Below are positions 1 to 64,000 of a stretch of 64,000 bases of DNA, piece by piece. Every line of letters starts with the position of its first letter. Positions within the stretch are counted from its first letter, which is position 1. The stretch is from Blepharisma stoltei ATCC 30299. Taxonomy: Eukaryota; Protista; Ciliophora. The notes beneath the pieces are model-generated. The model saw only the letters and a program-made list of their open reading frames with translations, made no database searches and was not told where the DNA came from. The stretch covers positions 1 through 64,000 of the forward strand of contig CBFDEM010000025.1 of the NCBI GenBank assembly GCA_965603825.1. Reading direction: 5' to 3'. The translations under genes were made by a program, and so were the position numbers.

Positions 1-2377
1 CTAACACCCTAACACACCCTAACCCACCCTAACACCCTAACACCCTAACACCCTAACACCCTAACACCCTAACACCCTAACACCCTAACACCCTAACACC
101 CTAACACCCTAACACCCTAACACCCTAACACCCTAACCACCCCTAACACCCTAACACCCTAACACCCTAACACCCTAACACCCTAACACCCCTAACACCC
201 TAACACCCTAACACACCCTAACACCCTAACACCCCTAACACCCTAACACCCACTAACACCCTAACACCCTAACACCCTAACACCCTAACACCCTAACACC
301 CTAACACCCTAACACCCTAACACCCTAACACCCTAACACCCTAACACCCTAACACCCTAACACACCCTAACACCCTAACACCCTAACACCCTAACACCCT
401 AACACCCTAACACCCTAACACCCTAACACCCTAACACCCTAACACCCTAACACCCTAACACCCTAACACCCTAACACCCTAACACCCTAACACCCTAACA
501 CCCTAACACCCTAACACCCTAACACCCTAACACCCTAACACCCTAACACCCTAACACCCTAACACCCTAACACCCTAAACACCCTAACACCCTAACACCC
601 TAACACCCTAACACCCTAACACCCTAACACCCTAACACCCTAACACCCTAACACCCTAACACCCTAACACCCTAACACCCTAACACCCTAACACCCTAAC
701 ACCCTAACACCCTAACACCCTAACACCCTAACACCCTAACACCCTAACACCCTAACACCCTAACACCCTAACACCCTAACACCCTAACACCCTAACACCC
801 TAACACCCTAACACCCTAACACCCTAACACCCTAACACCCTAACACCCTAACACCCTAACACCCTAACACCCTAACACCCTAACACCCTAACACCCTAAC
901 ACCCTAACACCCTAACACCCTAACACCCTAACACCCTAACACCCTAACACCCTAACACCCTAACACCCTAACACCCTAACACCCTAACACCCTAACACCC
1001 TAACACCCTAACACCCTAACACCCTAACACCCTAACACCCTAACACCCTAACACCCTAACACCCTAACACCCTAACACCCTAACACCCTAACACCCTAAC
1101 ACCCTAACACCCTAACACCCTAACACCCTAACACCCTAACACCCTAACACCCTAACACCCTAACACCCTAACACCCTAACACCCTAACACCCTAACACCC
1201 TAACACCCTAACACCCTAACACCCTAACACCCTAACACCCTAACACCCCTAACACCCTAACACCCTAACACCCTAACACCCTAACACCCTAACACCCTAA
1301 CACCCTAACACCCTAACACCCTAACACCCTAACACCCTAACACCCTAACACCCTAACACCCTAACACCCTAACACCCTAACACCCTAACACCCTAACACC
1401 CTAACACCCTAACACCCTAACACCCTAACACCCTAACACCCCTAACACCCTAACACCCTAACACCCTAACACCCTAACACCCTAACACCCTAACACCCTA
1501 ACACCCTAACACCCTAACACCCTAACACCCTAACACCCTAACACCCTAACACCCTAACACCCTAACACCCTAACACCCTAACACCCTAACACCCTAACAC
1601 CCTAACACCCTAACACCCTAAACACCCTAACACCCTAACACCCTAACACCCTAACACCCTAACACCCTAACACCCTAACACCCTAACACCCTAACACCCT
1701 AACACCCTAACACCCTAACACCCTAACACCCTAACACCCTAACACCCTAACACCCTAACACCCTAACACCCTAACACCCTAACACCCTAACACCCTAACA
1801 CCCTAACACCCTAACACCCTAACACCCCTAACACCCTAACACCCTAACACCCTAACACCCTAACACCCTAACACCCTAACACCCTAACACCCTAACACCC
1901 TAACACCCTAACACCCTAACACCCTAACACCCTAACACCCTAACACCCTAACACCCTAACACCCTAACACCCTAACACCCTAACACCCTAACACCCTAAC
2001 ACCCTAACACCCTAACACCCTAACACCCTAACACCCTAACACCCTAACACCCTAACACCCCTAACACCCTAACACCCTAACACCCTAACACCCCTAACAC
2101 CCTAACACCCTAACACCCTAACACCCTAACACCCTAACACCCTAACACCCTAACACCCTAACACCCTAACACCCTAACACCCTAACACCCTAACACCCTA
2201 ACACCCTAACACCCTAACACCCTAACACCCTAACACCCTAACACCCTAACACCCTAACACCCTAACACCCTAACACCCTAACACCCTAACACCCTAACAC
2301 CCTAACACCCTAACACCCTAACACCCTAACACCCTAACACCCTAACACCCTAACACCCTAACACCCTAACACCCTAA
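1..2377. repeat. Telomere, (CCCTAACA)n, heterotrich ciliate type
   Basis: Continuous 8-mer tandem array from base 1 with occasional 1-2 nt variant units, ending abruptly at ...accctaa|tagttt. C-rich strand runs 5'->3' at a left end. Confidence 0.99.
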
Positions 2378-2549
2378 TAGTTTTTAATGGTCATATTCTT
2401 GGCTAAGTAATTACTCTAAAAGAATATTTACCATCATATGAAGCTGATTAATCTAAATTTACAATAAGGTATTCGAAGGATTGCAATCGCAAAGATCTTT
2501 GCATATCTATTTTTAAAAGAGAGAATATTTTCACAATATTATAGATAAT

Positions 2550-3677
2550 TTATTTTTTGTTTAATATAAAGGTCAAATCACTAATTTTTATTTCTTCTAT
2601 CGTCTTATTGAAAAAATCAAATTTCAAGAAATAACTGCATTTTGAAGTCTTAAAATTAACAAAAATAGCGTTTTTATGGACTTTTTCTTGATTGAAAATA
2701 TAAGGCTGAATTTTTATTTCTCCAATATAGCGCCAATGATATTGATCATTAACTCTGCTTTCAAAAATAGACCAAGGAAATTGTATTATATACGCTCTTG
2801 AATTTCCTAAAATCAGCTGTCTTTCTTTTCTCCATTTAAGAGCTTTTACATGAATTTCAGAGTATTCGTCAATAACTTCATCGTATTCATATATGTCTGT
2901 ATGGCTAAGTCCAGATATTAGAATTTTCCTATTAAAGACAATACATGAGGTATAATCACTTTCTTTGGGCAGATCACAAATATGATATCATCTATTTTGA
3001 ACTAAATCAAATCTTTTAGCAATACTTTTAATTTTGCTACCATCATAGCCTCCAAAGATATAAATTGAGTTATTCCAATATACTCCACCTGAATATCTTA
3101 TGGGAAGCCCTGGAGGCAATATTTTTTTGATTGTAAAGCTAATAAGATCAACTATAAGAGATGCCCCTGAAATCCCTCAAGGTTTATGCCTCCAATTGCT
3201 GTAGCAGAAAAGCTCGTAATTAGGGAGATTTACAATTGTAGTTCCTTCGTCTATTAAAGGTTCAGAATTAACTATTTTTACTGTCCTCTGATGTTTTACG
3301 ATATCAATAACCAAAATTTGTGAGCCATAGGGGTTTCTTTCCGACCTGTATAAAAATCTGCTTTCAAAACTAATTTCTTGAATAAAAAGTTCCAAGTCAT
3401 TAGAAATTTCATTAATTTTTTCGTTAAAATTATCATATTTGGCTTTTATTTCTGTATTTTCATTGATCAGTGCTTCCAACTCACAATCATTTATACTTAA
3501 ATTTCTGATTTTTTGTAACTCATTTTGATAAATTATTTTTCGCTTTTCTAACTCTTGCCATTTGCGTCTCGTCCAAGTTGAGCACCTCGAATTCTCTGAG
3601 AACTCGTTTTGCATTTTTTCTTTAAATCCAGAAGCTTCTTTTAGTTTTCTCTCAAGGTCAATTTTAGTAAAAGACAT
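2550..3677 (-). CDS. Coiled-coil + kelch-like beta-propeller protein (375 aa with UGA=Trp)
   Basis: ORF 3177-3677 continues through TGA into GGVYWNNSIYIFGGYDG...RFDLVQNR(W=TGA) and stops at TAA 2550-2552. Distant paralog of the 37.7-43.5 kb genes. Confidence 0.85.
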
Positions 3678-4088
3678 ATGAAATTTTTTATCTAAATAAT
3701 TTATTATTCTATCGTTGGAATTTTTAAGTCTACTAGGATAGTTTCAATTGGTATTTTCTAATAAAAATGGCAAATTTCCCTTATAATTTTATTAAAACAC
3801 CTATGTATTGATTTAATACCAGTCTTGCTCCTTTTTCTCTAATAGATTTCTAGACCATATGTGTATCTTGGCAGGAAAATTGTTTTGAAGCAATTAATAA
3901 TGTTTCTGGGTCATATCCTTCCAACTTATTTATTTTCTATGAGGCTATAAACTATAAATAGCTAATGATACCTACCTAACCTCAGCTCAGTCAATTCTAT
4001 ATTTCGAATTGTTTTTTCCTTCTAAAAATGAAAGCAGTAAAAATATTTTAAATTAAAGATTATATAATAAATACTTTTATTAAACACA

Positions 4089-6080
4089 CTAACGATAGCT
4101 TGTTAGTTTACTCCTTCGAGAGTTGCTAAACGATCGATTTGCAGGTGATACAAGCATTGGCAAAGCCTCTCTTCCAAGAGGCTCAGAGAGCGTTGATTCA
4201 TTACTTATATTCCTTTTATTTCAATTTTTAGAAGCGTCCAATATGATTTGTTCAAAGTCGTTTTGCTTTCATGGCATTGCTGGGGATACTGATTCTCAGC
4301 ATCTTTTAATAATATTTCCTTTTAATGATATAAGTTCAGGCCTATCAAGCTTTTTATTTCTATAAAAGAGCGGCGTCGGCTTATACATTATAGATGTCCG
4401 ATAACCTGAAATAATTGAAGTTGTATTTCCACACCCAAGGCATTTTTTTTGGAGTGAAAAATTGGCAGAAGGTACAGTTGAGCTATAAGGCTCTGGTGAA
4501 TATTTAGGCTTGCTCATGACCAGCTCATTTTGAAGGTCCCTTTCATAGTTTTGAGCCATTGAATGGCGATCTTCTTCATCTTGTGCTTCCAAAGCTTGCT
4601 GAATCTGAGCACATTCAACAAGACAGACGACCATTTGAGCAGTGTTGCTTAAAGAATTTTCTATTTTTTCCAAATTTTCATCTATTTTATTATGTTTTTC
4701 CCTAGATTCTGCAGTGTTTGCTTCGAAGTCAGCTCTATCTTTTTTGACTTTTTTATTGAGGTCTTCAATTTCTTCAATCAAATGGTTTGCAAGAGCCATA
4801 CATTGGTCGTCACCAGTCTTGATTATTTTTTGCATCATTGCAAACTTATCTTTGATTTCAAACCTGAATTTTAAAATATGGGGCTCAAATTGTTCTTCAA
4901 ATACTTTTTCAACTATTTCTTGTATATTTTCAATATTATAGATTTGGTTAGCTGGATTAACCTCGACTTCTTCAATTTGTGGGAGAGGTGCCTTTACATT
5001 TTGCATATTTATTGGGCTTTCAGGATCAGAAGGATTTGATAAAGCCCTCTGAGAACTCATTGCTGAGTTTTGTCTTTTAGATTTTTTATCACTGAGAAGG
5101 TCAACCTTTCTTTGTTCAATATGTCTCATATCCTCAAGGATTTTTGTAACTTGGATTTCTCTTGGCTCCACCCCTCTTTCTATTAATGCTTCAGAATTTA
5201 GGTCTCTTAAAAAGTTCATCTCAAACTCAGCGATTCGTTTTCGCGCCAATAAATCAAGTGAAGAATGCATATAATCAGAAACAATGGTAGCGATTTTCAG
5301 AGGAATATACTTGTCAATAAAAGAATCTCTCTTGATTAATTCATCATTGAATTTATCTAATTTCTCTTTACAGCTCTCAAATCTTTGCTCAATCAGAGCC
5401 TTTTCTATATTAAAAGTAGCAATGCTGAGCTTATTATAATTTTGGTCTTCCATTGATGAGAGCAGTCCTCCAGTTTCCGCTCTCAAAGAATTAACATCTT
5501 TTCTTAAACTTGCAATTTCTATAGAATTTTCAGATGATTTAATAAGCGATCTATTTGCTTTTTCCTCAGCTCTAAGATTGTAATCTATATATGCCTTCGT
5601 CATTTCTTGAAATCTTGCGTTTACACCGTTAAATTCATTCATGACTAATTGTTGGTTAGCATCAATACCCATCCTCATTTGATTGATTTCATTTCGAGTG
5701 CTTTTGCTTAATTCGTCGAAATTATTGAGCATTTCTTGGAAGCCACCCAGCTGAAACTGAAAGGATTTTATGATTTCTTTAATTCCTGAGAATTCTTGGT
5801 TTACTATTATTGCATCTTTCTTCCGATTGCCTTCTAATTCAGTATGCTTGTTTTTAATGCTATCTATGACAGTTTCAAAAGGCTGATCGCCTAAAACAGA
5901 TAGCTCTAACTCTTTAATTCTGTCTTCTAACTGAACTACAATATTTTTTAACCTCGCATTCGTTTCTCGGTCTTCTCTTGCTTTTGAAAGGACAGGCTCC
6001 AGCTGCTGTTGCATGAGCTCACGCATCTTTGTTTCTATGTCGAACCATTCAAGCTCTCTTGTTGAGTATTCTTCTTCCAT
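4089..6080 (-). CDS. Long coiled-coil protein with C-terminal CxxC (KCLGCG), 663 aa
   Basis: 594-aa ORF extends through three TGA codons to TAG at 4089-4091. Heptad-rich E/K/L composition. Confidence 0.8.
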
Positions 6081-6426
6081 TCTTTAAATTACATTATATT
6101 AAAAATGATGCAATTTTATGAGTTATCATTTCTTATTTATTTTCATAATAGAATAGCTAAGAGGTAGGGTTATGACTAATTGCTTAAACGGTAGAAGCCA
6201 TTGGCCGGCTTTATGGCTGACTTTTTCTTTGCTTTTCTCCTTTTCCTTCTCCCTCTGTTTTTTCTGATTCATTAAATTTCGCCTCACTCTCAGACCCATC
6301 TATTCAATTGATTCTACAAGAATAGCATTACCGTAAGAGTCAAAGCTACTTTTGTCGTCTATAAGGTTCCATATTGACAGTAATAATAAAAAATAATAGA
6401 ATAGTTAAGAAAATGTAATAGAATAG

Positions 6427-7257
6427 TTAAGAACTTAGAGATTCTTTGATGCATTCTCTGACATCATCCAATTCAGCTAGTGCTGCTTCAAGCTCATCCA
6501 GTGGATACGTATTGATGCACTCACCTTGAAGATATATTTGAGCTGCAGATGTACTTCCAGGGGCTAAGTAAAAGCATCTTAAAAGGTCAACACACCCCAG
6601 CTGAATCTTCTCACTAACCCTTCGCAAAATTTCCAGCTTGTCAATAAAGCCTTCATCTCTTGGATCCCAGTACACAATAACCCCTTCTTTCTGAATAAAT
6701 TCGTCAAAAGATGGATATGAATCAATATCCTTGAAATCCGAGAGGAAATCAGAATGCCTTATATAATCTGCAAAGTAGTCCGTTGTGGGATTTAAAGAAA
6801 ATCCTAGTTGAGTGCCGACGCTAGACATGGATTCGATCATTGGTGCAAATTGTCTACCTAAGGGAGTACTGAGGAGATCTTCAGGCAATCCTGTGATGTG
6901 GCTCGGAATTCTCTTGTTGACCAAATACCTGCAGCACTCGTCGGTAAAGTTGTTGCAATTATGCTTAATGAGATGATAAGTCGTCATTGTAAATCTGTGA
7001 GAAATGCACTTCAAAAACTGCTTAAAGTCGTCAAGAGACTTGTTTGTGACACCCATGTTTAGGGTTTGAACTGGACGTCCTGCCATCGTACTTCCAGGAG
7101 GAGCTTCGCATATTCCTCCTCCGAAGAAAAATTCAGTGCCATAAACGACTACTGCAGTGTGCCAAATTCCTTCTATTTGCCGGCCTATAAGTCCTGGGCT
7201 AAGCATCCTTGCCATACCCATAGTTAGGTCATAAATATACAAAGTAACACTTGCCAT
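6427..7257 (-). CDS. PPPDE/DeSI family desumoylating/deubiquitinating isopeptidase
   Basis: VTLYIYDL, GIWHTAVVVYGTEFFFGGG (catalytic His) and YHLIKHNCNNFT (catalytic Cys). Likely start MASVTLY at 7257. Confidence 0.92.
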   Translation of the reverse strand: MASVTLYIYDLTMGMARMLSPGLIGRQIEGIWHTAVVVYGTEFFFGGGICEAPPGSTMAGRPVQTLNMGVTNKSLDDFKQFLKCISHRFTMTTYHLIKHNCNNFTDECCRYLVNKRIPSHITGLPEDLLSTPLGRQFAPMIESMSSVGTQLGFSLNPTTDYFADYIRHSDFLSDFKDIDSYPSFDEFIQKEGVIVYWDPRDEGFIDKLEILRRVSEKIQLGCVDLLRCFYLAPGSTSAAQIYLQGECINTYPLDELEAALAELDDVRECIKESLSS

Positions 7258-7699
7258 GACTATTATAAATGAAATTTTTGAGAAAATAGAAATGAACATT
7301 TTGAATTTTCTTATAATCATTATAATTTTATTTAATTTAAAGTGGCGATACTGACTTAATTCTATACCAGTATAAATCAAGGTTCAATTTGAGCAGTAAT
7401 AAAGTTGAGAAATACTCATTCAAGAGTTTGCTGGTATAATTGCATGAATACCACTGAAAAATTTGACAAAGACTTTCAAAAATAGAATTTTGAGAGAAAA
7501 AAGCCGAATCGTCTTCATACTCTTCCTCCCAATTTTTTACGCAATGATTTTAATATTGAAGCTAAAGTGCTTTATTTTTTAAAGAAATTTCATAATGAAT
7601 GAAAAAAAAGCAGCTTTCTTGATCATTGATAAAACTATTATGCGTTAATTTTTTAATTCTGCTGCTTATGAATAGGACTCATATCAGTCTAAAATTAAA

Positions 7700-9151
7700 A
7701 TGAAATTTCATAAATCAGCTACAACAAAGGATGATCCTCAGATTTTTAGACTCACTTCTTTAAACAGTATCAACAGAATAGAGAAATCAAGCACAGACAA
7801 AATTCGATCACTTCAATCAAGTCCAAATCTTAATTCAAAACCAGTTTCACCTAGATCCTCTAGGGGCTACTTAAGCCCAATAAGTGAGCCGAGCACGTCA
7901 CCAAGCTCAAGACTCCAATCATCACCAAGAATAGCTGAAATTATTGCCAACATAAAGCTGAGAGCTGAAACGTATACATAACATAGAGATTTAAAGAGAT
8001 CTTTTGCAACAAAGTCGCCCAAGCTTTCGCAATGTCTCAAAAGACTGGAAAAATCAAGATATGGAAGGGAAATCGTAAGTTGTCTGGATGATAGAGTATA
8101 TATTAAGAAAAAAAAGTATGATTCAATTATGAGCAAAAAGTCAAAACTCATTAGAGAACTTGAGCAGCTAGAAGAGGAGTTCGCTAGTATAAAAGAATCC
8201 ATAAATGAAAGTGGGAAAAGTAGTTCCCTTTCAAAGCTCGAGGAAAAATATCAAAAATTAATTGAAAATATTCATAATGAGAAAAAAAATAGAGATGTCT
8301 TAAATCACATGTTTGACGTCAGAAGAGACAGCTTGACAAGTCTCAAAGACCGAGCATTGAAGTTGGAAAAAGATGTCTCTAAAGCCAAATCTTTAGAAGT
8401 TCTTTTGGATAGAAAAAATAGTACACAGCTTCAATTTCTAAGCAAAGATGAGACTCATTTATTGAGAGAAGAGAGTCTGCTGAATAGTCAAAAAAATGAA
8501 CTGAGAAAGAAACTCAACTCAGAACTAAAAGAATTTGAAGGCCGTGAAACTCTGATTTCCTTTTATAAGATTTCGCAAAAAAATTGGTATGATCGCTGGG
8601 AGAGGCAAATACTTGAAAAGAAAATTGGCAAGATAGGGGCAAGTAAGCAGGAATCATCACTTTCTGAAGAAAACTATATGTCAGAACTTGAGAGAGATTT
8701 CAATCTTAATGTGGAGAATCTTCAAAGCATTAAAAATGAAACTGGGAGTGGCTCCTTGTCTGAGCTAAGTCATAAATTGGCTAAGCAAAAAGAAACGAAG
8801 CAAAACTTAATTAATTTGCAAACTGAACTCCAAGACACACTTCGTAAGCAGCAAATCGAAATATGCGAGTTAAGAAGAATTTATGAAGATTTTAGTCACA
8901 AGAATTGCTTTAACGATTCTAACCTAAATAAAAGAAGATTTGAGATTGAGCAACAGATTATACATTCGGAAATGGTTTTAGAGGGAAAAATGAGCAAGCT
9001 AAAGAAAATGAGTGAAGACTGTGCAAAAGTTATTTCAGCACTGAATAGCATTGTCAGCAAATTTAGCCGCTTTAATCGAGACTCTTACAAGCTATCGTCA
9101 TTTCCAACAAAAACGATGATTCAGATTATTTGCAATTATATATCAGGGTAA
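7700..9151 (+). CDS. Ser-rich N-terminus + coiled-coil protein; one 15-nt intron (7972-7986)
   Basis: Removing GTATACATAACATAG joins ORF 7700-7981 in frame to ORF 8129-9151. Confidence 0.75.
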
Positions 9152-9422
9152 ATAGGTTTGCTTTGTAGATAAGCTGTTTATTTTTAACACAATAGTTTTC
9201 ATTTGATTTATAAAGCATTCTTGGGATATTTAATTATTCTCACAAGTCTTGTATAAATTAATAAGATTTCTGCTATTTTTGAGGATTATATAAATGTAAT
9301 TTTATTTCCATTAAACATTTAGACAAAATTGACTTCTTTCCTCAGCTTTAAATCATATGCCTAAGCCATAATTCAATTTTTAAAGTTAAATACAAAATGC
9401 TATAAACACTTATAAATTAAAA

Positions 9423-9959
9423 ATGAGTAATCCAAACGCACTTTTTTCCTACCTCGCTTCTTTGCTTTTGGACATCAGCTTGAAGCTCTCAAAGCCCCTT
9501 AATAACACATTTTTGAACGACCTTTCACCAATTGACCAAAAAGCATTGCTTATTCACCAATTTGAGGATGGCTCAAAATGGGAAATTTCAATATCAAGTG
9601 GAACAACCATTCATATCGAGAGAGTAGAAGAAAAATCCACACAAGCCAACTCCACACAAAACCATTCCTTAATCTGTGACACAATTGAGACCTTCCCTGA
9701 CGAATTTTTGCTAACACACCAAAGTGAAGATTTCATCACAGACGGCTTCGAAATACCAATTGGAGACTTGGACCCACTGGAGGCAACCTGGAAAAGGGAC
9801 GATTTGTATATAGACGCTGAGTTTTCTGACGTCCCTGACAGTCTATTTTCCATTTCAGAGACTCCAGGATCAGAAGGTCAGCCACTGCTACCTCAGCCTT
9901 CAGTTTGGAAGTGGCGGAATGGGAGTTTGTCAACTGAAGAAGCGATTAATTATATGTAA
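9423..9959 (+). CDS. Hypothetical acidic protein (178 aa)
   Basis: ATG after an AT-rich leader, GC above flanks, TAA stop. No family recognised. Confidence 0.6.
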   Translation: MSNPNALFSYLASLLLDISLKLSKPLNNTFLNDLSPIDQKALLIHQFEDGSKWEISISSGTTIHIERVEEKSTQANSTQNHSLICDTIETFPDEFLLTHQSEDFITDGFEIPIGDLDPLEATWKRDDLYIDAEFSDVPDSLFSISETPGSEGQPLLPQPSVWKWRNGSLSTEEAINYM

Positions 9960-9976
9960 TTTTGGTAATTTTATAA

Positions 9977-11695
9977 ATGGAAAACACTCTAGCTTACTGA
10001 AAAGAGCGCTGCAATCTGCTTCTAGCTGAAAATTCACAGTTAAAATCAGAAATCGAAAGCTTAAAACAGCAATTGCATAAAAGCACCGTAAAAAATGAAG
10101 ATGCAAATCGGAGAATCAAAGAATTAAGTGAAGAGATCTCAATGTCTCCAATACAAGATTGGGGATTTGAAGATGATAGCTACTTTGAAAGCTTGGCACA
10201 AAGCGTGTGCTCCAGCAGATACTCAATCCGCCAAGTCCAATCCCCACAGAACACAAGCAAAAAAAGCTATTTTGACTTCCAGCCGATGATCCAAAGTCAA
10301 GTAGATTTGAGAATTTCAATGAATTTGCAAAGCATTGAGAAGCCGAGACTTGTGGAATACTTTTTTGTAGTGGGAGTCTCAGCTGAAGACCTTTCTCAAA
10401 GAAACAGAAAAGCTGCGATTCTAATGTCAGTTCCAGACAATATTGAGTGGTATACTTAACGTAGGGCAGGCTTATCTGTATTGGCTGATTTTTGTTTTCC
10501 AGCAGGGATATCAGCCAGTGAGCTTGTGCTTTCTAAGTCCGGAAGCGCACTTAACCAGCTAATCTTCGGTCACAACTATATCTCAAGAGCTGAAAACTCC
10601 TATGTGTTCACCATAAAGGCGAATGAGCCAAGGCTTTTAGGTGATAATAACTGGTCTGACGTGTTATACTGCTGTTGTGTCACCATAAACGATGTAGGAG
10701 TAGGATACGGTACTGGAGAATGAGCTGTCCCCAAATGCTATTGCCTTGTGTCATACTATCCTCACTTTACTTTATTTTTTGACATCATTTCAAAAGTTTT
10801 AGTACTGAAAAGAGTAAGAAGAATGCAAGAACTGATAAATATTGAGCCTATTGATGCGCCTAATATATTGAGAAGGAGTGAAGAACTAGGAGAATCCGAA
10901 ACCAAGTTAATTGCAAAATGCATAGGCATTAATAGCCAGCAGCCAAACTCAACTATAAGAATTGAAGAAGAAATGATTGAGCCTATATCAATAACCTGAC
11001 CTGAAGAAGTTTGGCTCTATGATATCCCATGGCTGCTATCTCCTCTTTTTTCAACTTTGCGGTTCCAAGACACGTTTTGAGTCCTGATTGCTTTATTGTT
11101 GGAAAAATCAGTCGTAGTGGTCAGCAGCAATTTATCATTGCTGACCTCATCTGTGTAAGATTTATTTAGCTTGGCTTTTGCTGAGTTGCTTAAGCCACTG
11201 ATATGGCCTCATGTGGTTATTCCAATTGTCCCTGATAGTCTTAGAGAAATATTGGAAGCTCCAGTTCCAGTTCTTCTTGGACTGCCAGCCCCAGCCCCTC
11301 CTTTAAGAAAATCTTATTCAAATTTAATATGACTAATGCTAGACGAGCCAAGCCCTCAACGACGCTTACAGGCCAGCACCAAAATTCTTCGTGACGTAAA
11401 AGAGCCATACTTTGATAACTTCAAAACTGTCCTCAACAAACTATATGCCGAGTTTACTCAAGAAAGAACAGTCTACATCCCTTCACACCCCCAACAAAAC
11501 GCTTGCAAAGATATAGCGAATTTACTGCGAGGCTGCTGGGGCAGACTCCTTGAGAAGTTTCCTCGCCGAACCTCTGGAAGAATAAACCCCAACGATTTCT
11601 CCCCCGTCATAGAATCCTCTCACCTTGCTGACAAGAAATTTTTGGAATCCTTTACCAAAACCCAGCTGCTGGTCAGCCATTTAGAAAATTGCTAA
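9977..11695 (+). CDS. DENN-domain protein (Rab GEF); introns 10450-10464 and 11155-11169
   Basis: LVEYFFVVG, ADFCFPAG, PKCYCLVSYYP, LLLEKSVVVVSSNLSLLTS, PLIWPHVVIPIVP, EAPVPVLLG, FTKTQL. Frame is continuous after removing two 15-nt introns and reading TGA as Trp. Confidence 0.9.
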
Positions 11696-11730
11696 ACCTT
11701 AAAGTAATTTAACAATCGAGTTATATAATT

Positions 11731-12453
11731 CTATACATTTCTCACTGGGGTTCTGCAGATTGGGCATGATCCTTTGATGAGCACCCAGTCTTTTAAGCAG
11801 TGACGATGAAACCCATGCTTGCACCTTAAAACGACACACAGCGAATCCACATTTGACTCTTCATAACAAATCGAGCACGTCTCTCCTTCAGGCATCGGGC
11901 CAATATAGGTGTCTAGTTCGTCTTCTGAAACCTGCATAAGGCTTACAGGCTGCAGTCTTGAAGGTGTTCTCGCCGTGATGAACCTTCTGAAATAAAAATA
12001 ATAAAGCACTCCAATTGCCACGATAAACAAATATTTCAAATACCCTGCAATTATGAGGATCAGAGAGAGGATCCCTGAGGAGTGATGGATACTAGAAGGT
12101 TCCTTACAGAGTTCTACTGTTATCGCAATAGTGATGATAAGCCGAAAGCTGGATAGTGATTACCATTCATAGCTTGCTTGGCCTGTCCTAATTAAAAAGG
12201 AAGAAGTCGTCACTTGCAAGCAGTACCTATGCAAAGAAAGCAGCAGAAGGAAAAGAAGCTCGTAGCCTTCTGTCGCTGTATACAGAATCAAATAGACATA
12301 TAGAGTTCTCGGACAAAGCGAGCCATCTGCAGACAAAACGCCTATAATGCATCCAATTTTTACAATAGTGTAGGTGGCGTATAGAAGATAAAAAGTGCTG
12401 CCACGGGAGCGCTGATGGTGCTGCTCTTGGGTTGGGAAATAGGACTCTTCCAT
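11731..12453 (-). CDS. Multi-TM RING-H2 E3 ubiquitin ligase; intron 12149-12163
   Basis: CSIC..C.H.FH..C...W....SCPICR plus hydrophobic N-terminal segments. GTAATCACTATCCAG intron joins the two ORFs. Confidence 0.88.
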
Positions 12454-12545
12454 TTTCAGATTGATTATTTAACAGATCTTGTATAAAAAATCACAATAAA
12501 GTGGTCAGCTTGAAACGCCTTACTAGACTAACTTAATCTTTAAAA

Positions 12546-13304
12546 ATGTCTCGGCTTATCGACAATTTTATTATTATGGTATCAAGCTCAGTTCTCTTAC
12601 TTCAAATGGTCCTTTGCCTATCTGCTTATGCTATAACGACTGAAAATTATGTTTTAAGCGATTCTCCAAACCCAGATTTCGAGAAATTTGGAGAGTACTC
12701 CAATGCAATTTTAAGGTCATCTATTTTTTTAGCTTTATCTGGGAGGATTTCAAAAGAAGATAAAAGGTACCCAACCTTGACAGAAGTCCTCAAACTTATG
12801 GTTGACAGGAATTCCTATACTTTGATTGAAGCTGGAACTGCTCGTGAGGGCGAAGGAAGCTGCGCTGGAGATGGATGCTCGACACCCATTTTCGCTCATT
12901 TTTCTTATCTTACTGGAAGAAATTTCATATCAGTTGATATCAGCGAGAAAAACTGTGAGAAATCGCGACAAGCAATAAGGCCTTATGCTGACAACTCAAA
13001 AGTAATAAAAAGTGACTCAATAGCTTTTTTAAAAGAGTTTAGAGACCCAATTGACTTTTTGTATTTGGACAGCGTTGATTATGATTTTAAGAACCCCAAG
13101 GTTTCCCAGGAGCACAGCTTAAAAGAAATTAAAGCTGCCTATGGAAAACTCCATGAGCACTCAATTATTTTGCTAGATGACTGCACTTTGCCTGGAGGAG
13201 GAAAATGTAAGCTTGCTGCCGAATTCTTGCTAAAAAACGGGTGGGAAAAGCTAATTGATTCATATCAGATGGTCTTCATCCACACAGAGAGCATCATATG
13301 ATAA
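12546..13304 (+). CDS. Class I SAM-dependent methyltransferase (Methyltransf_24-like) with N-terminal signal peptide
   Basis: LIEAGTAR, ISVDIS, IDFLYLDS, ILLDDC..GGGK. Hydrophobic leader (alternative start 12576). Ends TGA TAA. Confidence 0.8.
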
Positions 13305-13348
13305 AACACTAATTTAATACATTATAAAATTAATTCTATCAAAATTAG

Positions 13349-15313
13349 CTATCCTAATTTGGTGATTTTCATTTCAACTTCTATTTCAAACCCATCTTCA
13401 TGTCAGCTTGTTTTCATGCTTTGCGCTTTATTTCTTGCAATTTCAAAGGAGCAAAACTTGTGCTCGGCAACATTTGAGTCCTTTTGGGTTGAGAGAAAAA
13501 GAGACTGCTGCTTATCACTTTTGCTGTACCCAAAATGCATGTTTACAAAACTGTGGTACTTGCTTGTATCAATCTCTGAGCGGCTTCTGTAGCACTCAAT
13601 GTCTCGATATGGGTCATAAACTGCTTAAGTAATACGTTCGCAAGAATACTTTGAACTGATTTTGTTATAAACTTCCACAAATCCTTCAAGACATTTGCAA
13701 ATCCCGTTATCTGAAACAGAATTTAAGTTTTTGCAAGCCAAGCAATTATCTCTTGCTAAGCATCTTGCACAATCAGTCATACACACTAAATAAACTTTAC
13801 TTTCACAGGAATTGCTGCTCTTCTCTAAGTAGAACCCGTCTTTGCATACACAATAGCCTGAGAAAGGATTTGAATTAGGATCAGTACATCTCGTACAGTA
13901 GTCATATAATTCACACTCAGAGCAAAGGCTGGAGCATTCTAAATTATCATTACTTTTGCAAGTTTTGGATTCGGTGTCAAGATATTGTCCGCCTGCGCAG
14001 CTCGGTTTGGGGGCCGCAGCAAGCATTTTTTCGAACTCGCTTTCTTCCATTCCCTTTCCAGGGTAAGCTAAATCATTTCTATCGTAGTAGAAATAAAGCA
14101 ACTTGTCTGCACAATGATCTTCCTTTGGAAGCTTTCCAGACTCATATAAGTGGATGATATTCTCAATTAGTTTGGTAAGGCCAGTGATTTTTATTGCTGC
14201 AGGAAAAGCATCTTGGTGTGTCAGCGTGAGGTCAGCTATATCGTTTTCAGTGTCTCATTTTGCAATTGAGTTTGACATAAGCCAAGTGTAGCATAAATTT
14301 ACTTCGCCAAGCGAGCTGTTTGGGCCAGCAGGCTTGATGAATAGGCTTTTCTGAAAGTCAATTGGCTCACTTGTGTAGACTAACTTGAATTGCAGTTCTT
14401 CACTGATTGCGTGAACTACTGTGAGAGCGGGTCTGTACAAGTAGCATCACCCTTCCTTTGGAAGCTCAGTATGTGTCCAGCTCAGAGCAGCATAATAATT
14501 TGAATTGCCAAACCTAACATAAGGTGACCCGCCTCTAAGAAATCCTGGCTTTCACTTATACTCCCCATTAACTCTAACACAATTTCCATCAGTTGAGCAA
14601 TCAATGACTTGGAAGTTTTCAAAGTTATATACAAAGTACATGTGCTCATCATCTATAATGAGTGGCGTCCAATTCTTTTCCATGATCACTACATTTCCAT
14701 GGTGCTCTGGAATGAATAACTGCTGGGTTTTCCCAGTTGTGTAGCTATATATAAACATAGGCCGTGCAGATAAGTCAAGCTTCTTCATGTTAAACGCAAT
14801 AAAAAACTGATCAGAAAAAGCTCTGAAAAGCCTTCCGTCTTCTGGGCCGCTGTTTTCGTAATTCCATGAATGAGGTATGTCCAAGACGGAAGGAACTTTT
14901 GTCGAGCCAATCATAACTTCATCCCCTACTTCTTTTCAGTCCTTATCATAAAAAGTAGTATAAATGTAGCAGATCCTGGATAAAACCCATACGCGCATCG
15001 CTACTAAAAATAAGTTTCTTTCTGGGACTCAGATTGCTGATGGGTGCAGATATCTGATATCTTTTATTTGTACTCTGGGTTTTCAGCCATCAGGGATTAC
15101 CTTATGAATGGTGTTGTAAAGAGATTCTTTATCAATAAATCCTTTTATATAAACGTCAATCTTTTCTTTGTCATTGAAATAGGTCTCCTTTTTCAGTAAA
15201 TTTATTTGGCTGTTTACGTCTAAGTATGGACACCCATTACGAATCACTACTTCGTCTTCTGCTTTTATATAACTTCCAAAAAAACTTAACAATATCAGAA
15301 AACCTATAGACAT
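13349..15313 (-). CDS. Bmt/GT91-like (GH130-like propeller) protein A1 with furin-like Cys-rich repeats; introns 13786-13800, 13621-13635
   Basis: Signal peptide, GPEDGRLF, EKNWTP, LRGGSP, CYLYRP, then CxxC repeats. ORF fragments are joined through TGA=Trp. Confidence 0.8.
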
Positions 15314-15425
15314 AATTGCCTACTGATTGCATAATAAAAAATTAAAATGAGATTTTATATGTTAATGAGACTAAAATGAGTTTGTAAGCATACCTTATTT
15401 GTAATATATAAATTTTTCCAATAAT

Positions 15426-17441
15426 TTATGATTTAGCTATCTTGATGTTGATTTCAAATAAAATCCCATCTTTAATAAAGCTTGCTTGCTGATTTTGGTT
15501 TTTATTCCTGGAGACATCAAAATCAAAATACTGGGTTTCTTCAAACAAGGAATTCTGATTTCCAGCTGAGTCTTTGCTTGATAGAGCTACAGATAATTTA
15601 TCATTGTTCAGCTGATATCCTAAATTTACACTATGGAAATTTTCATAATCACTTTTATCAATTTCTGAAAAATCCTTATGTGATTTATAGCAGCTATATT
15701 TTTTAGCTGCTTCGTAGTCTAAATATTTCTTACCTTCACATATATAACTTTTTAGTTCTTCATGAAACACTTCTAGAAACCCTTCAAGACATTTGCAAGC
15801 CCCATTATCCACAACCATGTTCGCATTCTTGCACTTTAGACAGTTCTGAAAGTCTGAACATTTAGCACAACCTTCAGAGCACGCTGCATAAAGCTTACAT
15901 TTACATGACTTGCTATTTTCATGAAAGAAGTACCCATCTTGGCATAGGCAATATCCTTCAAGCGGTTTCGCATTTATATCACTGCATGAGGTGCAGTAGT
16001 CGCAGCTGAGACAATCTGAGCACCAGTTATGACATCCTATGTGAAAGTTACTTTTACATTCTCCCTCATTATTCAAAAATAACCCTTTCTCACAGCTTTT
16101 GGGTTGAGTCCCGATTTTCTTTTGATACTCTACTTCTTCATTCCCAATTTTCGGCAGTGAAAGATCATCCAAATTAAAATAAAACTTGGTAAGCTTTTCT
16201 GAACATTTATCTTCTACTGGAAGATTTCCTAGCTCATATGTTTCAATAATTTTGTTGACAACTGCGCTCAAGCCTATTGCTTTTAAAGAAACAGCCCTTG
16301 CATCTCCTAGAGTGAAAATCATATCTGATATGTCATTCTCCATATCTAATTTTGCAATTGAGTTTCCTACAGTCCAGGACATCGGCCCGTCACACAAGTG
16401 CATATCATTTAATGAACGAAAATGGCCAGGTGGATATAGAAATATTCGCTTTTCGAAGTCAAATGGCTCGCTTGTATATATAAGTTCGAAAGAGGGCTCA
16501 TCTCTAAATGCTTGAACTATTGTCAATACTGGACGATAAACATGGCAAAATACCTGTTTTGGATACTCTGCATGTATGATGCCGAGAGATAAATAATAAT
16601 TTGTGTCTCCTAGTCTCACATATGGAGATCCCCCTCTAAGAAATCCTGGCTTCCTTTTAAAATCTCCTTGCACCCTTTTGCATGGCCCTTCATCAGTGCA
16701 GTCTATGACCTGAAAATTTTCGAAATTATAGACAAAGTAGATGTGGGAGTCATCAATGATAATTGGAGACCAATTTTTTTCTATTACAAATGCCTTTTCT
16801 CTATGCTCTGGTATAGAGAGTTCTTGCATACTCCCTGTTGAAAATCTATACATGTACATCGGTCTAGCCGATGAGTCTGATTTTTTCATATTAAAGATAA
16901 TAAAGAATTCGTCCTTTAGTGCTCTGAAAAGTCGCCCGTCCTCTGGGCCAGAGTTTTCCACATTTCAATCACTTGGGATATTGAGTATTGAAGGCACCTT
17001 TGTGGATCCAACCATGTCTTCTGTGCGAATTTCTTTCCAATCAGAGTCAAAGAAAGTGACGTACAGATAGCAGATCCTGCTTAAAGCCCACACTCTTACT
17101 GCGACTAAAAATAAATTCCTTTCAGGAATCCACATAGCTGAAGGATGCAGATATCTGATATCATCATTTGACTTGATCCTTGATGAATAAGTGCTTGGCA
17201 TTGCATTTTTTACTATATTTGTCAAATATTCTTTGTTTAAAAAATCTTTGGAATAGATATTGAGAATTTCTTTGTCATCATATTGAGTTACTTTTTCCAG
17301 AATGCGGATTTGGCTGTTGATATCGAAGTATGGGCATCCATGTATAAGCTTGGGTCCTTCTGTAACGCTAGAATCGGCCTTATAAAGACAAAGCAATAAT
17401 CCAAGCCAAAACAACTTTTGTATTTTGCAATTCCATATCAT
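15426..17441 (-). CDS. Bmt/GT91-like protein A2 with furin-like repeats; stopless introns 15884-15898, 15719-15733
   Basis: Signal peptide, GPEDGRLF, EKNWSP, LRGGSP, CHVYRP. A single TGA at 16965 links the two ORFs. Confidence 0.82.
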
Positions 17442-17499
17442 TAAGCTTGAATTAATGAGACTAATGATTATTTATTTATAATCATTAAAATTATATTTA

Positions 17500-18828
17500 A
17501 TGTGATCAAGTTATTGGCTGCTATTTATTGAGCTTTCTGTTCTTTTCTTAAGCAATTTCTCAAGAGGCTATTCAATTTATGACGAAACGTTACCAACTTA
17601 TAAAGACTGTCCTGCTTTAGATGCAAACAAACTGATTGAGATTATGAGGGCTAGCATTTACTATAGAAAAGGGGAAAAAACAGATATATACATGAAATTG
17701 ATTTTTGACTCTAAGTATATATATACACTCCTCACACCCTACATAATCCCTGAAGAAATGCAAAAATTCAAGAACAGCCCAGACGATATCCGAATATTTT
17801 ACCCTTCTGCTATATGACTTGAAGAAAGAAAGCTTTATCTTGCCGTTGTGCGAGCAAGTCTTTGAGATACTTATAGTTTCCTTTACTCCTCTTTTTTTGA
17901 TTCAGAATGAAACGAAATTCGTGACGAAGAGTACATTGGCAATACCAAGATTCCTGGAGTTATGGAAATCGAAAAAATGTGGTTGCAGCATTGGTCAGGG
18001 CCTGAAGATCCCAGAATCTTCCGAGGTCCTAAAGGAGAGCTGCATTTTATCTTTAATATGCTGACAAGAGATTATAAAAGGACAATGAATATTTATAGCT
18101 ATTCTACTGGGACTTCAAGGCAGCTCGTCTTGGAAGAGCATCTTGGCAGCCAAAATATCCTGGAGAAAAATTGGACCCCTCTAATTGTGGACGATGAGCA
18201 TATGTACTTCATTTTTAACTATAAAAATTTGCAAATTATTGACTGCACTGAGGAAAACCAAATATGCAAAAAGGTTAGGGAGACTTACAATTCTGTTCCT
18301 AACTCTATAAGGGGAGGATCTCCTTACGTAAGATATGCAGACACAAACTATTTTGTCTCCTTTATATACACAAATGTAAATGCAGATGCTCCTGAAATCA
18401 ATATGAAGCCTTATAGACCAGCGTTATCCATAATAGAGTACATTGAAGGAGTCAGGCCAGACTTCAAGCTGATTTATGAAAGTGAGCCTATTGATTTTGG
18501 AAATAGAGTGTTTTTGTCTCCAGTGACACAATATAAATCCATAGGTGAAACTTTTGATAGTACTATATCAAGGATTATGATGGTCCACTCTATATCAAAA
18601 TGGAATTATAAAGAAGACATTGTGGATTTAACACTCACAATTAATGATTCTTTTTCTCTCGCTATTAGAGTGAAAGGCATAACTGCACTTATTCAATTCC
18701 TAATCAATATGTATGAATATGGAAGGCTTGATGAAAAAGAAGACTGTGCAATAACTCTGTCCTTCAATTATCACAGACAATTATGGCCAAAACATCTTTT
18801 CAATACTATTAAATTTAGCGTAAAGTGA
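17500..18828 (+). CDS. Bmt/GT91-like protein A3 (catalytic domain only); 3' end ambiguous (TGA 18826-18828 or TAA 19006-19008)
   Basis: M(W)SSYWLLF signal peptide, GPEDPRIF, EKNWTP, IRGGSP, YRP. Confidence 0.8.
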
Positions 18829-18855
18829 CTAGAATTACTATTAATAAATCTTTAT

Positions 18856-20856
18856 CTAGAGTTTTGTTGCTTTCACTTGCAGTTCTATAATATACCCATC
18901 TCTAACAATACTTGTTTCGAGTTTCTGGACCTTTTCTTTGCTCATGTCAAATTCACAATATTTTATTTCCTGGTCAGCCATTTCGTTTCCTGGACTTATG
19001 CCTGATAAAACCATTGATAAGGAATTTTTATCAGGGCTTATATAATAGCCAAGTTTTGAATCAAATAGCGTGTATTCCTGCCTGTCGATTTCTGTGTGAC
19101 TACGGTAGCATCCAAACATTTTTTCAGCATCTATTTTTGTAATATCCTCACAAGAGTATGTTTTGGTTTGCGAGTTAAAAACTTCTATAAAGCCTTCGAG
19201 GCACTTACAGGAGCCGTTATCAACAACTGAGTTAGGAGACTTGCATTTTAAGCAGTCATCATGAGAAGAGCAGATAGAACAACTTTGAGAGCAAGCTAAA
19301 TAGAAAATACATTTGCAAGAATTTGCTACTGGATCCATGTAAAAACCATCTTTGCAGAAGCAGTAGCCTCCATTGGGAACTGCATTTGGGTCTTTGCATT
19401 CGGTGCAGTAGTCATAAATTTCACATTTAGCGCAGAGATTAAAACATCCTAAATAGAAATTACTTTCACATTTATTGGTTTCCTGGTCAAAATAATTCAT
19501 ATGCTCGCATTGTGGTTTTACCTCAACAACACTTTTCACGTTCTTTTCAAAATCCTTTTCTTCAAGCCCTTTTATTGGACTGATTAAATCTCTTTGGTTA
19601 TAATAGTCATATGCAAACCTCTCTGCACATTTAGTTTCTGCTGGAAGAATTCCTTTCTCATAATCTGCAATGATTTCTCCAACAAACTTATATATTCCTT
19701 TAACTTTGACAACAAGCTGGAACTCGTCGCCAAGGCTAAAGGTTATGTCAGATATATCACTTTTTTCATCTATTCTGGCTATTGAATTTGGAATCAGCCA
19801 TGCACCACTTCCACAAAATACTTTCTCGCTTTGTGATTTGTACTTAGTCATAGGGTACATGATGATTCTGTCTCTAAAATCGATTGGCTCACTTGTATAA
19901 ATTAATCTGAAATCCTCATCATTGCCATTTGCCTTAACTAGTGATAGTGCTGGCCTGTAAAGCTTACATCAGCCACTTTTGATATATTCTAAATGAGTGA
20001 AGCTTAGGGATAAATAATAATCAGTGTCCTTGTATTTCTGAAATGCTGTCCCACCTCTTAAGATCCCAGGCTCTCTTTTATAACTTCCTGTGATCCTGGT
20101 ACAGCTACCCTCTTCTGTGCAGTCAACAACTTGGAAATTTTCAAAGTTATAAATAAAGTACAAGTGATTATCATCGATTATCAGAGGTGACCAATTTTTT
20201 TCAATCAGTACAGTTTTACCATCATGCTCAGGGATTCTCAGTTGATTAAATTTGCCAGTGGTAAAGCTATACAAGTATATAGGCCTTGCTGGCGGCTCTT
20301 TCCTTTTCATGTTAAAGATAATGAAAAACTGGTCTGAAAATGCCCTAAAGACTCTTCCATCTTCAGGTCCAGAGTTTGCAATGCTCCAGTCATTTGGAAT
20401 ATTAAGTAAAGAAGGAACTTTCGTGGCGCCTATCATCACTTCTTCTTTGACTTCTTTTCAGTTTTCATCAAAAAAGGTTGTATATATATAGCATATATAT
20501 TCAAATACCCAAACTCTCACTGATGCAAGGAACAATTGCCTTTCAGGAATCCAAACAGCTGAAGTTTGGAATACTTTGATGGCTTTTTCCCTATATTTAT
20601 AAAGCCTCTCTACTTCATTTGTAGGAATAACGCTTAGAATTCTATCAAAAAGATCCTCTCCATCTATGAACCTCTTTATATATGCGTCAAAAATTTTAGT
20701 TTGGCGATCATAGTCAGTTTCTTGCTCAAGAATAGACAGCTGCTTATTAATGTCATAGTAAGGACACTCAAAAATAATCCTCATTTCTATTTCGCCAACT
20801 GCAACATATCATAAGCAGACTAAGGATAATTGTATTCATTTTAAGAAATTCTTCAT
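18856..20856 (-). CDS. Bmt/GT91-like protein A4 with furin-like repeats; stopless intron 19296-19310
   Basis: Signal peptide, GPEDGRVF, EKNWSP, LRGGT, CKLYRP, CxxC repeats. Confidence 0.8.
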
Positions 20857-20932
20857 TTTATATATATTTATAGCTTGAATAAATCCAAAATTTTATAAAT
20901 TTATTCAACATAAGAATTTTCATAGATAATTA

Positions 20933-22210
20933 ATGGCTGTTACATTTATCCTTTGCTGAGTGGTGCTGGAGTTTGGAACTTTCAGCTCCTCGTTGGAAGA
21001 CGAAGTTATCCAAACTCTTGAAGGCTGCCCAATCTTAGGCATCAATAATTATATTTCACTGGCTAAGAAGCCTGTAGATACTTCAGGTGGTGGCTATTTT
21101 AAGATTATTTTTGATAAAGAGTACATTGTGACCTTGCTGGGACCACATATTTGTGAAGAAGAAAAAGCCAAATTCAACAGAATGAGTCCTGAAGATAAAG
21201 CTAATAATCATTTGTTTTTCCCCACAGCTCTTTGGCTACCAGAAAAGCAGCTTTATTTGGCAGCTGCAAGACTTACCATTTTTGATTGGTTTAGCTTCGT
21301 TTACGTCACCTTTTTTGATGAGGACTGAAATGAAATTCGAGAAACAGACTATATAGGCAAAACCAAAGTGCCCAGCGTGATCACCCTAGGAGAAATGAAG
21401 CAGGCAATGTGGTGGGGCCCTGAAGATCCACGTATATTTCAAGCTTTTTCAAGCGAAATTTTTTTTATTTCCACCCTATTAGAAGGAGAACCAAATTTCA
21501 ACCGACAAATAAATCTTTATCAGTTTTCAACTGCCACGCACAGGAAACTTGAGCTGGAAGAGCACATAGGGAAATCGTATAGAGTTGAAAAGAATTGGAG
21601 TCCGCTAATAGTTGACGACAAGCATTTGTATTTTTTATACAAGTACGAGGGTATTCAAATAATTGATTGCACTGAAGAAAGCCAGCCATGCAAAAGGATT
21701 TCTGGCTCAGATAAGCCATTGAGTCGCACTCATGGCTCAAGCCCGTATGTCAAATTTTTAAATACGAACTACTTCGTCTCTTTCGCATGAACAAACATTG
21801 TGTTCACAAAGCCTCATTATCGGCCATCGCTGTCTATTATTGAAGTTCTAGATGAAGGAAAAGAATTCAGGCTAATTTATACGAGTGAGCCGCTTCACTT
21901 CACGTCCACAGCAATTTCTGATCCTAAATCGCTTAAAACGAAACTATCAAATAATGATCTAAGAAGGGTTTTGATGATTACAAGTATAGCGAGATGGGAT
22001 TTTGAAAGCGGAGTTACTGATATAAACCTCAGCATTGATGACGATATGGCAGTTGCAGCTAGAGTCTCTGGGCTGACTGATTTTGTGCATTATATTATCA
22101 ATGTTTATGAATATGGAAGACTGCCTGACGAGAATAGTTGTGCAGAAAAAACTGCTAAAGATTATTACAGAAGTTTGCCTAAGGGAACATTTGTGGACAG
22201 TACTATTTAG
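20933..22210 (+). CDS. Bmt/GT91-like protein A5
   Basis: Signal peptide, GPEDPRIF, EKNWSP, HGSSP (variant), YRP. Continuous with TGA=Trp. Confidence 0.8.
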
Positions 22211-22551
22211 TTTACTTTTTTAATTTTAGGCTACTTTTAATTTCTTATCATAATAGCATTTAACTTCATTTATTTGATTAAACTAGATAAAACCAAGAAT
22301 ATAGGTAAATTATTTATAATTCTTAATAAAAGAATAAAAATAAAGATTCATTTAGCTAATTAATTTCATAAATCGGTTAAACATTATCTTTTGTAAATTT
22401 CTAAAAAATGCATAATTTTCAAATAAAAAATTATAGTAAGACTCTCCAAACATTATGTTCATTTAATAGCTTGCAATCAAATACTAAAATTTTGTAATTA
22501 GAGTTTACCTTTTTCTTATTTTTGGTACAGCATTTTAAAATAAAGTAATTT

Positions 22552-23826
22552 ATGCTCTTGGCATGCCTTTTAATAGCTAAGTGAGCACTTTGCCTGGGAT
22601 TCTCAATAGAGGACGAAACTGTTCTAACAATCGAAGGATGCCCTGGCCTTTATATAAATGACAATGTCCAATTATTGAATCAATCACCTGACTATGCCAA
22701 TAACTTTCAACCCCTCAATGTCTACATCAAGAAGCTATTTGACTGGAACCACATTTTTGGCTTACTGGAGCCTCATCTGCATGAAAGTTTACTAGAAAGG
22801 TATAAAAAAATAACAAGCAGTGATATGCAAGACAGCGCAATTTTGTTCCCTTCAGCAATCTGACTCCCTGATAAAAAACTCTATCTTGTTACATCAAGAG
22901 TCTTCTTATTTCGATGAATCAGTTTCTTATATGTTACTTTTTATGACTCTGAATGAAATGAAGTAACCACAGAAGATTATGTGGGAAAAACCAAAGTCCC
23001 AGGAATTATTCCAATTTCAGTAAAAGATAAAGACGCATCAACTGGGCCAGAAGACCCCCGACTGTTTGTGGCGCTTAATAATGAAATATTCGTTATCTTT
23101 AACCGACTTGTAGATGATCGCAACAGGATAATGCACCTTTATCAATTTTCTACAGCAACTTCTCGAAAGCTTTATTTAGAAGAGGATGCTGAAAAACAAC
23201 GTATTGATGAGAAAAATTGGACTCCATTGATTATTGATAAGGAACACTTATACTTTGTGTACAATTTTAAGAATTTACAAATTATTGACTGCACAGCAGA
23301 AAATGAGCCTTGCAAAAAAGTTTCTGGAAAATTTGATCCTAAGCCTGAAGCCTTGCGTGGAGGAAGTCCTTTTGTAAGATTTACAAACACTAACTACTAC
23401 GTTTCTCTCTCATATACCCATATTTTTCTCAAAAACTGCCACTTTTACAGGCCTGTTTTTGTAGTTATGGAAGCAGTCAAGGAGCAGTTGTCCTTCAAGA
23501 TGATATATCAGAGCGAGCCATTTGATCTAAACAATAGGGTATTTCTGGAGCCTTTTACAAATTATAAGTATCCTAACCAAATTAGAGACTGCATGATGGT
23601 AATTCCTTCTTCGATTGCTTCGTGGAATTTTGAAGACGACATTGCAGATCTACACGTTACAATTGAGGATCATATCCCAGTTGTAGCTAGGGTGAAAGGA
23701 TTGGCAAAGTTTGTTGAATATATTATCAATATGTACGAGTATGGACGATTACCTGAGAACGATAACTGTGCAGCAAAGTTTTCTGAAAGGTATTTTTTAG
23801 CGCAAAGTCCAAAGTTTGCTTATTAA
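22552..23826 (+). CDS. Bmt/GT91-like protein A6
   Basis: Signal peptide, GPEDPRLF, EKNWTP, LRGGSP, CHFYRP. Confidence 0.8.
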
Positions 23827-24487
23827 TTATAAATTAGTTTAAGCGATAGATGACAGGAATATTCAAGTTTTTTAATGCAGTATTTAATATTTATTATTTG
23901 AGTTCAATTTCTAAATAAATAAAAATTTGATGAAGTCAATTTATTAGTTTTTTGCAAGCTTGAGATGATAATATAAGATAAGCAGATTTTTAATAGTTTT
24001 ATAAATTTTAATGCGTATGGCCGCTATTATATTAAAATCTTTCTAATAAGGGGGTTTTAAACATTACCCATTTTTGTTCAGTTTATTTGGATCCTATTTT
24101 TCTTTATATTTTATTGTAATGTAGCAGCATAATTTATACCTGTCAGAGATAATTTTAAAGAGCTTGAGTACTATTAGTAAATTAAGTCTTTGGGAGCATC
24201 AAAGTGGTATAATTGCTATTCTAAAATATATAAATGCCGGATTTCATGTCAATCTGTTTATTCTTTGAAAATGTTGATCCTGGTATCTCAATCTATCTAT
24301 ATCTTCATATAGCTGCTTCCTGATCATATAGAGTGTCAAAAGAAATTCTCTTTACTTCTTCCCAACAGCGACTTATATATACGAACGAATTTTAATAATT
24401 GTAGTAGTCTCAGGTATTTTTATTTTTATAAAATGGCTAGCTTTAAATCTCATGCATTCGATAATAAATGCCTTCATATAAAATTTA

Positions 24488-25762
24488 ATGATTACTCTTG
24501 TAATCATCTGTTTTATGACGCTATATCCTTGCAGCCTAGGCTACTCAGTAGAAGATGAATTTCTAAAGACTTTTAAGGGCTGTCCAGTCCTTGATGTCGA
24601 GGATCATATTTCTCTCGTGAAGAAGCCAGCCCCGCCAAGTGAAGCTTATATTAAGCTGCTCTTTGACATTGACTATATTTATACATTGCTGCCACCTCAT
24701 ATTTGTGAAGAAGAAAAAGCTAGATTTCAAAGAATGAGCCCAGATGACAAAGGAAAAACTCATCTCTTCTTCCCATCAGCTCTTTGACTCCCAGAAAAGA
24801 AGCTTTATCTTGCAGCTGCCAGAGTCTCTATTCTTGATTCATATAGCTACGTTTATATCACTTTCTTTGACGAAAATTGAAATGAAGTACGAGAAATTGA
24901 TTTCATAGGAAAGACCAAAGTCCCTAGCATCCTTACCTTAGGAGAAATGAAGCGAGCCCTGTGGTGAGGACCAGAAGATCCACGCATCTTTCGAGCTCTG
25001 TCGAACGAAATTTTCTTTATTGCGACTTTGATGGAAGGTGCACCAAATTTCAACAGACAAATAAATCTGTATCGGTTTTCAACTGCAACTCATAGGAAGC
25101 TTGAGCTAGAAGAACACGTTGGGAAGGTATGGCGTGTTGAAAAGAACTGAAGCCCACTTACAATTGACGACAAGCATCTGTATTTCCTATACAAGTACGA
25201 GGGCACACAAGTAATTGATTGCACCGAAGAACGACTGCCATGCAAAAGAATATTTGGCTCCGAAAAAGAATTAAGCCGGATTCATGGTTCGAGTCCTTAT
25301 GTTAGATTTTTAAACACAAATTATTTTGTCTCATTCGCCTGGACAAATATTGAATTTAAAAAGCCTCACCATCGCCCAGCATTGTCTATTATAGAAGTGA
25401 TAGATGAAGGACGAGAATTCAAATTGATCTATACCAGTGAGCCTCTTCATTTTGCATCTACAGCGCTTTCAGACCCTAAATGGGTTAAAACAAAACTATC
25501 AAATAACGATTTACGGAGGGTTTTGATGGTCACAAGTATAGCGAGATGAGACTTTGAAAGTGGCGTTGCTGATATAACTCTGAGTATTGATGACGATTTG
25601 GCTGTCGCTGCAAAAATAACTGGGATGACTGATTTTGTGCAATATGTTATCAATGTTTATGATTATGGGAGACTGCCTGATGAAAACAAATGCGCTCAGA
25701 AATTTGCTGAAGATTATTTCAACAATTTGCCCGAAGGATTATTTGTTGATATTGATTATTAA
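24488..25762 (+). CDS. Bmt/GT91-like protein A7 (close paralog of A5)
   Basis: GPEDPRIF, EKN(W=TGA)SP, HGSSP. Several Trp codons are TGG in A5 and TGA here. TAA at 25760-25762. Confidence 0.8.
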
Positions 25763-26016
25763 TTTATTTTCTTAAATTTTGATTATGCATTTTAATATTT
25801 CATATTAATTTTCATTATAATTAGCAATCAACTCGAAAAGTTTAATATGTTATTAGTGATATTAAATTTAAATATTTCGCCTAGGCAAGATTGTAATCAG
25901 CAGTTATAACCTTCTAACAGCCTATATATATAAAAATTTGGAATTTTGAAAATTGAAACTCATATGAGTTGGCAGATCCATATTTTGTTTTTATTATCAT
26001 TTTGAAAAAGTGTATT

Positions 26017-27291
26017 ATGCTAGTGGTATTTCTTTTAATTGTAAAGTGAGCAACTTGCCTTGGGTTCTCAGTTGAAGAGGAATTTGTTAAAACTGTTGAA
26101 GGATGCCCTGGTCTTTATATCAATGACAATATTCGATTACTGAATGAGCCTACTGTTTACACAAAATATTCCCAGACAATTGATGTCTACATTAAGAAGC
26201 TTCTCGATTTAAATCAAGTTATCCGTTTACTTGAGCCTTATATACATGAAAGCTTGCTAATCAGGTATAAGCAAGTAACAAATAATGACAGGCAAGGAAG
26301 CCTAATTTTGTTCCCTTCAGCTGTTTGACTTCCTGAAAAGCATCTCTACCTAGCTACAGCAAGAATCTCCTTATTTGGGATGTACAACTTCTTATATGCT
26401 ACTTTTTATGACTCAGAATGGAATGAGGTAACAAAAGAAGATTATGTGGGGAGAACGAAAGTACCTGGAATTATTCCTATCACAATAAAGCAGAAAGAAG
26501 AGGGAACTGGCCCAGAAGATCCTCGACTGTTTGTGGCACTTAATAATGAAATTTTCGTTGTTTTCAATTTGTTAGGAAAAGATAAAAACAGGATGATACA
26601 CCTTTACCGGTTTTCGACTGCAACTTTTAGAATGCTATATTTAGATGAGCATAATGGCAAAAAAAATATTATTGAGAAAAATTGGACCCCATTGATTATT
26701 GATAATGAGCATTTGTACTTTGTTTATAACTTCAAGAACTTACAAGTTGTTGATTGTACAGCTGAAAATGAATCTTGTAAGAAAATGACTGGGAATTACG
26801 ATTCTAAACCAGAGGCCTTGCGCGGAGGAAGTCCTTTTGTGAGATTCGAAGATACTAACTATTACGTTTCTCTATCATATACCCACATCTTTCTTAAGAA
26901 TTGTAACTTTTACAGGCCAGTTCTTGTAGTTATAGAAGTGATGCAGGAGCAACTGTCCTTAAAGATGGTATATCAGAGCGAGCCTTTTGACCTTAAAAAT
27001 AGGATCCTTATGAAGCCTGTTACAACTTATCGATATTTAAGCCAAATTAGAGATTGTATGCTGATAATTCCGTCTTCAATTGCTTCGTGAAACTTTAAAA
27101 ATAATACTGCAGATCTGCACGTTACAATTGAGGATCAAATTCCGATTGTGGTCAGAGTTGAAGGATTCACAGATTTTGTCCAATACGTCATCAACATGTA
27201 CGAGTATGGACGGCTGCCTGAAAATGCAAATTGCGCAGCAAAACTCTCTGTGAAGTATTTTTTAAGCGATAGTCCAAGGAAGGCTTATTAA
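26017..27291 (+). CDS. Bmt/GT91-like protein A8 (close paralog of A6)
   Basis: Signal peptide, GPEDPRLF, EKNWTP, LRGGSP, CNFYRP. TAA at 27289-27291. Confidence 0.8.
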
Positions 27292-27692
27292 TATAGATTG
27301 GCTAAAGTTAAGATCTCAGTAGTATATTTATAAATTTTTCATATTGAAGTATTTTTAACCCTTAATTCAAAATTGATGGCTTTTTTACCTAGAGAGAGAT
27401 TCCAAATGGAGATTATTTTAATCACTTATTTATCGAGCTCTCATATCGCACTAAATAATCACTCCCCTTTAAATTGAAAAAATTTCATTTTTTGAGGAGG
27501 AAGTGAACCCCAAAACCTTTTCCTTCAGATCCATCAAAATGTGCGAGAAAATATGTGGGGAAAAGCTGCGATAAAATAGATACTACAAACTTTTCAAGGT
27601 ATCTCGTCTATGGATCACAATATATATATTAATAAAACTGCGCTCTAATATTATTATCTGATTTATTCACTTTTATGAAAGAATTATTGTTA

Positions 27693-30600
27693 TTATACTT
27701 CTAAAAGAATTTCCTGACTGCCATTAATTGGATTCTCAGCTTTCTTTTGTCTCTTCGTAGTAATATAAAGCCTAAGTAAATACATCCCCATTGCAGCAAT
27801 CAGCATTGCCCCAAACAAAAATCCTAATAGCTTAATTAACCCAATAGCAGATGACGTGCTATTAATGACGCCAAAATACTTATCAGCAGAATGCTGTGAA
27901 ATTTCTAAATTCTTTGATACCCACATAAGAGGCATATAAGTCCTATATCCAGTGTTTTCCATACTCAGTTTTCCTAAATTTGGATACAAAGCATCTGGTT
28001 TGAGCTCAGCTGTATGCATGAGCTTTTCAGATAAGTAAAACGGAGTTCCTGAATATGGCTCCAAATCAATCACTGTATTGTACTCGGATGGCTGGTTTAG
28101 CTCAGGCTTCATATATGTTACGAGCTGATCTAGCATTGAATCAGCGTCAAGGAAATAAGGCTTGGCAGCAAAAATGGGGCTGCTTAAAGCACTTGTTTGG
28201 TTGATCAGCCCTGAAGGCCCAAATTGATAAAACTTAGCGTGGCTTGGATTTTGAGTACTATTCTGAATAGCTTTTGAGTTTAGCTTGAATCTTAAACAGT
28301 TAAATCCTCTCCACTCAACTTTTTTCGAGTACTCAGCTTCAAAATTAATCGCAAGTTCTTGATTATAATATTTTGCTTTTGAATCTTTGTCTAAGTCCGG
28401 CTGGAATCCCCAGGAGTCTCCGCCAACTAAATCGACTTCTTCATCCCATGGATTATAATTGACATAGTTTATTATAGAATCCCAAGGACTTTCTCCGAAA
28501 TACTGCTTTTTAACTATATTGGCATACGAGACTCCTCCATAGAGTCTATACCATCGATGCTGATCAATATCTGTTTTTCCTGTATTTATAGCATTTTTAA
28601 ACTGCAGTGGGATGTACTCATACATATCTCTTGTTTGGTTTTTCCCAAAAGTTACAATTGAAGGATCAATTGAGGGATCTCCGCCTAATAACGGATTCAA
28701 GTTTTTAATTCTGTTTAAAAATGGGTCGTAATCAGTCCACAGTAGCTCTTGGACTGTTTTAGACCTGAAGATTCCTCCAAACATGAATTTATCGATGACG
28801 AATCTTATGTAGTTAGCCATAGTTTCAGGGTCTGTCAGGTTGAAAAACTCTGATGCAGATGTATAATTTTCTTGGAAATCAAAAATAAAGAGCTTTTGCA
28901 CTTGAGAAGAACTGAAAAGGTAGTCAAAATTAAGCAAAAGGTCGATTTCTTCGTCGGAGAGCGCATCAGTCGTGAGATTGTTGGTCATGATGTAAGAGAA
29001 GTACTCAGGAGGATATGCAAAAGAGGGTTGATATTTGGGAATAAGACCATAAATTGAGGATGCATTTTTTATATTAAAAATGCTGAAAATTTCTGGCAAA
29101 TTTTTAGTCACATAGCCATTTCCCCACTGTTTTGAGCTTAAGTCCCATGAGAAACAAGCTGAGCCTGGGTTGATGCAAGAATAATGAGATTTAAGCTCAG
29201 AGTCAAATTCAGTGAAATTTGAAACTAAAGTGCTTTCATTTCCATATAAGGTTTCCATTTCTTCATCTGACAGCCCAGTTATATTTTGAAACCAAACCCA
29301 AGATTCAGAATTCTCTCCACGTCAGTAAGGCAATAGCCAATAACTCATTGTTGTAGTATCATTGCTCCATTGAATTTGTGGAATCGAGCAGATTTCAGTC
29401 TGGCTTGGCAAGGTATCAGATAAAATTCCTTCACATGTGACTCCCAGTTCATATTGTAGCCTCAAATAATCATAAGTCGCTGTAATCTCAGTCAATAAAA
29501 TATCTGACAGTGTTGCAGTCACCTCTAAAAGAGCCTGACTCCCCAATTTCCCAATAGAAAATTCACTAGCAATTCCTCTGTTATCATAATTATAAATTTC
29601 TTGGTCAGTGAACCCTTGCAGCGCAGCTGAAGAAACTAGCTCATTTATATAGTCCCATAAGACAAGAGCATGATTTTCAGAAAATAAATTAAAATCAGCT
29701 TGGATTTGGCTAAAAAGTCCTTCTCTTCCCAAAGCAAAAAAATGATTCATATGTCCTACATCAAGAAGTGTATAATTGCTCCACTTAGGGAACCCAGAGA
29801 CTCTATCATAATAAAAGAGCTCAAAATAGTCTCCAGGTGTAAATGAAACTCCTGGATATTTTTCCCCTGTGCTGGTGCTTGATAAAAAGTAGCTCATTTC
29901 TGGGTATCCATATATAGTGTTATTAAAGCATTTAATAGTCGATCCTTGTGAAGGAAAATCCCCAGGCGGCCCTAAAGTAATTTTTGAAGCTGACCATTGT
30001 AAAGCTCCCAGATAAGCAGGATCACAAATTTGGCTCCCATCAGTTTCCTGACACCCATACTCATTAAAAAACGCTTGAATTACAGTATCATGGTAATTTT
30101 TAAACTCCCCAGTAAAAATCTGCTCAAATTGAGTTTCATTAAGTCCAAAATTATTTTGAAGCAGATAAAGTGAACCCGAAATAGGTCTAGGGAACACAAA
30201 AACGTTATTTTGCAGATTTTCTTCAAGTGCCTTTATCCACGTTTGCAAAGTTTGCCAATTTCCCATTCCAAAGTACTTATCCTGCCAAATTTCTGCTCCA
30301 ATTTCATTATTAATCCCTGCTGGATCATAAATAAGGTTTTGTGCTGAGGTGTAATTTCCTAGTAATTTTTCGATCCCTTGGCAATAAGCTGCTATAGCTA
30401 AATCATTATTTAACGTATAAATTATTTGGTATAAGGAAATCAAAGCTAATTTTTCAGGTGAGGAATGCTTCATTGTATTCCAAGCTCCAAAAGGTCCAAG
30501 ATTTACCGTTGTTATCTTGTCAGTTTCGTGGGTATCATTTCTCCATACTGTATGATTTGTTTTTGCTTTTCTTTGGTAATTGAAATAACGAAGCCAAGCT

Positions 30601-30989
30601 TTGGAAGTCCCATGGTGGCTTGAATAGTTGTAATATAAAAAGTCATCGAATTCCTGGTAGTAATAGCCATTTTGCTCTGTTAAGCTAGGGAGTGCACCTT
30701 TTAAGACATCTTCTGGGTTGTTAATGTCAAAAAAATGATACTCATGAAGCAGGACGATTTCTGATTTGCCAGGCAAAGACCCTCAGAGATTATGGTCACT
30801 TCGATCATCCATAATAATGCGAGCTTTCATTTGAGATTTTAGGTCATTGTCGATAATTAGAGGAGCTATGGCAGCTGTTAAAATCAAAATTAAGCCGAGT
30901 CCACCGAGAATTCCACTAATAACCCATGGCTTTTTTGGCATATTAAATATTAGCCATATTTTCGACGTCATCGACATGTGTTTACTCAT
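27693..30989 (-). CDS. CD36/LIMP-II (class B scavenger receptor, Lmp-like) protein, ~1098 aa
   Basis: N- and C-terminal TM helices, YHFFDINNPEDVLKG, PIFAAKPYFLDAD, IDLEPYSGTP, YMPLMW, many NxS/T sites, cytosolic EILL tail. Three ORFs joined by TGA. Confidence 0.85.
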
Positions 30990-31647
30990 GTCTGAATTAA
31001 ATTAGATAAAATATTCAAAGCAAAAAGCTGTTGAGAAAATTGAATAATTAAATCCTTTATACAAATAATAAAATTTACTAATTATTTATAGTGAAAATAA
31101 ATAATGGAGCACATGCTGCGTTTGATTTTTTAAAGGCCTGCTAATGAAAATTTATTTAGGCTTCTTAGGCTTGCTCAATTATAATTCTCTTGAGATTAAT
31201 CGAGGATTTATGTATGTAATAATATGCGTAAAAGATTTATACAAATTTAGCAAAGCTGATGGAGAAATGAACAAAGCATTTGCTTTGAAAATTTTAATTT
31301 AGCAGAAACACACAATTAGATAAATTTGTGAGAGATTAAGGCATAATTTTTACTATTTAATCATAATCAATTATTGCTCTTAAATAATCTATTTAAATTA
31401 AATAATTCTCAATATCTGACTAAAATGTTTGATAATCCCATCTTTGATGATATAAAATGAAGCCGTGGAGGATAATTTTCTTATGCTTTTTCTGATTATA
31501 AACCCTAGAGAGTTTTTATAAATATCTATCTAGCTCAATTTATTATTTTGAATTATTATAAGCCTCTGTGCATTTTCATTAAAGACTAATAATCTTAATG
31601 ACCTGCTAAATTTGTTATTAAATTAACTCTATATTCTAAAAAACTGC

Positions 31648-33318
31648 TTAGGCATAGAATTTTTCATTGGCGTTAATTCCCAACTTTAAATGGTTAGTTA
31701 TAATCTTGCCAGTCACTTGAGGAGTTTTCGATTTTGAGTTATAAATGCACGAATTCATTGCTTGCTCAAGCCGATTAGGGCTTGCTACATAATTTGAATA
31801 ATGGACTGTAAACGCTGGCATCGATTTTTCCTCTTCACATTCTTCATATTCAGTGTCCTTTTTCAGTGAGTCTTCATATGCCATCTTTGCTTTCAAAAAT
31901 GTAAACTGTGGGGATCGCTTTAATGGAACCCACCCATTGGGTTCTTTTGATGTATTATTCTCAATGCCAATTGGTACTTCATGGTTATTTTGGCGCTCAT
32001 CATTAACTTCCATCTCTATTTCTTTAAAAGAAATAGGCCGATTAAGGCTTACAGAAAAGACTAAATGCTGCTCATTATCCATAACATGCCTGGTGAACTG
32101 TCCTGTTTGGCATATAGTAAAGAGTTCTGGCGGACAAGGTTCCACTGCGGATTCTTGCAAAGAAACCCTGATTCTAGGCCTCATTTTTTCGACTAGATGT
32201 ATATGGCACCTAGGAAAAATTGGCTTTTCTAATACAGAGCCATGGTAAATTCTCATTTGTGCTGGGTGGTTGAAATTCATAGACATGTCCTCAGGGTTGA
32301 CGTAAAATATGTGTGAGGTTCCTTTTGATGAAGAAATTACTATTCATTTTTCATTTTTACTAATGCAAATATCATTAATATCTGCTGATGTCATTCCTCT
32401 ATAAAGCTTGTAAATCAAGCAATATCTCAGCTCAGGACCTGAAATTTGATTTTTTTTTGTAGGATTGATTCGGTAGATATGAAAAGTCTGCCCAGAGACT
32501 GTCGACACCACTAATAAGTGCGATGACTCACTAAACTTAAGCATTGATACTGATGTCGAAAAAGCTTGGATTTCACATATATCAGAGTTGTCTGGCAAAT
32601 GCTTTATTCATATTTTCCCATGCTGCGACCTCGAATCTGCTAACACCCCAGCGTTTTCCATATATGCCTTAATTTTGGTAAAACCATTTTCAGCAATCGA
32701 CATCACAGTTTTTGAGATTTTTTCAGTCAAATTAATTTCTCCTTCTTCAATAGGAGCATTTTTAGATTTCAAAGAATAAGCAATATATAAATTTGATAAT
32801 GACATTACTATTGAATTTTCTTCACTATTTACAATCGGCGAAATCATGTATAATTTCTCGAATGATTTACTATCAAAAACTTCAATTTCACAAGTTGAAA
32901 GAGCTGCACAAATTACTAGGGAGTTACATGAGATTTTTGTGATTTCTGAGGATGCGTTTATGAGAAAAATAAATTCTTTTTGTAAAATTGAAAAAAGCTG
33001 AATCGTGGATCTGGGAAATTCTATAGAATGATAGAGAGAGGTGATTGCAAGCAAGCCTTCAGGATTCTTGGGGATGCAAGTGATCTGGGAAACACCTAAA
33101 TTGCGCTTTGATAGGAATAAATTGGGTTCTGATGGCTTGGATAAATCTCAGGCTTGGAAGCCTCTTTCATATCCTATGAGAGCTACCAGTTTTGAAGAAG
33201 ATTTGAAGTTAATTTCTTGAAATTCGATATAAGTGATAGCGTCGAGTTCTTTTGAGTTGCTTATGGTTTCGGTGATTTTTCGAACAACAGAAGGAATGTA
33301 GCTTGCTATAGTTTCCAT
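31648..33318 (-). CDS. BCAS3/ATG18-like WD40 beta-propeller protein
   Basis: LIGYERGFQAWD, LKFSESSHLLVVSTVSGQTFHIY, LYRGMTSADINDI...KW..ISSSKGTSHIF. Continuous with TGA=Trp. Confidence 0.8.
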
Positions 33319-34620
33319 TTTACTATTGAGGGCATAAAATTTTATTTTAAATAGCTCAAGAATAGATGATATTGATATATGGAATTAGAATAGTCAAGTG
33401 CGGCATTCTCTATGTCTAAGCATGAAAATGAGAGCTATGCTATAATTGCTAAATTTAAATGCAATACAGAAGGTTCAGAAAGTGCAAATGGAGATATGGA
33501 AGTCCATGAATAATGGAGATATGGAAGTGCCCGCGAATGATGAGATTTAAATTTCTGCTTTCAGCCCATGTTTGATAGTCTGGTTAATATTAGAAGGTTA
33601 ATCCTATCCGAGAGAATACGGATAGAAAGAGTCAGCAACTCAAAGAGGGCTCATGGCTATGAGAATGGAAAGTATAGTGATTTTCAATCAGGAAAGCCAA
33701 AATTGGAAAGTAAGGTCTATTTATTGGCTTATTTTAAATCTTCCATTAAATGCCATAATAGCGAGAAAATGAAAACCCCCATGAGTTGGACCCTTTAGGA
33801 GACCTTAAAAAATGATGGCAATTAAGATAAGATAATAGAGACACAAAATTTCGATCTCTTTTAAAAGGCAACAAAGCTGAAATTTAGATAATTTATAGAG
33901 AAGCAATTCTTGAAGATATGAAGAAGAAAAAAGCAAGTTGAAATTGACAAGAAGTCAGATTGATGAAATTGATGCGCATGCTAAGGAATTTATCAAGATA
34001 ATTACGAAAAGCAAAAAAATAAGACGCCTTGGGCGTGATAAAACGTAAAATAAATAAAAAAAAAATAGAGAAGCAATTATATGATATTTTTGATGCAAGA
34101 TATTATTTAGGCAAGTGAAAGGACCAAAGAGATACTTGAAATAACGTAAATAAAATTAACTTCTCTTTATCTTTCGTAAAATAAAAGATAAAGGGCGACA
34201 TATTAATTATATTATTAGATAAAGGGTGGCAAAATTAATTAAATAAATTATTCTTTTTTATTTAAACCTTCAATAAATTATGTAATGCAAGCTTGATAAT
34301 TAATCATTAATAGGTTAGCTTGCAAAATTAGTAATAATAAATATCCTGCAATAAATTTAAGATTTAGTAATAATTCAAAATATTTCATCAATGAAGTTTA
34401 GTGGTCTATTAATGAATTTATTATTTTCTTATTACATTTAGTAAAAACCTTTGAGTTTTACTTCAGACAATATTATGGATTTTATGTGTGTGTCAAGCCC
34501 AGAAGGGAAAAAATATAACTATTGGTTCTGCTCTCTTTGATTATAATTTTAAATTCTAATCAATATTAGTTTCTGATAATATTTTATTAAATAAGATTAG
34601 CTAACTGCTATTTAAAAAGT

Positions 34621-35520
34621 ATGAATAAAATAAGCAGAGCATTTTCAAGCCACTATCCATATCATATAATTACAAAATCCGAAGCCCAAAAATTACTTGA
34701 TTTTCCTTTGCAATTTTATTCTGAAAAATACCCAAAAGAAAGCAAAGAGACTAGAAAGAGTTACAATCATCACTGAAAAAAAGAACTAGAAGGTATAGCC
34801 TACAGCTGTGGAATGTTTTTATCGCTTTTAGCAAAAGAGAATTTAAAAGAGCTAGAAGACCTTCTTGAGTGAAACATGTTTAAAACTCTTGAAAAATCGA
34901 TTAAAATTTATAAAGATTCAGGATATACAATATCCTCAATTGGTAGCGCAGAAAATCCGAAGGTCGAAGTCCTTGACGTCAATACGTACGAAGGCTGTTT
35001 ACTTCCCTATAGAAATCTTAACCTAGAAAGCAGCAAATATAAGACTCAGTCCTATTTGGATAAAGAGCCATATCCTTCATACCACAGATACAAACTTAAA
35101 ACGGAAGATAGTATCACCGATATCATCCCTGAGTTTTATGAGTTTGAATCTTTAAACTTGAAAGAGATATGTACTTCTGGTAATGCAGAAATATATAAAG
35201 AACAGATAGACGAGTTAAGATGATATCTGGATAAGTGCCATATAAAGATATGGGTTATTGATATTGGATATATCAGCACTTTTAAGCTTCTTGTGAAAAA
35301 TAAAGAAGGGGATATAGTAGAAGGCACAAATGATGAAAATAAGCTAGAGTTTCATTCATTTAGAATGGAGATGTCAGTATATGAAGAAGGCCTTGTTAAT
35401 TGTATGTTCGATCCCCAAGGCAGACTAAAAAGATTTCTTAAAGCCAATCAAGGGTTGTTAGATCAATACACTATAAGTGATGTTGATGGCTTTATGAATG
35501 GAAACCCATTCACTACTTAA
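34621..35520 (+). CDS. Hypothetical protein (299 aa), possible mitochondrial presequence
   Basis: Open from ATG 34621 (MNKISRAFSS) to TAA 35520 with three TGA read as Trp. Confidence 0.7.
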
Positions 35521-36606
35521 ATTTAAACTTCACACAAATTACTGCTGATTAAAATTATATAACAACTATGCATATCTTTGAAAATTATAAATCAATTTAT
35601 CAGAATTTAAATAATTTAGGATTTATAGACTCTTTTCTGATAAAAATCAATCCTATATTATTTATAACACTCATGCTATTGATGTGTAAATTTTTAGAAG
35701 TTCAATGCAAGAAAATATGATAATTTAAATTACTAATGTTTATAGCTGCTTATAAATGCTTTTAATGATCTTATAATTTCTATAATTAGGTCATCTTTAA
35801 TTTTCTGTTTAATATGGAATTCAATACTCTCCCAAGAATTTTTGATAATTTAAAATTTTCTTTAATCACAACAAATCTGTCAGCAAAAGCTAAGAAAGAT
35901 TATTATATAAGCTCTGCTAGAGCCCAGTTTTTGCCATAACTCCTATTAGGTTTATAGATGCTTTAAATTTATACTATTTAGTTGCATTTTTAATAGATTC
36001 TGTGAGCAATTAGATCAGATTATCTCAAATTTTATAGTTTTTCATGAAATTTCGAGCCTTATAATTATGTATCGCTATATATGCGTGCTTTAAAAGGTTT
36101 TGATAATTATCAAAAATGTTCAAAATTGTTTAAAATATATTTCTTTATTTAGGTACTTGCTATAGCTAAAAACTGAGCACATGCAAATATGGCTTCTTAA
36201 AAGCAAGAATTTAATAATTTGCATTTAATATTATGATTTAAATAAATGGCTATTATTTGAAACACGTTCTGATCAGTCAAAAGCCTTTTAATCAATAATT
36301 TGTGTCTCTTATTGCCTTTATTTATTAAATTTAAAATTATATATTTAATAGAATTTTTGATTTCAAATATTAATCATAAATATTAGAAATTTATAACAAA
36401 ATGCATATTTTTGTTGGTAAACAAATATAATTTCAATCTATCAAACCCTCAAAATAAAATACTTTTTACTATTTATCTATCTCAATTAATTCAAAAAAGC
36501 AGTTTCAAGTCACGAATTTGATAATGTATTTTACCTTTCCAAGTATAAATGGTGTGCTCGACATGGTTTCAAACAAAAAAATCTGATCATTTTTCTTGGA
36601 TTATAA

Positions 36607-37245
36607 ATGTCAAAAAGTTGCCATCTGATCAGCGTCAATAAACTGTACGCAATTAAACACTCCCATTTAGCAACAATCGAGCGTCAGCAGATTCTTTATA
36701 GGATGTCCTTGAAGAATCCCTTGTACAGAATAGTTGACGACTATGAGCTGTATTTGCTTCTCAACAAAGCCGCTAATACCTTCCACTTCACGAAGCTCGA
36801 GATCAGCGCACTAAGTATCCTCTTGGAGTCGCTTGAGCTCACAGTTGCTTCAAATCCAAAACAACTTGTGATGTTCGCCTCATTTGTAATTAAAGCCTGT
36901 TTTTCTGACAAAAAGTCGTTTTCTTTTTATGAGAAATGCATGAAAAGAAGATACAAACATTTCGTAAAACGATTTGTTAATTGGATCACCCTGTACTCGG
37001 TAAGAACAGAATTCCCAGTCCAAGAGATTTGTAGCAAATATAGAGAGTTGGCAGCTGGGAACGCAATAATTTCGGTGAGGGAGATCCATAAATTTGAAAA
37101 TAAAATCAATCAAATGCTGTCCAGGAATTTCACTGGGGTGAGTAAAAGCAAGACTTTTATTGACTTTAAGGCAATTGGTGACCAGATGAGAGATTCGGAA
37201 AAGAGTTTCTTTGACGGCATGTGCCTTGATGATATTTTAATGTAA
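36607..37245 (+). CDS. Hypothetical protein (212 aa)
   Basis: Single ORF, GC clearly above flanks. Confidence 0.65.
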   Translation: MSKSCHLISVNKLYAIKHSHLATIERQQILYRMSLKNPLYRIVDDYELYLLLNKAANTFHFTKLEISALSILLESLELTVASNPKQLVMFASFVIKACFSDKKSFSFYEKCMKRRYKHFVKRFVNWITLYSVRTEFPVQEICSKYRELAAGNAIISVREIHKFENKINQMLSRNFTGVSKSKTFIDFKAIGDQMRDSEKSFFDGMCLDDILM

Positions 37246-37738
37246 CTAAATGTTATTTGTAACTAGTTTTTTATAGTAAACCCTTCTGAGACTTTGTTTT
37301 TTTCTGTCATGAAAATCATCTTGGAAGAGGGAGCAAGATTTAGAAAATATTCCAAAATTTCTCGGAATAAAAAAAATGAAAAGGATAGAAATTGGTAAAA
37401 TATTACTCAGAGTGATTGGATTTTTGGTGTTTGCTGTAATCCCTTCAAATTTCTTAGGCTAAATTTATCATCTCTCGAACATTGATGAAAAATTTTTTAC
37501 CAGTAAAAGGATCAAGTATTGACTTTAGATTTCAAGTTATCTTGGTAATACTGATTTTATACTTAAAAATGCACAAAAGTACACTTTTAAATTTTGATCC
37601 TTTATTTGGAATTTCTAGAAATTCTGATTTTCATATTTTAACCTCATATTTATTTATGGATTTTCTAAATTTAATTCAGATATTGACTAAGCTATAGGAT
37701 TGCTCCTATATTTAAGCAATCCTTCAGCCATTTGTGAA

Positions 37739-39052
37739 TTAGTTAGCTTTATTAGTTATTTTAAGATTAGCGATTACACTGATCGTTTTATTTTTCAAGT
37801 CAAATCTGTATAAATCATAATAATAATTGAGAAAATATATCGCATCATCATATAAAGCCTTATATGAAAGAAGAAATGAATTTTTGCATGAATTTGAGCC
37901 TATATTTTGCCAAGAAAATGGATCATTAATTTCGCTTTCGAAAATTCTTCCTCCAAATTCTATCAAATATCCTCTATTGTTTCCTGTAAAAATACTTTTT
38001 TGAATGTCTCCAGTAACATCCATACAATCAAAATAGGAATTAAGATCAGGACAATATCCATGCAATTTCAAAGAATGATACCCCACTACCAGCATGGTAT
38101 CCCCAAGAACAGCACAGGAGCAATAATCAGTGGTTCTTGGAAGCTTTGCTATTTTTAACCACACTGACTTATCAAGATCAAATTTTTCCCAAAAATCGCC
38201 TGACCCACCAAATGCATAAACATAGCCTTTATAGTAAGAAAGCGCTGTAAAATACGTTAATGCACGGGGAGGGTGCATTTTTATAGTAAAACTAAATTTA
38301 ATTGTAAAAGCTTTTGAGCTTGAATTAGAAAGGCAAAAAATTCCATTGTTAGGTAGTAAGCACATAGAAGCATAAAACTCAGGAATTTGGGCTGTATGAG
38401 TTAAATTTGTTGAAATGTGGGGTTTTGATAAATCAAAAATATAAACAGTAGGATCCGATTTTTTTAAATAAACAAGTTTAGTAGAAAGCATTGAGAGTTC
38501 ACTATTCAAATTATGCTCAAAATTAAAATTTGGATCAATTGAAAATAGCTTGCCTAAAGAGAAAATCACTCCTTCATAATCTTTAAAAGTTGTGATTTTT
38601 CAGTTTCTAGCATAATCCTCTATTGCTTCTGGGGGCATTTTCAAAATAGTCTCAATAAATGTAGGGTCTCCATATTCTGTGATTTCAGTCAAATTTTCAC
38701 ATAAACTAATTATTTCTTCACATTTTTTATTGACTATACCGACATTTAAATTCATCAAATACATATTGTGAGCAAAGCCATAAACTTCATTATTTTTTAT
38801 TTCATTTCAATATAAATTCACTTTGCTCTTCAATTCTTCTGCGCATCTCCTTAGCATTTCTCTGCTTTTTTCATTAATAACTGTAAATATACCTTTAACC
38901 TCATGTATTTCATCTATATTTTGATGTTCACCTGCATGACTATTGCATATAAATTGTTTGAGTCCTAGGCATTTGCAAGTCTTTATAGGCTTTTCTTGAC
39001 ACTCTTCAATATGGCATCTAATGCTTTCTATTTTGCTCTCATGAAATTTCAT
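37739..39052 (-). CDS. Kelch-like repeat protein K1 with N-terminal Cys/His (B-box-like) motif; intact
   Basis: RCHIEEC..CKC..FICNSH, YYKGYVYAFGGS, EKFDLDKSVW. Open frame of 437 aa with TGA=Trp. Confidence 0.85.
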
Positions 39053-39280
39053 ATTTATTAATATTTTGTTATAGATTACAAGGAATAATACTTGACTATA
39101 ACTCTGCTGGAGATTTAGAAGTAAGATCCTTTTATTTGGAACTTCTAAAAATTCAGCTATTATCATAATTTAATCTCTCATTTTTATTTTGATTTTCTAA
39201 AATTAATTCATAATATTGACTAAGCTATAGGATTGTTCCTTTATTTAAGCTGCTAAAATTATCATACTTAAGCAGCTTTA

Positions 39281-40581
39281 TTAGTTATTGTTAAGATTAG
39301 CGATTACATTGATCGTTTTATTTTTCAGGTCAAACCTGTATAAATCATAATAATAGCTGAGAAAATATATCGCATCATCATATAAAGCCTTATATCAAAG
39401 AAGAAATGTTTTTTTGCATGAATTTGAGCCGATATTTTGCCAAGAAAATGGATCATTAATTTCGCTTTCGAAAATTCTTCCTCCAAATTCTATCAAATAA
39501 CCTCTATTGTTTCCTGTAAAAATACTTTTTTGAATGTCTCCAGTAACATCCATACAATCAAAATAGGAATTAAGATCAGGACAATATCCATGCAATTTCA
39601 AAGAATGATACCCCACTACCAGCATGGTATCCCCAAGAACAGCACAGGAGCAATAATCAGTGGTTCTTGGAAGCTTTGCTATTTTTAACCACACTGACTT
39701 ATCAAGATCAAATTTTTCCCAAAAAGCGTTTGACCCACCAAATGCATAAACATAGCCTTTATAGTAAGCAAGCCCTGCAAAATACGTTAATGCGCGAGGA
39801 GGGTGCATTTTTACAGTAAAACTAAATTTAATTGTAAAAGCTTTTGAGCTTGAATTGGAAAGGCAAAAAATTTCATTGTTAGGTAGTAAACACATGGAAT
39901 CATAATAGTCAGGAATTTGTCCTGAATGAGTTAAATTTTTAGAAATTTGGGATTTCGATAAATCAAAACTATAAATATTAGGATCTGATTTTTTTAAATA
40001 AATAAGCTGAGTAGAAAGCATTGAGAATTCACTATTCAAATTATGCTCAAAATTAAAATTTGGATCAATTGAAAATAGCTTGCCTAAAGAGAAAATCACT
40101 CCTTCATAATCTTTAAAAGTTGTGATTTTTAAATTTCTAGTATAATTCTCTATTAATTCTGGGGCCATTTTCAGAATAGTCTCAATAAATGTAGGGTCTC
40201 CATACTCTGGGATTTCAGTTAAATTTTCACATAAACTAATTATTTCTTCGCATGTTTTATTGACTATACCGACATTTAAATTCATCAAATACATAGTGCG
40301 GGTAAAGCCATGCGCTTCATTATTTGTTATTTCATTTCAATATAAATTCACTTTGCTCTTTAATTCTTCCGCGCATCTCCTTAACATTTCTCTGCTTTTT
40401 TCATTAATAACTGTAAAAATACCTTTAATCTCATGTATTTCATCTATATTTTGATGTTCACCTCCATGTCTGGCGCATATAAATTGTTTGAATTCTAGGC
40501 ATCTGCAAGTCTTTATAGGCTTTTCTTGACACTCTTCAATATAGCATCTAATACTTTTATTTTATTCTCATGAAATTTCAT
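39281..40581 (-). pseudogene. Kelch-like copy K2, 1-nt deletion near the start (pseudogene or homopolymer error)
   Basis: Near-identical to K1. Start-to-MYLM distance is 287 nt versus 288 nt in K1; one T is missing in the run near 40556. Confidence 0.65.
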
Positions 40582-40788
40582 ATTTATTAATATTTTGTTA
40601 TGGATTACAAGGAATAATACTTGACTATAAGTAAGATCCTTTTATTTGGAATTTCTGTTATTTTTATATTTTAATCTCCTATTTTTATTTTGGTTTTCTA
40701 AAATTAATTCAGAATATTGACTAAGCAATAAGATTTTCACACTATTTAAGTTACTAAAATTGTCATACTTCAGCTATTTGTCAATTAG

Positions 40789-41670
40789 TTAGCTCTCTCT
40801 TATTTCATGTCTCCATGCCGAAGGATCAGAAAATAAAGCCTGCAATAATCTATGATGCCATTCGTGACCGGGATTATGGGCCGTATAAGCGGCCTGAAGA
40901 GGGGCACCCGCAAGATATAGATCACCGACGGCATCCAGGATTTTATGACGTACATATTCATCATCAAAGCGCAAACCGTCCGGATTCATGACTTTCCCAT
41001 TATCAATGACAACAGTATTCTCCAGAGAAGCTCCTAAAGACAGCCCCTTATCATAAAGCTTCTGCGCGTCTTCATAAAAACCAAAAGATCGGGCAGAGGC
41101 AATATCATTTTTAAAGGCATCCAGTCCTCCTGAAAAATAACCTATGTATTCCCCCATCCCCTGTCTGCCACCAAAATCGAAAGACACGTGTGCTGAGAAC
41201 GCTTCGGCAGGAGAGAGTTGTACGAATCGTCCCTCTGTCCCTTCAAGTCGTACATCCTTCAGGACGCGCAGGAAAGATCGAGGCGTGGATTGCTCCACCA
41301 GCCCAGCAGCTTCTATCATATGAATAAAAGGAAGAGAACTCCCATCCATAAAAGGTATTTCTGGTCCTTGCAGCCTAACCAATGCATTATCAACTCTACA
41401 TATTGCCAAGGCTGCCATAAGATGTTCAATGGTGGCAACTGTGGCGCCTTGATTGTTTCCTAATTGGGTGCACATGAATGTATTCACGACACTGGAAAAG
41501 CGGGCGTGGATTTTTGGCTTGCCCTCCAAATCGCTTCGCTCAAAAACAATACCATGTCCTTGAGGTGCAGGCTCCAGCGTCATTTCCGAAGATTGTCCTG
41601 AGTGCAGCCCTACGCCGCGGCATTGAAAAGGTTGACGAAAAGTTTGTTGAAAAGGTGTAGAATGATTCAT
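40789..41670 (-). CDS. lpxC: UDP-3-O-acyl-N-acetylglucosamine deacetylase, bacterial type (293 aa)
   Basis: GVGLHSG, TIEHLMAAL, EIPFMDGSS, ARSFGF, GASLEN, LRFDDEYVRHKILDAVGDL (HKxLD zinc motif), GH. No introns, no TGA codons, GC clearly above host. Confidence 0.96.
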   Translation of the reverse strand: MNHSTPFQQTFRQPFQCRGVGLHSGQSSEMTLEPAPQGHGIVFERSDLEGKPKIHARFSSVVNTFMCTQLGNNQGATVATIEHLMAALAICRVDNALVRLQGPEIPFMDGSSLPFIHMIEAAGLVEQSTPRSFLRVLKDVRLEGTEGRFVQLSPAEAFSAHVSFDFGGRQGMGEYIGYFSGGLDAFKNDIASARSFGFYEDAQKLYDKGLSLGASLENTVVIDNGKVMNPDGLRFDDEYVRHKILDAVGDLYLAGAPLQAAYTAHNPGHEWHHRLLQALFSDPSAWRHEIRES

Positions 41671-42231
41671 TATGATGTCCCAAAATACATTAATTATAAT
41701 TAATCAAAATTTTATCGTGTATTCAATAGCTTTTTTATTTCGAAATATTTCTAGGAGTGAGAAGTGAAAGACTGGGAATACTTTCTGGCTTCTTCCAGGC
41801 ATTGGGTTGCGTCAGGAGCAAAAATTTGTTTGACCCACTAGGTTTCTGCATGTTTCCAAATAGAGGACCCGGGGCAATCCCCAGAGTTTTTAAATCTTCT
41901 ACTGATAGTGGAAAAACGGGTTTTTCCCAAGAGAGTTGGAGTTGCTCAAGCAAGATGTGGTTATAACCCTGTGCGACTTGAAGTAAAAGAACGTCGCGGG
42001 TTGTTTCCAGTCCATGCTCATAAAGCAGCTCTCTACTGTCCATACAAAGGTGTCCCGCCAATTTTACCAGACTTTCCAATTCCTTCTTTTCTTTATGAGA
42101 GAATTTCAGTTCTTTTAAAAGAATATGAAGAGCCTTTTCATTATCTTTCAAAATAACTGCCAGACGAGGGAGAGCTTTGGGCATGATGTGAAATTCCTGC
42201 TCAAGCTTTATCAACTTTTCTAATTGTTTTA
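40795..42231. other. Bacterial DNA insertion (~1.44 kb) in kelch copy K3
   Basis: Flanks align to K1 sequence 37745-37748 and 37775 onward. About 26 nt of host sequence is missing. No TSD or TIR seen. Confidence 0.85.
41751..42231 (-). pseudogene. 3' fragment of a bacterial CCA tRNA nucleotidyltransferase/poly(A) polymerase family gene, degraded
   Basis: WEKPVFPLSVEDLKTLGIAPGPLFG, then a frameshift. The shifted frame reads HAET*WVKQIFAPDATQCLEEARKY with TAG at 41838-41840. 5' part absent. Confidence 0.75.
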
Positions 42232-43494
42232 TACACTAATCGTTTTATTTTTCAAGTCAAATCTGTATAAATCATAATAATAATTGAGAAGATATATTCC
42301 GTCCTCACATAAAGCCTTATGTGAGGGAAAAAATGCATTTTAGTATGAATTTGAGCCGATATTCTGTCAAGAAAATGGATCATTAATTTCGCTTTCGAAA
42401 ATCCATCCTATAAATTCTATCAAATATCCTCTATTGTTTCCTGTAAAAATTCTTTTTTGAGTGTCTCCAATAAAATCCATACAATCAAAATAGGAATTAA
42501 GATCAGGGCAACATCCATGCAATTTTAAAGAATGATATCCCACTACCAATATTGTATCTCCAAGAACAGCACAAGAAAAATAATCAGTGGCTCTTGGAAG
42601 CTTTGCTATTTTTAATCACACTGACTTATCAAGATCAAATTTTTCCCAAAAATCGCCTGACCCACCAAAAGCATAAACATAGCCTTTATAGTAAGCAAGC
42701 GCTGTAAAATTTGTAAATACACGAGGAGGATAAATTTTTATACCAAACCCAAATGTAATTGTAAAAGCTTTTGAACTTGAATTCGAAAGGTAAAAAATTT
42801 CATTGTTAGGTAGTAAGTATATAGAATCATAATAGTCAGGAATTTCGGTTGAATAAGTTAAATTTGTGGAATTTGGGATTTCAGTAAATCAAAAACATAA
42901 ATTGTAGGATCCAATTCTTTAAAGTAAATAAGCTGAGTAGAAAGCATAGAGAGTTCACTATTTAAATTATGCTCAAAATTAAAATTTGGATCAATTGCCT
43001 AAGGAGAAAATCACTCCTTCATAATCTTTAAAAGTTGTGATTTTTCAATGTCTAACATAATCCTCTATTAATTCAATGGGCATTTTCAGAATAGTCTCCA
43101 TAAATGTAGGGTCTCCATACTCTGGGATTTCAGTCAAATTTTCACATAAACTAATTATTTCTTCACATTTTTTATTGATTATACCAACATTTAAATTCAT
43201 CAAATACATATTGTGAGTAAAGCCATAAACTTCATTATTTTTTATTTCATTTCAATATAAATTCACTTTGCTCTTTAATTCTTCTGCGCATCTCCTTAAT
43301 ATTTCTCTGCTTTTTTCATTAATAACTGTAAAAATACCATTCATCTCGTGTATTTCTATATTTTGATGTTCACCTGCATGTTTGGCGCATATAAATTGTT
43401 TGAGTCCTAGGCATTTACAAGTCTTTATAGGCTTTTCTTGACACTCTTCAATATAGCATCTAATACTTTTTATTTTATTCTCATGAAATTTCAT
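42229..43494 (-). pseudogene. Kelch-like copy K3, frameshifted and 3'-truncated by the bacterial insert
   Basis: 11-nt deletion near 42997 relative to K1/K2. New TAA at the insertion junction 42229-42231. Confidence 0.8.
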
Positions 43495-43537
43495 ATTTAT
43501 TAATATTTTGTTATAGATTACATGGAGTAATACTTGA

Positions 43538-44152
43538 CTATAACTCTGCTGGAGATTTAGAATCAATCCCTGCTAATGAAAAGGACTTAGAAATTGGCGA
43601 ATTTCCAAGTGATTTCGAGTTTTCTTTTGTAATAAAAAGACTTGTATCCGCTTCTATAGGAGGTAATTTACCTTTCTTCACTTCGCTTTTTGAAATACTT
43701 TTCTGAATTTGTGCATTTTTGAACCTCGATCGGTTCCCAGCATACTGCTGAAACTGTTGAAACTCTTTTTCCATTGACTTTCGGTCAAGTCCTGAGCTGG
43801 CTTCATTGATCCGTTTTATAATCCTTTGATTTTCTTCATTAATTTTGGCATTGCTTAGTCTTCATTTGTGGACATGTAAAGATTTTGGGCTTCAGTGGTG
43901 GTTTTCGAATTTTTTACTTTTTTGGTGAATATTGACGATTTTTTCTAATAAATGATAGTTTTCTGATTGGATATTTCGAGATCGTTGGATTGGATAAGAT
44001 CCATGGCCATACTTTTTGGTGACAGGATTAAGGTACTGCTCTGGCATACGATTATCAATGTTTTTTGAAGGCTTTTTCTTGATTTCATCAAGTTTCTTGT
44101 TATGTTTCGCAATATCAAGGGCTCTTTCCCATGCAGAATAGGGATTAAGCAT
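43538..44152 (-). CDS. CFAP97/Hemingway (KIAA1430)-like protein
   Basis: H.KKL.EIK..IDN..P, I..EN..LLEKI..I, INEENQRIIKRI. Two TGA read as Trp. Confidence 0.72.
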
Positions 44153-44197
44153 ATTTAATTTGTTTAAAAATGCATGAAATAAATTGAAGATTTTATA

Positions 44198-44857
44198 TTA
44201 CTCCATCGTTCTTGGCTTTGGTCTATAGTAAACTTGGAAAACCATCCCATCCTCAATATTGCAGCTAATTAAACTGTCATTTTCTCTTATTTCTTTTCCA
44301 CCGAAAAAAAGTCTCATTTTATCAGTTTGAATCCCATTCTTTTCTAAAATAATTTGCTTTAGGTCTCTACCAGTTTTTGTATTGTCAACTTCTACTTCAA
44401 TATCATTGGGACTTGAAGAGATCCTTCCTTTTAATTTTATAATTTCTTGCTTGATGATCTTTTTTGATATAAATCCTCCAGGTGGAAAGATAGGGTCATT
44501 AATCATAAATGGAGGGACATTATACCGATTTCCTTCAGCGTCAACGCATACAGACATGGTATCTTTTTCGACCTTGATTTCAGCCATTTCTAGAATTGCT
44601 TTCGCAGTTTCTGCATCTGCTTCAGCAGCTTGTCTGATGTACAGTCATATATGTCTGTGACCTGTTTTTTGTACACACCAAAACTCTTCTCGTTTTCGCC
44701 TCAGTTCTTCACCTGTAATAGTAGCTTGCCAAGCTGGGGTTCTTTTAATGCCTTCTCCTGCTTCTTTGCCGTCTAATTCTTTATAGTCATTTGCTATGAA
44801 AAAGTCAAGTTTATTAACGTCACCTTCATATTCAGTACGAGTCCCACAGCAGCCCAT
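44198..44857 (-). CDS. UBTD1/2 (DC-UbP)-like ubiquitin-domain protein
   Basis: MGCCG lipidation motif, LRRKREEFW..G..HI(W=TGA), CVDAEGNRYNVPPF..DP, C-terminal UBL (RLFFGGKE). Confidence 0.88.
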
Positions 44858-44945
44858 TTACAGTTCTCTAAAAAATATGCGTTAGTTTACAAAATTTAAA
44901 TGGAAGCAAAAACTGTGGTGAAATGAAAAATATAAATTCAAAATT

Positions 44946-45692
44946 TTAATTATTTTTAAATTCCCAAGTATCAATATCAAAAGCATTATAGCAGCTAGAA
45001 TGCTCGGATTCTGGAGTTTTGGAGAATGGTGTAATTATTTCGTCTGTTTGTAAACCTTGATCTGTAACTTGAATTTTGATGATATTTATAGGTTTTGCTA
45101 ATTTTTGAGAAAATCTTGTTAATACTTTTTTGTGGGCAGGGCTTAAATTCTTAGGCATTATTTCCAAGGACAGATCTCGATTTTTATCCTGAAAGCTAAT
45201 TTCTTTTATTGGGACTAGGCCTCTTGTATAATCCTCATTTTGAGGGGAAGCCTCAACTGAGTCATTTATGCAAGACAAAGCAGATAATTGCTTTATTCTT
45301 TTTCCTTTTTTATTTTTTCCTTGAAAAATGCGTTCAGGTTTTATATACGATTTTTCAGCCCTTTGATGCTCAGAATTAGATTTTAAGTGATTTGGTGAAT
45401 TTCCATGAGTAAAAAGCCTTGAGATATTATACCCAAAAGAAGACTTTGATTGAGCCGATGGAGAAGGCGGCTGAGCATTCATAATTTTAATAGAATTTTC
45501 TTCTCAAAACCTTGAAAAAATACTTTCATGCTTGGATTCTGATTTCTTTTGAAAATCAAGAGAAGATCCTACTAAATGTCTGAATTTGTGGGGAGGAATT
45601 TTTTCATCTAGACTTATAGGCGAATATAGGCAGCCAAATCGTTCTTGCTTTTGCTGCTTTTTTAGCGGAGGAAGAGATATGACCCTGCTCAT
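44946..45692 (-). CDS. Hypothetical low-complexity basic protein
   Basis: Two ORFs joined in frame by TGA at 45504. Confidence 0.65.
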
Positions 45693-45907
45693 ATTAGTTT
45701 AGCATTTCATTAGTAAGGACTTTATTCTTAATTAATGGAATAATTGTTTCTACCCACATTTAATCTCATATTTGATATATTAAAATTGTATTAAAAATAT
45801 TTGTATTTGGAATGTCTTAAAATACAATTTCGATATGCAGATCAACAACATTTAAAATATTTTCGTTTTTTATAGCTACAAAATTAATTTTATTAAAAAA
45901 TTCAAAA

Positions 45908-48100
45908 ATGAAAGCGGATTCGAGACTTAAAAACGACTTCTCAGACTTAATTGATTGGATCAATTCCTTTGACGTCCCTTCTTGCCTGCTAGCTTCTTCT
46001 ATTGAAGATTTAAAATCTGGAATCGTCCTCTGTGACGCTCTGGCCTATCTAAAATCCCGTCCCTTATTCCCAGATGTAAAGCGACATTCAAATTTTCAAA
46101 AATCCCCGAAATCTTCTGCAATACACAATTTTCAAGTATTTTTAAGAGAAGTTGGAAGCTCACTTCCTTCTCCCCTCAATTCTTACACACCTCAAGACTT
46201 ATTTTCAGTGATTTCTATGTAGGACTTTAATAAACTTTACAATATTCTCAAATGGCTTTCCGCAATTTTTGGTCATGAAACAGTCAATGAAGAGCTGACA
46301 GAAAGAGAAATCAAACGGCCAAACACGTCAACAGATAGCAAATCGCTTACAAAGAATTATTCAAAGGTAATTCAGAGCTCTCCTCCAAAATCCTATGAAA
46401 GAGCAGTGTCAACTCCAAAAGCAAGAGAAAATTCTTCATATTCACAACAAAGGCTATTTAAAACTCCGAGATCTCATACACCGATTTCGCAGGCAAAAAA
46501 CAGGTTGGCAAGTCCGAAAAGTATTGTGAAAAAACAAGCTGCACCAAAAACATTTTTGCCTTTAAATAAGCTGCAAGATATAGAGCAGCCTTATGATCCT
46601 CCACAAAGGACTAGAAGGGAAATCAGAATTATTTCTGACTCAGTGAAATCTCAAGTTCATGACTGGCTTGCAGGACTGAATATTGTAAAAAATGATATAA
46701 TTGAAGAAGCCAGCTCTGGGACATTATTTTGTGATTTAATTAATAGATTAGAAGGACGGCAAGAAGTAATCAAAGGAATTCACCGAACAAAGAATAAGTC
46801 TTCCATACAAGCAAACATAAATAAAGCATTAAGCTACCTTAGGCAGCTTGAAAAATTTTCTAGCGAGCATCTTTGAAACGGACACAACATTATGGATGGG
46901 GACGAAAACGAAATTTGGGGACTGCTAAAAGATATTTATGACTATTATTCCATCTCAAAATCACAAAACAGCCAAAATAACTCATTTTACTCAGCTAGAA
47001 ATAATAAGTCGCCCAAAGGATTGTATAGGTTTGATATGGGAAAATCAACGTCAAGGATTTTATCACCAAGGCCTGTCATTACTGAAAGTGAGCAGATTGA
47101 GCCAAATTTTCTAGAAAATAATAGACATAAAGAAATTTCTCAAGAAACTATTAGAAAGATAAAATTTTGACTAAGAAACCTAGGACTTGGGCATTTATTG
47201 GAGCTCGAAGGAAAGCATTTTTTGCAAGACCCATTTAGAAATGGATATATAATCTCAGAAGTTGTAAAAACCATTGACGGAGAAAAATCATCAAAAGCCT
47301 TTCCTTCCTGCAAAAACGTACAAAATACCAAAGAAAATATTCGATTATCTTTAGATTCTTTAAAGACAAATCATAGGTCAATTTTTAGCAGTTACCAATA
47401 CGACATAGATGAAATTCTTAATGGAGAGAAAAAAACAATATGATGCTTACTAGAAGAACTTATGATAGAAAATTCCCCACACAGAGTACTATCCAATGAA
47501 AGAATTTCTGACCCAAAGCTTCTTTTACAATTAGAAAAATCAATGTTTGCTTTTCAAAAAGCAGCTCCAAGGCTACCATTTTCAAAAGAAGACGAGCTAA
47601 GATCGCCCAAACAAATTTCTTTTTTAGAAGATTCCAGGAATTTTTCATTAAATAGGTCAGCAAAAAATGAAGATATTTTTCCTGATAGAAAAGAAAGCCG
47701 ACAAAATTTCAGTTACCGAAGTAGCTTTAACTTTAATTGGTTGCAGATTTTTGGAATAAATATTGATATGGAAAATGACGTGATACCTGAATTCAGCTCA
47801 GGAGTTTTACTGTGTGAAATTCTACAAAAATTAGAACGAAGGAAGATTCCTGGAGTTGACGCGAGGCCTAAATCGACTCCTGTGTGTTTACATAACGTTG
47901 CAAAAGCTTTGGATGTATTAAAAGCTAAACCAAAGTTTCCAAGTAAATTGTTTTTTATAGAAAATGATATAGTTAACGGTAAAGGGGAGACTATCAGAGA
48001 ATTATTGTTAAGTATTTTCAAAATTTATAAGGTCACGATAAATTCGCTATCGAAATTCAGAAGTAAATCTCATGAAAGGGTAAGCAATAGTTTTTTATAA
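45908..48100 (+). CDS. Protein with about four calponin-homology (CH)-like domains; intron 46208-46222
   Basis: Repeated W(I/L)...D/E..SG..LC motifs: DLKSGIVLCD, EASSGTLFCDLINRL, DPFRNGYIISEVV, EFSSGVLLCEILQKL. Intron GTGATTTCTATGTAG. Confidence 0.8.
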
Positions 48101-48115
48101 TTTTATATTTAAAAA

Positions 48116-48928
48116 TTAGTAATAATAAAATAGACGAATTAAAGCAGAGATTTGAAAAACTAAGACTTCTTTGATATAGACTAAGTCTTCTTGATTGTAG
48201 CCTATTTGTGTGATTTCATGCAGAAGAACTGCTAAGGAAACAGTAAAAAATACTATTAGGATAATTGATACAATAAATCCAAGGGTGTTAGGAATAAAGC
48301 TGTAGATCATAAGAAGAAAATAAAAGGCTTTGATTTTAGGAAAAATTCGTTCTCTTATGCATGCTGCAATCCAAAACCAGGCAAGCTTTGATAGCAGAGC
48401 GCCAGGGACTAAAATAGGGACTCAATAGAAAATGACTGTAAAATTCCCTAAAAACGCAGATAAAGAGGAAGAAATCACATAAAATGCCCAAATGCTGAAA
48501 TTGAGTATAAAATCAAATATCATAGTAAGCAGAATTGCTAAATATTCTCCAATTCATATCAAAGAAGTATATCCAAAGTGTGCTCCCTTTTCTATTGCAT
48601 CCATGGAAATTTTGTCTGAAAATAGATAAGTCAAGATAAGCAAAACAATTGTAGTAATTACCCATAAAATGGTATTTTTGCTTTTATTCTCCTTCTTTCT
48701 GTTAATTATATGTGCGTTCACTTCAACTTCATTTAATTTTTTACTTAGCAATTTGTTGTAATCAATTTCATTTCCCACCTCTTCTTCAAAACTTCCATCA
48801 TTATAAGTAATTCACATGTTTTTCTCATCTACATTATAAACAGAGCTCAATTTTTCTATCAGTCTTTCATAGCTTTCTGGCGGTCTGCTCAGCCTTATAT
48901 CTTTCCTAATTTTAGATCTAACTATCAT
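48116..48928 (-). CDS. Multi-pass membrane protein with possible N-terminal PB1-like domain
   Basis: Open frame with TGA=Trp. P.SY..L......ITYND acidic motif, then several hydrophobic helices. Confidence 0.65.
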
Positions 48929-48957
48929 ATTTTTACAATTTACGCTATAAACAAAAA

Positions 48958-50661
48958 TTAAATATTTTTTTCATCCATCTCTAAAAGCTGGTAGCAACAA
49001 GTAGCATGATTTATATCGTGGACTTTTAAGCTCCTTAATACATAATCTTGTGGAAATCCATACAAAAATAATTTGTTTAAAATCTTTTTATCAATGGCAA
49101 CATCCTCTGAGTCAGCCATTTCTGTATTTGCTTTAGTTGAAGCCTCGTCATTTTTTATCCCACAGTCATCAAATCATGGATGGGACATTATGTCGTCCAA
49201 AGAAATTCTTAAATGAGGAATCGGATTAAGCAGCCTTTTTATTAAATCCTGGACTCCAGCTGATAGGCCGTCTGGCATGCTATATTTGCATTTTAATATC
49301 AGCTTATGCAAGTCTACTAGAGTTTTAGCTTTAAATGGGACCGTTCCACAGATCATGGCATACAAAAGTACGCCCATACTCCACAAGTCGACATAAAATG
49401 GCTGATACCCTCTATCTACAATGATTTCTGGGGCTAAATAGGCAGGTGTTCCACACTGTTCATCTATGATTTGGTCCCTTTTAGCCACCCTGCTGACTCC
49501 AAAATCACACAATTTTGCTACAGAAAAATTATTTGATAATAAAATATTATCAAGTTTTATATCTCTATGTATCACATTTTTATCATGGCAGGCTTTTACA
49601 GCCAAAACCACCTGCCAAAACAAAAATTTTGCTTCATTTTCATTCAATTTTCCTTTTGCTTTAATTAATTGTAACAAATCTCCTCCATCAGAGTACTCTA
49701 AAACCATCATTATATGGTTTTCTGATTCAAAAATTTCTAATAGCCTTGTAACATTTACATGGTGGATCCTATTCATAACGAAAACTTCTTGGAAAACTTT
49801 TTGCCTTATTCTTTCATCTTTGATATTGCCTTTATGTATAGCTTTTATTGCAACTTTTAAGCCTGTAAGCCTGTTTAAGGCTAAATAGACTTTTCCAAAA
49901 GACCCTTTTCCCAGCTGTTTTATTAAGTCATAAAAATCAGTCCCAGTCTTAGGCGGTAGCCCAGTCTTGCGAAAACCTGAAATAATTGCTAAAATCAGAT
50001 TCTGACGTTCATTTTCGTCATTTTCACGTCTTGGCGTTTCATGTTTTTCAAAGGTAGCTCCTATGCTTCGGTTAAGAGAAACTTGTCGGTGTAAGTCTGA
50101 GTCTTCTTCGCTGAGATTTCTTTTATGTGTTTTCTTTAATGTCTGCTCTTGGGATGGGCATATTATTACGCTTGGCTCTTGGATTTTATAATGCTTTTGA
50201 TTGGGGTTTGAAGCCTGGAAATTTGCAAGCCTTCCTTTTACTATATATGGAGAGGCTAATAATTTTTCAGTCAGTGTCGGGATATCAGATTTTACTCGTC
50301 GATGACTCGGCTTTACAACAAAAGGGTTAGTAGGCCGAGATTGATTTTTTTCTATTCTTATTGGGGAGGGCTTACGGGATGAGGTGTTTTTTAGAGAGAC
50401 TTGAAGAGCTTTTGCAAACTTCTGTGAGTCAATTTTTACATTTGGCTGTGGAGGATTAAAGAAGTTTTTGCTGCGATTATTTGCAAGTTTCGGAGAGCGA
50501 CTTGATGATATTGACTTTTTTACAAGGGCGATTGGGCTTGTTAAACGTGTGTTACTTTTTAGTTTGTTGGCAGATATGATTAATTGTTGGCGAAGAATTG
50601 GCTCGGCAGAGAGATCTGACCTTTTGATTTTAGATGAATTAGGGCGGATATACTCAACCAT
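48958..50661 (-). CDS. CAMK-group (SNF1/AMPK/MARK-like) Ser/Thr kinase with C-terminal UBA-like domain
   Basis: GKGSFG, VAIK, HRDIKLDN, DFG, CGTPAYLAPE, DLWSMG, HP(W=TGA)F, GFPQDYV...NHATCCYQLL. Confidence 0.93.
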
Positions 50662-51148
50662 TATCAGTTTAATTATATGATAAATAGATAATATCAAAGC
50701 TAGCTTTCGGAGAAGATTGTGAGTTTACATATTTGGCATTGAGTCTCTATAAGTTAAGTGATACTCAAATTATAATGATTTATTTAATGCTGCCGTTTTA
50801 AATGCTCTAATAAAAAATTAAGATAAATTGAATAAGCTATTATTTATATAAAAATTAATGAATTTTTGATGAAATACTAAAGTATAGCTTATTAGAGAGG
50901 CTAAAGGATATAAGCGATTCTTAATGAACACAAATTGAGCAATAATTATAAATTCCCAGTAAAATGGAGGATTTTATATAATAAGCAATTGAGAATAAAA
51001 AATTAGAAAAGAGAAAACAGATAAAAAAGTTTTATAAAAATGATTATAAGAAGATTCATATTGTTTTGTCAACAAAGGGGACTAATTTTTCAAATTGTGA
51101 TTATTCGGAATATCTTGCAAGAGAGTGTAATGAAATAATAAAAATTAA

Positions 51149-52777
51149 ATGGTTAAGGCTGGAAAGTCCCATAAAAAGGTCGACATCCCAGCTAAGAAGC
51201 ATAAGACCTCCAAAGTCAATAAAAAAGCAAAACCTCTTCCAAAAGAGAAATCTCACAATAAAAACAAAACTCCCCACAAAAACACCACAGGCAAGCCTAA
51301 AAACAAGCAATCAAAAAATTCCTCAGAAGCTGAGGTCTCAAAAGCTTCAGCCTTAAAACAAACTCTCTTATCAGCCGCATCAGGCTCAATCCAAAATATC
51401 GACGAAATCTGGAGCAAGCTTAATTTTGAAAGCACCATAGAAACCACATCATTCATCACAAAACTAAAAGCAAAATTACTTAAGCTTAAAATTGAAGACA
51501 CAGAAGACGAGGAGCTTGGCAAAAGAAAAGCCCAAGGCTTAAGCTTGATAACCTCAACACAACTCGAAAGACTTGTGCACTTAAATCTCCTTCTCTGCCT
51601 AGAAGGCTTGTTCTATGAAAATATATCAGATGCTAAAGATTTATACAAAATCATCAAATCTTTAGTATCCCCAAAACCTTCAAAAAAGTCAGCAAAATCA
51701 AGCAGCAAGCTTGATGAACTTTTTAAGTTCTTTTTATCACAGCTTGTGAAGCCAGTCTCTTATATAAGAGATGCGATAAAAAAGACTTTTAAGCTGTTTG
51801 TGGGTGAAGTTTCTAATGAGTTTATTGAAATGATTTGTGAGATGATGAAGAGTGGGAATGTTCAAATTGAGATGCCAACTGAAGAGGAAGAAGAAAAAGA
51901 GGAAGATGTAGAAGTGGACACAGAAAAAGGAATCGAAGGTATTTTTGAGGAGCCGAAGAAAAATAACCAAGAAGCGACTTTGAAGCAAAATTTTTTAATT
52001 CGTGCTTGCGATTTATTAGAAGTTTTGATAAAGAAAACACAAGATGCAGACGTTTATATAAAATTGTATCAAACCTTGCTTACAGCTTTTAAGTCAACAT
52101 ATAAAGCCAAAGGCAAAGGAGGCTTGACAGGGAGATATCAAGCTTTGCTTGGGAATATTACAAAAACACAAGTAGATATCAAGCCAGAACACCATGAGAT
52201 TTTAACAGAGATTGCAAATTCCTTAGCTAAAGCTATGACGAAGGACAAAAACTTAAACAACTCGATATCACGGAATCTTAACCACCTGATAAGGGTCATC
52301 CACAATTTTGATCACGAAGAAGCTGAGAAAATCGTCATTGAATGCACTAAAAAATTTATGGAAGATCACAATGCAAAAATGAGCACAAACACTTTAGCCG
52401 ATATAATCATGATTATTAAACCTGAAAATCGCATAAAGCGAACGCTTTTTAAATACACAAAAGAAGGAAGAAAGCCTTCACTTAGACTCGAAATTTTACA
52501 AATTATTAAAAAAGGCCTTAAGAAATGGGAAATAAGTGATAAAGAATGGAAGAAGCTAGCTGATATCGCAAAAGAGACGTGGAATGAAGAAATAAAGCAA
52601 AAACATAAGAATAAGCTGCTCACACATCTTTTAGCAGCAATGGTGATAGTCGCAAGCCACGTAAAAAATATTTCAAGCTTAAGTGAGGATGTAGAAGCAT
52701 TAAAGAAAAGCACAAATAATTCACCACAATTCCATGGATTTTTCAATCAGTTAAGCAAATTTAAAAATAGCGAATAG
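51149..52777 (+). CDS. Lys-rich, helical-repeat protein, probably nucleolar (weak resemblance to Pol5/MYBBP1A)
   Basis: 542-aa ORF with basic N-terminus and central acidic tract. The family call is tentative. Confidence 0.65.
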   Translation: MVKAGKSHKKVDIPAKKHKTSKVNKKAKPLPKEKSHNKNKTPHKNTTGKPKNKQSKNSSEAEVSKASALKQTLLSAASGSIQNIDEIWSKLNFESTIETTSFITKLKAKLLKLKIEDTEDEELGKRKAQGLSLITSTQLERLVHLNLLLCLEGLFYENISDAKDLYKIIKSLVSPKPSKKSAKSSSKLDELFKFFLSQLVKPVSYIRDAIKKTFKLFVGEVSNEFIEMICEMMKSGNVQIEMPTEEEEEKEEDVEVDTEKGIEGIFEEPKKNNQEATLKQNFLIRACDLLEVLIKKTQDADVYIKLYQTLLTAFKSTYKAKGKGGLTGRYQALLGNITKTQVDIKPEHHEILTEIANSLAKAMTKDKNLNNSISRNLNHLIRVIHNFDHEEAEKIVIECTKKFMEDHNAKMSTNTLADIIMIIKPENRIKRTLFKYTKEGRKPSLRLEILQIIKKGLKKWEISDKEWKKLADIAKETWNEEIKQKHKNKLLTHLLAAMVIVASHVKNISSLSEDVEALKKSTNNSPQFHGFFNQLSKFKNSE

Positions 52778-52929
52778 ATTTTGGCTTTAAAATTTGGAAA
52801 TTAATAAAAATGTGAATAAGAAATTACTCACTATAAATTAAATAAATTAGTTTCAGGAAACTAAGTCATGAAATAAATGGTTTGCTTGTATCAAAACATC
52901 AGAAATATTTTAAAATTCGTAGAAATAAA

Positions 52930-53517
52930 ATGGAAAGTTTAATAGATGAAGAGACTCCTGAAGAATTAGAAACTGCCTTTCAAAGGTTCAGAGAATTTGC
53001 CCCCACTTTGGAATCTGCTTTGTCTACTCAGAGAATCCTTAAAGAATACAAAACTTTAGTTCGGACGAAAGAATGCAAAGGAATCCACACTGAATTTGAA
53101 AATGGCTCGAATATCTATGTTTGAAATATTCATATTGACATGAACAAATATCAAATTTCTTCTATATTAAATAGTGATTTTGATGCATATGTACAAAGAA
53201 ATCCAGGTAGAAAAAAAGAACTTGTTTTCGAGGTCAGATACGGTCAGAACTATCCTTCAGAGCCTCCATTTGTCAGAGTTATAAGACCGAGGTTTTCATT
53301 TCGCACTGGCCATATCACGATAGGAGGTTCAGTTTGTATCCATGGTTTAACTACTTCAGGTTGAAATCCAGATAGAAACATCGATGGGATACTTATGGAA
53401 ATTTTGTCAAATATAGCGGAAGGCCATGGAAGACTTGATTGCTACCACGACAGAGACTACACTCTCAATGAAGCTGAAATCGCGTTTAGACGAGCCCTCA
53501 GGGTTCATGGATGGTAA
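52930..53517 (+). CDS. UBE2Q-like ubiquitin-conjugating enzyme
   Basis: QRILKEY, NIYV(W), YPSEPPFVRVIRPRF, GHITIGGSVC (catalytic Cys), LTTSG(W), HGW-stop. Confidence 0.88.
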
Positions 53518-53537
53518 TTCAAATAATAAAAATAAAA

Positions 53538-53966
53538 ATGGATTTTCTTAAAGAGACTCTTCTAGAGCCTCTCCGGCCCAGCTCATGGCAGCCAGGCAAC
53601 TACTCATTCATGTGAATCTACCTAATTATTTTTGTGATTACTTATTATTTTTACCACAAAATTTCAAATTATATTTACATGAAAAAGACTTTTTCCACAC
53701 AAAGAACTTCCTTATATGAAGACCGAAAAAAATCTTCATGGGAAAGAAGGGAAAAAGAGCTTGAAGAATTGAGGATAAGGCAGGAAGAAGAAAAAGAGAT
53801 GAACCAAGAAGAGGAAGAAGAGAAAAAACAAGAAGAAGAAAGGAAAGAAAGGGCGAGAAAAAGAGATGCGTATTTTAGGGAAACTATGAATGCCCCAACT
53901 AGGTATAAACCAAATATGGAGGAAAGGTATCCAAATGTTTGTAAGCGATCTAGAGGATGACGCTAG
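53538..53966 (+). CDS. SelS/SelK-family selenoprotein candidate (142 aa; C-terminus ...VCKRSRG-U-R-stop)
   Basis: Single N-terminal TM, charged coiled coil, R/P/G tail, penultimate TGA 53958-53960, TAG 53964-53966, SECIS-like hairpin downstream. Confidence 0.8.
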
Positions 53967-53986
53967 ACCAGAAGATTGTTTAATAA

Positions 53987-54034
53987 AGCTCAAGTGACGG
54001 ATTACCCAAAATTGGAAGGGTGATCTAGAGAGCT
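53987..54034 (+). promoter_or_regulatory. SECIS element (GUGA type)
   Basis: AGCT-caa-G-TGAC-GGATTACCC-AAAATTGGAA-GGGTGATCT-AGAG-AGCT: tandem GA/GA core, 9-bp helix II, apical AAA 10 nt after TGA, short helix I. Confidence 0.8.
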
Positions 54035-55083
54035 GATATAAATTAAAAATTTTATTGTAAATTCAATATTTATGATTTTGGTTTGGAATTTCTTATATAA
54101 ATTATATTTATATCTTAGAATAAGAAATAATGCAAATTATTTTTTAATACTTATAATAATTGATATAAAAACTATATTTCCTAATCTTAATTTTTGAATT
54201 AAAAATAAATATTGTATATCCTTTTCATTAATTCTTATTTCTTTATTCTATAAGCCTGATCTTTCTATTTATTGTAAATGTCATAAAATATCTTTTAAGA
54301 TTTATTTCGTTAATCAAAATTTAAATTAATTATTATCACTATTTTAAGATTTATAATAATAATTCTTTAATAAATAAGATAGAAAATTCTAGATGAGAAA
54401 AATTGGAAAGTCAAGAATCTTTCTCATAAAACCATCTAAAACTCGCGGTTTATAATTCAATATGGCCACAAAAAAATTATATTTCTATTTGTATTCAAGC
54501 TAAGCTTTTGAATTCTACGATTAAATTTAAACGTTTTTAAATAAAATAGTGATTTAAAATGACTAAAAATGAAAGGACAGGCGATTCTCAAGATCTCATA
54601 GATAAGCTCTAAAATTGAGGATTTATCGCTTCAGGTCATAGAATCCCGCATCTTTTTAACTCAGATTTCTCCGATATCTCCAAGAAATCTATATGAAAAA
54701 CCTTTTTCGGAAATCATTAGGGGGTGCAGAATTTTATCATCTATTCCCAAGATAAATCAAGAAAATGGAAAAATGCTCGACCAATTAGTCACAATTTTTT
54801 AGCTCTTCACGGCCCATACTTATATGAAGAAACTCATCATCCGATGATCCCAATGTTTCAAATCCCGAATTCCCAAAAAAGCCCTTGGAAATGGGGTTTG
54901 GGGATTGGGAAATTATGAAAAGTGCAAAAGTCCAAGCTCTTTTTAATTTACAGTGAATTCTCCTGAATCCCATTCTTGACATTACCCAAAGCCAAAATTT
55001 TCCATCAAATTCCTCAAATTTCAACAAAAAACTACAAAAAAAGCAAGACTTTGAAGAAATTTTAAAAATCAAAAAATCATGAA

Positions 55084-55539
55084 ATGAAATTCAGATTATT
55101 ACCATTCCAAAGATGCCCAAAAAATGAGCACAAATGATTGTTATTAATCACAAACAAATTTATGGTGAAAATAACCAATAACGCAGAAGAAGCAAATTCT
55201 TCCCAAGACATGAGTGAAGAAAAAATAATAGAACTCGCAGACTCTATGCTATGCCTCGAAGACCCAAATTTGGGTAAAGGAAAGCATTGGAGCCGGTGCG
55301 AAACTCTTAATCTCATCAAAGCAATAATAAAATTTTCAACTTCCAAAGGGATAAAGTGGAAGCAAGTTATTAAAGAAGTGTCTGGTAAAACTGTGCAACA
55401 AGCCCAGTCAAGGTATTTCTACATCAGACTTAAAGTCAATAAGCAATTCCGGAGATTGCGGGAAATGAGAGCTCATTGTGTCACTTCTTTGAGCAAAGAA
55501 CATTGAATTGACCTGCAAGCTTGATTTAAATTTAAATAA
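55084..55539 (+). CDS. Myb/SANT-domain protein (start uncertain; region may be partly degenerate)
   Basis: KGKHWSRCETLNLIKAI...IKWKQVIKEVSGKTVQQAQSRY. The upstream 54560-55080 looks coding but has stops in all frames. Confidence 0.6.
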
Positions 55540-56506
55540 AATATTAAATATATTTTGAAGACGAGCAACTTTGAGTATTTTTTAAAAGTCCCTGGGATGA
55601 GTGGATTCAAATCAGTATTCAAGAAATGGTGAGCTGTGACGCACTTTATTAATTATGGAGTTAGAAATGAACATAAATTAGCCCCAAAAATTTATTATTG
55701 AAGAAATAAGAAGCAAAAAACTCATATGCTGATACTAGCAGCTTGGATCGTATGCATAATCTTGATCCTTGAGATATTTTTGGTGAGTTTTATATTGAAA
55801 GATATAAATATTTTTAATTTTTCTTTATAATAAAAAATATAAATCTGGATCTTTGATTTAACAGTAAGCAAACTTTTGATGAAGTTTATAGATTCTTATG
55901 AGGTTGTAATTTTAAAATGGAAAATGCTTACTTCTTAAAAAATAGTTTGTATAATTTTAAGATTTTGAGACCATTAGGACTATAACTATCTCAGCAAAAA
56001 TAAGCATAAGTATTAACTAGTAAAACTTTAATTAAAAATTTATAGGAGTAAGCTGAATTTTTAAAAATGCTTGAATGAGCATATAGAATTTTAATATGCT
56101 TTTCATTGTCTAATTTTTAATTTAATATATAATTAAACTTGATACTTATTTAATTGTTTATTTATGACATACTATGAAGTAACTTTTTAATATTTTATTT
56201 AGAGATATGGAGCTTCATGGCATAGGTAATGTACAAGTAGGTCTTATTAAAAATTTATTAATATTCATTAAAAATAATTCATCAAATTTTGTTACGATGA
56301 AAAGTTGGGCTCAATAATTTTTTCAATCAAATTTTTAAAACAAATTCTAACATTAAATTCTCTATTTATTATTAAATAATTTTCCCTCAATGTTCTATTA
56401 CTAAATTAGCAGTTTTTCTCCATAATATCTCAACTGCTTTTCATTAAAATATTTATTTTTTAAAGCAAGTCGCTATTATCACATAGAATTTCTTGTTAAT
56501 TATTAA

Positions 56507-57202
56507 CTACCTCGGCGCTTCATTTTCAAGCATCCACAACGCCGAAATCACATATCTAAAATTTTCTCCATTATTTTGAAATTCTATCTTCTGCCCAATA
56601 ATTGCGGAATCTCCAAAGCAAGGCTCTATTTGTCAACAATTATAAAAAATTGCCCTCCCCCTTTCAGCGACTGCATAACACCAATTTTTTTTCCTGCTAG
56701 ACAAGCAGTCATCAGCATGGACAATTAAATTTAATTTCCCTTTTTTTCCCATTTCCCTTTCATAATCTTCTAAAAATAGCTGTTTTGCTTTAATTCCGAC
56801 CTTTGCCATAACTTTTTCAATCGTGTATTTTCTCCTTATTTTGAAAAAGTTTTCAGGTACCACCTTATTCATTCCTATGGCAGCTGTTATAAAGGCACAT
56901 TCAAGAGCATAAGAAAGCCCTTGACATTTATGGAGAGGGCGGTCTCTGAGAGTTAATTTTCTATTGCAAAAATTTGATTGCCAAGAAGCACTGAAAACTT
57001 TGTAATCGCTAGAAGATTCAGATTCGTTAGTTTTGGACTCAGAAAATGGGTTGTCGTCGACGTTGATTATTTCTTGCTCGTTTTCGCTGTCTTCTTCTTT
57101 TTTTGGAATTTTGTGAGAGAGTGGGTTGATGAGATCGATAAATTGTTTGGGTTTCTTACGAGGTTTCGAGGGGTCTTCAGAATCATTAGACCTTTTGACC
57201 AT
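56507..57202 (-). CDS. Hypothetical protein with N-terminal NLS-like motif (KPRKKPK)
   Basis: 189-aa ORF extends through TGA to TAG at 56507-56509. Confidence 0.65.
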
Positions 57203-58174
57203 TTTAATAATAGAAGTTGATCCCCCATTTTCTTAATTATATATTAAGGTAGCCTATAGGATTTTTTATAATTCATTTAATAAAGAAAATATAAATTAAG
57301 AATTTTAAATAATCTTTTATTAGGATTTTATAAAATAATTCTGAATATAATAAATAAGAATTCTGCGTTATATACAGATCAGATAAGCAAATTATAAAAT
57401 TAGAGCTAAAATATATACTGACTTCCTGGCCAAAATAGTATTAAGATGTTTTGAAATTCATTTATACATAGATTTTTGTTGAAGTAATAAAATTTCTTTT
57501 TGTAAAAAGTGAAAATAATAATTTGTATAGTCTTGAATTATGCTTAACAGATCTCGCTCAAAAAGAAAAATTATTAAATTATATAATAAAAATGTTTCCA
57601 CTATAAAAGAGAATCCTAAGTGGCAAAAACAGAGACAACTGATGTTAGTCAACGATAAAAATTTGATAATCCAGATACTTTTCCTAAAATTCCTAATATA
57701 TGCTGGTGAAATTTTTTCTTAAGAAAATCTATAAATTGAAAAATTTAACCATTCGAAATGAAGAATATGAAAAGGTTATAAAATTAGAAATGAATAGTGC
57801 TAATTAGTCTTGCTTTTAGTATAATGCAAACAAAATAAAATTTTTGAATTTTTTGAATTGAAATATGAATTCTTGGGATTTGAGAGGATTAAATCATAAA
57901 TACAATTTAATCTATATATCAAAAAAACAAAGTCAGAAAAGACCAAAAGAAAAGTAAAATATTTTGCTGTGAGCAATAAAAATGAGATATAAATTTTAAT
58001 TCTTATTTAATATTATTTAGTGGCTCTGGAGGCCATTTACAAAATTATTCATATTAGGCTTTCTCTATAATTTTTCTGTCTCTCCTCATTATTAAATTTG
58101 CTTAGAAGTTTAATGTCCTGGCCAGGCGAACTTTTATTCGAAAATATGGTACCATATAATTCCTTATTGAATCA

Positions 58175-61100
58175 ATGACTGTCTTAGAGCATGCACATGC
58201 ACAAGATTTCACAGTAAATTCAACACCCTATCGAAAACTAAAAAAATTCTCATACAGCATTTTAAGCCAACTTTTTGTGGCAAAATACAGCTCTAAGCCT
58301 CAGTTAAAACATCAAGCGATTTTAGAAGCAATTTTGAATTTAATTTTAACCCTACAAATAGTTTCGCTAGCTTGATATCCAGACCTAAATATCTCCAATT
58401 GGTCAACCTTTCTATCATTTTTAAGGATTTTAGGATATATAAGCTATGATTCTATTTGTGCCGATTTAGGTATAATGAATTTATGTTTTGGAGCAACGGC
58501 ATTCGCGATATATGCTGAGTTTGTTTTCTTATTTATTTTTGGAATTTTTGCTTATTTGAACAAAAACCTTCCAAAAATCCTCACTTTTATCCCGATAAAA
58601 ATAGCCCATATTTTTACATCAATAGGAATTATACCAAGTTTCATGATAATGCTTATGGTTTTTAAATATTCCATAATTAATGCGGAATATATAGAAGAAT
58701 ATGACAATGGAATTAGCGCTAAAGATTTTAATTACGGGACCTTTGGGATAGTTTTTTCCTTATTTTCTATGATTTTGCTGCTTTGTATCAATTTTCTTTA
58801 TGAATTTTTTATATGTGACATGAAGCATTCTCACCATAATTTAAATATAAAAGCCAGGTCTTCATCGGAATTGGATTTGCAAAGAAAAGCCTTTTATATC
58901 GTCATGTGCATTTTTTACGTTTCATTTGGAAAAGATAACGTGTCAGGTTTACAAATATCTGCATTTATTATTAGTTTTGGGCTGATGGTAAAAAGTATTT
59001 ACGTTTTGCAATATTTTAATGTGGTCGAGAATTGTATACAAATTTATAAAATGGCAGCGATTTCGATGACTTTGCTAATATTTTTATTTGGAGAAATCTT
59101 GGATAACACAAAAATTATCATAGTTTTTAATATTATTTTGCAGCCAATTGTAGCGTATTTTACTATAAAATTTGTAGCTTATAAATATAAGAAGCTTAAA
59201 GAAAATTCTGAAAATCCGAGAAATCAGTTTGAGTTTGAAAGAAAATTCAGACATTTATTTACAAGAAGCCATGATCTTGACGCAGATAAATCTTTGAATT
59301 TATTTACGGATTATTGGAATGCTAGACAATTTAAGAAAAACAAGCTATTTTTAATATGAGAGTTTGATGTATGTATTTCAATACTTAAAGATGAAAGACT
59401 TGCAAGGGTAAAATTTTCAAAAATTTCAAAAGCAGAATTTTCATTAGAAGGAGACATCCAAGAATGAAAAATTTTTACTTGGCTTAAGAACGGGGATCGC
59501 CACAAGTTTTCAGACACCAGCTTTATGGAGTTTTTGCTGAAATTTAGCAAAATTAAAAAGAAGGATGAAGCAATTTGCAACATCTTAATACAGCTCTGCA
59601 ACGAATTTAATTCCAGACAGCCAAGGATAAAAAAATTGATAAATTTAGTTTATAAGACTGGGGACAATATTGGCAATATTACTGAAAACTATAAAAAACT
59701 TACCGAAAAGTATAAAAGTGCTGAATCATATGACCACTATGCCAGTTTTCTTGAAAATATTGTAAGTAACATAGAAGAGGCCAATTTAATCCATAGGAAG
59801 AAAAATGTGTTAAATATTAATAATTTTCATGGGGAATACCAAAACCTTGAAAATTATGGAAAAGATGTTGGAGTGCTTCTTGTTTCCTGCTCGGAAGAAG
59901 CTTTTGGGACGATTTGCTATATAAATGACAAGGCTTCCCAGATATTGAAAACTTCAATAGTAAATGCTTTAGGAATTCCTTTAGCAAATTTTATTCCACA
60001 TCCTTTCGGCCGCTTGCATGACATGTTGATGAAAAACTTTTTAAAAGAATCTACAAGGGTAGATATCCCTTCACACAGAACCTTGTGTTTACAAGCAAAT
60101 GACGGGTTTTTAATAGAGTGTTATACAATGATAAATTTAACCGCATTTTATGACTCGGCTTATTTTTTGGTATCGTTTAAGCCTCGATCGACAACTAGAC
60201 AAGTTGCCATAATTTCTGAAGAAAATATCATAATAAATAGTTCAGAATTCTTTGGACACTATTTAGGCAGCACTGCAAAAAATTTGCGAAATATCCCTCT
60301 TTCTGATATTATTCCAAGAATTTATATCACGAAAATGCAAGACTATGAGCCCGTAGTCCGTAATGTTAACAACCAGTGTCTTGCACTGGTCCGTATCAAA
60401 AAAATAATAAAAACGGTATCTTTTTATTTTTTAATTGTAGTTCACAATGATGACGAAATTCGCCGGTGGCAGCTAGGTGAGGACGAAGACCAGCTACAGA
60501 ATTTTTATATTGAAAATGCCAATAATTCAGCCCAATATAAAAGTTTGGGAAATTTAAATAGCTTTATATTATCTAGCTACGAAACTTCGCCAAAAAAGCA
60601 CGATAAAGAAACTGATACTTTGGCTCAAAATTCGTTTTTGCCACTATCAGAAGAGAAAAAATCAGAAAATCAATTCGAAAGTACGTCCAAGCGTTCTTCA
60701 TCAAGAAGTAGCAGTAATATTAACTCAAATCACGCCAAGAAATTATTATTTTTATCAAAAAGAAAAATATGGATGCTTCAATGAGCTTTATTGATCGTCG
60801 TAAGAAAAAATTAGATCTTTACAGTAATTATCACAATGGTGGCGGTTCTTTCATATATAATTTCAGATGTTTCCCATACTTCGAAAATGAGCTCTTTAGG
60901 AGATCTTGGGAAACTTTTATATGATTATGAGACTATTACAGACTGGTCTAGGACAATTGATAAGCAAGTAAAAGCAAATAGCACGTCGACACAAGCTCAA
61001 AAAGTTATCAACATAAATTATTTTCTCAGTATTGTAAGCGATTTAGAAGTCATCCAAAATGTGCTTTTGGATCATTTCAGAGACTGAAGCTTTTGTGATA

Positions 61101-62356
61101 GCTCAAAAATTATTTCTAAAGAGATTATTCCAACTTGGAATTTTAACACAAATACCCCAACAATTGAAAAAGTAAATCTTTATAATGGAATTAGTAACTT
61201 TATCGCTGAAGTAAGCTATATTTAGGGAAAAAAATTCATCAGCAATATTAATTTGAATAAAGATTATTTATCTAGCTTAAAATACATATTTTTGAACGGC
61301 ATTTCAGACTCTTTTGATTACATAAATAGGACTACCTATGATATTGCAGACTGCGAAGTCAATAGAATTTTAGTCACAGGAACCAATATAAATGCACTGA
61401 TAATTTCAGGACTTTTGGCCTTAGGCGCTTTATTTTTTGTAGTTTTAGGGTTCGCTGTATTAGTGTCAAAAACATATGATGAATTTTGGAATTTTATGCT
61501 AAATAAAGCCCAAGTGTCTATGGCAAAGCTTAAAGCGTCCTCAATAGATAGATTAATGGTGGTACATGGGATTGATTATAATTCTGAGACCACAAGTGCA
61601 GAATACATGAAAATCAGCAGCCATATACGAAGCATAAAGTCTCATTTATATCTAAAATTTATGTGAAAGATTCTTATATTTTTTACAATTGCAGCCTCTT
61701 ATTATTTTTTAATATATTTTTATATGTACCCACGCTGCGAAAATATGATGATAAAACGACCTAAACTTTTGAACAACTATAACTCTAAAAGAGTGCTGAT
61801 ATCAAGGCTAAATATTTTTGGAAGGGAATGTATGAGTCCTTATATGGGCTATAACTTTAAAGATTCCTATGATTTTCCGAATGCTAAAACTATGGTAGAT
61901 AAAACATATGAATATTTGGTACAAAATATCAAGGAATTAAAAGAAGATAATTTTTCTATTTTAATGTCTCAAAAGCTGAAAGACCGTATTTATAAAAGTA
62001 CGAATTCATCTTTTGCGATGCTGGATTATGGAAGTGATGCTTCTGTTATTAATATTATTGAAGAAATACATGTGATTTGCTTCAAAACCCCAATGACTGG
62101 AACTGAGTATTATCCGTACATAGCGAGGGTTAATGCAGTTCAAGATGAAATTTTAGCTGAATTTAAACTCGCTGATCACGATTCAAAAAATATTATAAAT
62201 GATCAATTAACTCAGATAATGAATACTACTATAGTATACTCAGTAGCTGTGCTTGTATTATTTTTCTTTTACTATTGACCGTATTTTAACAATCAAAGGA
62301 AGCAATTTGATAGGTTTTCAGTGCTTCCAACGATATTAATGATGGATCTTGAATAG
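58175..62356 (+). CDS. Large multi-TM PAS-domain protein (TmcB-like); introns 60800-60814, 61211-61225
   Basis: N-terminal TM bundle, TPR-like middle, PAS signature (GTICYIN..ASQIL...FIPHPF..LHD..MKNF), C-terminal TMs. Frame is continuous with TGA=Trp and two 15-nt introns. Confidence 0.82.
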
Positions 62357-62745
62357 GTGAACATACATACTTATTTAATCATAATAGATTTTATTAATAT
62401 ACAAATGATTAATTGCGGCTTTAAACAAGATAATAAGATATATTACATTAGAATTTTTAATTCTCTATAGAAGCTACTAAAATTTCAATTGGGACTGTAC
62501 TTGATAAATTAAAAATATAAAATAAATTCAATCAAGAAATCACTTTAGCAAATAAAAGGCTAAAATCTGATTTTTCAATGAAGTTTATTTTAAATAGCTA
62601 CTATTAAAAAATTAAATGCATATCTTATTAGAAATATCTAGTTTTATATAAAACTTTATCAAATAATGCTAAAAGTTTCAAATTTGCTATAATTAAGTCT
62701 ATTATTTTTTATCAATTTGAATTTTAATAATTGAAACCATAATTT

Positions 62746-64000
62746 ATGTCTAAAGCCTGAGAAAAAGAAAATACAACTTTTAAATTTCTACCAAAATCAC
62801 AACTTTTTAAGTTGAAAATCTTTTTATATAGTATTTTGGCTCAGCTATTTGAGGTCCAATACAGTCATACATCTCCATACAAAAGGCAGCTGCTATATGA
62901 AATTGTGATGAATAACATTTTAGCTTTACAAGTAATTTCGTTGAGCTGGTACCCAAATTTAAGCATCTCTGGATGGTCGAGCTACAAACCATTTTGAGAA
63001 ATTTTTGGTTACTTAAGCTATGACTCTATATGTGCAGAGCTAGGAATAATGAATTTCTGTTTCTATGGGACTATTTATTGATATGAGCTGAAGTTGGGTT
63101 TTTAGGTATTTTTGGGTATTATATATCAATAAATAAAAATCCACCTGAATCTGTAGCCCTTTTTCCAAGAAAGGTATCACTGTTTTTCACAACCATCGGA
63201 ATGATCCCAAGCTTTATGATAATACTGAATATTTTTAAGTATTCTATAATTGGATCGTCTTCAACAGAAGAATATAATGGAAATGCCAAAGGGAGCGATT
63301 TAAATTATAGTTACTTTGGGATTTTATTCCCTTTATTCTCTATTTTGATATTGCTTCTTTTCAATTTTTCTTTTGAAGTGTTCTCATGTGATATGCAGCA
63401 CACACACCACAAGAAAAACATAAAGGCAAGATGCTCTTCACAATTGAGCTTGCAAAATAGAGCTTTTTTCCTATTTATGTGTATTCTTTATGTCTCATGT
63501 GGAAAAGAAAATATTTTGGTATTACAAGTATCAGGCTTAATACTATCACTGTATCTGGTTATTAAAAATATATGAAGTTTACAGTATTTCAATAGCATTG
63601 AAAATAGTATTGAAATATTCAAAATTACTTCAATTTCATTGACCTTACTAATTTTTATTTTTGGCGAAGTCATGGATAATTCAGAGATTATCATGATTTT
63701 TAGTATAATTTTACAGCCAATTGCTGCCTATTTAATTGTAAAACTTGTGTTCCACAGATATAAAAAACTAAAAGAAAATAGTGAAATTCAAAAAACCAAT
63801 ACGAATTTGAAAGAAAATTCAGGCATATTCTGACTGGGGAAAATAAAGAAAATGATATAGGAATTTTAGATTTGTATCGGAGTTATTGAAATATGCCAGG
63901 ATTTATGAAAAATAAAATTTTTGCTATATGAGAATTTAATGCTGTAATTTCAATAATAAAAGATGAAAGATTGGCAAGAGTAAAATTTTCAAAAATTACT
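62746..64000 (+). pseudogene. Tandem paralog of the TM-PAS gene with frameshifts; runs off the window
   Basis: Aligns to 58175 onward. Frameshifts near 63080 and 63790 (pseudogene or sequencing indels). Confidence 0.65.

Follow-up and report, generated by a model that had tools for sequence, protein, structure and literature searches.

Gene Content of the Locus

We analysed a stretch of 64,000 nucleotides from the start of contig CBFDEM010000025.1 of Blepharisma stoltei ATCC 30299, hereafter the window, and searched the whole macronuclear assembly of this host (41.46 Mb, 64 contigs). The strain has been described as virtually homozygous and has been kept in culture for more than 50 years; its macronuclear assembly of 41 Mb in 64 sequences, with CCCTAACA telomeres, was built with Flye from PacBio HiFi reads of up to 12 kb, and its genes are read with UGA as tryptophan (PMC9942806). 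The contig begins with telomeric CCCTAACA repeats, which occupy positions 1–2380 of the window (about 2.4 kb) and include a few irregular units.

Between positions 37739 and 43494, three kelch-like copies (K1, K2, and K3) were arranged in tandem with 88–93% mutual identity, and no relatives of them were found elsewhere in the host assembly. All three were read from the minus strand. K1 (37739–39052) encoded 437 aa with UGA as tryptophan and was the only intact copy, frameshifts being present in K2 and K3; it was used as the empty-site reference. K2 (39270–40581) carried a 1-bp deletion near its start and retained a 299-aa frame downstream of it. K3 (42234–43494) was a pseudogene with an 11-bp deletion, a 1-bp deletion, and a premature TAA, and its sequence broke off about 10 codons short of its end. 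The remainder of K3 (40640–40794, minus strand), comprising the native stop (40787–40785) and the 3' region, lay on the far side of the interruption. The 3' halves of K1 and K2 were nearly identical, which suggests gene conversion between them.

The interruption of K3 was occupied by a 1.4-kb fragment of a Caedimonas varicaedens chromosome. Its unambiguous extent was 40812–42233 on the minus strand, with 97–98% nucleotide identity, and the BLAST match extended to 40804. The insert was single-copy in the host assembly, its GC content was 43.3% versus 29–32% in the flanks, and the donor order was kept, with the cca 3' end, an 80-nt spacer, and lpxC all on the same strand. The earlier note had described a higher-GC stretch with two co-oriented bacterial genes and their spacer at 40789–42231. 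The bacterial stretch and its gene content held up, but its limits had to be shifted: the exact donor match spans 42233–40812, and host DNA takes over again at 40794.

The lpxC open reading frame (40789–41670, minus strand) encoded 293 aa and had no TGA codons. It matched PF03331 with an E value of 1.5e-92 (310 bits against a cut-off of 27) and TIGR00325 over the full domain (274 bits against a curated cut-off of 187). In an alignment to 4mdt_A, the zinc and catalytic residues (E-H, H-K-x-L-D, and the later His) were all present, and the EH, HKxLD, and GH motifs were intact. The last seven codons and the stop derived from the seam and the host DNA. The stop fell at the same codon number as that of the donor, 4 nt before the native stop of K3, and the K3 3' region now stood directly behind lpxC. 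The exact sequence of 40792–41670 (P0121) was found on two contigs in the protein collection, and the second contig may come from a separate assembly of this strain.

The AT-rich spacer between cca and lpxC (41671–41750, minus strand) was the donor's own 80 nt with two insert-only substitutions, and the GGGA that had been noted 7 nt before the lpxC ATG, a ribosome-binding-like site, was part of it. The cca piece (41751–42231, minus strand) was the 3' part of the gene for CCA tRNA nucleotidyltransferase, 163 codons of the donor's 408-aa protein, without the catalytic head. Two lesions disrupted it, a 10-bp deletion near 41853 and a Trp-to-stop change (TGG to TAG) at 41839, and neither figured in the earlier description.

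Origin of the Insert

Caedimonas varicaedens is a 'killer' bacterium that lives inside ciliates. We compared the insert with its strains at the DNA and protein levels. Identity was 97.95% to the reference genome over 1412 columns and 98.16% to the nearest metagenome strain. Across C. varicaedens strains it ranged from 94.6% to 98.2%, the strains themselves being 95–100% identical to each other, and the next Caedimonas species reached 73% at the DNA level. The lpxC product shared a 90% cluster with GAO97809.1 of C. varicaedens. The insert was colinear with BBVC01000019.1 and with metagenomic strains, where the order was pntB, cca (408 aa), 80 nt, and lpxC. Both the protein and the DNA trees nested the insert within the strain cluster (support 99/98) as sister to P0123/L007. 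On this sequence evidence, the donor is the C. varicaedens species cluster of the Holosporales. The homology search and phylogeny of LpxC bore out the alphaproteobacterial, Holosporales-like affinity that the earlier note had suggested for the cca tail, and its view of the capture as recent was supported as well.

Gene order around lpxC varied within Caedimonas: in another species (L003/L004), lpxC was followed by a YfiO/BamD-type gene and then by an SMC_N (RecN-like) gene, unlike in C. varicaedens.

Junctions with the Host Gene

Host sequence flanked the insert on both sides and matched K1, as previously claimed, and K1 and K2 represented paralogous empty sites. At the upstream junction (42232–42233, minus strand), 2 nt of TA microhomology were common to host K3 and the donor, and sequence was donor-only from 42231; the donor's bases at 42231–42229 placed a TAA in the kelch frame. 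The downstream junction (40795–40811, minus strand) was a 17-nt mixed seam, part donor-like and part host-like, with the exact donor match ending at 40812. The cut lay about 10 codons short of the K3 end and eight short of the end of the donor lpxC. Between the two anchor points K1 held 26 nt, six of which may survive in the seam, in agreement with the earlier estimate that about 26 nt of the K3 3' end had been replaced. The reported lack of a target-site duplication was confirmed, and neither inverted nor direct terminal repeats were found at the insert ends; TA was present at one end only. The microhomology and the mixed seam are what a repair-type capture, as proposed in the earlier note, would leave, and we infer end-joining repair from the anatomy of the two junctions.

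The same junctions bear on whether the insert is a retained internally eliminated sequence (IES) or a mobile element with bacterial cargo. Three quarters of Blepharisma IESs are TA-bound at both ends, about one sixth have non-TA direct repeats, and some have none (PMC9942856); the TA at one end also speaks for this idea. However, the insert lacked paired TA, terminal repeats of either orientation, and a transposase; it was single-copy, and 13–26 host bases were lost rather than duplicated. We therefore rejected the insert as an IES or transposon and regard such an origin as extremely improbable.

Of the 1261 sites of K3, 82 (6.5%) had private changes, a level five times that of the insert. This indicates that the insertion occurred well after the kelch duplication, a timing that had been put as after or during it. 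The private changes of K3 were split 50N:31S, suggesting that K3 was constrained for much of the time since duplication.

Apparent Decay of the Insert

We scored the private changes of the insert against 12 bacterial loci. The insert had 17–18 private substitutions, or about 1.3% private change, in addition to the 10-bp deletion; the strains had no gaps over the region. In cca, the private changes were 7N:0S, the Trp-to-stop change being one of the seven, compared with 24N:22S among strains (Fisher P = 0.033), and for cca and lpxC combined they were 12:4 compared with 44:54 (P = 0.032). These results suggested relaxed selection on the cca of the insert relative to the donor strains. In lpxC, the private changes were 5N:4S compared with 20:32 among strains, with omega 0.38 versus 0.19, and the 5N:4S count is compatible with neutrality (P = 0.23) as well as with constraint (P = 0.47). 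AT-ward mutation bias was considered as evidence of decay and set aside, as 12:4 versus 47:40 was not significant (P = 0.17). Because a living bacterium needs its CCA enzyme, the lesions in cca most likely arose after the transfer. Part of the private change may predate it, the actual donor strain being unsampled.

Decay restricted to the insert is the chief argument against an assembly chimera. According to that reading, the assembly would have joined the host contig to DNA of live Caedimonas contaminating the culture. Assemblers can err at tandem copies such as those of the kelch array, and the identity to living strains is high. On the other hand, both flanks belong to one gene, the kelch copies are 7–12% apart and easily resolved, a live bacterium should not have a frameshift and a stop in cca, and a 10-bp deletion is atypical as a HiFi error. 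In addition, the main texts of the two Blepharisma genome papers mention no symbiont (PMC9942806, PMC9942856). We consider an assembly chimera improbable, and we are highly confident that the insert, of whatever kind, is real.

Mutation rates measured in Paramecium and Tetrahymena are near 1e-11 per site per division. At such rates, about 1.3% private change is far beyond what some 50 years of culture should produce, which points to residence in the micronucleus; the cca deletion and stop likewise suggest prolonged residence in the host and hence passage through the micronucleus. From the rates in these other ciliates, we infer that the insert is present in the germline.

A different view is that the insert belongs to the macronucleus of one clone, was acquired from a nucleus-dwelling Caedimonas, and will be lost at the next sexual round; the capture would then have taken place either during development, at TA-directed PiggyBac breaks, or during vegetative growth. 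Caedimonas can indeed inhabit ciliate nuclei (PMC11909080), one junction lies on TA, the usual boundary of Blepharisma IESs (PMC9942856), and the strain has had its decades in culture. Against this, 18 private substitutions and a deletion fixed in a polyploid consensus would be hard to reach within 50 years, and TA is frequent in AT-rich DNA and was present at one end only. We regard a macronucleus-only insert as unlikely.

Taken together, the evidence led us to favour, as the probable explanation, a real, germline-inherited, non-functional fragment of C. varicaedens. An ancestor of the strain would have carried Caedimonas or fed on a ciliate infected with it, so that the source may have been an endosymbiont or prey, and bacterial DNA would have reached a nucleus. 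One non-mobile Caedimonas fragment would then have been captured at a double-strand break in K3, a redundant copy, and end joining would have patched it in, leaving the TA microhomology, the messy far seam, and a loss of 13–26 nt of host DNA. The fragment would sit in the micronucleus, survive macronuclear development, and now drift. It may escape excision, as the paired TA ends are absent and the insert would by now be parental macronuclear sequence.

Fate of lpxC

Under the favoured explanation, lpxC would have no role in the host. The substrate of LpxC comes from LpxA. Searches for other lpx genes, which had been suggested as a check, gave no second lpxC in the host assembly and no match there to the lpxA C-terminal domain PF13720, a search for which the control was positive in 4 of 14 genomes and in which tiny introns could hide a divergent gene. 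Since LpxA, the source of its substrate, was not found in the host, lpxC is expected to lack a host role.

The contrary reading is a germline-fixed Holosporales transfer in which lpxC is transcribed and translated as a first step of domestication. Here lpxC would have been recruited, with transcription from the K3 promoter or the AT-rich spacer and an end provided by the K3 3' region, and its product would either serve as a deacetylase or interfere with the lipid A of bacteria. It is in favour of recruitment that the lpxC frame has no internal stop in the host code and keeps every catalytic residue, next to a broken cca, K2, and K3, that its stop coincides so closely with those of the donor and of K3, and that the protein is listed in NCBI/UniRef as a predicted product. 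However, gene prediction is not expression, and an open frame could survive by chance: in simulations, nine random substitutions left the lpxC frame open 76% of the time, the indel rate of the insert would spare lpxC 55% of the time, and both together gave an open frame in about 42% of cases. The 5N:4S changes provide no test of selection, no lpxA-type gene was found in the host, and the GC3 of lpxC was 0.38 versus 0.23 in K1, indicating no adaptation. We consider recruitment of lpxC, in either use, decidedly unlikely, and the same holds for domestication at this first step; the insert probably gives the host no new function.

Comparison with Known Systems

The insert resembles the cca-lpxC locus of C. 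varicaedens (BBVC01000019.1; GAO97809.1) in gene order, in the spacer, and in 97.9% of nucleotides, and it differs from that locus in being truncated at both ends, in its broken cca, and in lying within a eukaryotic gene. NUMTs and the Wolbachia fragments found in the genomes of insects and nematodes are arbitrary fragments with end-joining junctions that are turning into pseudogenes. The insert shares these features, being cut within genes and free of mobile-element signs; unlike the Wolbachia inserts, it has a Holosporales donor and a recipient with separate germline and soma, in which much foreign-like DNA is removed during development. Domesticated bacterial genes in ciliates and the nuclear lpxC of plants are old acquisitions that have adapted to their hosts and belong to a pathway. 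The insert is like them a bacterial enzyme gene in a eukaryotic nucleus, and unlike them it is 98% identical to the donor and stands alone, with no targeting peptide or partner genes.

A 2026 preprint on five diplonemid hosts with Holosporales symbionts found no symbiont sequence integrated in the host genomes (bioRxiv 10.64898/2026.01.29.702485). That study asked the same question for the same bacterial order with a negative outcome, and the B. stoltei locus gives a positive answer from a different protist. Blepharisma is absent from the hosts in Table 1 of PMC11909080. Our literature search, which fell short of most subscription papers, found no report of a host nucleus containing DNA from Caedimonas or another member of the Holosporales, and nothing relevant on Blepharisma with Caedimonas or on a ciliate with lpxC.

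If the favoured explanation is true, DNA from a symbiont can reach the germline of a ciliate and escape elimination during development, and the locus could be used to ask whether a foreign insert of young age is treated as self by small RNAs. Blepharisma would also be a past host or predator contact of this killer symbiont, a host not previously recorded. The case is testable at once: the donor is placed to species level at 98% identity, the junctions are resolved to the base, and long reads, germline reads, and RNA-seq are public.

Search for Other Symbiont-Derived DNA in the Host Assembly

We compared 261 kb (15%) of the 1.7-Mb C. varicaedens genome GCA_001192655.1 with the whole host assembly. 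For these 261 kb of donor sequence, no second Caedimonas insert above 85% identity was found; thirteen donor pieces of 13–20 kb gave only short matches of 67–83% to conserved host genes. So Caedimonas DNA appears to be rare in this macronucleus, and a few more inserts are possible. In the RebB search, none of the controls matched.

At approximately 195.5–196.1 kb of host contig C17 (G000:C17; L023:1180-1790), we observed a fragment of an IS256 transposase that had decayed and was interrupted by stops and frameshifts. It was 77% identical to plasmids of Rickettsia endosymbionts and 80–81% identical, over shorter parts, to plasmids of Ca. Megaira polyxenophila. We rejected it as a second Caedimonas piece, since it was absent from the C. 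varicaedens assembly; by sequence similarity, it is likely a second, older insert from a different, Rickettsia/Megaira-like symbiont lineage. Together with the lpxC insert, this island suggests that past infections leave a fossil record in the genomes of ciliates.

Two further observations concerned the host's own genes. Positions 208578–209092 of contig C62 (G000:C62:208578-209092; L020/L021) matched, at 67–69% DNA identity, the donor sequence immediately upstream of cca, which is the pntB site in other strains, and this is most likely the host's own ancient transhydrogenase. A weak Mutator-family transposase match (G000:C45:459153-459494; L025) lay inside a long host-code reading frame and is possibly a domesticated host transposase.

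Follow-up and report, generated by a model that had tools for sequence, protein, structure and literature searches.

A SelS-like selenoprotein gene of Blepharisma stoltei with UGA codons of two predicted meanings

The SelS-like gene and its two UGA codons

The window, a stretch of 64,000 nucleotides from Blepharisma stoltei whose 5′ start consists of ~2.4 kb of CCCTAACA repeats, contains an ORF of 142 codons that runs from an ATG at 53538 to a TAG at 53964-53966 and has TGA at codons 26 and 141. A first-pass annotation of the window had marked the internal TGA (53613-53615), the penultimate TGA, and the TAG, all of which are confirmed. UGA is read as Trp in the macronuclear genome of this ciliate (bioRxiv 2021.12.14.471607). 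In the assembly covered by our genome-wide searches (41.46 Mb, 64 contigs), from which the translations of two loci are identical to NCBI B. stoltei proteins, TGA makes up 36% of Trp codons, and counting UGA as sense raises the ORF cover of the 64-kb window from 0.48 to 0.84. The features of the locus, with the evidence for each in parentheses, are the following.

52930..53517, + strand: upstream neighbour, an E2/RWD-like gene with two in-frame TGA (ORF and weak Pfam matches)
53538..53966, + strand: CDS of a predicted SelS-like single-pass membrane selenoprotein, 142 residues, no intron needed (ORF, orthologs, ESM Atlas)
53607..53663, + strand: predicted transmembrane (TM) segment, residues 24-42 (hydropathy; aligned hydrophobic segments in orthologs)
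53613..53615, + strand: internal UGA, codon 26, predicted Trp, with the SECIS core 378 nt downstream (ortholog column)
53958..53960, + strand: penultimate UGA, codon 141, predicted Sec (TGA in 10/10 ortholog loci read and in the paralog)
53964..53966, + strand: UAG stop (UAG ends 5/5 intact penultimate-Sec genes found in the genome)
53969..53978, + strand: post-stop element CARAAGAUUG, +9 to +18 after the Sec UGA (10/10 bases in five genes)
53987..54034, + strand: type I SECIS with GUGA core (fold and covariation)
53987-53991/54030-54034, + strand: SECIS helix I (5/5 paired)
53994-53997/54028-54029, + strand: SECIS core (GUGA/GA)
53999-54007/54018-54026, + strand: SECIS helix II (9/9 paired)
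54008-54017, + strand: A-rich SECIS apical loop of 10 nt (fold)

The stop of the E2-like gene and the selenoprotein ATG are separated by a gap of 20 nt (53518-53537), and in a second heterotrich, L060, the ortholog likewise lies close behind its upstream gene, though a different gene.

The protein looks like SelS in its language-model features and layout. SelS is a small protein with an N-terminal TM segment and a penultimate Sec that follows Gly (PMC3628699), and the window protein shares this arrangement, with 142 residues, one N-terminal TM segment (24-42), and a predicted G-U-R end. The TM segment is moderately hydrophobic, with a best 19-residue Kyte-Doolittle mean of 1.4 at residues 24-42, and these residues align with hydrophobic segments in every full-length ortholog. 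In the ESM Atlas, the top assignment for ortholog P0003 is Selenoprotein S (score 0.91, 198 shared features), with which 9 of the 10 best family matches agree, a result that is a lead and not an alignment. Selenoprotein S is also the automatic UniRef name of the in-genome paralog. These features and the layout support the comparison with SelS made in the first-pass annotation. The charged helical region after the TM segment resembles the p97-binding helix of SelS by eye only, and the SelS tree is poorly resolved. A PDB search gave no SelS match for the protein, and the Pfam profile Selenoprotein_S (PF06936) matched neither 11 family members at E ≤ 0.1 nor the window piece at E ≤ 1; because of this missing profile match we write "SelS-like" rather than SelS. 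A word-based protein search with the single sequence found no relatives; ten were recovered by exhaustive search and three by profile search.

The meanings of the two UGA codons are decided by the ortholog columns. At codon 26, the column of 13 homologs has Trp in 12, TGA in one, and Cys in none, and the in-genome paralog has TGG at this position. At codon 141, in each of 10 ortholog DNAs the TGA is separated from the stop by a single codon (by two in one of them), and a SECIS starts 32-35 nt after the TGA. Predicted proteins from other species end at Gly, exactly where the codon-141 TGA sits, and no ortholog has TGG there. Judging by conservation, UGA is thus most likely Trp at codon 26 and Sec at codon 141, the two assignments that the first-pass annotation had made.

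The SECIS core begins with GUGA at 53994, leaving 33 nt between it and codon 141; the first-pass annotation had placed it 34 nt after the UGA, which is the same position, and had rightly called the spacing short in comparison with mammals, in which the minimum is 51 nt. The element is well paired and folds with z = -4.0, none of 200 shuffles being equally stable, and a lax SECIS pattern has only two matches in the 64-kb window. An Rfam scan returned no SECIS family match to the window element. Among 16 heterotrich-like SECIS, at every one of 11 helix positions 14-16 of the 16 sequences form a pair, and ten of the 11 show four or five pair types, these pairs having been counted by a script that takes the best-pairing 3′ core and therefore leans towards pairing. 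The script counted from core-anchored positions, the MAFFT alignment being out of register. This covariation, together with the absence of a penultimate TGG, is what had been expected of heterotrich orthologs in the first-pass annotation. The UGA-SECIS spacing is nearly fixed, at 31-35 nt in 16 genes. By its fold and covariation, the window SECIS is real. Two ortholog SECIS with a spacing of 32-33 nt have variant cores, GUGC/AA and GGGA/GA (L059:5540-5600 and L055:2424-2484). The NCBI proteins of two sister genes have a W-R end at the Sec site, in keeping with an earlier warning that gene predictors would err on such genes. Public annotation puts Trp at these Sec sites, and heterotrich selenoproteomes are hidden as a result.

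Two more heterotrichs with UGA = Trp, L060 and the Stentor-like L057, have dual-UGA orthologs. The L060 protein (run SRR24908292) is 49% identical to the window protein, and its gene has TGA at the conserved Trp sites 17 and 26 as well as the penultimate TGA; the assignment of UGA = Trp to L060 rests mainly on this SelS-like gene, two long neighbours having 11 TGG and no TGA. In L057 (from a lake metagenome, ENA ERZ19026408), the TGA is found at Trp12. Trp residues of the syntenic Stentor locus L058, which has 44 TGG and no such TGA, are matched by in-frame TGA in four L057 genes, and the L057 Sec1 protein is 88% identical to Stentor coeruleus Sec1. Published papers give Stentor the standard code, and on these alignments L057 may represent an independent, undescribed reassignment of UGA to Trp in a Stentor-like ciliate.

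Selenocysteine machinery, other selenoprotein genes, and a GPx control

Four components of the Sec machinery, among them the tRNA-Sec and EFSec named in the first-pass annotation, are present in the genome: tRNA-Sec(UCA) (75.6 bits), SepSecS, eEFSec, and selenophosphate synthetase (SPS). A tRNA-Sec has also been reported for B. stoltei, along with a tRNA-Trp that has a 4-bp anticodon stem, an eRF1 that keeps weak UGA recognition, and depletion of UGA near stops (bioRxiv 2023.10.09.561518); by the counts in the same report, UAG accounts for ~18% of stops. The SepSecS gene (G000:C40:826143-827327) has an in-frame TGA and a TAG that probably lies in a tiny intron. Introns of 15-16 nt are the norm in this genome, and two of 15 nt occur in a SelT-like gene (L030, G000:C40) that appears to be a Cys form. 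The SPS gene (G000:C13:721728-722546) has no TGA within the match. With SelT-like in a Cys form and SPS without TGA, the selenoproteome may be small. Searches of the genome for the Rdx family and MsrA found no further Sec genes; one MsrA paralog has TGA at a conserved Trp and lacks a SECIS.

Penultimate UGA codons were found in other families. TrxR ends in G-C-UGA-G-stop and has a SECIS of the same design 33 nt on. A PUB-domain protein (L066:1516-2154, minus strand, in G000:C54, and L144) has a K-K-G-G-U-R end and a SECIS. Ten orthologs end at that Gly, the one whose DNA was read has TGA and a SECIS, and NCBI gives W at the Sec site. PUB selenoproteins are listed for algae (PMC7539508). A 49-residue protein (L065:1360-1509, in G000:C41) with a myristoylation-like MG start, a P-C-W-T-G-U-R end, and a SECIS has no Pfam match and is a candidate for a new, small selenoprotein; ~480 nt further downstream is a tandem copy that has decayed. 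At G000:C35:719463-719501, minus strand, there is a SECIS whose 9-bp upper helix is paired throughout, with neither the post-stop element nor a penultimate UGA at the usual spacing.

GPx provides an internal control. Of eight GPx genes, one has TGA at the catalytic site, and a SECIS is found in that one only, being absent from the Cys paralogs. The distance from its Sec codon to the SECIS core is 379 nt, against 378 nt from the Trp-UGA of the window gene to its core, and the two SECIS agree in type and in the lengths of helix and loop, so distance and gross shape alone cannot set the meaning of UGA. The two in-frame UGAs of the window gene lie at sites conserved for different amino acids; position-dependent decoding, as proposed in the first-pass annotation, is too simple an account of Sec at 379 nt and Trp at 378 nt. 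Either Sec is delivered only to the near UGA because of the short tether, or codon 26 suffers some misreading; the 379-nt reach of the GPx SECIS would leave room for some Sec at codon 26. In the other five selenoprotein genes, all 11 Trp codons are TGG (p ~0.007 at 36% TGA), and in the six genes together TGG accounts for 13 of 14 and TGA for one (p ~0.017). This bias suggests that an internal UGA in a SECIS mRNA carries some cost, although the avoidance of TGA for Trp in selenoprotein genes could instead reflect high expression.

An element shared after the stop codon

The post-stop element was first noticed in a comparison of TrxR with the window gene, in which ten bases located two nt past the stop are identical. 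The full arrangement, UGA-NNN-UAG-NN-CARAAGAUUG, is shared by all five intact penultimate-Sec genes found in the genome (the window gene, its paralog, TrxR, the 49-residue protein, and the PUB-domain protein), which belong to four unrelated families. When the genome was searched for the element bases plus a SECIS core, in a pattern without TGA or TAG, nine places were found against one for the reversed control, and at five of the nine TGA-NNN-TAG stands upstream in the exact position and the SECIS is genuine. Genome-wide there are six copies of the pattern TGA-N3-TAR-N2-CARAAGATTG, namely the five genes and one chance match in another frame, and none of 23 one-mismatch element matches in the genome has a SECIS. 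Because two of the five genes had defined the motif, a motif-free scan (TGA-N3-stop plus SECIS core) was needed. It returned 72 rows, six of them with a paired helix as judged by eye, and these six are the same five genes and the decayed tandem duplicate of the small gene, which has frameshifts, stops, and a degraded element. After 151 ordinary stops the element match is at most 6/10, and all ten bases would match at a given position by chance with a probability of ~4 in a million. The element had been missed by the first-pass annotation and is the part that may be new; we did not find it described in the literature searched, a search that many subscription papers lie outside.

The distribution of the element is restricted. 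It is absent from the GPx mRNA with internal Sec, and ten penultimate-Sec genes of other heterotrich-like species, L057 included, match it at 0-6 of ten positions, with 3/10 in L057; L060 matches at 7/10 (p ~0.01). Since the Stentor-like L057 has UGA = Trp and a dual-UGA gene without the element, the element is not needed in every lineage, and we rejected the idea that it marks every heterotrich with UGA = Trp. A metagenome scan for the motif plus a SECIS core gave 51 matches, none with a SECIS helix, and all of them are thus chance matches.

A small hairpin can be drawn for the element, with AAGA in the loop and compensatory changes in the outer pairs; it is located at +9 after the UGA, a position that fits the 6-9 nt range of the SRE. 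This hairpin is stable in three of the five genes and weak in two, including the window gene (pair probabilities 0.07-0.17), and the sequence therefore seems to matter more than the fold. A hairpin downstream of the UGA does not separate UGA = Trp species from standard-code species, and pairing of the element with tRNA-Sec was no better than that of shuffles (p 0.15 and 0.78). The five genes all have Sec as the penultimate residue, so that the register of the element to the UGA is inseparable from its register to the stop.

Decoding of the two UGA codons and comparison with known systems

The best explanation of the locus, and as a whole a probable one, is a functional SelS-like ER-membrane selenoprotein in which UGA is used twice. 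By default, UGA would be read as Trp by a near-cognate tRNA-Trp(CCA) with its 4-bp anticodon stem. At codon 141, the SECIS 33 nt away would deliver eEFSec from just outside the mRNA entry channel of the ribosome, and the fully cognate Sec-tRNA(UCA) would outcompete the weak Trp decoder to give the G-U-R end. Codon 26 would be mainly Trp because the short tether serves the nearby UGA. Footprints of terminating ribosomes extend 11-12 nt past the A-site codon (PMC4967479); with ~12 bases after codon 141 inside the ribosome, the element at +9 to +18 would sit at the channel mouth when the codon-141 UGA occupies the A site, and the SECIS would lie just outside. The SRE and the SelS SL1 are located 6 and 9 nt after their UGA, respectively (PMC3628699). 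The element would most likely help in the manner of an SRE or SPUR, by making the ribosome pause or by attracting a factor, so that Sec wins over Trp and over weak termination where the UGA adjoins the stop; this is the least certain step, and our confidence in it falls somewhat short of even. The protein probably acts like SelS in ER-associated degradation with p97, and its C-terminal Cys-x5-Sec may be a redox pair, both by resemblance. We speculate further, with considerable doubt, that Blepharisma evolved a sequence-specific switch, common to unrelated genes, and a fixed SECIS tether that together mark one UGA as Sec in a genome where UGA otherwise means Trp. With similar doubt, such a switch might be likened to the bacterial Sec signal adjoining the UGA, as a eukaryotic equivalent recognised by a protein or by the ribosome at its mRNA entry channel.

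Decoding could instead be statistical: each UGA would yield a mixture of products, codon 26 receiving a certain amount of Sec and codon 141 giving Trp or termination to a substantial extent, and the cell would tolerate this. The nearly equal GPx and window distances at the same SECIS geometry favour such a reading, as do the avoidance of UGA for Trp in selenoprotein genes (13/14 TGG, p ~0.017) and the ability of some mammalian SECIS to support Sec at any position (PMC3737529). We nevertheless regard it as unlikely, in view of the UGAs at invariant Trp sites in three UGA = Trp species (codons 26; 17 and 26; 12), which argue for tolerance, and of the unambiguous decoding of UGA by position in Euplotes (PMC3737529). 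Far less probable is a relic SECIS, with codon 141 read simply as Trp or stop. In its favour, UGA routinely encodes Trp, public annotation has W at the site in sister genes, and eRF1 retains weak UGA recognition; however, the SECIS is perfectly paired and the machinery intact, the catalytic C-terminal motif of TrxR needs Sec, no ortholog has TGG at the codon-141 site, and the decayed duplicate of the small gene shows the pattern expected from loss of selection. Splicing of a 15-nt intron at 53941-53955, or an intronic internal TGA, would yield a different protein. The ORF does contain one GT..AG 15-mer in a genome in which introns of 15-16 nt are the norm, but the branch-point A that both introns of the SelT-like gene carry six bases before their 3′ end is missing from this 15-mer, its removal would take away the conserved K/R-G C-terminal motif, and no GT..AG 15/16-mer spans codon 26, all of which makes an intron highly improbable.

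A separate question is whether the element takes part in the choice of Sec at all. It may instead secure termination at the UAG or block early cleavage and polyadenylation, a role to which we give appreciable but clearly minority weight. The element is part of the 3′ UTR and keeps a constant distance to the UAG. Heterotrich 3′ UTRs are extremely short (PMC4967479), and termination in Euplotes needs poly(A) proximity, with selenoprotein mRNA as an exception (PMC10235951). Against such a role, the GPx mRNA needs a UTR of SECIS length yet lacks the element, and ten other heterotrich-like penultimate-Sec genes have the same UTR layout without it. Either role, securing termination or keeping the 3′ UTR long enough for the SECIS, would be compatible with dual decoding.

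Since the Euplotes work it has been asked how the ribosome assigns one of two amino acids to the same codon within a single mRNA. B. stoltei offers a natural matched pair within one genome, a Sec-UGA at 379 nt and a Trp-UGA at 378 nt from near-identical SECIS, and an invariant 10-nt element that the C-terminal-Sec mRNAs carry and the single internal-Sec mRNA that was examined lacks. With the matched pair and the element, the decoding choice becomes directly testable in a ciliate that can be cultured. A physical lower limit of the UGA-to-SECIS tether may be reflected in the 31-35 nt spacing; such a fixed spacing across genes was not found in the literature searched.

Euplotes crassus is likewise a ciliate in which one mRNA has UGAs of two meanings, Cys and Sec, assigned by position (Turanov 2009, cited in PMC3737529); Sec is restricted to the C-terminal region in thioredoxin reductase. 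The default there is Cys via a cognate tRNA, whereas in Blepharisma it would be Trp via a near-cognate one, and the stop-to-SECIS distance is 124-138 nt compared with ~27 nt in the Blepharisma gene. Dual decoding was tested with 75Se in Euplotes, whereas that of the Blepharisma gene is predicted from sequence. Condylostoma magnum and Parduczia are related ciliates in which UGA also means Trp and Sec and, unlike in Blepharisma, stop ("triality"), and their TrxR has a short UGA-SECIS distance, below the 51-111 nt minimum (PMC4967479). The short spacing, whose novelty the first-pass annotation had implied, was thus already published; the sections of that report available to us describe no same-mRNA case, cross-family 31-35 nt spacing, or linker motif. 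The implied novelty of a dual Trp/Sec UGA likewise gives way to Blastocrithidia SelTryp, in which the routine Trp codon UGA is also Sec in one selenoprotein gene (PMC12153298), both cases being deduced from sequences. SelTryp is a different protein in a trypanosomatid, and the available text describes no UGA-proximal cis element or fixed spacing for it. Mammalian SELENOS resembles the window protein as a single-pass protein with penultimate Sec, and SL1/PSL and SPUR of SELENOS and the SRE of SELENON are cis elements 6-9 nt after the UGA with position-dependent recoding (PMC3628699, PMC6844570). Those elements are gene-specific and compete with termination, whereas the 10-nt Blepharisma element spans four families and its competitor would be Trp. 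A dual Trp/Sec UGA in one gene is therefore a known phenomenon of which the window gene is a new example, and the shared element, the fixed 31-35 nt tether, and the matched GPx control are, on present sequence comparisons, the new and testable parts.
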